Below, in pieces: positions 1-64,000 of a DNA stretch of 64,000 nucleotides. Within the stretch, counting starts at the first letter, position 1; each line of letters opens with the position of its first letter. The stretch lies in the NCBI GenBank assembly GCA_000182565.2, contig KQ257463.1; one strand, written 5' to 3'. The translations under genes and the position numbers were made by a program. The notes below the pieces were generated by a model. It was given only the letters and a program-made list of their open reading frames with translations. It was not told the DNA's origin and did no database searches. The stretch is from Spizellomyces punctatus DAOM BR117 (Eukaryota).

Positions 1-10
1 GTGTCTTCAG

Positions 11-371
11 CATCTGGGATCTCCGTATGTGGTCTGCCGCAAGCAATCCACAACCTGCAGCCACGTTCAAATGGCATCAGGGACCTGTGACTTCGATTGA
101 GTGGAAACCCCACGAAAGTTCTGTCGTGGCTGTCGCGGGTGCGGACGATCAATTGACAATTTGGGATTTCGCTCTGGAGCGGGACGCTGAGGAGGAAACG
201 ACGATGACCACTGGGGTGGATGGGTCACAGGTTGAAGTACCGCCACAGTTGCTCTTCATCCATCAAGGCCAAAAACACATCAAAGAGGTTCATTGGCATG
301 GGCAGGTACCGGGGGTGTTGGTCAGTACGGCGTTTGATGGATTTAACATCTTCAAGACTATCAATTCATGA
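11..371 (+). CDS. RRB1: 3' end of WD40 ribosome-assembly/histone-binding protein (RRB1/GRWD1 family), partial at window edge
   Basis: FKWHQGPVTSIEW, ADDQLTIWD..LERD, VPPQLLFIHQGQKHIKEVHWH and STAFDGFNIFKTI match the GRWD1/Rrb1 C-terminus. Acceptor cag at 8-10. Confidence 0.9.
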
Positions 372-930
372 CGACGTACTGGACCACACATGTTTATAGA
401 AAAGTTGCTTTATTTTGTATATTTTTTGGCGTTAGTACTTTACAGAATATTTATTGCATGCATACATTTCTTGTCGAGTCAGACAAATCACACATTTTGG
501 TGGAGCCAAAGCAACTGTCGATCGTTATAAGGAGCTCGCGGACACTTTTTGCTTTGGAAAAATGTAAATCCAGTGTATATGTTTGCGTATCAGTAGCTAT
601 TTTACTTTAAAATGTCTAATATCATCGACAAGAACTGGGTCACAATGTTTATATCTTCATTGCTAGTCAATTAATCAACTGGGACGTGACATTAACCGGA
701 GAACCGGAGACTCGGAGACTCGGAGACACCGAGGCTTGTTCCAATTTTTCTTTTGACCTGACGTACCAGACCTTACACGTGACATTCGATCACCCGGCAA
801 TTTGGCTAGAGGAAGGGACTTTGGTCGCTCACTGTTGCCAAAATCGCAAGGTTAGAACTGGGACATTCTGCGCACTTCGAGCCGGTCTCGTCTCGCTTTG
901 TGATTTGGTGATCCCTACAGTCCACGTACA

Positions 931-3900
931 ATGGGTCCTGCTCCAGACCACTACACGGAATTGACTCCTAGGTGGAGCTGGCAGCTCGTTCTTCTATCCT
1001 ATGTAGTGGCCGTGTTGGTAAGTCCACGAGCTTTCTTTGCAGAAATAGCAAAGTGATTGAATAGTAACCTTCATGCTTGAATATAATTTTAGGGCTCCTA
1101 CACGACGACGCAACTTGTTATTCACGCAACGGGATGCAAGTCACGGACTTGGAAGCTTACGTGGTTGGGGTTGGCGGCTCTTACGCTAGGAGGTGTATGT
1201 ACTATGAACGTCGGGATGAGAGTTTTCGATGACAGCTAATATGGACTCGCACTAGTGCGGCATCTGGAGTATGCACTTTGTTGGAATCTTGGCAATGGAT
1301 CTGGTACGTTAAGGTCACCTGTTTGCCCGGGTCTGTCTGAGAGACACCAACCTAGTTGATTAGGGTATCCCCGTATCATATGATGTTCCCTTGACTGTTG
1401 GCAGTTTCTTGGTGACTGTGATCATTACCTTTTGCACATTTGCCGTTGATGAAGTTCTTGCCTTCTTGCAACAAATTCCGCGACGAAATTTGAATCTATT
1501 GTTTCCAACGTCCGACGAGGCAGGCTACCAGCGTGTTACGGGAACAAGTGGTGAAAATACCCCGGTATGGGACGAGGAGGAAGGTGGTGTTGGAATACTG
1601 AATCCACCAGAGTCACCACGCACATTTATCGAAAGGGACGAAGCTGACTCTGAAACATCGGCGATCGACGATATACCAATAGCACGGACCAACGTGGCAC
1701 CTTTCTGGTCACACCGCGCGGGGGCCAATTATGTATTGGGACGCATATTTTGGAAGTTCTGGCTCTCCCTCAGCATACCTGTCATGCTGAAGGGTTTCTT
1801 TTTAGCCCTCGCATATGCAGGTCGGTCTGTTTTGAAACGAAGATCTGTTTATCTCGACTTATGTTACTCATCAATGACTTTGTGTAGCCATGCATTACAT
1901 GGGAATGTTTGCGATGAAAATGGATGCGGTCATCGAGTGGAACCCTCTCTTTATCGTTTTGTCATTCCTGGATGCGTGGTTGATCTGTATTATTGCCTTC
2001 GTATTCAGTAAGCACTGGAAGAGTGATTTTCTTTGCCACGAGAGGATGTGCCTAATGACTATGCTTGCATAGTGCCTCAGCGAGTCGAATCTATGCGACA
2101 ATTCATTTTCAGCCTGGTAGCGGCAGCTGGCGCCGCTATCATGCACTACACGGGTAAGCAAAATATCAAATTCATGCAATATTCAAATTCCCGCTGACAT
2201 AGTATGTAGGAGTATATGCGGCCACTTTTTATACTACAACTCCACCTCCATATAACAAAGGAGCATATCCGTTGTATGTGGCCTTCTATATAATTGGTTT
2301 CGCTCTGGGAACCTGCTTTATTAGCTATATTATGCTGGCCAATATCGTCACCCAGTCTCGGAATCGTTTGGCAGAAATGATCACAACCAAACGACGACTG
2401 TGGAAAGTGTTGGCAGAGAAGGAGGCTGCCGAGAGGGCGAACAAAGTCAAAACGGATTTTATCTCGGTTGCTAGTCACGAAATTCGGGTAATTATATATC
2501 TGGTACTGGGATTTAATACCGATATCTTGAGGCCTTATCCCCTTACCTTCTATAGACCCCCCTTCACGCCATATCAGGATACACAGAGCTCCTGGAGCAA
2601 ACTAATTTAACCGAAGAGCAACGGAGTTACGTCGAAGCAATCAAGACTGGGTGCCACACAATCCAATTAATCACAACGAATGTGCTGGATTTCACCAAGC
2701 TGGAACGTGGAAATGCCGAAACACGGGCTAAACCGGTAGAGCTGGACATCCGCCTGGTAGCGGCTAACATCGTCAAGAGTTGCGCACCAAGCCCCCAGCA
2801 AACCAACGTGGACTTGATCCTAGTGGTGGAAGATGAGGTACCACAGCAGATTTTCATCGATGAGATCTATATAACACGAGTAGGTGAAATACTGCAGTTG
2901 TAACAGCAATTAGGTGCTTGCTGAGCGACAATCATGTCTAGGTTTTGATGAATCTTGTCAGCAATGCGATAAAGTTCACGAATGAAGGCTACGTCCTGCT
3001 GGCGCTGGAAATGGAGCGGAATGAACACGGTGATGATGTTCTGCTGATACGGGTGAAGGACACAGGCGTCGGTGAGTCCGCGTTCATCGGTGTGTTTATT
3101 GCGGATGCTTATGTCCGGCGACTAGGAGTACCGCCGGCGTTTAAGAATGCAATCTTCGAACCATTTAGACAAGCCGGTATGCTCACACGTGATCTAAGTA
3201 GATGAAGAATGTGCATATTCTAATATACACTTGTAGATACATCGCATACCAGGAAACACAATGGCGCAGGTAAGCGTAGTGCATTGTCATTTGACGGAAA
3301 ATCTCAAACTGACGTGCATATAGGCTTGGGACTTGCAATTTGCAAACAACTTATAACAATAATGCAAGGCACAATAGAGTTCCAGTCCACGGAGAAAGTA
3401 GGAACCGTTTTCAGCGTCCGGATACCGATTCAAAGTCCATGTAAACCTGATGCATCACTCGGTGCTGTATCCAAATACACTCACCGTGGACGGATTGCAT
3501 TACTCACTCGAAATCGCCTGTCATTTGACCTCCTGAAGACGCTATGGACGAACCGTGGATTTTGCATCATAAATTCACCCGAAAATATACCAGAAGCGGA
3601 TCTGCCTGAGGCCTTGCGTCAAGCAGATATTATTTGGACGGATATAGAGATCTTTAACCAGAAACCTGCTTTAAAAGATGTGGTCAATACCTCCAAACCG
3701 CTGTTCATCTGCTACCAGGAAACCGACGTGGATTTGGATATGGCTTCCCTGGGAGGAAATGTGGTTGGCGTTAAGAGACCGATCATCGTTCATCTTATCG
3801 AAGAGTGGTTACAGAACCCTGATCGCAAGCTAGAAAACGATGGAATGGTGCATTCAGTCGCCGAATCATCAACATCGATTGAGAGAACAAGCGCCGAGTA

Positions 3901-4624
3901 CATAGTACCCGTAACGAAAGCAAAGCAAGTCTCATCTGGTAAGACGAAGGAAGTTCGATTTTCTGTTGAGAACGGAAATCGACAGATCGTCAACGGAGCG
4001 GAGGCCGTGGCTCGTACTGATAGCGGTGCTGAGTTGTTGGCGGTCCCTGATTCGCCGGCACGGGAAAAGACGCAATCACAAGATGAGAATCGTGAGAGCA
4101 GATTGATCCATCCGTCCAATGTCTCCCACTCAAAAGGTTCTGTCTTGTTGGTTGAGGACAACGTGGTACGTTGGTGCTGGTTTCGGTACCGATCAACCCT
4201 GGGGGCGACTCTCTTTCTCATTGTCATTTATCACCGATAGGTCAATCAACGATTAGGCTTTCGTCTCCTCCAGAAACTGGGTTACGATGCCACACTCGCG
4301 ACCAATGGGCTAGAAGCAGTCCAAACTCTACAAGCCAATCCTCTGAAATTCGACGTAGTACTGATGGATTGCCAAATGCCCGTCATGTCTGGCTCTGAAG
4401 CTACCAAACGCATAAGAGCAATGGAACGACAAGGCATTGTCTTTGCCCGGAGAACGGAGTCAATGGAGGGTAGCCCACCCAGAAGGCTCCCTATTATTGC
4501 CTTAACAGCAAATGTCAGCGCCGAGAGTCGCGTAGAATGTGAAACGGCCGGAATGGATTTATTTTTGCCGAAGCCGCTAAAGATGGGGGACCTGGGGAAT
4601 GCTTTAGAGAGATTTCTCAAATGA
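931..4624 (+). CDS. Hybrid sensor histidine kinase: MHYT membrane sensor + HisKA + HATPase_c + receiver (multi-exon)
   Basis: N-terminal TM helices with IWSMHFVG, MHYMG and IMHYTG motifs. H-box DFISVASHEIR|TPL, N-box MNLVSNAIKFT, G1 VKDTGVG, F-box IFEPFRQA, G2 GLGLAIC. Receiver VLLVEDN..DVVLMDCQMP..IIALTAN..FLPKP. Confidence 0.92.
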
Positions 4625-5488
4625 GATGGACTTCAAAATGGGAATGGTTCTTGAAATCACGACGTATGGACATGATTGTACTGGAAAAACTGTTAAGACT
4701 TTTTGGAAAGGGCGACACTATTGTATAGGAGGACTGTTCGCCCTATGTACACTTTCGTTTTGTTTTTACCTCTCTGTATCATAAATGGTCGAGTTAATTA
4801 GATATATTAGACTTTGGCAGTATCGGACAAGATTTTCCTTTGATATAGCATCCTGCCGTTCTTGCACGCCTAATACGAAAAACACTCCTTTGAAAAGTTT
4901 ATATTGCGCTGACTGCGAGTGAATCAAACATCGCATCGTATTCGGAAGTTTTATCTTGCCCGCATGCACCTACCAGCTAGGACCTTCCTGAACATTCGGA
5001 ACCAAGTCAGCATTTGCTATCAACTCTCATTCTCCATCAATTACATTCACTCTTCATCATTGTTGATCAGTCCATGATTGGTCGATCGTGACATGTAAAC
5101 ATTACAAACTGTTGGGTCGCAGATTTTCCCCGACCTCTGCCATTACAGATATCGTATTGTTTCCGCCCCAACAAGACGCGAGGACCCGTATTTACTTGCT
5201 GATCGTGTCAATGAACATCATGCAGGTGGCTTTGCTTCGCTTAAAGAAGCCTGCAGATCCGTGACAAAGGGAAAAGAGGGAAGAGGGAATGCCAAGGGTC
5301 GGAAGACAATAAAACATCGTGTGGCTACAGGCAAGGCTTGGCGATGCTCCCGCAGAAAAAAGCATAAAACCCCCATCACAGGTTGCCCCTCCTCGAGCCA
5401 ACCTTTTGCTTGAGACCCCACATACCTTCAGGTCTGAGAAATCGCAACTCTTGGTACATTACCTTTTGTATATTGAAAACGGATCGTC

Positions 5489-5878
5489 ATGGCTACTTTC
5501 ACTCCTATTCTGGTCAATGCTCACCACATCGAAGCGTCCACCTTCGGAAATGACCGTAATGGTGATAAGCCGTTCATGATACCGGATGACCGACGAGACA
5601 GTGCCGTCGAATTTACCTCTTGCAAATCATCTGAAGACATGGAAGACATGGACTACAGTACTCAGCGCACGAAGCTGCAGACTCAGGTGGACGAACTGGG
5701 GTACAAGATCGCACCTTCCGTCCATATTCCTCGCCTCACTCGCCGTGATCGTCGTCGGCTTCGCCAGCTGGAGTACGAGCTTCGCATGGCCTGGCGTCCT
5801 ATCGGCAAAGACATTGCCAATCACATTTACGAATCAGATGTCTTGGCTGAGGTTGGGATTCCTCCCTTGGCCGCTTGA
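5489..5878 (+). CDS. Small hypothetical protein (129 aa)
   Basis: ATG-initiated ORF with coding-like composition in an otherwise empty 1.7-kb interval. No recognisable domain. Confidence 0.45.
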   Translation: MATFTPILVNAHHIEASTFGNDRNGDKPFMIPDDRRDSAVEFTSCKSSEDMEDMDYSTQRTKLQTQVDELGYKIAPSVHIPRLTRRDRRRLRQLEYELRMAWRPIGKDIANHIYESDVLAEVGIPPLAA

Positions 5879-6352
5879 TTAAATGTTCACACTATCTGGT
5901 CGTATGGTACCCGTACGGTATACCACCTGTAAATGAAGCCTCTGGACTGTTTGTGTCAATTTCCCATGTTATTTCAAGTTTTGATGTTTTGAAGGAAGGA
6001 AAGGAGTTTCAAATGTTATTTTTGCAAAGTCGATTTGTAAATAGATGAACCGTCAGTTCTTGCACAAAGAACTATCCAGTATTCTGGTGTACACCTTAAA
6101 TACAATCTTCTCAATGTAAAATTTATGATTTTGCAATGTTTCCAGTACTCGTCGGGTTACATTTACTAGTCCTAGAAGTGTTTTTCTTTTTAAAACGCAC
6201 AAAGCTCTATGGTATGTACATGGTTGCGGATTCGACATGAGCAAACGACTCACGAACCTCAGCGCAAACGCATCCACTTAGATACGACCACAGAAGTCTA
6301 CAAGGATATCCAAAAAACGGCAGGTGTGCTATACTACTAAACAGAGCTTAGT

Positions 6353-8203
6353 CTACAAATGCTTCACCACTCTCCCTCCTTCCAGTGTCAGGAGCCTGTC
6401 CACCGATGCCGGAATCTCCTCCAAGCAGTGGGTCACAAATATCAAAGTCTGGTCCCTGCGTAATTTCGTATCCAACCATCTTTTGGCACGCTCTACCGCC
6501 TCTTCGTCCAGTCCTTGGAAGGGCTCGTCCAAGACCAGTAGTCGCGGCTCCTTTATAAGAGCACGGACAAAAAGAACGAAGCGCTGTTCGCCTGTCGACA
6601 ATTGCCGAAAAGGGCGATCTCCGAGATGTTCAATGCAAAATTCGGATAAATAAGCGTTGATCACCTTGTCTTGCGCGGGAGTAGGGGAGCGGATGAGAGC
6701 AGGAATATCAAAGAAGCCGGTAGCGATGACTTCTCGGCACGTTAGCGGTTTTGTAAAGTACATGTGGAGTTCCGGTGACGAAAAGCCTGTTTGGCATTTA
6801 ATGTCCCACTATCGTGCAATGAGGGAAAGCATGTCAGATTAATTGTAAAGTACAAGGTGCGAATGAATGATCGGCCCTTTGAACTTACAATAGTCTCCCC
6901 GGTTCCTCGTTTCTTTCCAAACAGCGATATGTCATTTGAATAAGCTTGTGGGTTGTCACCGAGAAGCAGAGACAATAAAGTACTCTTGCCCGATCCTGCA
7001 CATCGGATACAGCATGAGACGAGTGTCGTATGTATAAGACTGAGGGAAACAGTCACTGACCATTATGTCCCATAAGCGCCCAACGTTCACCAGCCCTTAC
7101 TGTCCATGAGACATCGCGCAAGATGGGAGTTCCGCCAAATGACACGTTCACGTTCTGCAGTTCTATCACTGGCTCACTCAGACTTTCCACATCTACATGC
7201 TTCTTATTGTCAAATCCTTGGTGTTGCGAAAGGATACTTTCCGTCGGGGCTTGCTGCGCCCATTGTTCCCTTAGTCCTTGCCACCGAATAGTCCTGTCGC
7301 GATTTAACAGAAGGACATGTGTCACCCATTCTGGCAGTTCATCCTGAGGTCGCAATGTGAGGATAACCTCCGTCAAACCCTGGTCAGCGACTTGTCCGAG
7401 CAGATCTGAGATTTCTCGTCTACTTTTGACATCAAGACCCACTGGAAGGAACGCGAAGAAGGTGGTGAGGTCATGTTCCAATACTAAAGGCACAATATCA
7501 GGGCTGCCTTACTGAATGGCTCGTCGACAAGAAGATAGTGCGGCTTGGCCAGCAAAAACTTTGCAATCCTTGCTCTACGCATCTGGCCGTTTGATAGCTT
7601 CATAAATGATAAATCCAAATGATGACCAAGGCCAACTCTTTCAGCCGCCTCCAGAACTTGTCTGCCCACATTCTTCGTTATAGACTCTTCCTCCTGGCCC
7701 TTCAGAGAAGACTCTAGATATGCACGTAGCGTGATGTCCTCCCACTCATCAATATACTCGAATCGCTGCTGATAATAGTGTTTGCTGAAATCAAAGAGCC
7801 CTGACTCTTCTTTGAAGGAAACATGGCGTACTAGATCTTGGGGCCACAGAGACAAATGAGAGAACTCTTTCGGCTGAGCTTCGGAGAGAGGTTCGATGAA
7901 GGGATATACCACAGTTCCGGTTGGATGTGCTCGTAGTTTGCCCATCAATACCTCGCACATGCTAGTTTTGCCCGAACCGAGGGGGCCAATAATTGCCCAA
8001 CGCTCTTTTTCATTTATATTCCAAGACAGATTTTTGAAGACGGGAGCAGAGGACGGACCGTATCTAAAAAGGTTTGCTTGGTTGATGGTGATGGAAGGGA
8101 CGCGCCCTGATATCTTGTTTTGAGGTAAAGAAGTATTGGCTTTTGAATGCTGATGTCGGCAGGATACGTATAACCAGCGCATCCGCAAACTTGGTGAAGG
8201 CAT
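6353..8203 (-). CDS. Soluble twin-domain ABC ATPase (ModF / yeast YDR061W-like), multi-exon
   Basis: NBD1: GPLGSGKT, LSNGQ, LLVDEP. NBD2: GHNG|SGKST, LSTGE, LVLDEP, IFVTH. No TM domain. RGTGETI and P+AY+ND+.LFG segments are typical of ModF-like ATPases. Confidence 0.88.
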
Positions 8204-8703
8204 CTTTCCGGCAGCAGGAGCCAACGAGGTTGAAATAAGGAAGGGAAAAGCTCGGAAACATTGGACTTCCGTAGATATCTCATCCTTGGGAAGCTGTGCC
8301 ACATGATTGAATCAGTCACGGCATTCGATCAAAAACGTTTATTCCATGTATTTTCATCTCTGAACTGGCAAGTAGCAATTCTCGTATTTGCAAATACCAC
8401 ACTACGGTTGCATAAAAATGCCACTCCGTAGCTGCTGGTTCCCAACACACAGAGAGGCCCAACTGTTTAGATGGGCTCATGAAAGCCATAAGAAAAAGAA
8501 TAATAGCCAGATCCTTCCTGGTTGATGTTAAAATCAAGGGACAGCCAAGCCCTTTTGCATTTACGTAGCTTGCTCCAAGGATACTGGGAGCTCACCACAG
8601 TGGATTGGTTTGTTACGTAAACTGCTATTCTTAAGACACGGCAACGACCCTCAAAACCAATGTTGCCTGTTCAGTATTGGGGTGTTTTAGGTAAACCACG
8701 AAC

Positions 8704-9088
8704 ATGTCGTCCTTGTTACTTTTCAGATATAAGTCTCTGCATCAGCGAGGATGCTATACATTTTGCGCACGCTATTTGAGTAAGAAAACGAATGCTGGGG
8801 AGGTACCTCTGACGAAAGAAGAACAGCAAGGTTGGGAAGAACAGAAGCGTGCCATTCGCGATCTGCGAGCCAAGATTCGGCAAAAGGAAGCCGCTTTGCG
8901 TGTGCGCTCCGGACTTACTGCGGATCTATCAACGTATGTACCAAGGATCATTAACAGCTGGAGTTCATTGAGACATTTTTTCAATGTTCTCCCTTTCCAG
9001 AAACAGAGATATGGTAGAAGGAGCATCTCGTCGTCATCAGCCTGCTGAAAGGGAATCTAGCGAAACAGGCCCCGGCGAAGCAAAGTAA
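8704..9088 (+). CDS. Small hypothetical protein with presequence-like N-terminus and short coiled coil (2 exons)
   Basis: Arg/Ser/Leu-rich acid-free N-terminus, then EEQKRAIRDLRAKIRQKEAAL. Intron gtatgt (8934)..ttccag (9000) restores frame to TAA at 9086-9088. Confidence 0.45.
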
Positions 9089-9901
9089 CGGCTGTTCAAT
9101 ACCATCAAAGATAGTGCACAAGATCTGCACCGGCATTCCCATTTGCACTTCGCCATGTAAATGCAATAAATTTTCTTCAAGTCACTGCTGATCATCCTTG
9201 GAGGGTTCATGATGGGCTGCCAGTGCAAGGGCGCGTGTTACCCATCAGCCTAATATCCCATCACTTGAAGGACTCATCCCGCAACTGATGGGCGGGCACT
9301 AGTCCTACTTGTACTGCTGTGAAAGCCTGCACAAACATCCCTTTACAGAGCAACTGACCAAGGAAAGATCAATAGCGGGATCTCTTGCAATCCACTGAAC
9401 GCTACACGGAAATGTGTCGTTTCCCGCGCAATGTCAAAGTTGACCTTTATAATGTTTTATCCCAAAGCGGCCCGCTAAAAAGGTATCCCATATGGTACCA
9501 ATGTTTAGAGATCATGAACAAAGCTGCTCAGGCGAAGGCTGGCGGCATAATAAAGAAAAGCGCCTGCAATTTGACCAGTAACCCCGTCTATTTTCAATAC
9601 CACTGCACCAAAACACAGCACTATTTCACGATCGCCGCTTGTTATCCCACCCACCTGTATCTGAACCAAGTGGAAAACAACCGGTCAACCCATGTTATTA
9701 AGTGGTTTTGGTGGTAATAATAGCCGAACCTCTCATTGGCTGCACGTGATAGACACTGTCTGTCAAAACGAAAAAATGCTATTCATGATCGACGATTCGT
9801 AAGCAGATCTCACGAGCTTGCTTTCTCACTAATGTAAGACTTCGGCTTTTCCTTTTCTTTCTTGTTCTTCCCATTCTTCATTGCCAACTTTACGACTTGC
9901 C

Positions 9902-11717
9902 ATGGCCGCTACAGGAACCATCACTCATTACCTTACCGTAACGGGCAGAGAATACCTAGCGAATACTGGCATCGCTAGCAGCGAGCTAGCATCGGTTAAT
10001 TTTGACAGCGGGCTCTTTCCTTACGCCCGTGACAAGCTACGACGTCAAAAGAATTGGCGACAAGACGGCAATGTACATTTTGTATACCATGGGGCAACGT
10101 CCGGCGGCAGGCGTCCTTCTGCGGAGGATACAATTCTCGATCCTCCAACAACTGTCGATTTGACAGGAAAGCATCTGGCATTGTTCTCTGCCATACGGGA
10201 CCCGACTAGGAGACCCAACGAATGTTTCCTCTGCAGCAAGGAGATGAATCTGGTTGGATGGCATGGTATAACCATTTCATCTGTTTCATTATGTCAAATT
10301 GTCCATACGTCGTTTGACAGCGGATTTCAGCCTTTGACAGGATGCCAGTAATTCCAGCGCCACTCGCTCCCCAGGCGCCCACTATTGCTCAGGTTGAAGA
10401 GCCTTGTCTAAGCACAGCTGTAACACAGAGAGTACTCAATGCAGCTTGTGTGCTTACCGACATGCTTGTTCACCCCGTCGGAACGTACCAGGCCGCCAAA
10501 GACGTCATCGTGGATACGCTTCCTGTAGTCAAAGAAGTAGTAACATCCCCGATCAAGGTGGCGCAAGAGGCAACAAGCGACATTGCTGCCACCGCGGCAA
10601 GACTTAGTGGGCTGAGGATCAGTTCGAGGGAGCCTTGGGTATGACCGTGAATGACCGATTACGAATCCCAGAACTATCTTTTTTGATCCCACTTTTGTTA
10701 GGCTTTCTTGGATGACCTTGCCGAGGATACTGGTACAGAAGATCCAATCGAGTCAGATGAAGAAGAGGAAGAAGAAGAAGAAGAACAAAAAGACCAAGAA
10801 GAAGTAGAACAAGAGAAAGGTCCCACTATCGCCGGAGTTAGCGAGGAGTTACAGATTCAGTTTACAGAGCTTCTTAAGGCGCTCGACCGCCGTTTTGACA
10901 AAATCGATGACAAACTCGACCGTCGTTTTGCAAAAATCGACCGTCGTTTTGCGAAAATCGATAGGACTATGGGTGCCATGTTTGAATACGTTGGACGTGG
11001 GCAAGTTTTGGCTCATGTAAAAAGGATCTTCAACATTGATGAGACAGCTATTGTGGAAGGTATGAAACTCCAAGGACGGGAGTTTGCGAAGGAAGGTACA
11101 TATTTATCTATCAACATGTAATCTACCATTGAGAATTCAACGATAGTCTGGTGGGCATGCGCACAGAAAACGAACCCTCTTTTCGACGACTTTGGACTGC
11201 TCTAAGGCAAAATTATGAGACACAATGGACAAGAGATGCGATCCCTGTCAAGATGAAGCCTGCAAAGATTGAAATCAACTTTCTTTATTTTTGCTACCAT
11301 TCGGGAATCTCTGGCACCTCGATCGTGTCGCCACCCTGGGCTAGTCCTAAAGCGCCGCTCGATCAGGACTTCGAAGCATCGCGGTCTGCAACTGGTGTAG
11401 GAAAGATTATGTCGGCATTGGGATTTTCCGCACCCAACGCAATCTTAGTCGGAGAGATGACCATAAGCGGCCTCGAACTAAACAACAAAGCCACGAAAAG
11501 AAAACTAGGACAATTGGAGCGTGCAATCGTGTTTTTATGCACTCACTATTCGATCAAGCCTACCCGTATTTTCGCTTTCCTCCACACGCTTGGACGCTTG
11601 CGCGCCCCAGCACGGCAGTTTCGTGATGATTTATTTGGTCCGAATGGGTATGCACGATCATTTCCGATCCTTGCTCGGCTGGCCAGAGAAGAGAGATTTG
11701 TGATGGTGCCTGCATAA
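9902..11717 (+). CDS. Putative coiled-coil + PD-(D/E)XK (restriction-endonuclease-fold)-like protein, Crinkler-like architecture; last splice junction uncertain
   Basis: Exons 9902-10252, 10321-10638 and 10702-~11095 join in frame. Acidic tract and DRRF(A/D)KI heptads, then GAMFE..KIEINFL..ILVGEMT..KLGQLERAIVFL in the order of REase motifs I-IV. Confidence 0.5.
10882..10964 (+). repeat. Coding 21-bp tandem repeat (DRRF[A/D]KI heptads)
   Basis: GACCGYCGTTTTG..AAAATC occurs three times, plus partial copies. Confidence 0.9.
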
Positions 11718-13064
11718 AACAATTATGAGCTGCGTATGTCATATCAACCAAGCGGGACTGTTTGATTTTTGATTTCCCGTTCACCATTGTTCGTCCTGAC
11801 TACCGTATTCGGCATATGTACATCGTGATTTGCAGATATTGTCTGTGAAATATGGTCTGTTATAACAATGCATTGTCGCATGGTCGTATGAAATCGTAAA
11901 ATGTATCACAATACGTTAACTCGGCGTGCCCTGAAATACATGACTGTGCTGATACCATCCGTGTCGGAAATGCCCATTGCTTTCCCTGGCTTATTTTTCC
12001 GGTATCTGCTTATTTCAAGATATTATCTCATCGGTATTAATTAGTGCCTCCCAAGTTACAATCTTACAGCTGTTTGAAAAATACTTCCCGTATGTAGTAA
12101 AAAATAAAGACTTACCAGGGTATACACAACATATAGAGAAGTGCTTTCTTAGGATGAAAATAAGCTGCATCTTCTGTCAAGTGCCGTTGCACGCACGGAC
12201 TTGTACAAGTCGTATCGATGTATTCACCAGACAAGCGGTTCGAATGGATATATATGTGCAGGTGGGTGGGCAGACTAAATACTGGCCATATGTTAACTAG
12301 TGTGAACACATGCATGCAACGCATTTGAAAGAGACCTGAAAAATAAAGAAGATGAAGTTTATTATTCTTTATATCGTATGGAAGTATAGTTGAAATCGAA
12401 CCAGTGCTCAGCTTGTCCGATGAATACATTGATAGGAGTAGTACAACCCCTACAAGTCGTATCTATGACCATCTTTGCTCCTATAGTTAGGTATTTTGCA
12501 ATGGTTCCTTTAGCTCTACTTCTCGCATCGATGTTATTCACTCAGCGCACCCAGGCATTAACCAGTTTCGGTCAGTCGCCTAAGCGATGAGTGCTACCCA
12601 AACACATATAATTCAATGTTGTCCGGGGAATCCATCGATACGAGTTCTACATGCGCGTTCCTAATGCTGCCACGCATCTTTTATTCAGATTTTCGGTGGC
12701 CAAAACGGCGGGACGATACCCACCGGAACAGAATGCTTTCACAGCAGTAATTGAAGTAACGGAATCAAGATGACAGGCCCCCGACGGACGTTGCCCCGAT
12801 TGGAATTCTCCAGCCTTAAACCTGTGGAGGACACCCGTTTTGGGGGCAGCTTTCACATAATACAATATAAATGTGGTTGTCCAGCGTGTGGCGCAGCCGT
12901 TGATGATTCCGTAATGATAATGTGTTGCCATGCAACATGAAAACCAATCAACTGAGGTGGCGTATTTGCCGTCTATAAAAACGCGTCGCGTTCGCCTTTC
13001 CTCCCCCATCGTGTGTTGATCTCTTGAGGTAGGTTCTCGCACTGTAGACATCTTGAGTGAGAGT

Positions 13065-13559
13065 TGCATGCTGGGGCGCCGATAACGGAGGGTATCGTCG
13101 GGGTGGTCTTGTTCTTTCAGTGTGCATGCTGGGGCGCTGTTAACTGAGGGTATCGTCGGGGTGGTTTTGTCTTCTCGGTGTGCATGCTGGGGCGCTGTTA
13201 ACTGAGGGTATCGTCGGGGTGGTTTTGTCTTCTCGGTGTGCATGCTGGGGCGCTGTTAACTGAGGGTATCGTCGGTGCATATCATCAGATGTGCATGCTG
13301 AGGCGCTGTTAACTGAGGGTATCGTCCGTGCATATCATCAGATGTGCATGCTGAGGCGCTGTTAACTGAGGGTATCGTCCGTGCACATTGGAAAGTCGGG
13401 GCCATCTGCTGGGGCGCTGTTAACTGAGGGTATCGTCGGTGTACATTGGGAAGGTGGGGCCATCTGCTGGGGCGCTGTTAACTGAGGGTATCGTCGGTGT
13501 ACATTGGAAAGCTGGACCATCTGCTGGGGCGCCGTTAACGGAGGGTGTCGTCGGTGTAC
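13065..13559. repeat. Array of nine 33-bp conserved cores (TGCTGGGGCGCTGTTAACTGAGGGTATCGTCGG) with 20-25-bp variable spacers
   Basis: Cores start at 13069, 13127, 13185, 13243, 13296, 13349, 13407, 13465 and 13522 (periods 58,58,58,53,53,58,58,57). Spacers fall into three sequence families. Confidence 0.97.
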
Positions 13560-14178
13560 CTTTGACTTGGGGTGTCTCCTTTGCGCCTATTTAGCTTTTT
13601 GAGCTAACCCCATTTTTAAGTTCTTCGCAGGTTTTCAACAATCTCATCGGTGCGAGCCCCTCGGTACGATTCCTGGCATAGTGATGATTGTAGCTGTACT
13701 GTGTAGTTGTGATTCTTCCTATCTGTTTGTGTATCGCTGTAATATATCGCACATGTCTTGTGAACTCGCGTGTATGTCCCTTTGAGCATTCATCTTTTTG
13801 GTTAATGAACCATTTGGTGTCTAATCATGGCATGAGTTCCCGATTCCATGACAGCCATCGGGTCGCTACGCCAACGAATATTCACTTGGTTGCCCCATTG
13901 ATACACAATCCCTAATGATTCAGCCCTCCAGCCATCTACCAGTTGCTGGGCGCCAAGTTCGACACTGTTTACCCTGGACTTTGAAGGCCACGACTTGCTC
14001 CTATGTCTCTCTTAGCGGTAAGCGTATCTTCATCTCCAGCTCCGTGTTTGCAGTTTGCGTGCACATAATCGATACGGGGGTGATATGTGATGCTTGCCAT
14101 TCTTTTCCCTTTTTTAAACAACCAATCCGAATTCATGTTTTAACACAATTTTCTATTGCAAGCACCTGCAGCACAACG

Positions 14179-14249
14179 GCATTGGTGGTTTAGTGGTATA
14201 ATTACCGCCTGCCACGCGGTAGACCCGAGTTCGATTCTCGGCCAATGCA
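14179..14249 (+). tRNA. tRNA-Gly (GCC)
   Basis: Acceptor GCATTGG/CCAATGC-A, anticodon arm ACCGC-CTGCCAC-GCGGT, T-loop GTTCGATTC. Confidence 0.97.
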
Positions 14250-16210
14250 TAGTCGTTTCGTCAAAAATCTTTTGAATATTGGCAGTCTATCTGATCAACC
14301 AAAACAGGCAGGATTGGTTTATCTTTTTCGTTACTCTTGGCGAGTGGACCACGCACGTCTTGTTGTTTTTGATTTTAGCAATCCACCTGATCCACACGGA
14401 GGCGGGTTATCGTTTCTTTTTTTGTCCGCTCTCCTTGCTGGCATGCCGCCGCATGAGCTGTGTTTGGACTGCTCTAGCTTCTCGAAAAAGAGGTGTTGTA
14501 CCTGCGGATACAAGTGTACCAGCCTTTAACTTTTAGAGTTTCTCAAAGACTAGTCATTACTGTTGACGGGAGATTAGCCATACAACCGGATGAAGAGTTC
14601 ATGTCTCCCCCTTCGCCTTAATCTTTGGGCCCAAGGGTTAGGCTCGGCCACGACCGCTCTTGGCAAGGGTGACCGTGTCACGTGTATCTTGCCCGCCAGA
14701 GAGAGGACTTTTGATCAAGGGAAAGCCCATGGCCCATCCGTAGCAGGGAAAACGGCCATCGGAGGGCTCCTTTGGGTTTAGCTAACCCTTACTTTTAGAG
14801 TTTTTTGCTGTGGCTCTGGTGGTGTCCCCGGCCGAGTTGTCGGAGAAAATGAGCCATTACCCGGGTGGTGATACAAAGCCTCGACCTGGACTTTTTTCCG
14901 AACTGCGTGCGAATTCCTCAGGCGTAAAAAGAATTGTGCAAACGGAGCCTTTGTCTCCCCCCTGGGATGAAAAGAAGTGCAAGAATAAACTCTTTTCTTT
15001 GTTATTATATTGGAAATTATTATTAGAATTTAGAACTCCTGGTTATCTTGGTTTGTAGAGAATATTTCAAATTGGCGTGACGGCAGGAGGCGTGTTGTTC
15101 CAGACAAAGAGAAAGGCACGACGCACGTTCACACCAATTTTGACCGTTGAAAGTTGGAACGAGTGTGATCGCTAAAAAAAAGCAGCTGAACAAGGGAAAT
15201 AACCCCGTCCTACGAGACGATCAAAAAGCTGAGGGGGATGATGATGGATAAACAAAACCCACACGCGGTGCCCAATGGAAGCCTCGTGCTTTTGGGCCCA
15301 ACAGTACTCACAACTCCTTGAAAAACAACAGCACTTTGGATCAATGAACGGACCACCCCCGGGTTTTACCCAGCCAGTTATAACGGTGGCGAAGCGGGAA
15401 CTTGGTAAATCTGGCATAATTTGGACAGGTTGCCAAGCACGGTGACCTCATTCCGGCGTGACTATGCCGCCAATGTTCCTTTGTTTAATTTGAGAAATTC
15501 AGTGGCTACGTGACTGTCGGAGATTCCAAGCGTTCCAAACGAACCGAGCCTAGTTTCAATTTGCGCTCCACAGTCTTGGAAGGCCTGTCGCTCGGGTCCG
15601 CGTTTGCTTCTTTCGCCATCATCCCCCCCCTCCTCAACCTGCGCCTTGAACTGTTAGGTTTTCGTCGTCGACACACGTCAGCGCAAAGCTTGTAAAGACT
15701 GCTTTTCGTGCCGTATGTCAGGTAAGATACGCTTTTCCCGTTCCTTTAGGCCCTGGACGGGAAACGGCGCGCTATGTCTCCTTCTGTCGGAGTAATCGGA
15801 GGATTTGGGGCGAATTTTATCAAAAACGCACAGAAAGTCAGTTGGGAGAACTGGACAGCGTGCTTTTCAGCGCAGCGGTGAATTCTCCCGCGTATACTGC
15901 AGAGCAGGACTGTCTGGCAACGCACCATTGCTGCTTGGGAGAGGATCCGAAAAAAAAAAAAAAGAGAAGCGGTCCAGTACAGAGCGTCAGGGACGACGCT
16001 TGTTAGAGAACACTCTCTGGTGCGCTAATCCCGTAACGTTTAACATATCTTAAAGGCGTCTGCCACTATTATTTCATGATGTATGTCGACATCTCACCGT
16101 TCTTGCTCCCTGGTACTCTTACCTACTTAGCTGCGACATACGCTCAACACTGGAAAGTCGTTATCCTCTTCAATTCGCAAGACCCACAACAATTGTGATA
16201 CACCAAAGAG

Positions 16211-17965
16211 ATGACGGAACGCGAGCAATTTCAGCAAAGTCCAGCTTGGCATCAGTATAATCCTCAAGCCCTGCCCCCAACTCCGCCTTCTGTCCATCTC
16301 CCCGGGGGTCAGCACATTTCGTCCGCCAATAGTCCGATGGTCGCCTATGGTGGTCCGATGGGGCTACCGCCTGGATATCCGTTCCCACCGATGCATCCGT
16401 ACGGATACCCGGGACAACCTACAGGACTTCCTCCAGGATTACCGATGATGCAAATGCCGGGAGGTCCTCTCGTCCATCCTGGACAAATGCTTGGACCTCA
16501 AATGAGACCAATGGCACCACCACCAAATGTCCCGCAAGGGACTATTATATATATCCCGGATGGCTACATGCCACTTTTATACCCCGAAGGCCAAAATGGA
16601 CCACCAATGGGAGGTCCATCGTCCGCCGAACATGGACAGATGCATCCCGGGGCGCTTCTCAGTCCAGTGATGGGCCCTGCGCCCGGCAAGATGCTCCAAC
16701 CACAAATGATGGGAGGTGTAGGGCAGGGTGGGCTTCCTATGGGGGGAATGGGTTATCACGTACCACGCGGAAGTCAACATCCTCCTTATCCGTCGGCCAC
16801 ATCGATCCTTCAACCAACGGGCTCCCACAGCCTACCGATACCTGCATCCGGAAGCATGAACATTCCCACAAATCCTCGACCAACTTACCATTCTAGTCCT
16901 GCCCTGCACCAACAACGTCCACACAATCCAGGAAACCTTGCAATCAATACCAATGTCTCTAACCGAGCAAGGAGTCCTCGGCTAAGCAGTGCCGATACCG
17001 CCACACCCAACACTGCTGCTAGCGGAAACTCACCTACTCGCAGCAGTCATAGCAGCTCGTTTCGAAGTCCAACCAGAACTGCGGCCGTTAAAGCCAAAGG
17101 GGCGAAACGGCCGGCAAATTCGTGGATTTTGTACCGACAAGAAAAGCATCCCATCGTGTTAGCGGAACACGAGGGAATCACGAATAACGAAATCTCCAAA
17201 ATCGTAGCAGAGATGTGGAAGGCCGAACCAGAGCACATTAAGAATATTTACAAAACACGTGCTGAAGAGGAGCGTCGGCGTCACCGACTTTTGCATCCAG
17301 ACTACAAGTACGCACCAAGAAAAAACAAGCCAAAGAGACGAAAGCGAAAGCCGAATAGCGCCAGCCACCATCAGCCATATCATCAACGGGAGGGAAGTGG
17401 TGAAGCGACATCGCCAACGGACCCATCCTCTGCATCCGATGCTTGGCCGTCACCTACAAAAGACATTCCAAATAAATTTGGAGCACGGCCGTACATGCCT
17501 GAGCGGCCGGGAGCAGAACATATCCAATCTTGGGTAGACTCTGAAGGGTCTGATTCCGGTGATGGTCCATCTCCAGTCAGTCCTCGGGGCTCCTTTGAAT
17601 TTAATCGATTCTGGGAGCATCCGGTCGACCCACACCACCAGCCACAGCAGGAACAACTACCACCACCGCAACACCAACCACAGCCACATCGCCCACCCAA
17701 TCAGATGCCACCGCCTCCGCAAATGCAACCAGGACACGAGCACTACATTTATGATGGGCCCGTGGTATATCACCAAGATTTGTTCAATGGATCGGACTTT
17801 ACGTTTGAGGCTCTCGGGTTTCCCATCGTAGCGGATGATTCTATAGATGCGGAAGGATCTGATGCAGGGGATCTCAGTATTGAGGACTTGATGCTAGCAG
17901 ATGACGCAGCAAAACCCAAAAAAGAAGGGACGGATAATAATGTGGGACCATCTCCTCAAGGGTGA
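16211..17965 (+). CDS. Sequence-specific single HMG-box transcription factor (MATA_HMG/SOX-type) with Pro/Gly/Met/Gln-rich N-terminus and acidic tail
   Basis: KRPANSWILYRQEKHPIV..ITNNEISKIVAEMWKAE..YKTRAEEERRRHRLLHPDYKYAPRK followed by a basic tail. 584-aa uninterrupted ORF. Confidence 0.93.
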   Translation: MTEREQFQQSPAWHQYNPQALPPTPPSVHLPGGQHISSANSPMVAYGGPMGLPPGYPFPPMHPYGYPGQPTGLPPGLPMMQMPGGPLVHPGQMLGPQMRPMAPPPNVPQGTIIYIPDGYMPLLYPEGQNGPPMGGPSSAEHGQMHPGALLSPVMGPAPGKMLQPQMMGGVGQGGLPMGGMGYHVPRGSQHPPYPSATSILQPTGSHSLPIPASGSMNIPTNPRPTYHSSPALHQQRPHNPGNLAINTNVSNRARSPRLSSADTATPNTAASGNSPTRSSHSSSFRSPTRTAAVKAKGAKRPANSWILYRQEKHPIVLAEHEGITNNEISKIVAEMWKAEPEHIKNIYKTRAEEERRRHRLLHPDYKYAPRKNKPKRRKRKPNSASHHQPYHQREGSGEATSPTDPSSASDAWPSPTKDIPNKFGARPYMPERPGAEHIQSWVDSEGSDSGDGPSPVSPRGSFEFNRFWEHPVDPHHQPQQEQLPPPQHQPQPHRPPNQMPPPPQMQPGHEHYIYDGPVVYHQDLFNGSDFTFEALGFPIVADDSIDAEGSDAGDLSIEDLMLADDAAKPKKEGTDNNVGPSPQG

Positions 17966-18760
17966 TCTATTTTAATTTTTGTCCAGGAATTTGGTGGTTG
18001 TCCACTTTGAAGGAACTTTTTGTTGTTGGGCCGCTCGGGGGAGGGAAGCGCGTCCGAATTTTGATGGCTTTTTGAGAGCTCTTTGGACGGGGGGGCTTTT
18101 GACCTTGTTGTGTTCCCGTTGTGCTGTTGCCCGAGTTTAACGAACTCGTAGGGGAAATAAATAGTGTTTTATTTTTTTGCCAAGGTGAAGATCCTCGTAT
18201 TCATTTAAACAATATCTTGACACCATATTCTCCAAACTTGTGTGTTCTATTTATCTTTCATCTACATGATTGTAAAACACTGGCTCACATATTGATGACC
18301 AGGAAAATACTAAGAAACATGCTTCTACGCGTGTTCGCTTCCCCTTAAGGATACGGGACATGCACTCAGACCCTAAATATGCATGTATTTATATTCAGCA
18401 CTCTGCAAAAGGATTTCTTCTTTTTCAATGACATTCGTATCTTGCTGCTCGGTGGTTTCGGAGGTCCGCCCCAAAACAACAAAAAAACAAGAGAAAAATC
18501 GAACATTTCGCCAAGTTGGAACGCCCAGCACCTGATGAACCGAGTTCTCGGAACACGGCAAAAAATGGTTGTTAGTAGGGCCGATGATTATCAAATTTGA
18601 TTCTGTAATCTTCGTTTTCTTTGGGTTGGTTTTTCTTTACATGGATCCAACTCCAACAAGGGGGCCCACCACCGTATCACAGGAGAATTCTTCAAAGTCA
18701 TGTGAGCAACCCAGAACTGTTCATCAGCAACGGTTTTGGGGTTGGTTTTTTTTGTTGCAA

Positions 18761-19776
18761 ATGACCACGGCGCAACAGCAACTGGGTGAAGTGGAGCTGA
18801 TTCGATGCATGTTTTGTGGCGATGGCGAATTTGAGTTACGAACCGATGGTCAACGGTATCATGCCCTCCAAACCAAGTTGGCCGATGGTGGCGAGATGAT
18901 CGTGGACGAGATGGTGTCGTTTGCGGTGACTGTAGAGCTGATTGACGATCATGACACAACCGTTATGGAACCGCGAAGACTATCCGTTAACGTCTCTGTT
19001 TCCCTGGGGCGGTCAGAAATTCCGCAAATATCCTTGGCGTCAACGGATTGGTTAACAAAAGAAGGTTGGAAAAGGCAGAGTGGGAGGTCAACCACTTCTT
19101 GACGCTGTTGCCTACGGCGACTGGACAAGAGCAAATTGTCCAGGTTGCGAATGTGTAAAACTGAAATGTCTCCATCTTAGGCCACCAAAAACTCAGTACC
19201 GCCCTGATTGCTCACGTTAATACAACTTGGTGCCATTCGGAGACTCCCATCCTTGAGACTTTGGAATGGCTTCGTACGACGGCACCAAGTCTCATACCTT
19301 CTCAGGTGGATGATACACCACACTCTATCGAATCATCTGTCAGTACCACGCACACATTTGCCCGAGAATGGATATTCCTTCCTCAACTATACATGAAAGC
19401 GAAACGACAAGACATGATATCATTTGCACGCGCCTATTCGCTGACAGGATTTGTATGCCCAGGAAAACCAGCTGTGCTAACCGTAGAAGGCCCAATGGAA
19501 AATATCGATCCGTATCTAGTAGATATCAGAACCAAGTCATGGGCAGACATTCCAGCCGGTCATAAAAAGATGACAGTAGTTCATCGTGAGGTGAAGGATT
19601 GTGCCAATATAGATGAATTGAATGCCTGTAGACGTTTCACAGACATGACTGAAGTCAGTTTTGATGTCCATGGGCATAGATCCAATCACAATAGTCTAGA
19701 GAAGCTAGAGGAATGGTTGGTTGGACTTGGATTGGGAGAAGCTTTTGGTCATCTATTTCCAGAACTGAGAAAATGA
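18761..19776 (+). CDS. RWD domain + DUF1115 protein (RWDD2-like), 2 exons
   Basis: QLGEVELIRCMF RWD start. Intron 19065-19180 joins LTKEG|HQKLSTAL..ILETLEWL. C-terminal FAREWI..LTGFVCPGKPAVLTVEG..H..LEKLEEWL. Confidence 0.82.
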
Positions 19777-20238
19777 CAAATGGGCAGATATGGGAGCAAT
19801 TATGAGATGAGTTTTTGCAGCTCCTAGTTTGGGAATAAGCCATCAGTAATATCCTACACATGTCGGATCAATTTGTCCTCCTGCGATCACAGAACCAGTA
19901 AAGCGGCCAGCCGGGAATATTCCTAGCAGCCCCTTGTATTTGGCAGGCCTGCATGCACACCACAAAAGCTGATCAAGACCTCCGTGCCTTCTAGATCTGG
20001 ATCTCGGTTGGTACCACAAAGATTACATTTGGGAATGTTCTCACTGTACTCCATTAAAATTCCCTGGTTCCCATTGATAATAAGGCCTGATAAGCAGTGT
20101 CGTCATGATTTACAGTGACTTGTCTGGACAAAAGTTGGCAGGGAAACCTTGGGCAGAATACGGGACAGCGTCCGGTAGACTCCCAGTAACTCAAGTAATA
20201 CAGGTACATGAAAATGCGGTGTCTTAACAGATTTCAGC

Positions 20239-20309
20239 GCCAAGGTAGTATAGTGGCAGTACACTGCGTTGTGGCCGCAATGACCCCGGTTCGATTCCGG
20301 GCCTTGGCA
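20239..20309 (+). tRNA. tRNA-His (GTG)
   Basis: Acceptor GCCAAGG/CCTTGGC-A, anticodon loop TTGTGGC, T-loop GGTTCGATTCC, downstream T-runs. One C-A mismatch at the top of the anticodon stem. Confidence 0.93.
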
Positions 20310-20925
20310 TCCGCTGGTAGCAAAAAATTCTTTTTGTTATATTTTTTTGTACCAAAATTTGACGTTCCTTCTATTCGCCATCAGACAGCGTACTAAAAAC
20401 CATCAAGTCAATGTCCTTTGCATTGTACGAGGACATTTTCATCATTGCAGACCTAACCCTATCCCTAGGTTATATGCACAAACCATTGCGTCTTAAGTTC
20501 CAGGCAACTCTGCTGGGATCTGTTCACTAATTTCGTATATTGAGGGCTCGATTGAGGTTTGACCATCCATATATTCCATACTTGAAATTAGACCGAACAC
20601 CAGCTATTCTTGCCTGTACTAGGTACGCCCTCGAAAAAATCTTAAGAGATTAACATTCTACCTACTTTGGTTGGTCAGTAAGTCCCCTTGAATTGGCTAG
20701 GACAGGACGCTACGTTTTGCGTGCGGACAATGGATTAACGATAATGGAAACGTTGCAAGGACATATGGAAACGCCAGGTTACAAAGTTAACTTGTTAAAA
20801 AGATAAAACCCGATTGACCATTATCACCAGATGACGTTTTGTAAAAACTAAATATGTCATAGAAAAAGTATTCTACCCATTCAACCGAGTATCTAAAATA
20901 AATCGTGAAAAAGCCTGCGTGTCAT

Positions 20926-21960
20926 CTATGCAGCATCGGTAACAGCACCACAAACGAAAAACTTTACACGTTTTCCCACAAAGCATCTACAAACGGGGCA
21001 TTTACCATTCTCAGCAACAGACCTCTCAATACAATTGTCACATACAGCAATATGCCCGCAAGGAACCATAACACTCAGGACATGTCCGGTTAAACAAATG
21101 GCGCAAGTGATTCTCACGTTTGTGGAGGTAAAGTGGACCGCTTCCTGACGGGGACGTGACAAGCGTTGAATTTGACGGCTCTCCGAGCGGGAGGAGGTTT
21201 GCCGCTGGGGAAGACCGTTCAGGGACGATAGGAACCGTGTTGTGGTTTGCGTAGTTTGAAAGAGACCTTGTATAGACAAGGACCCTGTGGTTGAGGTTGT
21301 TGCGCGAGAAGGCATTCTGATTGAATGGATAACTTTGTGAGAAACAAGTAGCAGTTGACCACAGAACCACAAGAGTGTAGCAAATGAACGTTGAGTAGTC
21401 CGCACCTGTTTATCGCAACGTTGCAGACGAAACCGGTGCGTGGGAACTTTTTGATCTGGCACGGAATCAAGTGCCGAGTGCCCCAAACGTTCGTCAAGTA
21501 ATGTCCTAAACTGCAGATCAGCACGCCGCTATATTGTCTCGCTATCGTAGAAAAGAGTTTCGATCTTTCGATGGAGGTGGTAGCAGGACGAGAAGACTTG
21601 GAATGAAAACGATGTGGAAGTTCCATCGCCACGTTGCTGACTCATCACGATCAAGGAGTCATCGAGGAGCCAGCACAGATGTTATCCCGCACAAAAGAGA
21701 CCAGTAACGCTAAATCGAACGAGTGTTGTCGGCAGATATCGAATGTGTTCAAACAGTTCCTTGAACGTGCAAAATGCGATAAAAGAGTGGTAATCCCCGC
21801 GATATAAGTTGAACGTAAACAGTTGGCGGAGATGCCCCCAAGACAATGACTTTCGCCTTCGTATAGTCGTCCCACCTGTTAATTATGAGAAAGAACTTGA
21901 GCTCTGCGAGGACTAATACAAGGGCAACGCAACCATCCGAGATCAAGACAAAGGCAATGC
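20926..21960 (-). pseudogene. Decayed gene ending in a C3HC4 RING finger (IAP/MGRN-type C-terminal RING), hydrophobic upstream remnants
   Basis: CAIC..VMVPCGHIAVCDNC..KCPVCR..RVKFF is intact. Upstream hydrophobic segments are scattered over three frames with stops, and there are no convincing introns. Confidence 0.55.
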
Positions 21961-22288
21961 TACTACAATTTGTACATGTACAGATGAGGTATTCCCAATT
22001 ATCAAGGCATCAGCGCAAACCAACGTAGGGCGTATTCAACCTGACTTAATACGGCCAACGCAAACAACCAAGATAAGATATCTACAACAAAATGAGGTTT
22101 CCTCCAAACGCAAAAAAGAAACGCATCCACATAAAAAGGTCAAACGCAAAGCAACCAAGAGAATGGCGAGTTATGCTACATAGAAGTACGAGACAGTTCC
22201 TGTCGCGAGAGAGGAAGACGAAAAGTTCACATATCTACATGAGGTATCAAAGTATACAAGAAAAAAACGAAAAAATAAAACAAGTGCA

Positions 22289-23032
22289 TTACATGCACCT
22301 CCTGGCCTTCAAATGCCTGTGAACGGCATCACTTCTCGTGAAGCCTGTTCCACAGTTGTAGCACCGGAAGGGCTTGTAGCCTGGCATATGAGTGACAATG
22401 TGTCGTTTGAGGTCCTGTTTGCGGGCAAATGATTTTGGGCACGTCTGGCAGTGGAATGTGCGTACTTTCTGAGCTGCGGGGGAAGGTGGAGGTGGTGGGA
22501 GCGGTGGCGGCGACGACGCAACATTCCAGAGAGGAAGGGAGGGGAGAAGTGGGGGAAGATTGTGATGAGGTGCTTCAAACGGTGATAAAGGAGACGATGA
22601 AGAGGAAGACGAGGAAGCGGATGACCAGGAAAAGTCCTGCTGCTGCTGCTGTTCAGGATACTGCTGCGACGAGAGGTCTTGCAGTTCTGGTGGATATGAC
22701 GCGTCGTTGATCAGCGTCGGATCCCAGTAGGGAATGTCGAGAGGCAGCGGCGTCTGGAATGCATCCATCTCACTCGTCCAAGGCATTGTCGTCGTCGGTA
22801 CTGCGGCCGCCGCCGCCATGTCCGTCATTTGCCATACAGGATATGTCGTTGTCGCTGCCGTGGTGGTCATCAGACAAGTGTCAAACATGTTCATGCTTGG
22901 AGGCATGACATTGTAACCATCTTCTCCTCCCCATCCTGCATCGTGAGATGACTGCATCCATGAGGGCAGACACATGTGCGATGGATTGGGGGGAGGGATG
23001 GAAGGGAATGGATACGAAAGATCGTATCGCAT
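22289..23032 (-). CDS. C2H2 zinc-finger transcription factor (two C-terminal fingers)
   Basis: FHCQTCPKSFARKQDLKRHIVTH-MPGYKPF-RCYNCGTGFTRSDAVHRH after a low-complexity Pro/Ser/Gln region. Confidence 0.92.
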   Translation of the reverse strand: MRYDLSYPFPSIPPPNPSHMCLPSWMQSSHDAGWGGEDGYNVMPPSMNMFDTCLMTTTAATTTYPVWQMTDMAAAAAVPTTTMPWTSEMDAFQTPLPLDIPYWDPTLINDASYPPELQDLSSQQYPEQQQQQDFSWSSASSSSSSSSPLSPFEAPHHNLPPLLPSLPLWNVASSPPPLPPPPPSPAAQKVRTFHCQTCPKSFARKQDLKRHIVTHMPGYKPFRCYNCGTGFTRSDAVHRHLKARRCM

Positions 23033-23143
23033 TCAATAAATGAAAACTCGATAGTGTTTGAAGAGCAGAAGTATCAGTCGTTAGAGTGTGAATGGGCTAG
23101 TTAGCAAGAAACAAAGGAAGGGACAGCAAGAAGCCAAAGGTCC

Positions 23144-23149
23144 TTTATA
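23144..23149 (-). promoter_or_regulatory. TATA box of the C2H2 TF gene
   Basis: TATAAAGG on the minus strand about 110 bp upstream of the ATG. Confidence 0.5.
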
Positions 23150-24401
23150 CGAGAAAATCGCAATAAAAAATCCCCCGACCCAACACACAGCCATCAAATA
23201 CCCACTCGATTACTACGAATAGTAGAGTAGTAGATCCGTTTCCCGGTCCTACGTCCATTGCCGAAAAGTCCACTTTTTGAAAAGTTCCCGTACATTTCAT
23301 GACGAGTCTTTGATCACATCATCACATGAACTACCAACAACAACCTTCCCGTTCTGCCACTTTTTTAAATCCAGAAGTTGGCGCTCACAGCCACCACTCT
23401 ACTATATCCATATATGGTTACATTACATACTTTATCCCTTTTGGGATCATTGCATGGCTTGGCAAGTTGAAATGTCGCTTGTTAACGGAGACATGGCGGC
23501 GACTGCGGGCGGGGGATCCCCGCGGCAATTGGAAGATGAAAATGGGCGGGGCCTTCAGTTCTAGGCAATCCACGCAATATGGCAATGTTTTGCAAGCAGC
23601 TGCTAGTTGCCCAACTTGCATCCGTGATCATGATGGGAGGAGACTACCAGGTGATCATTAGACAGTATAATGGATCTTACGACCCCATACGAATAGCAAC
23701 AGAATGGGGGACCAGTGGCACTCGTACGGCATTTCTTACAAAAAAGAGTTACTCCATGCTTATAAATCTATACACAAGGGTGAGTTGGTTGCGCAGTCCT
23801 TGCTGGGTATTCGCTTGACCCTTGCCATCTCTGCATCTCTTTTCACACCAGTCATCAGGGTCATATGTCCTTCAAGCGCGCGGAAATGCAAGACTCCATC
23901 AATTTTCTTTGATCTGCAATTTCATTTTGCGTAACAATCCTCAGCAAATGTATTTTATTGAGGCACACACACACAAGTCATGATGCTATGAAAATGAGGG
24001 TCGTCTCTTGCTATTGGTTCCATTAGGTTCAGCATTCATATTCCTTTCTTTTTTGTCTGTCGCCCACGCAAATGATTTGCCATAATAAAGACGATACCAG
24101 AGATTAAAGTAAGCAAACAAGGGTGCCCCCCTGCGTAACTCGCTGATAGATCATCACAATATATCAAAAATGGCTCAAGCGTTTCAAGAAATAAAACGTG
24201 GAGATGGCTTGGAAACCATCGATTCGGATCACTGGCCCCCACCTTCAGATTGAAATTGTCCGGAAAGCTACCTACATGTCCGAAATATTGGCTTGGGCAT
24301 AATTATAATCATTTGGGAATCGGACATTCGGAAACACACACAAACGTATATTAACCTACACCCCTCGTACAAAACAACTTGACCATTTGGCCCAATACAA
24401 T

Positions 24402-26702
24402 CTAGTGCCCGTGAGGATCACCTTCCTGCTGCTCAGGCTCAATCTTAATCATATCACTACACAAACAAAAAAGTCAATCAGCAACGAAAGGCAAGAAAAC
24501 TGTCTACCAAGCCAAACACTCACTCTATCCGCAACAAGGCAATAGCAGCTTCCGTGGCCGCTTTCAAAGACTTTAGCTTGGACATGGCAGGCTCCAGTAC
24601 ACCCGCCTTCAAATTATCACGAGGAACTCCCTTGATGAGATCCAATCCGTACCTAAAACCCGACAGTTACAGTCTGCAACAAACTCAGGGTCTCTTATTG
24701 AAAATCGTACCATTTTAGCGCCTTTTTCGAATTGTCCCCGCCAGCGTTTTGGGCGGCATTGTGGAACGCACGAAGTTTTGCAACCAAATCAGTCGAATCC
24801 TTGGCCGCATTCACAGCCAACGTCTTCGGAATGACCAGCAACGCGTTGGCGTATTCCGCAATGGCAAGCTGCTCACGGGATCCCTGTGAATGAATTCTAT
24901 CAGCAACTGATTCAAAGTCTGGAAACACGCAAACCAAGAACACAAACCAAAGTTGTTGCAAAATTCTCCAAGTAGATCGACAAAGCACTCTCGACAGCTC
25001 CACCACCGGGCACAACAGCATTGCTCTCCAAGGTCCGCTTGACAGCGCACAAGCAATCATGTACAGATCGCTCCATCTCATCCAACATGTAATCATTAGC
25101 ACCCCGCAAAATGATGGAGGCTGAAGAATGGGCCTTGGTTCCCTTGACTAGAATGCATTCGTCATCGGAGATGCGCTCTTGGACCACCTCCTCGGCTTGA
25201 CCGAGGTACGAAGCCTCAAAGGTCTCTTCACCTTCCAGGTTAGCCAAAGTGGACACCAAGGTAGCTATGGAAGAGGACATTGAGTGTGACGAGTCACAGA
25301 ATGTTACATGTAAAAGGTTAGCACACACACCTCCGGTAGCCTTGGCAATCCGCTTCAAATCCTCCTTCTTGCAACGTCGTACCGCCATGGCACCAGCCTC
25401 CACAAACAGCTTCAAGCAAAGATCGTCAATTCCCTTGGTTGTCAATACAACGTTGGCACCAGTGGCAAGAATCTTCTTGATGCGCTCGGTCGTAATCTCA
25501 ATTTCCCTGGGCAAGAATAAATTGAGCCGCCGTACACAATTATATAGAAATACACCAGTACCAACCTTCGGCGAATGTCCTCCAGTTTGTCTGGGTCGTC
25601 AATTACAATGTTGACACCGAGGTGCATGCGTGCTTTTTGAAGGTTGATATCGAGACAGGCAATCTTGGCGTTTGTGATTCTTGTCTTCAACGCTATTCAA
25701 GGGCGGAAGTAAATAAGTTTGTGACACTCGTGGGTTTACCGCATACACGATTTACGCACCTTGGGAAGCAACAGTGCAGTTCAACGCATATCCCTTCACC
25801 AGAGTACTCTCGCGGACACCCCTTCCGTGGGCCTTGAGGATGTTAACAGCTTTGATGGGGTATTTAGCCTCGCCTTTCGCGTTCACTGTCTTCACGGCTG
25901 TGATACCGTCCACAACCAAGTCTGCAAAAAAGTCATCGTCCCTATAGTATATGATGGAATTAGTTGGCCATGCATTACCAGTTATTGACACCAGAAAGAC
26001 AGGATACATACGATCCAATAATCTTTGACGACATTGACGTCTTGGCAACATTGATCAAGCACTCCCGTCCCAAGCTCTCCACCTTTGTCGTCATCTGGTC
26101 CACAATAAACTTTACAGCCTCCTTGCTCGCCAAACGGTATCCCGTGATAATCGTTGTTGGATGTATCTTGTTTTTTACGAGCTCGTTGGCCCGTCGCAAG
26201 AGCTCTGCTGCGATGATGACAACTGAAGTCGTACCGTCGCCGACTTCCTTGTCTTGCTGCTGAGCGAGTTCAACAAGGACGCGCGCAGCCGGGTGTTCGA
26301 CCTCGAGGAGTCGGAGAATGGTTGCTCCGTCGTTGGAAATTGTGACATCCTGGTAAATGTTGCGTTAAATAAAGTATCACACTGCTTTGCATTCACCATA
26401 TCCGTACCCCAATATCATCCACAAGCATTTTATCCAAACCAACAGGTCCCAAAGAACTCTTGACGATATTCGCGATAGCCAGCGCTGACAACACTGCGCG
26501 GACCATGTCATTAGTATCCTAGTCGTCTTGCGCAGAAAAGAAGAACATGGCGACAAACCGTACCATTCTGCTGCCTCACATCGGCTCCAGATGTTCTTTG
26601 ACCTATAAAATGAGTCGTGTCAATATCATTAATGATCAATCCGCACACCATCCATCACGCATTACCTCCGATAGGAAGAGGGTTGGACCTATTGCTAGAC
26701 AT
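24402..26702 (-). CDS. CCT1: Chaperonin CCT/TRiC subunit alpha (multi-exon)
   Basis: [69 protein letters not shown]. Confidence 0.97.
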
Positions 26703-27663
26703 GTTCCAATTACGCAGTTACAGGGAAAGCCAACAATAATTCTGCTTCAAAAACAACCAAAGACAAGGGAGAAAAAATCGAAAAGGCGAATCGGTGATCT
26801 CGCGTGAAGGGAGGGTTGGTGCGTTTTGCAATGCGTTTCTTGATCTTCTAAATTAGACGTGTGCCCTTTTGCTGGACACACTTTCGGACACCTGTTGCCA
26901 TGGACAACGTACCATCGTCCTTGAACAAGTGAATGAGAAATGGCAACCAGACCGCTCACAATTCGATACGGACCCTTCTATCATGCTACATGGGGCAGAT
27001 ATAACAAGCACGGAAACGCATGTCCGTCTGCCGGGCGCATTCTATTTATGAAAAAAAATAACAGCTCAATCGCACGGCAGGTTTTTGAGTGACATGCCTA
27101 GTGAGATCACGTTGCACCATGTAGACTGACAGACATCTTATCGGCCATGGAAGTGTGCTTTCCTGGTCCACATTCATATGACATGGTCGTATCAGGACGA
27201 CAAGGCCAACCCAATTTGTTACATTCTATGCATCCTGCCTCTGATGGTTCATTCCCACCCAGCGAGTGAACATGGACCTCAGAACTGAACATGGACCTTA
27301 GAACCCGTTCCGAATCACATCAAACACACCCCGCGGTCCTTTAAGCACTTGATGTGATCCATAGCGGCTGAGTCTAGAGTTCTTTCATGCGTGCCCAAAA
27401 ACGACAAAAGGACAACGATGATCGGGTGAATCTTCTTCCAAACAAAATTCAAGATCCTCACTAGATACACGGATAGTGTGCAAGCAATAGAAATTGTCAG
27501 TATCCATCACATACGGAATTCTAGTCGGAAATGTATTATTCAATGTGTAATTTGGCCAGTACGTTCAATTTCCGATGACTGTGTTCTACAAGCCTCAGGC
27601 GCAGCCAAGTGGCGCAGAATATGTCTGCTCGAACTTGCAGCAAAATACAGCGATATATGCAAG

Positions 27664-29380
27664 ATGGAACCCATGACGGATCGCGACGAGATATTCGAGC
27701 GGTTTAACCCGTATGCGACAGCGGCTGCTACAATACAGGCTGGAGATGATACAGGGCTGTTTGTACCAGAGTGGGACGGGAACTTTGATGAGGAGGGTCA
27801 TGAGGGCTATACTGGAAAGGAATTTGGTAGATCTTCCGCTGTTTATGGATTCGCGTTGTGGATGCTTGCAGCTAACTCTTTTGGTTTGAAATGTTTTAGT
27901 TGTATATGCTGCAGTGCAGGTGAGGAACGGAATGGATCCGACGATTACTAGGTTGCCTAAACATGATCTCATTCTACGTTTATAGTTTATAGCAAAAGCC
28001 CTAGCAAACCCTTTCGAGGTCGCCACCATTCTCCAACAAGTGCAGTTTCTCCCATCTGACAGTTACCTTGCCCGATATGGTTCCAGATCATGCGAAATAG
28101 AGGGGGACAGTAGCGATGTGCCTGATGCCGACCCAGTTGATGTACGATGCGGTGATTTCATATCTGCGATCGTATATTGACTCGGATATCTGTATAGGCT
28201 TCCGAAGACGAATCAGATGACAGTGTGAATGCGTACGCTTTTCATGCTGAAAATGGGGGACGATCGTTTTCGTCTGATGCGAAGAGTGCTGAGACCGCTG
28301 TTGCGGATGCGTCGGGGTACCTGATGAAGGCGGGACATAACGAAGATGAACCCACCCGCCCTCCGTATCAGCTTCCGCCGCTGGAGGGATCGACGTTGGC
28401 GACTGTGGGAGAAATATTGGCGTCAAATAGTGAGGGATTGCCTTCTTTGTGGAAAGGTATGTCCATTGAAGACGAAACTCTCTATGGGCATCTGGCTAAG
28501 TTTGCGTATCATAGGACAAATCCCATCATGGCTACACGAAACCAGCCACTCTGTTCTCCAACCCAGCATAGAAGGCAACCTAACCGAATTTATCCGCGAG
28601 CACGAGCCCTTCTCCATCACTGACGTTGACGACATTCTCCCTTCTCTCGCCACCAAAGTCGCAAGTCACGCTGTATCCTCGTTTATTCTATCTCCACTTG
28701 ATCTTGTTCGCACTAGGTACGCTTATAACCTGTTCATACTCTTGACTCCCACCAACTCACATTTGTCTTCTAGACTCGTGGTGCAAACATCAAATCCGTA
28801 TCACCGAAAATATAAGGGCACCCTCCACGCATTCCGTACCATTATATCCGAAGAAGGTTTCGTCTCTTTATACGCCGGTCGCCACCTCATCCCAACTCTC
28901 CTCCATCAAACCCTCAAACCGCTATTTCACTACTCATCAGCCTTCGTTATCGAAAACGTCCTCAACATCTCGTCGGAAATGAGTCCCTTGTTGTACGCAC
29001 TCGCTGAACTCGGACTGAAAGCCGTGGAACTGGTGGTCATGCTCCCTCTTGAGACAGTGCGGAGACGGTTGCAGTGTCAGGTGATAACCCGTGTCCCAGG
29101 AGATACATTCGAGGGGTGTGTGGAGCAAAATCCGATTCCGTATACCGGTTTGGTGGATTGCGCTGGGAGAATTGTGCTCGAGGAAGGGGGAGTGCGGACG
29201 CGTGCGAAAGGGAGACGAAGAAGGAAGAGGAGAAAGGGTCAGCCTGTGACCTGGTGGGGTAGCTGGGGCGTTTCGGGGCTATATCGGGGCTTTAGAATGA
29301 GAATGGTGTCGGCAGTTGTGTTGATGGTTGTTAATACGGTAGCGGATATGCTCGATGTGCCAGAGGATGGGATGGCGTAA
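27664..29380 (+). CDS. UGO1: Mitochondrial outer-membrane fusion protein Ugo1 / SLC25A46-like (mitochondrial-carrier fold)
   Basis: ALANPFEVATILQQVQ, DASGYL..TRPPYQL, SLWKG|QIP, SPLDLVRT|RLVVQ, LPLETVRRRLQCQ, GLYRGF. Confidence 0.88.
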
Positions 29381-29613
29381 TTTATCTGGGTGGTTTGTCC
29401 GTGATTCTCATTTCTCTTTAACTTCCATACATTCATGTAATAAGATTTATTCACACGTCTTCAGCACAAGCCACCACAACAGACATGGTCATTGTTTCTT
29501 GACGATTGCAAGCATTAACATCGATAAGGTTGTAGAGAAAGAGATCGCCATGTGAATAAACTTTTACTCTGCTTTCATTGTATCCAAAAAAATTATCCTA
29601 ATCACATAACAAG

Positions 29614-32566
29614 TTATCCTGTCGGATTCACATCCGTGCATTTGATCGAAAAGTAATCCTCAGGTTCTGATTCCATATCATTTATCATGGGACTCGACAA
29701 GGTCTCCCTAACACTTCTCTTCCCAAACTCCTCCACCACGTTCGGCAAACTGTGCGCCATGGAGGAGTTGCCCGCCAAGGGAGGTGCTGTAGGTGGACCC
29801 ATCAAGCGGACATCGAAATCGGGACCCTGGGATTCAGACACTATTGCGAGGCGTGCATCCATGAAGCGCCGTATTCGGAGGCGGTACAGCATGTCGTCCA
29901 GGCAGAGTTCGATTTTGCAACGGTTTCGTAGGAGGGAAATCTCTAATGTATATTATAGGACGGTAAATGGTATTGAATCTCAACTCTATTGGCGGTGTCT
30001 AAATGGAAACTTACGCGGCCACGTCGCTCGTTCTCCGAGGTTACTGCAATAGATCATCATTTCCGGGTCTATACAATCCTTGAATCAGTCCACCAAAATA
30101 AATCACCCTTATCAGCCGCAAAAACTGAGCATCATACCCGGATTTCCAAGAATTCGCGTGAAATCCGCCATACGAACGCTTGGGACGATGGTAATATCTC
30201 CGTAATACCGCTGACTTAAAATTGTTCGGACCCGGTATATGGTTGGAGAGGACACTCCCAGTTCTGACAGCTGCCTCTCAGAGGTCAATCCCACGAACTG
30301 TTGAGATATTGCTCAGTAGGACTGTCGGACTCACCTGTGTCAGTCGATGATGAACCTCTGAGCGGACTAGGAATGCCATACTGTTGATGGCTCGTGTCAA
30401 CATGGATGGGGAAGGAGTATTGTGCATAAATGGGAGGACATGAGGGTTCACTGTCGGGGTGTCAGTTCCAGAGTAATGGGAAATACCGGGAAACATGCAC
30501 TTGCCTTGACACACGATAAAGTGGTTTACGTTGAACATTTCGGATATTCGTGTCATGGGTAGATCACTAGATTGAAAATGAAAGTTAGGCGCCAGCTGGA
30601 AAAGCACATTGGAATGCAACTACATACCCTTCCACTAGAATATACGCCCATTAAGTTCAATCATATGTTACTGTACGTTTTCTAGCTCCACCATCGATCT
30701 CCTCTCCGCGAGATGCTCACCTGATCCATCGATCCATCGATGCCCTAATGACGAGATTTCCCGTATGAATATCAAGAGAAGTCATTCGAGAACAAAAGAC
30801 GAATTGCTTACCTGACGGATTCCAGGGAACAAAACCTGACTTCTTTTTCGCAATGAGGGGACAAGAATTAAATACAAAAGGAACTGCACATGATGCAGCA
30901 CTGGGTGATATACGAGTCAGGACCACAAGTAGTTCGAGTCAATAGGGCCAACGGATATGCCATATCTGAACTTACACAGCTGACCAAATGACCTATGAAC
31001 CTGGTCAGCGCTAGTTAGGCAATGAACGAAATACAGAGCACATACCACATTGGGTGCAGTCAAGTAATTGAGAAGCCTTGGCATCTCATATACAGTCGAC
31101 GAGCTGACAGTGATGTTCAAAATACGTCGGGTTCTATTGAACGCTTCCTATGATTCGTTTAATTATTTAAGTATCACATCGTGAAAACAAGCGGACATGG
31201 GGAAAGTCCAACCTGAAAGGTGACATCTCCGATATTTTCTCGCATCGTATGAGAGAATGTGTCTACATCGTATAGGTATCCTGCGCGTGACGGAGACATC
31301 AGTCATTAGATACCCATTTTCCTGGGGAGACGCAGATACCTGCCCATAAACTGCATCATCACCATCTTTCCAGAACCTCCGCATTTTTGCCAAGAAGGTT
31401 GATTCTTCTCCGGGTCTCTCAAAGAAGTTCTATAAGAGAATCGTAAGAAATCCACCATGTAGCGAGTCACGTCATTTTACGGTCCTACCATATTAACGTT
31501 TTTGGGATCGAGGAGTTGGGTCACTTCCTCGTCTGTTCGCGTACATACGCAAGCTGCAATAATGGATCCCCCAGAAGACCCGCTGATAACACGCGGAAGT
31601 AGATTTGCCTCGAAAAGGGTTTTGACCACACCAACGTGACAGAGCGCTGGAATGGATCATTAGGTAGTTTCGTATGTAAACATGCATGCATAATCGTAAC
31701 CTTGAAAGCTCTCCCAAACTTACCCAAGGCGCCACCTCCACTTAGACATAGTGCAGTTCTTCCGTATGCCCTTTGCGTTTGGGTGAAAAAGTCGTATTTG
31801 GCTTTTAGCGTGATCTGAGGAGACTCCTCCTCGCAAATGAAATGAAGTTGTCGTATGACTTCGTCGATATAGTCTTCAATTAATCTCTTCGTTCCAACGT
31901 GCGTGATCCCATAAAGCTGTTGCCGTGCCTTTGTCAATATCTCACTCTGCACTACGAAGATCCGTTCATGGACGTACCCGTGGGTTTCCAGCATCTCCAA
32001 GATTTCTACTTAGTGACGTTCGCAACATAAACATCATGGAGGACATATTGCCAGACTCTCGCGCTTTTTTCAATTGGGCCAATCGATCTTGCAAAAGCTC
32101 ATAATCATAGTCAGGGGATACCTGAATGACACACGTGAGCATCGCTTCATAAATCATAGTCAGATGGGCTCCTTACGGGATCATTTTTCCACTTGTCCTT
32201 TCCAGTCAACTTGTCTAACATGCCTCCCGCTGCGGCCCATTGCTCATAATTTGTGGCAACTTCCATAAGATGTTGATAGTACGCTCGTAGATCTCTCCGA
32301 AGCAGAAATCCATAAATCTCCTCGGACCAGTATGAGGCAACCTCAGATAGCACGGAGTAGGCACCAAAGTTGAGGTATCGATGGACAAACGACAGAGGCA
32401 TTCCAGGGCAAGTCTTTGGTGCTGCCCCATCTGCATCGCCAACTTCCTCCGGGTCGCTTTCATCGTCTCCTGGACTTTCAGCTTCATCGTCCTCCGGAGA
32501 ACCTCCAGAATTTCCAGTAGGCATTTGCTTATCCCTGCCGTTGGAAGGCCCCGAAACGCTAGCCAT
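29614..32566 (-). CDS. Patatin-domain triacylglycerol lipase (Tgl3/4/5, SDP1-like; DUF3336 + patatin), multi-exon
   Basis: YGRTALCLSGGG, RVISGSSGGS (GxSxG), LLNYLTAPNV, RWIDGS, SEMFNVNHFIVCQ, YYGDITIVP. Confidence 0.93.
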
Positions 32567-33416
32567 GGTGCTTGCAATGGCGGTGGATGGAGTGTGGGAA
32601 ACGAGTTGGGTTGACGTGATGGAAAGATCGCAAGCCTGCGATAAGGTCAGCATATTGTCACGTGCTATTAAATCTCAACGTTACACATAGATCCAACCGG
32701 AAATAAACAAATCACAGAGTAGCCGATCGTCTCATTTTTCCAAGTGTTCCTTCTCTAAATAAATGATATGAATAACCAAACGCTGCCAATCTTGAAAAAT
32801 GGACGAGTGTCCTGCTGACACTCTTCACGCCTTCATCTGGCGTCACCAAATATGCAGCAAATGAGAAAACCTCATCCCGCAGTCGACCTGATTGATCTCA
32901 GCATATCCGGTTATGATCTCAATAGTCTGGATGCGTCCTACATGGCTGATGGGAGAGGACTTTCCATGACTCATTGTCAGAGAGGAGCAGAATTATTTTC
33001 CTCGGAAAATATATACAAAACGTTGTTGAAATACTGTACTTGGTGCTGTTCCTAATGAATTGCAATTGCAATCAGAAGACTGCAATCAAGTAAGATACTT
33101 AGATGATGCGTCCCTCTTTACTTTTGGGCTTTCTGCTCTCCGGCAAGCTCCTTCTCCGTTTTACTAACATGTAAGTGTAAAGATTTTAGTAGTACTGTTT
33201 CAGTAGGATATGAGTAAAGAAGAAAGAAGCCAACAATAGCCTGGGACGGGATAGCATAGGCCACCATCCGACGGTCTTTCGCCAGCAGGACACCATTCCA
33301 TCAGGCTTTGAATGGAGATCGCTCAGGAAGACAATGTGGTTCGATCCTAAATGTGCCAACGTCGATCATCACCTGAATTCCGGCCTTTGAACGGAGGACT
33401 GCAATCTGTTGAGATC

Positions 33417-36400
33417 ATGATGTCCTTTCAGGTTGACGGTTTAACGGTAGTTCTCGCGTCGGCAGTTGGTAATTTGTTGTATTATGGGAATGGCCGGTTG
33501 GCGAGACTGGGTACTCCTAACACTTTGTGCGGTTTCCTTCTAGTCCTTGTCGGCGCGCTTCTGGCCAGCAGGAAAGGGCCCGACTTCCACCCTGCAACTT
33601 TCCGAGAGCAATCTCACGTAGGCAATATGTTGCCATAGTCCATGTCGTACTTATTACTTAGCAGGCTGATATTTAGCGAAGTAAAACTCGAAACAAGGGT
33701 GAAAGTGCCATTTTACGGAACCCAATCACCCCTCATGGAAGCCCTCTTCTGGCTTCGTTTTCCACGAAAGTCAACACTGCGTATGACATGTTTTGGACTG
33801 CAGTGACTGAACATGGTTCCCGAAATTATATGGCTCAACGGGTTGCTGGGTCGTGGGTCTGGGAGACGTTCGCAGGAGGTACACTATGCAACATAATCGT
33901 CCAGACGCATGCACTTCGACCTTGTATTCAATGTATTGATGATTACAGTCGGGTCAAGAGCCAAGAACGTAGGTGCGGGCTTGATTCGTGTGACCGGGGT
34001 GGCACCTCTTGCAGGATCCGGGGATGGTGTTCCTACCTCTTCCCAGATGGTTGGCATCTTTCTGCCCAACTCGCCTGGTATGTCCTGGATGTGATTGAAG
34101 TTATTTTACATGTTCTCTAAGTATTTAATTGCAGAATGGATCATTACCGACCATGGTATGACCTGTATCAGGAAATCGCTGCAGTGAACGATCTTGTCAA
34201 CCATGTTTCCTTCGCAGCATGTACTGCATACAATCTTGTTACGGTCCCATTGTATGATACCTTTGATCTTGCGTCCCTCGAGCATATCATCAATCAAACT
34301 GGGATGACGGTCATTGTATTGTCTGCAAAACACCTGAACAAAATATTCGATATTTCCGGAAAGTGTCATGCTCTGAAGGTAAGTTGGTTTCTTCTCGACC
34401 TCGCACCCGCGAGACGTATCACAACTTTTTCCTCGTAGTATGTTGTCGTCGTTGACTTGCAGAACGTGCCTGCAGATGTACAACAGCGTGCTGACGCTGT
34501 GAAAGTTAATGTCACGACACTTCAGGCTGTGGAGCAGTACGTAGATGTCACCGAGCTTTAACGAGGCCACACTTTTAACTTGCAACGGAAGGTCCGGTAA
34601 AGCGAATCCGCGAGAGCCCGTCCCGCCAAAGCCTGCAGATGTTTTCACGGTAAATTTGCTTTGGTTGTACATGCGGTCAAATGAGTGGTCTTATCGTAGA
34701 CACGATTCCTCAGATTTGCTACACATCCGGAACAACTGGGCGTAAGTCGAGGTCAGCTCGCTATTGCAGTCGCCGAATAACCGATAACGCCCCGTAAAGT
34801 CCCCAAAGGTGCGATGATCACCCATAGGAATGTAGTGGTGCGCATCAGCCAGGCACTTTTCAGTCCTTTCGGTCCATGTAATAACATGTTCTATAGGCAG
34901 CTGGCGCTGGCATGTGTGCTACGCTACCGAACGCATACAAACTAAACAAGAGTGACCGACATCTCTCATATGTGCGTCCCACCTTGAGTTTAGATTTTTG
35001 AGGACTTTGGCTGATTTAAGATTCTGTAGCTACCCTTGAGTCACATGTTCGAACGTATTGTTTTTCATACCTTGACGCATCTGTATGATCTGATCCCCGG
35101 GCAGCTGTATGTACTGAGGGCAAGTATACTAAATCGTGTTCTCTTAGCGGTTGCGAGATCGGATTCTTCTCGGGCGACATCACCAAACTATTCGATGATA
35201 TCCAAACATTCCAGCCGACCCTGTTTCCCACCGTTCCTAGGCTTTTGGGCCGTCTATATGACAAAGTCAGTGGTACCATTGAACAGTCGGGATTGGTCAA
35301 GAAGTCCGTATTTAATTTGGCATATGGAGCAAAACGACGTCTGCTACAAAGCGGCAGGTATGACAGATTTTGTACGCATCTCTATGTCCCAGGAGAATAA
35401 GCTTTCCGCCGTGTTACGCCTAAGAGTGACGAAGGACTCGATTTGGGATCGCCTTGTTTTCGGCAAAATCCAAGCTCGCATTGGCGGACGGGTGCGAACA
35501 ATGGTGGGTGTTTGAATATCTTTGAAAAGACTTCACCCTCGGCACTGATAAAGCAAATTGGTCATCATAGTTGACAGGTGCTGCCCCAATTTCTCCCGAT
35601 GTTATCGAATTTGTGAGGATTGTGATGGGTTGTCAAGTTTTGGAAGGATATGGCCAAACTGAATCGACCGCGGCGGGTACGTGAATTTAGTTTGTCATGC
35701 ACATGCAAAGTGATTAAGTACTATGAACCAGGATGCGTCACGCGCGTTGGAGACTATCAGTTCCCGTTCGGATCCCATGTTGGTGGGTTTAGTGTAACTG
35801 CGATGTCCCGTTCGGAGTCCATTTCTGATATTTGGGTTATAGGTGTTCCCTTCCCGTCCGTGGAAGTTAAACTCGTCGATGTACCGTCTATGGAATACTA
35901 CGCCACAGACAAGCCGAATCCAAGAGGAGAGGTGGGGCTCATTTGGGTGGTCTGCTCGCTGAATTACCAAACTATTGCTAATGGAAGCTGTTAATCAGAT
36001 CTGCTTCCGAGGTCCGCTAGTTATGAAGGGATACTTCAAGGAACCAAAGCTGACAGCAGTAAGCTGAGCTAGTCATTTCGCATAGCTGATAGTGCTCCTG
36101 GTAGACTGACTACCCCCCTGTAGGAAGCAATCGACTCTGATGGCTGGCTCCATACGGGCGACGTCGGAACGATCTTGCCGAATGGAACATTGAAAATCAT
36201 CGATAGAGTCAAGAACATCTTCAAACTATCTCAAGGGGTGGGTTGCAATTTCCGCCCCCCTTCTTCATGTCGAACTTTGACGAGCCGATTATGTTTGATA
36301 ATAGGAATATGTTGCACCCGAGAAAATCGAGCAGAAAATCAAGACAACGTGAGTAATCAAGTGCGATCAACACGTATCCTGGCTATTACTAACTGGTCGA

Positions 36401-36980
36401 ATGTTGCTGTTTCAGGTACATGGCCCAGGTAGATGTTCTATTTTTTGCAGAAGGGTGTGGTTATTATTTGAGCGGCCTGGATTAACTCATGCCTGTAGCT
36501 GTACGTTTACGGCGACTCGCTTCAATCAACGCTTGTTGTTATCGTGATCCCTGATCCGGAAGCTTTCCTTCCTTGGGCAAAAACGCAAGGTTTCGACGGA
36601 ACCCTTGAAGACGCATGCAACGATGAGCGGATCCGTAAGGCTGTATTGACCGATATAACGACAATTGGCAAGAAGGTACAATGCTGATGTCGTTGTGAAC
36701 ATCTGGACTTGGTTCTCATTTACATTGCAATTCGGTAGAGCGGTTTGCACACATTCGAAATTCCGAAAGCCCTCTACCTGACACCGGAAGCAATGACAGT
36801 GGAGAACAGTCTGTTGACGCCTACCTTCAAGACGAAGAGGTTTGTATGCGATTGATCTTTGCGGATATTGAGGTCAATTCTCAAAGAATTTCTCTTCGGA
36901 TGCACAGAAATGTTGCGCAAAAGTACTATGCATCGCAGATTGAGCAAATGTACAAGTCCTTGGCGTCTCAGAAGAAGTGA
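33417..36980 (+). CDS. Long-chain fatty acyl-CoA synthetase (ACSL/LACS type), many exons
   Basis: [75 protein letters not shown]. Confidence 0.95.
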
Positions 36981-37039
36981 ATATGATGGACCTTTCGGAC
37001 AGTTACATGTAACATTAAAAGAACAGCTTCCTATGGCCT

Positions 37040-37898
37040 TCATGTGACTACTTTTGAACGTCTTCCAGGGCGCTCTGCAGCGACAGCCATGGCTCCGCTT
37101 GATGAGCCTGTCCCTTGCACAGCCAACAGATCTGAAAGATCCAAGGACAGACCTTGTTGTTCCTATGTAGAAAGACGAACCAGATTCTTAATGGAACGGC
37201 ACTCATGGCAACGATATTAGATAAACTCACATTTTTGTAACTAAGAATGAGATCCTTGAACGCATTGAAGTCTGCTAGGCTGCTCAGAACATCAAAGACG
37301 TCACCGTCCAATTGTTCTGGTCGGTTCCTGACATGTACATGTGAGAATTTGATCGCATTGCATTGCGAAGTAGAATAGCACTTCGCCGTACTTTATCATG
37401 CCCATGAAATCCGCCATCGAGAAGCCCGGTAATCGGGATTTGAGTCGTTTTTCAATAAATTGTTCCAACTTGGACACCTGCTTGCAGGTAAGCTAAAGAC
37501 AAACTAGCTGCAATAAACATTGGTGATCATTGCACGTACGTATTGCTGAAACACGTCCATGTAAACAAGTTTGTTTTCCTCATCGTCTGTAAAGTGGTGG
37601 CAGTTTTCGGAAAGGAGGGATTCTTGGAGGGATATGAAATAGGGGTCTATACATATCCGATTGTTAACCAACTGCGCAGAAGCATTAGAGTGCTCTAAAT
37701 ACGAACCCATCAACATGTCTTCAAGCTCACCGACGATCGAATCAAAGGTAGCGTCTTGCGCGTTTGTTTCACTATAGTAAGCAAATCAAATCAGCATAGT
37801 GTGTCGCGGAAATTGCACAAGAGCCACTACCTGGCCAATACCATATCCTCTTCGAGGAACTGAATATTCTGGATCGGTTCTAGTGTTGGATTGTCCAT
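37040..37898 (-). CDS. ARL2BP: ARL2-binding protein / BART domain protein (multi-exon)
   Basis: DATFDSIVGELEDMLM|DPYF, FTDDEENKLVYMDVFQQY, DGDVFDVLSSLADFNAFKDLILSYK. Confidence 0.88.
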
Positions 37899-38531
37899 AA
37901 CAGCAAAGGTTAGGTTTGGCCGCAAAGTAACAGACGAGGATTCTGAACGCTGTATACCATTGTATTTTGCTGTTGCTGCCATTTTCTGCCGGCTGTTTCC
38001 AGTCTGGGTCAAAAAACTGTTGTGAAAGTACTTGGGAGCTGTTTTGAAGAAGCGTTGTTGCTTCTGGACGAGAAGACGCGTGTGGGGTAAGCACCCGCTA
38101 AGCCACATGCATCTCCTGCCACCATTTTTGGGGGATTTTGGAGACAGTTGACCTCATATCATCCAAGGCTGTTCGTCGTTATTATGTCCATGACTCTTCT
38201 TACAGGCGCTATAGTCTATCATAGTATCAAACCTCGAGAAGGAAGCGTAACAAAAGGCACAGCTACCGTTGTCGTCGTTCTTGTCAGTGATCCGTGTGTA
38301 TATGCGAGTGAGAAGAGATTCATGGTCAAGTCAGTGGAGACCTACGAGCTTTATAGCTCTATCAACTAGGCTCGTTTATCCTCTCTGATATCCTCAAGGA
38401 GGTCCGAACTAGCACATCGTCCACACTTACACTATGATTATGTAAGAACCTGAATTGTTTTTGCTGGAGGCTTAGCTTTGAGGTTTCATTTTTGAAAAGT
38501 TGGTGATCTTCATTTAACTACTGGATATATC

Positions 38532-41422
38532 ATGTCTACCGATGTGCAAAAGAAAAAGGCCAAGCGGGGAAAGCGAGGGGGTAAGCGGGCCAAGGAACGA
38601 GGACTAGCGGAGGAGAATAGACCTCTGACAGCAGAGAATGGAATTGCTGAAGAGACTGGTGAGCAAGAGGTATCAGAACGGCCACCAATTGAAATACCCA
38701 CCGAAACATCAACAACGGAGGGACAGCTTCCCGGAAAGAAGAAAACGAGACGTGGGAGAAGGGGGAAAGCAGCGGTTGAGGCTGAAGCGACTGGTGTAAA
38801 CGCAGTGGGGATTGGCTCTGGACGCACAGATGCTGAACAAGCCGCTTGGGAGAACTGGGAATCTGATAAACCTTCGAAACCTGCCTTGCAAAATCAGCCC
38901 TTTTTCGGACACCTCTCTCCCGATGAACAAATGTACTTTCTTACCCTTGAACCTCGTCTCGATTCGCCTTTCGAAACTGCCGAAGACCAGACGTTGTTTG
39001 TTCAAGCAATGTATCGCGAACTCGACGGGAAGGAGCTCATTGTAGCTTCGTCACCGGAGTGTTCCATGGTGCTCGAAAAGCTCTTGAAACTCTCCGATGA
39101 TTTTCGTCTTCGCATCTTTTTTGATCGACTAAATGGACGATTTGGGGACTTGTTCAGGCATCAATTTGGATCACATGTTATACAGGCGCTTTTGGGAATT
39201 GCTGCTGATGTTATTGAGAGGGAATGTCAGGGCGAGTCGAACGTTGATCTGGATGAGGTGGATCCAGAGCTCGTGAAGGAGCTACCGACCATGGTGGATT
39301 TGGTCTTGGCCTTGTGTGAACAAGGTGAGGGGCACTGGGCCGAGTGGATGGTCGACCCCTATGCGTCCCATCTTGTTAGAACGGTATTATGTGTCCTGGC
39401 GGGGAAGGGAGAGATCGATTTGAGGAGCAAAAAATCAAAAAAGTACAACGAAGAGCACAACAATGTCAACCTCGCTCGCACTCAAGGTCGGCCGACGACA
39501 AAGCCAAAAAAACAGCGGGTCGTTCCCGAATCCTTTGGTGAAATGTTACGTCAGATTTCTCAGGATATCGTATCCAGTCTGTCTGGTCCCGAACTACGCA
39601 ACTATGCGCAGGACCCTGTTGCAAACCCTGTTATCCAACTCCTCTTATCCTTCCCACACGCCAGCGAGCCGCTGATCACTGCATTATTAAATATCCCAGA
39701 CGCAAGCACTAGCACACTATCGCACGACGATTTCATCGAATCACTCATCAAGTCCCAAGTCGGATCCCACCTGTTCGAGAAACTACTAGCAACATCACCA
39801 CCCCATCTTTTCCACCAGCTCTACATCACGTATTTCCGTGGCAAACTTCAAGAGTTGTGTCTCCACCCAGTAGCAAATTTCGTTGTGCNNNNNNNNNNNN
39901 NNNNNNNNNNNNNNNNNNNNNNNNNNNNNNNNNNNNNNNNNNNNNNNNNNNNNNNNNNNNNNNNNNNNNNNNNNNNNNNNNNNNNNNNNNNNNNNNNNNN
40001 NNNNNNNNNNNNNNNNNNNNNNNNNNNNNNNNNNNNNNNNNNNNNNNNNNNNNNNNNNNNNNNNNNNNNNNNNNNNNNNNNNNNNNNNNNNNNNNNNNNN
40101 NNNNNNNNNNNNNNNNNNNNNNNNNNNNNNNNNNNNNNNNNNNNNNNNNNNNNNNNNNNNNNNNNNNNNNNNNNNNNNNNNNNNNNNNNNNNNNNNNNNN
40201 NNNNNNNNNNNNNNNNNNNNNNNNNNNNNNNNNNNNNNNNNNNNNNNNNNNNNNNNNNNNNNNNNNNNNNNNNNNNNNNNNNNNNNNNNNNNNNNNNNNN
40301 NNNNNNNNNNNNNNNNNNNNNNNNNNNNNNNNNNNNNNNNNNNNNNNGCCTGCGTGTGTTATTATCCTGTATCCCTATCAGCTTCATGGCCCCTACCTGT
40401 AGAGACAACTATTCGGTGGTCCCAAGATGCGGTCGCTTCTCATCTCCTAGAAACTCTTCTCATAACCCCAACACTAAATACGAAAGCTAAACGAAAGCTT
40501 ATCCGCGGCTGGCTCGGAAGCTTTGCTCCTATGGCTTGCAATAAGTATGGCTCCCATGTCGTTGACAAATGCTGGGCAGTGGCGGATCTAGCATTGAAAG
40601 AGAAGATGGCGGAGGAACTCGTTAAGAGTTTTGATCGACTCCGCAACGACCATTTCGGACGATTTGTGGCACGAAATTGCAAATTGGAGAACTTTAAGAG
40701 GAGACGAGAAGAGTGGGTTGAGCGGTTGGCTGGGGTTGAAAAGAAAAAGGATATGTTTGGGGAGTTTTTCGACGATGCAGACAAACAAGGAAAGAGGGTG
40801 GTTGCAAGTGAGCAAGGGCCAGTCGATGGGACAGAAGGGGAATCGAAAGAAGTTGAGGATCCTCTTTGGACTACTCATATCTTTGATGAGGGTATGGCGG
40901 CGCTAGGGTTCGCAAATAGGACGGCTGAGAGCTTGAGGAAGGGAACAGACGACAATGTGAAGAAAGATAAGAAGAAGAAAAAGAAAGTTTCTAGCGCTGT
41001 AAAGGATTTCGAAAATGTTGAGAAGGTACGGTGTTGACTTATTGCTGATGTTCTTGGGTTAGGAGATCAGTTGCTCATATGCGATCGTTCGTGCAAACGT
41101 ATAGATGGCGTTGGACGATGAACAAGACGACGTCACAATGGAAGAGACATCTACTGATGTGACCAAGGAAAGCCGAGATGAAATTGAAAACTTGTTCAAA
41201 AAGACGAAGAAAAGAAAGCGTGGAGAAGTTGTGTCTGATGTGGTAGATGACGAGGCCGTAGAGAATGACGAGGATCAAAACATACCGGTACTCAAAACCG
41301 TTGAAAGGGATTTGGCCGGCGTCTTAGATGCCATTTCAGCGACAAAACGTAAGAAGAGCAAGTCCAAAAAGGCTGGTGCAGATGAAAAAGGGGAGAAGAA
41401 GAAGCGGAAATTTGAGGGATAG
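38532..41422 (+). CDS. NOP9: Nucleolar protein 9 (Pumilio-like repeats), interrupted by assembly gap
   Basis: FFGHL...EQMYF, GKELIVASSPECSMVLEKLL, FGSHVIQ, YASHLVR, VGSHLFE, HPVANFVV, YGSHVVDKCW, FGRFVARNCKLENFKRRREEW. Confidence 0.92.
39889..40347. other. Assembly gap (459 N)
   Basis: Run of N inside the NOP9 coding region. Confidence 1.
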
Positions 41423-41523
41423 CATTAATTAAATTGTATTTATGCACATGGTTAGGTATCATTCGTTATATACATGATTATACATGATTACTACTACATA
41501 CGAGATATATACTGCAACGACGG

Positions 41524-42457
41524 TTACATCTCTTTCCATCGGACCTTTTCCTGCTCTTTCCACACCGCGACAAACCTATCCACTAGGGAGGTCCACACAG
41601 TATCTCTAGAAGCCACAAAATCACCATGCCTCGATCTGACACGTTCGCCGCGTGTCACAATGACACCACACGCGTACTCTTGCTTCAATCGCCTGAGTGC
41701 GCGTGCGATCGCGCGATGCATGGAGGGTTGCCCCGCTGAACTTTTATTGATATCATAATCGTCAAAGCGGTTAAACCAGTAATATGTTGAGTAACCGTCG
41801 ATGATCACAAGTGAGGACAGCGTGTCCCGCTCCAATATGAACGATTTTGGGGCGTTCAATAAAGTCGCAAGCATTTGAAGCGGACTTGTAGGGCGACAAA
41901 TGTGCAATCGGGATAGCGAGCTGTTGATAAGTGCGGTGAGGGAGGCCTGAGAGACGGAGGTCGGTGAAATGCACAGCTGGATGTGTGCTCTCATGAAAGA
42001 AGCTAGCTGGGAGAGAGAGAATCGGAGATCTACGTCAATGAGGAGGACTGGTGTTGCGGAACCGCGGAGGGGAATCGCATCTGTTGCTGAAGGCGGCGTC
42101 CATGTGGCGGGGAGAACGGCGAGAGCACTTAGTTGCTACGATGGAAACGATTAGATAGTGATTCGGACAAAACCATGATAGCTGGACCCATACCATAAGC
42201 AGCTGAGTTTTTCCACAGCCTTGAGCACCGGATATATCGACAAGTTCACCTACATGGACTGTTGGCAGGCCCGGTGCCAGCACCAAAGGGGAATTCCTCT
42301 GATAGCAAGCAAACAGGGAGAGTGCGGTATCGCACTCTATTCCCGACAGAATAGATGGAAGTTGCTGTAAGTGTTCTTGTTGCTGTTGTTGCTTGTGCTG
42401 TGGATTGGCATCTCCCATGATCATTGGGAAACGCTGCAAACGCAACTTGCTCTCCAT
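41524..42457 (-). CDS. XRCC2: Rad51 paralog, XRCC2-like (2 exons)
   Basis: GELVDISGAQGCGKTQLL (Walker A), A..VLP..W, VLLIDVDLRFS, SLSRLHICRPTS, LVIIDGYSTYYW (Walker B). Confidence 0.8.
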
Positions 42458-42849
42458 TACTCAATCAAATGACATTTCAATGCGGTTAAGCTGTGGCTAA
42501 ATTTAAATTGGATGTGGCTAAAATTGGACGCTGTGTTCCAACGCACCCCCTGATGGGCCTCGGTGGGGGTTTTGATTACAAGGTGGTGCTGCGTCTTTTC
42601 CCCAAGGGTTTTCTCTCCATTTGCATTCCAATTGCTTTTTGTTTTCTTTGATTTTGTCGGTCAAGCTTTTTGAGATTTTCGTTGCGGACAAGTCAAAATT
42701 CAAAGCCCTCGTCAACCGCACACAGATCTCTTGGCTTGTTATTTTACCCCTTCGTTCAACGCGGCTGTTTCGTCTAACGGTTAATTGCTCCCACGCCACT
42801 TACCGATCACTCGCTATATTCGCTACTGCTTGTTGTCTGCCTTTTGCAA

Positions 42850-44086
42850 ATGCCGGTCATTACGGAACGGATATCCGAAACCATCGACAGAAAGGAAAAG
42901 GTTGAGGACGATCAGCCAGAGCATAACTTTGCACATGAGAAGAGCGCACACCATGACGTGCGGCTGATTGATCGGCACTGCAGTTCCCTTTTTTCCGGGA
43001 GCAAGTTCAATGGAGAACAAAAGAGTGGGAGAAGCTCTTACGAAGTCACAGTAGAGATTCAGGTAGGTGTTGCCCCCGTAATTTTACTTTCGTGCGTGAA
43101 ACAGACGCTAGAGGTTGTGAGCAAGAATTATGCTCATGAGGTGCTTGTATGGATGGCATTGGTTCCTCATGCCGATGCAATGGTCTGCAGGCATGGTCTC
43201 AAAAAAAGAGACAAGTAATGCCATTGTCTTGCATTTTGTCCGTCGAGGACCACTATCGCCGATTGCAACGCGATTAGTCCCTTAAATGTTATCTGTGGCT
43301 GTGTAAAAGCTCGATTACTGCGCTCTGTCACGTTTAGCTGATGTTCTCGTCTCTCTCGCTCTCGCAGCACGTAGATTTGCGAAATTCTTTCCTTTGCGGA
43401 TACCTGAGTATAAAGGGTCTCACGGATGACTGGCCAGATCTTTGCACCTTTTTCGAAGGAGAAATCATCGGTCCAAAATTCTCGTTCTTGACGCGCAAGT
43501 GGGATGCCGATGAGCAAATTGACAGACAGCACTGGGTGGGTAACTTGATGTTTATTGTGAATGTTAACAATGACGTTGCTGATGGCCATATTGGTATAGA
43601 CAAAATTTTCGGCGTTTAAGGAATACGCGGACGTCTTCAACAAGGATGGATTTGTATATGATTTTGAAAATAATGATTACATCTTTATGCGATGGAAGGT
43701 AAGAGTTTTTGATGCGCGCTGGGAAGAACCTCGCAAAGGAACATGTTGTTAATCCTTCATCAGGAACACTTTTTGGTACCAGATCATCGGATCAAATCGA
43801 TTTCGGGCGCATCATTTGCCGGGTTTTACTACATTGCTTACCAGAAGTCTACAGGGACAATAACGGGCTTATACTTTGTATGTTCATTATTCACTGGTTG
43901 GGCAGATGATGTTGTTACATGCTGACTTTGTGCTATCGCTATAGCATCACAATTCGGAATGGTTCCAGCATTTGTCGTTGAAACATGTTCCTTCCACCTC
44001 ATTCCCAGGTAGGAGATGAACGGGCCTTGGCAAGTTTTCAGTATACTCAGTTTCTTCTTCCCCGTCCAGCTTTCGAATTCCGCTAG
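42850..44086 (+). CDS. GID4: GID/CTLH E3 ligase substrate receptor Gid4/Vid24 (multi-exon)
   Basis: [81 protein letters not shown] stop. Confidence 0.95.
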
Positions 44087-44376
44087 ATACGCATGCGTCT
44101 CCGTCCCCTTCTCACTTACCTTCTTCCTTTTTTTATACATTTTTTTTTTCTACTATTCTGGATAGATAGTAAACATAAGAGCCGGCCGGCCGGGCTGTGT
44201 TGTGTTTAGATTTTTTTTATTGTACAACCAATGTGATCAATGTGTCTAACGATATGAAGCTTAATATTCGAATCGGGTGAAAAATCCTTCCAATATCTAC
44301 ATAAGTATCATTCAAGACGACTACCTCTACACAAATCATTTATTTTTAACAAAGTAGGCAACCATGGTGCACATCA

Positions 44377-46148
44377 TCACCATTTGCGTCTGTATTCCCA
44401 TCTCGTGTTTGAACTTCCAATATTGTTGATGACCGACATATTTGATACATGCATTGTATGCAGCATATTGGAAATCATTTGTGTCTGCATCTGCTGCTGC
44501 ATCAACTTCCCATATGCGGATGCAAAATCTCCTCCACTACCGCCATCCCCAGTTGCCCTCTGCGTGCGCTTCTGATGATCAGACACTACATTCTGAATAC
44601 GGTCGCGAAGCGCTCTGACTCCCAGATCTGCTAGCAACTTTTCGCGGCAGGCAGATTCCGCTTTATATCGCTCTGATTCAGACTTTTGGAACGAGTCGTC
44701 GGCAGATCGTGCCATGTCCCAATGATTCTGTGCGTACAGCTGGGATTGGGATAGACTATGAGCCGTTGAATTCAGACTAGCTGTTTGGCTGCTAATTGTT
44801 GAGAGGTGGTGTTCAAGGCGGTCAGTGAGGGCAGATATGATGTTCTCGGTAGTTTGCAGTTGGGTAATGAGCGCGTCTGAAGGGTAAATCTTGTCGTCCT
44901 GAGATGCATTCTGCTGAATGTCTGCTAGGAGAGTGTCCACTTTTTGTTTGGTTTCGTTGCAACGTTCTTCCAGGTCCTTCACATAATTTCCACAAGCGTC
45001 CTTGACCCATTCCACGTGTGCTTGAAGCTTGGCATGCTTTTCAGCGTCCATGCGTATCCGGGTTCTCTTTTCCTCAGCCTCAAAGGTCTCGTCGGCCTGA
45101 CGAGCTTGATCCCAGGCGTTGTGGGCTGTAGTAACCAGAGAGATGGACTTGATGTACCCCGTCTCTGCCAGTCTGCATTGACGTCGTGGGTGGTGCTTAT
45201 GAGGGTGAGAATGGTGTCATGAGTCCTTTGCAGCGTGGTGAGGATGTGATGAATAGCTTTCGGATCAGACTTGAGGTTTGCGTAGAGAGCTTCAATTTCT
45301 TGAGATGTTTGTGCCAATCTATCTAGTGTTGGCACAAAATATCCTAGGCGCCATCGCTCGAGGGCATCGCGCTCATTTTGGAGCCGGATCTGCTTTTCGT
45401 TTTGTTCAAATGCTTCCTGTAGAGTGTTGGCGCCACTCCAATCGCTCCTACCGTAGAATGCTTTAAGAGCATTGTTGTTCGCTTCACGTCGCTGAGAGGC
45501 TTCCGAGTCTAGATTCTGCGTAATGGAATCTTCCCCAGACTGAAACTCCCATCGCCGGTCGAGGTTACTGAGTGTACATGCTTGCGTTGTGGCTTCTTGG
45601 ACTTTGTTCATTAGGTCAACTAGATCTGTTGGCGGATCCGAGGTGAGTAGAGCTGCTCGATCAAGTGCGCTTGCAAGGTCTTGGGATGCCGGTAGTGTAG
45701 GGCGCGGTTCGGGGTTCTCATTCTGTTGTTCTTTGTTTACTGATGATCTATCGTCAGAGTTGGTTAAAGCAGTAGTATCTGCAACATTTGCATGCGCCCC
45801 TTGGCCTTCTTTCACGTCCAAGGTCGGGGTGGAAGGGTCACTCGGAACCCGTTCTTTCTGCGCTTCATCTCCTTCGAATCGGACCGCCTCAACTTTGTTT
45901 ACCGCTCTAGGTTCCTTCTCCAAACCTCTGCCATAAAATTGCCTCCGCTTCTTTCCCTCCTCTTCTACAAATGCTTGGAATATTTGATATGCCTCAGCGA
46001 CGTGTCCTTGCTCATAAAGCTCAGCTTCACGCTGACAAGCTGACTGATAGGACGAGAGAGATGTAGCATAGAACGGAGAGAGGGTGGGATGGTCGTTGTT
46101 GCTTGTGCCGTTCTTGGTCCGTGGTGGAAGCGGTGGTGGTGCAGACAT
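44377..46148 (-). CDS. Large alpha-helical hypothetical protein split over two frames near 45130-45175
   Basis: Two overlapping long ORFs (44979-46157 and 44377-45051) on the same strand with continuous helical composition. N-terminal PPPLPPR. Confidence 0.65.
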
Positions 46149-46795
46149 TCTGCTCAAATTCGTAGTGCGGAGCCGGTGGGTTCTGGCACTAGCACCCGCA
46201 CCAGGGAATGAACCGGCGACAACCGGTTCGGAACCTAATTTCCGCTACGGCTGGAACAATCCTCCTGAACTCGTCTGGTCTGCCAGGTCCATCTACCATT
46301 CATTGCAAAAGACTTACATTACTACACCGTTACAGTGACCGGGTGTTGCAAGGCGTGTGGCGTATCCTGGAAACCCAAGAAGCTGTTACTTAAGGTGCCA
46401 GTAGCGACTTTACCCTTTCAAAATTCTTGTTGGGTCCTCCTGAATCACGACAGCGGCGTGGCGCTGCTCTGCGCGGTAACATAGCAGCCACATCTCTCTG
46501 TCACAATCAAGATGCACCTTTCAATGCTTTTTTCCAACCTTCTTGCGGGTCCAGAGATTTCCTTTACGAAGCCTTAAGAATCGAGAGATTCCTTAAACAG
46601 AGTGAGTTGATTTTGTATCCAATCATTAGAAGAAGGCTTAGGGTGGCATTATTATAATTATGGCGAGCCAATGACCATACTGTTGGGGTTCGGTCTCTCA
46701 TGATGCACATCACTTTTGGTGCTGACATGTCATAATGCTTATTGGCTCTGTTTCCACATGATATTATCATTGCATTGAGAATTTCAAAAATAAAT

Positions 46796-46866
46796 GCATT
46801 GGTGGTTTAGTGGTATAATTACCGCCTGCCACGCGGTAGACCCGAGTTCGATTCTCGGCCAATGCA
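46796..46866 (+). tRNA. tRNA-Gly (GCC), identical to the copy at 14179
   Basis: Same 71-nt sequence with unrelated flanks and downstream T-runs. Confidence 0.97.
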
Positions 46867-47497
46867 CAGGTTCTTTTGGGTCTAATGTTTTTTGCTCCGT
46901 TGCCCTGCCGCCTAGACGACCCTATCACCGGACACAGTACAACATTGCAAATGATATTTCATCCTCTCGTCGGTTACTCAAATTTTCCAATCTCTCCAAC
47001 CTAGTCATCATTGAATAACTGGCTTTAACCGCATACTTTACTCTCTCCCCATTTGACGTTTACAGTCGTAGATCAACACTATGGCTATCCTTGAGAAATT
47101 CCACAATGTGATAGCTCTTGCCCAAGTGACTCTCAACGGTCGACACAATCCCCGTTACAAAACAGGAAGGTGAGTTATTGAGAACAGAAAGTTTCCTTTC
47201 GCAAGAAGAAGTATTGCAAACCGCAAAAATACTGGCAAACATACATAACATTTCTTCCCAGACGAGAATGTTTAAAAGTTGTAGTTCACCATTGGATATG
47301 CAGAACCCGTAGAATTTGGATGGTTCATGGAGGACCTATACCTCGACAGTAATATAGTAGATGACCTTGTCATTCACCCAGGAACAAAAAAAAACAACGA
47401 ATGTACGAAATGTTACAGCTGCCGGGTCCTGTTTGAATGTTGGTCAGGGGGGGATGCTATCCAACATGAGACGGGTACAAAAAATCTATTTTTGCGA

Positions 47498-47571
47498 TGC
47501 CTCCTCCGAGATTCGAACACGGGACCTTCTGCTTACTAGGCAGACGCTCTAACCAACTGAGCCAAGGAGGC
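47498..47571 (-). tRNA. tRNA-Thr (AGT)
   Basis: Minus strand GCCTCCT..AGGAGGC-A, anticodon arm TCTGC-CTAGTAA-GCAGA, T-loop TTCGAAT with one T-T mismatch in the T-stem, downstream T6. Confidence 0.93.
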
Positions 47572-48090
47572 GTCACAGTTCTGTGGCTCTTGTTAAGATC
47601 TGTAGAGACAGACTTTCGTGAATATCTCTAGAGACACTCGTGCGCCTATACTCTTCCTGGCATCGTCAAAGTCATCCCAGACATTTTTGTCATCACAGTA
47701 CCGTCGGTATGGATCGGCGGCTAATGGAAACAGAGTCTCCGGTATGACAAAGACTTTAATACCTTTGTAGTGGTTCCATTTGCAATAGTTCCTTTAGTGT
47801 TTTTAGGTTTTTGAGTCCGGTCACCTGGTGTGCACACGAACATTGCTTTTCTTCTTCAACGGCATGACATGAAGAAAGATGTTGATCATTGTGCACCCCA
47901 TCGTAAAAGGTCAGTTCGGATAATTCGCTAACTTTTCCAGGATCTAGATCCGGATTTTTGAAGGCGTATCCTAATCTTGTCATTTCGCCATTGTTCAATT
48001 GACAAATATGACATATCTGATGGGTTGAGCTTTAAGTACCACGGATATGACGAATTCACAAGTTTTATCGATAACATGATAATTTATAAT

Positions 48091-48244
48091 GATGTCAAAT
48101 ACATTTATCTAATGTAACAAATTCGTAACCTTTACTCCTCAGTTGTCAAATACGTTTATCTAATGTAACAAATTCGTAACCTTTACCTCCTCAGATGTCA
48201 AATACATTTATCTACTGTAACAAATTGGTAACCTTTGCTCCTCA
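48091..48244. repeat. Three tandem 51-52-bp copies of the deacetylase gene 3' end
   Basis: Units at 48091-48141, 48142-48193 and 48194-48244. The third contains the last codons and the stop of the CDS. Confidence 0.95.
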
Positions 48245-49697
48245 CGTAGTCGACCACCATTTTAGTCAACATTACATTGTACGGAGTGCTGCTATGCTGT
48301 AAGCTAACGTGTCCATCGGTTGCCACATTTGCATTGTCTAAATTATACTTGAAAGTGGCAAAGCTCGAATAGACGTCTTTCAACAGAAACCAATCGTAAG
48401 AGTCGATGTTTTCAGAAAAATTGATGTACCCGAGATCTTTCAGAGTTTTGTCCACTTCTGCATTCGTCGCCGAATGGGGAGGACGCATAATCTTAGGTTT
48501 CGGAAGGCCAAGTTTTGAAAGAGAATCTTCGATACTGATCATTTCGGAGACTACTTGAGTTTGGTTCAAACTCGTCAACCAAGGATGTGTGTAGGTGTGA
48601 CTTGCGATTAAGTGACCATCGGAAGCTATCCGTCTCGATACGTTTGGATAAATATCCACCCCGACCGGAGATCCATCGAAAAAACTGGTCGCGTTGCCGT
48701 TTACAAAAAACGTTGCCATTACTTTTTGAGAAGATAGATAATCTAAAAGCGAGCTCGTATACTTTGAGGGCGCATCGTCGAAGGTCAAGGCAAATAATCC
48801 CGGCTTGCAGATCGTATACTTCGTAGCATAATTGTTGTTGTTGTCCACAAGGTTGACGCTCGCTTTTGCAGTCACCACACTGCCGAGCTGGAAATACCCG
48901 TCCAATGATAAACCGTTCGCAGGTAGAGGTAGTGGATATTTCAACGCTACTTGTACTTTTTGTGTACTGTTGGATCCGTTGACCGTTTTGACTACTGTGC
49001 CGACGACTTTTCCGCTGTAGAGAGCTCGAATGTGTATTTGCCGAGTGATGTTTGTCCATACGTTTACTTGAAACCGATGAACACCGGTGTTTGACAGATA
49101 CTTCGGGAATGAACTGGTGTTTATACATCCTCGTGAATAATCAGCACAGGCTCCCCACTGAGTAGAGCTGACCAAAGTGACGTTTCCGACAGTAAATTTG
49201 ACTCCGGCCGGTAAATTCCATAAAACCACAGCGTACAAGCCATGGTTTAAGGAACTAGTCCAACGGGTCAACGGAAGAGTGTAGGTTTTGAGAACGTTTG
49301 TTACTGACAACGTCGTGTCAAGTTTGATTCGGGTGTCGCACAAGGTTGCAGGGGGAGGTTCGATAGCAATGCCTTTCGAAAGGTGTAAGCCAATCGTAAT
49401 ATTTGATAGAGGAGAACTAGACTTGATGTCGATTTTGATGGCCGAGATCTGACGAGCATCGTGACAACCCGTCAAGGAATACCAGTAAGAATCGGCATTG
49501 GCGCGTTGTAAAGTCAGGTTGCTCAAGAGACCGTTTGAGGCGGGTAAGTTGATTTTCATTGTGCCGTCATCACTGGTGTCTTGCCCTAAAAGGTTCGCCC
49601 CGTCCAAATATCGAGAAGGGTCTGAGAAGTCCTCTAGAACCATGTCGCCAAATGCGACATGATAAAGAAACGGCAAAACAATTAAAGAGAGCTTCAT
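48198..49697 (-). CDS. Secreted CE4 (NodB) polysaccharide/chitin deacetylase with long N-terminal beta-rich modules; intronless
   Basis: Signal peptide MKLSLIVLPFLYHVAFG. CE4 motifs ALTFDDAP, ATFFVNG, ASHTYTHP, MRPPH, DSYDW, SLQHS, KGYQFVTV. Confidence 0.92.
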   Translation of the reverse strand: MKLSLIVLPFLYHVAFGDMVLEDFSDPSRYLDGANLLGQDTSDDGTMKINLPASNGLLSNLTLQRANADSYWYSLTGCHDARQISAIKIDIKSSSPLSNITIGLHLSKGIAIEPPPATLCDTRIKLDTTLSVTNVLKTYTLPLTRWTSSLNHGLYAVVLWNLPAGVKFTVGNVTLVSSTQWGACADYSRGCINTSSFPKYLSNTGVHRFQVNVWTNITRQIHIRALYSGKVVGTVVKTVNGSNSTQKVQVALKYPLPLPANGLSLDGYFQLGSVVTAKASVNLVDNNNNYATKYTICKPGLFALTFDDAPSKYTSSLLDYLSSQKVMATFFVNGNATSFFDGSPVGVDIYPNVSRRIASDGHLIASHTYTHPWLTSLNQTQVVSEMISIEDSLSKLGLPKPKIMRPPHSATNAEVDKTLKDLGYINFSENIDSYDWFLLKDVYSSFATFKYNLDNANVATDGHVSLQHSSTPYNVMLTKMVVDYVRSKGYQFVTVDKCI

Positions 49698-50140
49698 TTT
49701 TGAGAAGATTGTGCAGTCTGAAGGAGTACATTACTACATGTCAGTCTTATACTTCGGAGCGCCATAACATTTACACATGGTATTATTCGGGTCGAGATTT
49801 TCCAGATTTTCTAGACACGAACGACTCAGCCCACCCGTGCACTACGATATCTTCTTTGTCTACGATCAATGGATGACCGCTTGTGGCTGCTCCGGTCATC
49901 GCCGTTTTCTCCACGTGCTGCTTGATAAGAAGCACATTGTCTGGTTATTGGGATTTGAAGATTACATTGTCTAATGGAGGCCTGGAACTTCTCCTGCGTC
50001 GACATTTTCTTTCCTAATACGCTGTTTAGATTAGAGACATTGGGTAATTCTGGAACAATCAACGGCATGTTTGGATTCTACGCATTTCTATTCATAGCTT
50101 TTTAAATTAAAACAATGTGCGGCACTCTTCTTGACAAGGA

Positions 50141-50681
50141 ATGTTATCGATAACATTCGCAACCATGACGGTACCGGATGAGCATCATTGCAGCATCACT
50201 GCAGCATAATCCGTTCCATGCGCGGAACCTTATCCACCGATCACTTCGCCACTATGCACAGGAACGAGTTGTTTCATTTGCTGATCGAGCAGCTTCCTCT
50301 GGGCGTCATCGTTACCGATTCCGTCGGTGGTATCCTTCTGACAAGTCAGGTCATGCGCGAGCTTTGGAATGACTGTGGTATCGATGGTGACTTGTGGAAT
50401 TGCACCGACTCGAATCATCTCGTCATTTACGAAGTGAACAATGTTCTCTACACCTACGACAAGTGGCCACTCACACGGGCGATCATAAATCACGAGTGCG
50501 TGAAGGACGAGATCATCAAATTGAAGACTCGCAACAGCGCGTGCTTGTACGCCCGTGTCTCGGCTTCCCCCGTTTTTCTGCAAGGAACGTGTGCAGCCCC
50601 CAAATCACCTCTCGCTTCCTTGCCACCATGAGTCACGAAATCCGTACGCCCATACACGAATTTTTGTTAAAAGCTTGTTAA
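50141..50681 (+). pseudogene. Broken PAS + HisKA histidine-kinase fragment
   Basis: PAS-like LIEQLPLGVIVTD..WPLTRAI..VSASPV, then a frameshift into SRFLATMSHEIRTPIH and a stop. An 11-bp duplication at 50181-50202 shifts the 5' frame. No HATPase follows. Confidence 0.8.
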
Positions 50682-51223
50682 TAACACAAGAGCAGGAACT
50701 AGATCACGCATTGTAGTAGGCATGTCCTCAAATATCAGGTTGGCCGACCGAGGCCTATCAGTACGCCAGAAACACCTCAGCATTGTCAAAACTTTCATGA
50801 TCGATGTGGGGCCACGATCATTCGTCAAAGGAGAGAGAGGTTAAAAGGACTACTTTACTGCTGTGACAGCGAATACCACAGCATTCCTTACTGCCACGGC
50901 CCATTTGGTTTATAACGCAATTATGTCAGCACCCGCCACTATCACGTGTTATCACGCGTGCGCAGCATCCACTACCCTGAGACGTATCCCTTCCGCTGAC
51001 ACTTTCGTTCCTTTCCACACTTGCAGCAGCATAATGTTTTCGGCTTGGAAGACCATCAACCCGCGCATCGTACGCGGAGAAGGGAGTCTTTCTATCACTC
51101 CCGTCACAACAGGAAGGGGCGATGTTCTCATGATGGCGATCATTTTCTTTGTGAGTAGTCGCGGCTAACGGCCAGCAGGCGATTCGAAAATTAATTCCTT
51201 TGAGACTGTAGTTTGGAGTTGCC

Positions 51224-51823
51224 ATGACACTCTACACTACTGAAGACTTGCCATATAGAATTGCTGGTAGTGCAATGTATGCCTACCTGGCCTGGACTCT
51301 TGGTAGGATTACCTTGTTCATTTCGTACGTCGTTGGTGGTTTCATATATCTGACGAACCCCACAGTCGTGGACACATACGAGACAGTGTTCGACAAGCAG
51401 CTGGAGCAGGTTAGCATCATCAAAACAACCTTGGGATTTAAGAGATGGTCAAGGGTTGCTCCGGTACGCTGACATCCTGTACATTGCTCTGTACACTATA
51501 TATCAATCTCAACATTTGTGTCTGTGCAGCTGGACGAGCTCGTCGCCATCGAAACAACCACTATGGAAACAACCTCCAAGAAGCAAAAGCCTCTCTACCG
51601 TCTCGAACTGGAGTTCTACACCACCCACGGCACATATCGCATGCCCATGACAGAGACATATGTTAGTGGTGAGCACAACAAGGAGAAATTGGAGGAGGTA
51701 GAAGATATTGTCCGCAAGTTTGCTGAAATCAAAAAATTGCCGAATTGGATGAAGGAGGAGGAACTAGAAAAGAGATTTGGGGCTGGGAAGAAGCAGGCTA
51801 AGACGCGGAAGAAGGGGAATTGA
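51224..51823 (+). CDS. Small 2-TM protein resembling CYBC1/EROS (C17orf62), 2 exons
   Basis: Intron gtacgc (51464)..tgcag (51529). Two N-terminal hydrophobic helices, then ETVFDK..V, LDELVAI, YRLELEF..MPMTETYVSG..LEEVEDIVRKF. Confidence 0.55.
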
Positions 51824-52205
51824 GGAGTGAACCTCAAGATCTTTCATAAAAAATACGCCTATCCATGCAAATCGCTCACTTCTCTTAAGAACCATTATCA
51901 TTTTATCTCGGCTGATTGTTGACGGAAGTTAATGGTGATCGAGGGGAGACTGGGCAAGGACTGGAGGCTTACACGTGCGTGAGAAAACGAAATGTAAAAT
52001 ACATTCAATGAGATGGATTGTACATATGACCCATAGTTCGGCTCTTACTCGTTGTCCGTTACGGTCATTACTATCGATCTATAGTGTAGAGGTGACAGAA
52101 AATGGCACTAGCTACTACACCAGGGAATAAACCAGCGACAACTGGTTCGGAAAAGCTAACTAACTACTACTAGGCAATTATACACGCAATACGTAACGGT
52201 TGGTT

Positions 52206-52550
52206 CTAACCGGATAATTGCCCACCACCACACGCGGTCCCTACTAGGCCTTGATCCAGAACTCTTGATGGCATTGAAGCCAGACTCTTGCATCCAGGAG
52301 CGAATCGACTGGGCAGCGTCACAAGCTGGGGGATGTTCAGCAACAAAGGCTTGGAGACTAGAGAAAAAAACTGCATGTCACTGACAGAATAATATGAAAA
52401 GAGATGATGCCATTGGTACATACCAACCAAGCTCAACAAGTGTGGCAGCATAATAGCAGCTTTGTTATCAGATCCAATTGGTTGCTGCTGGTTCTGATTA
52501 CGGTTGCTGTCAGGCGGTCGAGGTCCTCGGCACCAGAGCAGTATTCTCAT
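52206..52550 (-). CDS. Possible small hypothetical protein (probable in-frame intron 52358-52423)
   Basis: TATAAAA at 52624-52630, about 75 bp upstream of the ATG. Canonical gtatgt..ttctctag intron. No recognisable domain. Confidence 0.35.
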   Translation of the reverse strand: MRILLWCRGPRPPDSNRNQNQQQPIGSDNKAAIMLPHLLSLVGMYQWHHLFSYYSVSDMQFFSLVSKPLLLNIPQLVTLPSRFAPGCKSLASMPSRVLDQGLVGTACGGGQLSG

Positions 52551-52918
52551 GGTGGACTGAGATTTGTTGGGCGGATGCTTTGAGTCGAGGATGGGTAAAG
52601 AGGAAAGAGGGAGCAGGTCCCCCTTTTATAGACCTTTGGCATGCGCCTCACCGCAGTTTAAAAAAAAAAACAATACATGCATGCCACACCGCTGCATGCC
52701 ACACCAATCTGAGCGATAGAGGGGGTTCTGATTATGCGATATGATTAACCGGATTATCCGGATAATAATGGGTCTTAGTGCCATTTTCAATCACCTCCAC
52801 ACTATGATATGAGGTTTTTACCGGCAATGTTTGCCGGAAAGTAGCCAACAAGCGAACAAGGGAATTGATGTTGCGATAAAATAAATTAACGATATGACCC
52901 ATTGTACAAATTACAGAT

Positions 52919-55810
52919 TCATGCATCTACATCCATCCCACCGTCGCTTTCACTCTCTTCTCCATCATCATCATCATCATCTTCTTCTTCTTCTTCGTCC
53001 TCTTCTTCTGATCCGTCACCACTGTCTTGCTCAGACGATGGACTTGCGTCGTCATCGTCATCATCATTGTGATCCTCTTGTTCACTACTACTTGGTTCAT
53101 CTTCGTCCTCGGGCTCACTCCCACTCGACATTCCATATTCATGCGACCGATTCACACCATTACTAACCAACCCATTCATCCAGTCCTCCATTTCTCCCAC
53201 TACTTTACCTTCCTCCAGGCCTTCTTCTAGATCATCCTGCTCCTCAAACCCAACCATACACTCAACAGTATAATCAACAACATAACTCTGCACCAGTAGC
53301 CCATCCGCAATTTTCAAATGTCGCTCTGTGTATGCCAAAAGTGCATCCACAATTTCTTTACATTTAGGTACACGCATCAACCGGTCCGGAGTATATGCTT
53401 TCAAAATGACATGGAGGAGGGACTGAGCGGTGCGTGCGTGCCGGGTATTTGTGTTCCAGGTCCGTATATAGTTTAGTAATTGAGCAAGTTTGGAATCGCT
53501 TAGGTTGGAGATGATGCTGTCGACGGCGGTCGAGCCGAGAATGCTGGATGGGTCTTGGCGGTTCGTGGAAAGGTCTTCGAAAAGGGTGAGGAGGCGGAAA
53601 GGTTGGTCTAGGCGCATGGCAAGGAGAATGGCATTTTTGTAGTCGCGCTTGTGGAGGTAATTGGAGAGGTCTTGTTCTCTGTTGAACAAGAGGGTGTTAG
53701 AGACGTGTACATGAGAGAGATTGGTCTAGAGAGGGACTTACAGGAGTACCCGCTCCTCGTTCTCTCTTTGCTTCTTTTCTTCTTCTTGTATCGTCATGTC
53801 CTCCCATACGACGATGGTAGAATCTGATGAACCCGACACAACGTATTTTTCGTCCTTCTGTACCGCCAATGCCCAGATCTGCAAACATCCGGTTATTAAA
53901 CGTCCCAGACATTCCACACTTTATTCCCACTCAACTCACTCGATCTTCGTGTCCATCTAGAGTTGTCACGCATTCGTTGCTTCGTATCGTCCAGAGCTTT
54001 ACCAACCCATCAGATCCGCTAGACACCAATTGCATCCCGGCCGACAGGAACGAAACCGAAAGAACAGAGTTCAAATGTCCTTCAAACGTCTACCAAAAAA
54101 GAAATAAGCACCTTTGCAAGAACACCACACATATACACACATACTGACCTTGACACAACTGAAGTCCACGACACTCCACAACTTGATAGTCTTATCCGTC
54201 GAACTCGTCGCCAAAACTTGATCAACCGGTGAAAACGCCACAGACCATATACCTCTCTTGTGGCCTTTGAAAACTCCCAATAACCGCCCGTCCTCCATCG
54301 CCCACAGCTTAGCAGTCTTATCCAATGAGCCTGAAGCGAATACTTTGTCGTTGGGTGCCACGGCGATGGATTGAATGTCCTTGTCGTGGGCTTGGAAGGT
54401 GTAACGGGTTTTGAGTTTGGTGACTTCGGTTGAGGCCGAAGTGTCGGGTATTTCCCAGACCTTAATGGTACGATCATGGGAACCGGATAGCGCGAATCGA
54501 GATGATTTTCGTCCAAATGCGACCGTGCTAACGGGTTCGGTGTGCCCAACGCCGACACCGATTTGTTGGTACCGCTTGCTCGGTTCCTCATCTGGTAGAA
54601 ATCTCCATATAATAACTTTGTGATCCCTTGCACCAGATGCCAACAAACTCCCATCATTTGACCGATCGATGCTCATTACTATTTCGGAGTGTCCATAGAG
54701 AATGTCACAGTTCATTGTGCTCATGTTGTAAATGCGGACTTGCTCCGTGTTTGTCACCACAGCCAAGTGTGTATCCTCTGGGCCCATGAATTTGAGATCC
54801 AAGACTTCCTCATTGTATCCTGCAATCTGTCGAGTACGCTTCAAGCCCGAAGTAAGATTGTAAAAGAGAATGTTTTGGTCACTTGTGATGGCGACGAGGG
54901 TGTTACTTTTTTGGAGATATTGTACGTCTATGATAACGTGTTTGCTGTTCAATTCCGGTTCTTGAGCGAGGATGCAAGTACCGGCTTCTAGATCCCATAT
55001 TCGCACGATGCCCTTGTCCCCACCAGTGAAAGCAAGGATCTTTGATCGTCTCTCGTCGACAGGAACATCTGCATCCGCCGACACCAGCCCAACGCTCTCG
55101 ACCGACTCATATATGGGTACAGTCTTCTCCAACGACCCTGTCTCAAAATCCCAGACGTTGACCACCTTATCCCTGGCACCGCTCACAAGAAACTTTCCAT
55201 CCGCAGTGAAATCCAATCCGCGAACCACACTCACATGGCTCTCCAAAACAGCCACACAAGACCTCGCATGCAAATCCCACACCCGAATCTTACAATCATC
55301 ACTTCCAGACACCAATTTCAACTTCTTCGCATTAGGATGAAATTTGACCACACTCACAATCCCACTGTGCCCTCGGAAATTGTGCGTACAGTATCCTCCA
55401 TCTACATCCCAGACCTTCACCGTGCTATCAGCACTCCCTGTCGCGACAAGTGTTGACGTTGGATCAAAATCCATCGCAAGAACGGGTGCCTCATGAGCCT
55501 TCCAACTCTTGGCTTTTTCACCTGTTGCGAGGTCCCAGAGGACCAATAATAGACTTTGCGAAGCGCTCATGAGATGTGTTCCAGAGGGGTTCACGGCTAT
55601 ACATGATATTGAATCTGCTTCGCCTTTAAGCCGGTGAACGGTACGGCCCGTCGTGAGGTCAAGGACATTGACATCGTCTGCAACCGGTGTAACAAGAAAC
55701 GCTTCATCGCGAGTGATAACAGCCTTCCCACCCGTATATATTGACTCTATTGTTGTCACATTTCGAAAATGTGTCTTCAAGTGGAGCTTGCCGTACTGCA
55801 CTGCGGCCAT
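52919..55810 (-). CDS. UTP13: SSU processome WD40 protein Utp13/TBL3 (multi-exon), acidic C-terminal tail
   Basis: LKTHF..IYTGG, ATGSADSTVKVWDVDGGYCTHNFRGH, AHDKDIQSIAVAPNDK, EQDLSNYL, WNTNTRHARTAQ, AYTERH. Confidence 0.95.
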
Positions 55811-56490
55811 TTTATGGAAATGCCCGACGTCGTTTGCAGAGATCACCAAAAAGCGTTAAAACAAATAATAGCGCTGTTCTGATGCCACCAATCATTAGCC
55901 GTTCACGTGCGCATGACTGGGCCACATTATGGCATAAGCAGGAGTCTGTGGTTTACCCCACTTTTTCAGACTCTAGCAGTGCAAGATTCCTGCAGACTTT
56001 GGGGCTCAATAACTCATAGAGATGTATGCCATGCTCCAATAAACCTACTTGGTATGTCTCCATTGTCCGTCCCAGAAAGCTATAGAAGAGTCTATTTGAA
56101 AGAAATGATGAGCTGTATTTTTCTTTCGCAAAGGACGCCAAAAGGAATAAGAGCCATCTCTGGAATTATTATGCAAGTTTACGCAGTTTCCGAACATGAA
56201 TGTGTGAACACCACCATGCATGCAAGTCGTGAATGTTTGAAAGAAACTGATGATGATGGGGTATGCACGGGATGTCACGTAACTAAGCCACCACTTTCGT
56301 CATTCAAATGCGACAAATATCTCGTTCGATTAAAGGTATAGTGGTATATTATCTTACGCTAAGATTTATAAAGGATATAATGGTTTATCTTACGGTAAGA
56401 TTTATGATACCCTAAATCGTTCCTCTTTACGCTACGTCCCTCCCTTTTAACCATATGAAAGCAGTTGCCCAACCCGGTCTTACACAATCT

Positions 56491-57333
56491 TCAAACCATT
56501 TGAGGAGGCTGCGTCTGGCTTGGCTTCCTGTCTCTTCCTGCTGCTGCGCTAGTTACCGATTGCTCCCTTCCAGACGAAACCTCCGACACGTAGTCCTTTC
56601 GAGTGCCGTTCTTGCTCCTCAACTTGTCCTTCTTGATGTTATCGAATAATCGGAGCACAAAGAGAGTTTTGAAGGCGTAGATGGGACACTTGCTGAGCAC
56701 GTCGAAGCTGAAGTGCACCAGCTTGGCATAGCAGAGCTCTCCAACACTCAACATGATGATGAAGATAATGTACCGGAGCAAGTCGTTGATTTGACTTTTG
56801 GACAGACTGGCGTTTCGTCGAATGACGTGGAACATGTTGAGGTCAATGTAGATCTCAATCGCAAAGGTCAGAAGCTTCGTGAAGATTCCAACTTTGTTCA
56901 CAAGGTCCCAGTCGAGGGGAAGGTAGAAGGAGGAACCAAACACCATAACGTCGGCAGTGATGATCCCCAAATGAAGAATACCAAGTCCGATCATCACCTT
57001 TTCCACGTAATTGCTTGACACTGCAAAGACCTTGTACCGATCCCGAAGCATCCAGACACAAGCGTTGGCCATGACAATGTAGCCGATGCCATCGAATATG
57101 ACCCAAGCGTAGTTCATGTTGTTAACCTCGAATACGGAAATGTAGAACAAAACCGTGTGCACAATGTTTCCTATGATCTGGAACATGATCGTCGACGACA
57201 TTTTTGTCCATCGTGTTTCGAATAGGGAAATGTACGTAACGATGTTGAGAACATTGAGAAGAAGAGATGTTGTGACGTTTGCTATAGCGAGCTTGTGGAG
57301 GTAGAGAGCGAGACCGAGGAGGGGATCACTCAT
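56491..57333 (-). CDS. Intronless multi-pass (about 7 TM) membrane protein, GPCR-like topology
   Basis: About seven hydrophobic stretches, DRYKVF after the third, polar Ser-rich C-tail. TATAAAAA at 57471-57478. Confidence 0.75.
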   Translation of the reverse strand: MSDPLLGLALYLHKLAIANVTTSLLLNVLNIVTYISLFETRWTKMSSTIMFQIIGNIVHTVLFYISVFEVNNMNYAWVIFDGIGYIVMANACVWMLRDRYKVFAVSSNYVEKVMIGLGILHLGIITADVMVFGSSFYLPLDWDLVNKVGIFTKLLTFAIEIYIDLNMFHVIRRNASLSKSQINDLLRYIIFIIMLSVGELCYAKLVHFSFDVLSKCPIYAFKTLFVLRLFDNIKKDKLRSKNGTRKDYVSEVSSGREQSVTSAAAGRDRKPSQTQPPQMV

Positions 57334-58265
57334 GTTGCAGATCTGGGTCGTTGGAACTTTAAGTATATGCTTTGAGTGAGACTCTTAAAGACTTGAAGCC
57401 GAACAATAGGTGAAGGAACAAGGAGCGCACCCAAGGAATGCAATGGGGAGACGAGTACCCCCCACTTCGGTTTTTATAAGGAGCCTTTTTGCCTCCTCGC
57501 CATGTTCGTTTCTTGCAATGAAGTCTATATCCATTCCACAGATCTGAATATCCACTTACAAATAAACTTAGCGAGGCCTTTCGGACTCTATTGGGGGTGG
57601 CATTTGCCTCATTCAGTTTGCGCACTGAACAAACAGGGATCTAGCCAGGTCAATACACGGCGTTCCCGACCGTACCGATGGAAACTATTCATCAGCAAAG
57701 ACACTGGGCAGGCGGCGCTCTCCAAGCGTCCGCCAACCATCACCAAACGCTCTCATTGCAGAGATAATACCCTCAGGGCTTTATTTAGCATTGTGTGTAA
57801 ATGAAAAACAATAAACCTACCAGATCTACCGGGCCCACTGCCAGATCACATAAAACTAAAAATACCCCAAGATCATGAGGACAATGCATTGTCACTGTAT
57901 AGGCTTACCAAGCTGAAGTAGTTCTTTACCCTATAGGATCAGACAAGCAAGATGAAAAGCGTAGGGGGTGTTGGGTATTGTTCCAGCAGCCGGGTATCAA
58001 AACAAAATGGGCGCCTTTATTTTTCTTAAACATTGTGAAAATATCGATTTGTTTGCGCGGCCCTGGAAATGATCGAGGCCTATATTTACATGTGATCATG
58101 ATAATCCCTGGTATCCGGCGATGCGTTGGAACATAATAATGCATTCATTATTACATAGTCTCCAAATAATAATAATATGAAATAATTGAATATACAGGAA
58201 AAAAAATAAATCCCAGTCCAGGGTCCAGGCCGGTGTGCACACGCAGAATAGTAAAATGAAAGTAT

Positions 58266-61200
58266 TCAACCTCCAGATCCCAAACCCATGGTTTCGATCC
58301 TATCTCGGGCCAGACGTAGCTCACCCCCCACATCTCCCAAACACGTTCTAGCCACTTCACGGGAGCATCCACTCACATCGCACAGCCACTGGATCTTTTC
58401 AATTTCGATTGCTCGCGATAGATAGAATTGAAGTTTCGCATCCACGTCGCCTTTTACGGGTACGAAGAGGTCATTGTTCGCAGATTTTACCCGGACGATG
58501 AAGCTAGCGGCTATGGGACGGTGATCACTGATAGTTGGTGAAAAGCGGGTGTAGATCTGGAGGCGGACGTCGGGACCTCGGTAGAGGACCTGGTACAATA
58601 TAACCAGTAAGATCGGCGTTTCATGCTTCAGTCAATTTGAAAGGTCCAGCAAACTCACCCGATCACACCAACTCGGAACTCGCCGCTTTTCGCTTGTATC
58701 ATACCGATCCGTCCCCACATCATACTTGAACGTAGGGGCAAAGTTTAGCGGCCCCTCCGCGAACCCTCGAAGTCCAAACGAAGGATTTGTCATCATCTGC
58801 CGGATCAGCTGATCATGTTCCTGGAGCGTTGCCCAATCTTGCTGTTCCACAAGCTCAACGACACGCTCACGGGCGAGATCAATACGATAATTTAGATCGC
58901 CGGACCAAAAGACATTCTCATGGTCCTGTCATCATCGCGTATTAGACTCTATCCGGTCTGCACGGAAGAGTTTTCCAACGTACCAAGATCAATGATCCGT
59001 CTCCACCTCCGACAAATACACCTTCGTATGATGGTTTAGGGGGGAAGTGCGCATCCTTCAGGATCGTAGCCGTGTCATTGTTACGTGCCGACACTTGGTT
59101 TTGATGTGCTGCCAGATGGCAGTTGACAAAGCAGAAAGAACTGTCATCGAGTACAAATCTTGTTGCAATGCCGCCCTACCGTACAATTTGCATGAGTATC
59201 CCGTGGTGGCCAAAGCAATAACAATAGCATAGTCGATTTGCACCTTGTTTCCATGGTATCCTTTCAACCCTGTTTTCACCATGTTGACAGCAATATCTTT
59301 TATTCGGCCCATCTCTGTCTCCTTAATGAAGACGCATTGAAATAGACCGACCAGCTGCCGACACTCCACAACGCGATACCGCGCCTTGGATTGTGCCATA
59401 TCCACTGCACGCACCAGCGCCTCTTGCCACAGTTTAAATCGATGATCCATATGACTTTGTTGAGATTTCTTGGTCCCCTTCAACAATTGCTTTGCAGTGA
59501 CCTTTTTCGATTCCAAGTCCACAAGCTCTTGGAATCCAATCACAATGATCTCAGGTTGGTCGGCCACCGTCAGCCATCTGTTCAGGAAATTGTATTCTTC
59601 TGGCACCCTGCTCTCTTCCAATTCCGCTGGTTTGCTGGCGTCTAAATTCCAACTACAAATAAGGACCTTTAAATCGCGGTAGGTACAACACTCATGTTCA
59701 CGTAATCTCAATTGATTTTCGATCCAATCTCTAGTCAAAAAGCCGTCCCACATTCTGATCTGGCCATTATCGGACATACTGGCAATTTGAAGGCGTCCAG
59801 AAAGGAATATGGAACGCTCGTCCATTACGAGCTCATCCACACTTGCAGAATGGTACGCAGGAAACTCTTTGACGGCAGTCCAACCGCCGTCCATATGTTT
59901 GACATCGTAGACGTAAATCTTTCCCGTAGAGAATCCCGCCCATAAATACTGCTCCCCGATTCCTAAAAGTGATGTGACGCGATACATCCCCGCATTGACT
60001 ATGCGCTTCTTCGCAAGGGTCACTGCATCCCACACTGTAATTTTTCCGTCATCATGACCGGAAAACACTGTTGTACCATCTCGCGTCGCCGCGAAACAGG
60101 TGACGTGACCTGCAGTCAGGGTTCCGTCAAACCTCTGCTGAAAGCAGGAGGAGGCCTCTTCCGTGGGATGGTACACTTCGATCATCTTGCCCGCTGCAGT
60201 CCACAAGCGACCATTGGCTGCAAAGGCAACCGTTTGCCTTGAACTCACTCTAATCACCCGTGGTCGTTGCTGTAGGGTTATTCTATGTCGGTCTGCGTCT
60301 ATGCTCCAGATTTTAAGCCCACCATTCTCATCTAATGTCCAGAGTTGCCCATGATACCGCAGCATATGTGTCACTGTTGCAGAATGAAGCGATCGCCGAT
60401 CTACAATCTCCCCAACGCTGATGTCCACCTCAATAATCTCACCCTTTTCCAACGCGACCCATAAATAGCGGCCTTCATCTTCCATATAATACGTTGGTGC
60501 AAAGGCCATAGCATACATTTTAGACTCGCCAATAGAAACCGTACGCATGTTCTCCCCACTTGGAATGTACCACACTCGTATTTTCTCCGAGCCGGTACAT
60601 GCATAGTATCCAGATACGGCGAAACACCGAGCGGGACTTTTCAAATACAGATCTGAGTTCGGCAGACCTTCCGCAACAGGGGGCCGCCGGTTCGTGTGTA
60701 CCGTATCGGGAGAGTACAACTTTTCACGTCCTCTTAATGCAGCGAATCTATCATCTATGACGGAGAGCGCTTCCGTATTGGCGGGACTCGCGGATGCAGC
60801 ATATGCTTCAAGGGCCTCTTCTACAGCTCGAGCAACAGGACGCGCGGGTAAAGGTGGTGCAGAGTCTAGTAGGGTGACAGCATTTGGTGACGCGGCCCGG
60901 CGCACGGCTGTTTGTCGATCCATTGGAGAAACCGGTCGTGGTGGAAGAGGGGGTTTTTGAGGGCTTGTTGATAATACTGGGCGCACTGCGTCGGTTTGGG
61001 TTACTCTCGGGTGAGGTGACTCCATTCGTACGAGGGGCGAGGGTGGGGTAATGATCTCCGAGAAGGGATTCGAGTGAATATTGTGTCGATCAGACATAGA
61101 TGGCGGGAGAGGTTGATCTGGTGTCGTATGAATGCTTGGCTTTCCTATTCGTCCCAATGCAGGAGGATTTACGCTGTCCAACGCGTTACTTGATCCAAAA

Positions 61201-62642
61201 CTTTGGGCTAAGGCTGCAACGGATCCAGGCTTCCCTCCTGACATCCGCGCCTTTGCCTTCTTGGCTTTTTTTAAATTTGCCAGACGAGCTTTTTCGTTCT
61301 CATTACGGTCATCATCATCTCCAGAATGTTCATCTTCACTGCTTGGTGCAGATTTCGCAATGTCAAACTCGTCCCCAAAGGGATTTGCAAAGGTTGGTCG
61401 TGCGTCATCAAGTACGTCCTGTGAAGTTAATATAGAGGGTGACGAGGCCAGTCTAGACGGATGTATGCTTGCATTTGATGAAGGCTCGTCATAAAGCTCC
61501 AGGGGACTGGTGTTTGATATCTCACCGTTTCGGGTTCGCCTTGGAGACATTTTGCTCCCAGGAGGAGGTGGAAGAAGTGCCCCAGCAGATGCAGAAAACC
61601 CTAAGGGCTGAGACCCAGCCGTTCTGCGCAAGTCTTCAAAACCAGGGGACAGGTTTACAGTGTTGATCGGTAAAGGTCTGTTACCGACAGTAATAGGTTT
61701 TACAGAAGGGAGCATTTCTGTCACCTGCTTTGCTGCCGTGTTTGCAGCTGTAGGAGCTATAGCGGTCGAGTTGTTTGCTGAACCACTCTCCTCGAAAGTG
61801 ACCCAGCCCGGGAATGCTTTACCAGAAGGCTGAAAAACCGAAGATTGCACAGGCTTGCTGCCTGTTCCCGCTGTAGCCGAGAGTCCGTCAAAAGCACGCG
61901 CAAGATCTTTCACGCCGCCTCCGGTGGAGTTCTCGGCAGCCAATGCCGAACTCCCTCTAGGGAGGTTTGAGGTAGTAGCGGATATGCTGCGTGCCTCACT
62001 TGTTAGCAATTTGCTAATGGATGACGTATTTTGAATTGTCTGGATATCTGCGACCGTACTCCTTCGCACTCCAAAATTAAATGATTTCTCAGGAAGATCT
62101 CGCCCAAGTTGCACTTCAAGCCCCTTTGCCATCTCACTGATACGCGCCGCACTTGCTGGTCCGGCGCCAATTCCTCCATTGTTCATCGGGCTTAATCTTT
62201 CCACTTTGGGAGAGATATTTGCCTCACTAGCATGTGTGTCATCAAATGGATCGAAAACAGGTGATGCCTTTGGAGGGCTTGACGCTCCCGAGTCACTAGA
62301 TATAGTTGACATGAACGTACTTGAAAGATTTGGCTGCGAAGAGTTATGATACCATGGTTCAACCTGGGCATGCATTGTCTGCGGCGTAGTTGCCTGGCCT
62401 AGAGAGACACCCGCATGCGTTCCGCGCCCTCCCAACGCCGACATGGACACTTCTCGTGCAGCCCCAGCTAAAAAGGGATTTGTCGCCGAAAGTGACAGTG
62501 AACCGATATCGAATCGATCCCGGGCTGAAGGCGGTGGAGAAGGGGTATTCATTTTTTGACCAAGCTCCGTTGTAGTGCTCCTTTGTTCTGTTGAAAAGGA
62601 CGATGTGTCTGGTCGTCGCCAGCTGTGTTCAGGGGAGGTCAT
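58266..62642 (-). CDS. Inositol polyphosphate 5-phosphatase with Pro/Ser-rich N-terminus and WD40 propeller (multi-exon)
   Basis: VLICSWNL, IVIGFQELV, GYHGNK, FVNCHLAA, VFWSGDLNYRI, FAPTFKYD, PSWCDR, SDHRPI. Confidence 0.95.
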
Positions 62643-63146
62643 TGAGGTAGATGGTACTGGAGAGGAATAAATGAAACCAGCAGCAAAGCAGGTATTCGAA
62701 GCCGAGGACAGAGGGAACTATCGAAAGGGATACCTTGTGTATACAGTTCCGAGGGTATGCGTCTCTAAGAACTGATGAATAGGTTTTCAAGCGGGGATCT
62801 CGTGCATGACGGCGTTGGGCAGTGTAAACTGCTGCGACTCCGACCTGCGTGCGGCATCTGGTCCCGATCACGTGCAAGCGCATGTCAAAGCCCACAATGC
62901 AAGATAAACAAAGGGCATGAAAAATCCTGGGGACTGTCGACCCGTCTATTTACAATGTGTTCCAACTTTCGTGTGGGGTTTTTGGGGTTGGGATGTTAAA
63001 AAGAGGAACTGCAAAAAGAGACGAATGAACAGCAGGAAGTGGTGGCATTAGTGCCGCCTTACAGCTCTTGGACGTTCATCTTTTGATTTTGGCTTCACCC
63101 TGAATTCCATCGGATTGTATTTACGTTGTATAGAGCGCCAGTCAGC

Positions 63147-63678
63147 TCATGACAGCATAAGCCGCATCTCCTCTGGTGAAAATAGGCTCTTCATCTTTTC
63201 TGGAGCAGTCAGGTCCTCCTCCAGCCGCATATGGGGGAAGACCAAATCCCGCAGCTCCTTTAAAAGCTTTGTAAACCCCTCAACATCAAAAGTCTCTTCT
63301 TCCTGACACCTTTCTCCTTTCCTTTTTTCCTCTTCGCAAGTCTGCTCAATCTTCTCCATAATTTTTTCGAGTTGCTTATGGTCTTTGGCAAAGCCGCTTA
63401 CGTCCATCTTCCGTGCCAGGAAGGGAAAAATGCGGCGGTCTTCTATTGTGTGATGCGTATGTAGATAGGAGAGATACTGAGCCGTGGAGCGAAGCAGAGG
63501 TTTTGGAGATTTCCGTTTCAGAGATTCAGCTTCCTGTAAGATGGTTGGGTTGAGTTAACAAGAGTAATCAGCCATTTGGTGATATCTATCAACGTGCTTG
63601 AATAAGTCGGCATAGGTCTCTTCTAAAATGGTCGTGGAATGATTTCAAGGTGGCGGACCAATTGGTATAGGGATCCAT
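63147..63678 (-). CDS. Hemerythrin-like (HHE cation-binding) protein, 2 exons
   Basis: FHDHFRRD, LHTHHTIEDRRIFPFLA, DHKQL, PHMRLEE. Confidence 0.88.
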
Positions 63679-64000
63679 TGCGTCGTGTGTCCTGGTGATT
63701 CGCGTTGGAAATGTGTTCAGCAATTTGTGGGAATTGGCCTACACGTTATGGCTTTGGTTGTTTTCAAATAGCGCGCAACCAGCGTTGTTGGTCCTTCTGT
63801 GACCCTCAAAACAAATTGGGTTCCGATCACACCACCATGAAATAGTCCGAATCCTACCCAGAAAGCACATAAGGGGAACCATCTAAAACCGTTTCTTTAA
63901 TGAAATGAAGTCTGCCACTCCATATGAGCTCCAGGATCGCTCCAACGAGGACGAACGGTCTTGCAGCTCCATCCGATGAGGATGATGCGACCAGAATTGG

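Follow-up and report, generated by a model that had tools for sequence, protein, structure and literature searches.

Introduction

To our knowledge, long non-coding RNAs (lncRNAs) built from repeat modules have been studied extensively in mammals, whereas very few are known from early-diverging fungi. One such module is repeat A of Xist, which consists of 7.5–9 copies of a well-conserved GC-rich core with variable spacers, is situated towards the 5′ end of an RNA that is polyadenylated and non-coding, and is proposed to form inter-repeat helices (PMC12101419). The locus reported here resembles repeat A in having nine copies that start within ~50 nt of the apparent 5′ end of the RNA, but the two have no sequence relation, our array has three discrete spacer families instead of T-rich linkers, and it is found in a chytrid fungus, in an RNA of only ~0.75 kb.

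Like a CRISPR array, the locus alternates a constant repeat with short segments of similar length; unlike one, it lies in a eukaryotic host, its spacers are duplicated in blocks, it comes without cas genes or viral spacer matches, and it has a TATA box of Pol II type and an RNA with a poly(A) tail. With complex minisatellites it shares head-to-tail, non-coding units of 53–58 bp (within the ~10–100 bp of such repeats) that occur as variants, blocks of identical variants, diverged edges and a bias of G over C. It departs from them in that 33 nt of the unit stay identical from block to block while the other 20–25 nt cannot be aligned, and in that the array lies wholly inside a discrete polyadenylated transcript. 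Tandem repeats in LTRs or at transposon ends are comparable because their copies differ in repeat number and a promoter lies near a poly(A) signal, but here we detected neither element ends nor target duplications nor transposon genes, and the copy number appears to be about two.

The array lies in Spizellomyces punctatus DAOM BR117, a genetically tractable fungus, within a 64,000-nt stretch of contig KQ257463.1 (assembly GCA_000182565.2) that we call the window and to which all positions refer. A preliminary description of this DNA called the array CRISPR-like and proposed that its core is under selection, as a processing signal for small RNAs or as a protein-binding site. In the Spizellomyces literature on tandem repeats and on polyadenylated non-coding RNA, searched by titles and abstracts, we found no description of the repeat or of the RNA; new here are the + strand expression of the array, its poly(A) site and a probable second expressed copy with two units. 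The analysis removes a false lead, that of a CRISPR-like system in a fungus, and brings to light an expressed, so far unannotated non-coding gene that consists mostly of tandem repeat. We read the locus, with a probability of roughly 55%, as a mosaic minisatellite within a short non-coding Pol II transcript, the constancy of its core reflecting recent amplification; the functional readings, taken together, hold a sizeable minority share.

Results

Architecture of the array

The array occupies 13065–13559, where TRF returns a period of 58 with 87–92% matches and scores of 382–413. Its 33-nt core is found nine times within the 64-kb window, always on the + strand, with starts at 13069, 13127, 13185, 13243, 13296, 13349, 13407, 13465 and 13522 (span 13069–13554); five copies carry no mismatch, two carry 2 and two carry 3, and core matches appeared in 0 of 100 dinucleotide shuffles. 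This agrees with the nine near-invariant cores of the preliminary description, and cutting the array at the cores likewise returned its 20–25-bp spacers, its three spacer families in ordered blocks of 3, 2 and 3, and its periods of 58, 53 and 57, the unit lengths being, in order, 58, 58, 58, 53, 53, 58, 58 and 57. The units are as follows.

13069..13242, + strand: units 1–3, core plus family-1 spacer (25 nt), period 58
13243..13348, + strand: units 4–5, core plus family-2 spacer (20 nt), period 53; core 5 with G6A and G32C
13349..13521, + strand: units 6–8, core plus family-3 spacer (24–25 nt), periods 58, 58 and 57
13522..13580, + strand: unit 9, edge-variant core (3 mismatches; T12C and T19G as in core 1) plus degenerate tail

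Cores 2, 3, 4, 7 and 8 are identical, and G6A and G32C are common to cores 5 and 6. As noticed earlier, the terminal cores 1 and 9 share the same deviations, T12C and T19G, with 2 differences between the two of them and 3 between each and the canonical core. Among the spacers, those of units 2 and 3 are identical while that of unit 1 has 4 differences, the two family-2 spacers are identical, family 3 has 6 variable columns, and unit 9 is followed by a tail that begins like family 3. Unit 1, with 3 mismatches in its core and 4 differences in its spacer, is an older edge variant. Tandem arrays whose interior turns over usually have diverged edge units, and this array fits that picture: cores 1 and 9 have two changes in common and stand apart from the seven cores between them. 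Identical or near-identical units inside the blocks (2 = 3, 4 = 5) fit recent local duplication.

The spacer families are related weakly or not at all. The alignment of family 2 with family 1 is weak (z = 3.0; the score was reached by 11/500 shuffles), as is that of family 3 with the unit-9 tail (z = 2.25; 22/500 shuffles), whereas family 3 against families 1 and 2 gave no alignment beyond chance. The cores beside family-1 and family-3 spacers are nevertheless identical at 33/33 positions although those spacers cannot be aligned. Identical cores beside unalignable spacers do not arise from point mutation; explaining them takes replacement or indel events in the spacers, conversion of short tracts in the cores, or selection on the core. 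The array is biased in base composition, with 185 G vs 95 C (skew 0.32).

A profile of the core run over the 64-kb window with nhmmer returned only the nine copies, the next match being 12712–12721 on the − strand with E = 2.2; because this is so poor, a 14-nt inverted match to the core (I7) is attributed to chance. The spacers do not recur elsewhere in the window at ≤3 mismatches. Inside the array the longest pieces placed measure 55–84 nt, apart from a 730-nt contig placed from 13478 on; the array is not bridged by any single read or contig, and the count of nine units is that of the assembled sequence. The window holds a second minisatellite at 48091–48244 (51 bp × 3.0 copies, 91% matches), located at the 3′ edge of a polysaccharide deacetylase frame (48198–49730, − strand).

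The array lies within a polyadenylated non-coding RNA

The segment 11400–14400 was covered with one RNA run (X16) and one ChIP DNA run, under the same species label, plus two contig sets. First mates make up 806 of the 820 placed reads of X16. Over an upstream + strand gene (ORF 11133–11717) the depth of first mates on the + strand climbs to 47 at 11804–11904, and because depth thus peaks at the 3′ end of that gene, the library is 3′-biased with a sense first mate. Around the array, − strand depth is at most 0.33 in all bins between 12915 and 13924, and the + strand depths in X16 are:

12915–13015: 0.66
13016–13116: 16.1
13117–13217: 3.06
13218–13318: 5
13319–13419: 3.2
13420–13520: 24.6
13521–13621: 16
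13622–13722: 134.7
13723–13823: 12.5
13824–13924: 0

Ten reads carry a loose A-run behind 13764 with an agreement of 0.96, and since the genome has no A-run there, these tails are not templated. The array is accordingly contained in a + strand polyadenylated RNA of at most ~750 nt without a credible coding frame, of which it makes up about two thirds (~0.75 kb in total). The 5′ end is resolved to a 100-nt bin and the 3′ end lies at ~13764. The features of this transcription unit are:

12974..12981, + strand: TATA-like box TATAAAAA, a sequence feature ~40–90 nt upstream of the start of + strand RNA coverage
13016..13764, + strand: unspliced polyadenylated RNA, apparently non-coding, with the entire array inside it
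13741..13764, + strand: AATATA and poly(A) site, the addition site lying ~18–23 nt downstream of AATATA at 13741

The TATAAA at 12974 is a putative promoter element, closely preceded by a CCAAT and a further AACTGAGG 8-mer (12943–12957). RNA polymerase II probably transcribes the locus from this box, with a start between ~13000 and 13069. As in repeat-module lncRNAs, then, the repeat sits within a polyadenylated non-coding transcript, with Pol II as its likely polymerase. The RNA reads thereby answer the question of transcription raised in the preliminary description: the array is transcribed, from the + strand only, and into a polyadenylated RNA.

Two other transcript models were considered. 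An intron from a GT at ~13029 to a CAG at 13630 was rejected because no joint was found in the RNA reads, though coverage is thin; X16 lists no splice joint over the transcript, at a depth of 3–25× in the array. A short RNA starting at 13619 or 13636 was also rejected, as neither is a site where many molecules begin: the loose ends there (19 and 43 reads) agree at only 0.52 and 0.44 and in part look like the sequence that the window itself has upstream; they are compatible with an origin in the diverged second copy described below.

The earlier statement that no ORF spans the array is correct for both strands. On the + strand the core has stops in 2/3 frames, and on the − strand there are only overlapping stop-to-stop frames of 63–202 aa. 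Between 13000 and 13764 the + strand has no ATG ORF of ≥10 aa except a 33-aa one at 13684, which crosses the poly(A) site. A 74-aa − strand frame had 0 relatives at E up to 0.001 among 1.84 billion representatives, and the 202-aa frame matched no Pfam family. A decayed coding repeat is ruled out by the lack of an open frame, the lack of a protein relative of the 74-aa frame and the restriction of RNA to the + strand in X16.

A probable second expressed copy

At six positions of the array, a letter other than that of the window is common in RNA reads and rare or absent in ChIP DNA reads: 13077 (18/33 RNA vs 0/69 ChIP), 13093 (18/22 vs 0/57), 13454 (18/24 vs 3/63), 13455 (18/24 vs 4/61), 13459 (18/23 vs 2/60) and 13468 (12/16 vs 1/55). 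In addition, 19 RNA reads that fit from 13069 on have a family-3-like spacer ahead in place of the window's upstream sequence, and in 25 RNA reads that fit from 13415 on the preceding sequence is unlike all three families. A 317-nt X1 contig contains a variant unit (76 letters aligned, 9 different) followed by 241 letters unlike the window; other X1 contigs are exact matches to the window. These reads and the contig are most simply explained by a further two-core locus, or a divergent two-core allele, akin to the 3′ end of the array. The core thus probably exists in at least one other place in the genome. Judged from position 13454, where 18 RNA reads represent the second copy vs 6 the array locus, the second copy is more strongly expressed in that sample.

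Divergence between the two loci is similar in core and spacer: the second-copy core departs from core 1 at ~3/33 positions, and the second-copy spacer departs from spacer 7 by 3 listed differences and an indel. In X7, contigs inside the array have word depths of 33–102, compared with 34.5 for a unique 2-kb contig. This argues for a low copy number, apparently about two, and against a dispersed high-copy family.

Several features would suit a piece of a low-copy mobile element (a solo LTR, for example, or a non-autonomous element that has tandem repeats inside it) carrying its own promoter and poly(A) signal: there are two or more copies, which are expressed and vary in unit number; the poly(A) site lies within ~0.8 kb of the TATA box; and a multi-copy inverted-repeat element (12195–12658) is found just upstream. 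Yet there were 0 candidates for TG..CA ends with a 5–6-bp target duplication, and none of the 30 candidate 7–9-bp flanking duplications had terminal inverted repeats matching at more than 6/12. No other copy is present in the 64-kb window and no transposon proteins are encoded nearby; together with the low X7 word depths, this makes a mobile element very unlikely.

We instead favour the mosaic minisatellite, which may have arisen as follows. The array would have started as a short copy, resembling the two-unit one elsewhere in the genome, and grown when replication slippage or unequal exchange locally duplicated three interior unit variants (×3, ×2, ×3). The two edge units would have retained an older core variant, and the interior cores would be near-identical through recent duplication and homogenisation. 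The spacer families may derive from indel or replacement events and not from acquisition of foreign DNA, family 2 looking as if it had been shortened from family 1.

Possible constraint on the core and folding of the RNA

Parsimony on the interior units counted 2 changes at 231 core sites vs 7 at 165 spacer sites (Fisher p = 0.038), and in the family-3 block alone 2 changes at 99 core sites vs 7 at 75 spacer sites (p = 0.040); the events are few and the units are not independent. A constraint on the core is thus weakly suggested. The proposal that the core is selected rests on this one weak test (p = 0.04) and is countered by the second copy, in which the core has diverged about as much as the spacer. 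That proposal had been set against an untranscribed array, a core confined to this place and spacers that align with each other as ordinary diverged units; we found a transcribed array, a core that also occurs elsewhere, and a family 3 that cannot be aligned with families 1 and 2.

Folded as a consensus with their 6-nt flanks, the nine cores reach −6.39 kcal/mol with 0 compensatory pairs. Seven core-centred segments folded with z-scores of −0.45, −0.70, −2.52, −0.18, +0.54, +0.24 and +1.01; the segment at −2.52 is the one between two family-2 spacers, and the others are no better than shuffles. No hairpin conserved across units appeared in the consensus fold or in the segment folds. As a whole, the + strand of the array folds more stably than its shuffles (z = −3.07, 0/100 shuffles) while the − strand does not (z = +1.62). 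The whole-array fold carries little weight because a G/U-rich repeat with GCATGC, GTTAAC and TGTACA palindromes would behave in this way.

At the gathering score, Rfam reported only 4 tRNAs within the window, and at E up to 10 it reported nothing in the array and 3 weak matches outside it within 12800–14000. Neither a covariance-model match nor a conserved unit hairpin pointed to a known small-RNA or ribozyme family (snoRNA, miRNA, hammerhead), and inspection by eye gave no consistent match to a telomerase-RNA template or to C/D snoRNA boxes. These results bear on the idea that the transcript is a precursor of unit-length small RNAs with the core as a candidate processing signal. All units have the same orientation on one transcript, as such a precursor would need, and the family-2 spacer itself forms a 7–8-bp hairpin or imperfect palindrome; but no hairpin is common to the units, no compensatory pair was seen, and the array has no Rfam match even at E up to 10. 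We consider such a precursor highly improbable, and the processing role first proposed for the core drew support from neither a unit-level hairpin nor a known RNA family.

A different functional reading is that the locus belongs to a small lncRNA family in which each RNA core binds one copy of the same protein, as a scaffold or sponge in the manner of Xist repeat A, and in which selection would keep the core while the linkers are free to vary. The array is transcribed, polyadenylated and non-coding, its core is constant beside unalignable spacers and changes less than they do (p = 0.04), and a second expressed copy exists; the 25 reads diverging before 13415 show yet another type of upstream sequence ahead of a core. 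The whole-array fold (z = −3.07) also recalls the inter-repeat helices proposed for Xist repeat A (PMC12101419). On the other hand, core and spacer have diverged to the same degree from one locus to the other, no unit structure is conserved, and a low z is expected anyway for a G/U-rich repeat with short palindromes. On balance this module reading is unlikely, though not far-fetched. If the repeat does have a function, the nine cores in the RNA might form a multivalent platform for a sequence-specific protein, which we put forward tentatively. Should the core prove to be such a protein-recruiting module, the locus would be the fungal equivalent of those animal lncRNA modules that combine a repeated core with linkers. 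A broader version, somewhat more doubtful, is that the core is the working module of a small, chytrid-specific family of short polyadenylated non-coding RNAs, with two or more loci of 2 and 9 cores, kept under selection and bound by one protein per copy on RNA or DNA, so that the number of units would set the dose. The importance of the locus would be greater if the core proves conserved across Spizellomycetales.

Predicted protein-binding sites in the DNA

All nine cores hold YAACKG (TAACTG or TAACGG), which we take to be the Myb consensus. The array might accordingly act as DNA, as a set of predicted protein-binding sites in a promoter-proximal or enhancer-like region whose RNA is a by-product of regulatory activity. 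The T/G change of the edge cores stays within YAACKG, the motif sits in a near-palindrome around GTTAAC, and one more AACTGAGG is found at 12950, 24 nt upstream of the TATA box. ChIP depth is highest over the array, at 34–57 per strand vs 14–19 in 12410–12914, but this peak, from a library of unspecified target, gives nothing firm, since the second copy may add part of the reads. A 6-mer with two degenerate positions is in any case weak evidence, and outside the array the AACTGAGG 8-mer occurs no more often than chance predicts (4 matches vs a mean of 3.98 expected). The array also lies downstream of the apparent transcription start, and no protein-coding gene follows before the tRNA-Gly at 14179. 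We regard this DNA-level reading as quite unlikely. One AACTGAGG 8-mer, on the − strand, falls in the minisatellite at 48091–48244, probably by chance.

The resemblance to CRISPR and database searches

A constant 33-nt repeat with 20–25 nt of intervening DNA is what a CRISPR-type adaptive array would look like, and the likeness is limited to this repeat-spacer look. The host is eukaryotic: the first 456 residues of the NOP9 encoded in the window are 93% identical to the NOP9 of Spizellomyces sp. 'palustris', in keeping with the fungal origin given in the preliminary description. The window NOP9 is also 39–51% identical to proteins of 7 further named chytrids, and the weakest of the 10 listed matches are a chytrid (39%, 63% of the query) and a basidiomycete yeast (28%). 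Besides NOP9 the window encodes other proteins of eukaryotic housekeeping or fungal type, with an HMG box, a polysaccharide deacetylase, TCP-1, a mitochondrial carrier and Utp13.

The spacers are duplicated rather than unique, as had been observed before, with families present 3, 2 and 3 times. The core and the three spacer families had 0 exact matches in viral contigs, in a search for exact matches that would miss diverged relatives, so the suggested comparison with viral sequences gave no support. The core had 0 matches in the genomes of 185,579 prokaryotic species. No cas domain is found near the array: a Pfam scan of 27 of the 33 stop-to-stop frames of ≥170 aa detected no cas family, the 6 frames left out overlapping other frames or the N-run, and the earlier remark that no cas gene is present therefore holds for the 27 frames scanned. 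There is no hairpin in the repeat either. As far as these searches reach, a true CRISPR array is refuted by the host, the duplicated spacers, the lack of exact viral matches and the lack of a cas domain in the frames scanned; its probability is vanishingly small, and the CRISPR framing is to be dropped.

Metagenome contigs gave 0 matches to a strict core pattern. A loose pattern matched 21 loci, one match each and no arrays; their context is bacterial-looking GGTAACCGAGGG, and only 1–6/10 letters outside the pattern agree. By their sequence, these 21 matches look like chance.

Neighbourhood of the array

Just upstream of the array, 12195–12658 is a multi-copy element with nested inverted repeats of 36–40 nt (80–83%), in which 12195–12234 and 12201–12236 pair with 12411–12446 and 12619–12658. 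Here DNA reads have mixed letters at about half frequency (e.g., 12376 G>C in 30/57 ChIP reads), RNA is found on both strands (12.3 on the − strand at 12309–12409), and contigs of two runs break or continue unlike the window. It is probably a MITE-like or other dispersed repeat. Further upstream, the + strand gene (frames 9833–11717) has no Pfam family; it encodes an acidic E-run (AGA × 20 at 10755–10814, within 10702–11121) and contains a 21-nt coding repeat at 10912–10961 that gives RRFAKID twice.

The NOP9-like gene (38496–40490) is interrupted by a 459-base N-run at 39889–40347, an assembly gap that produces spurious long frames around it in all six phases; the assembly is therefore a draft. 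The tRNA genes of the window are two tRNA-Gly(GCC) at 14179–14249 and 46796–46867, both on the + strand and 98.6% identical over 74 nt, a tRNA-His at 20239–20309 and a tRNA-Thr at 47498–47571 on the − strand. The poly(A) site of the repeat RNA precedes the first tRNA-Gly by ~415 nt. At 16199–17965, 2.4 kb downstream of the repeat RNA, a 588-aa open frame, a possible transcription factor, encodes one HMG box (E = 4.4e-20) with long proline-/glutamine-rich low-complexity regions on both sides.
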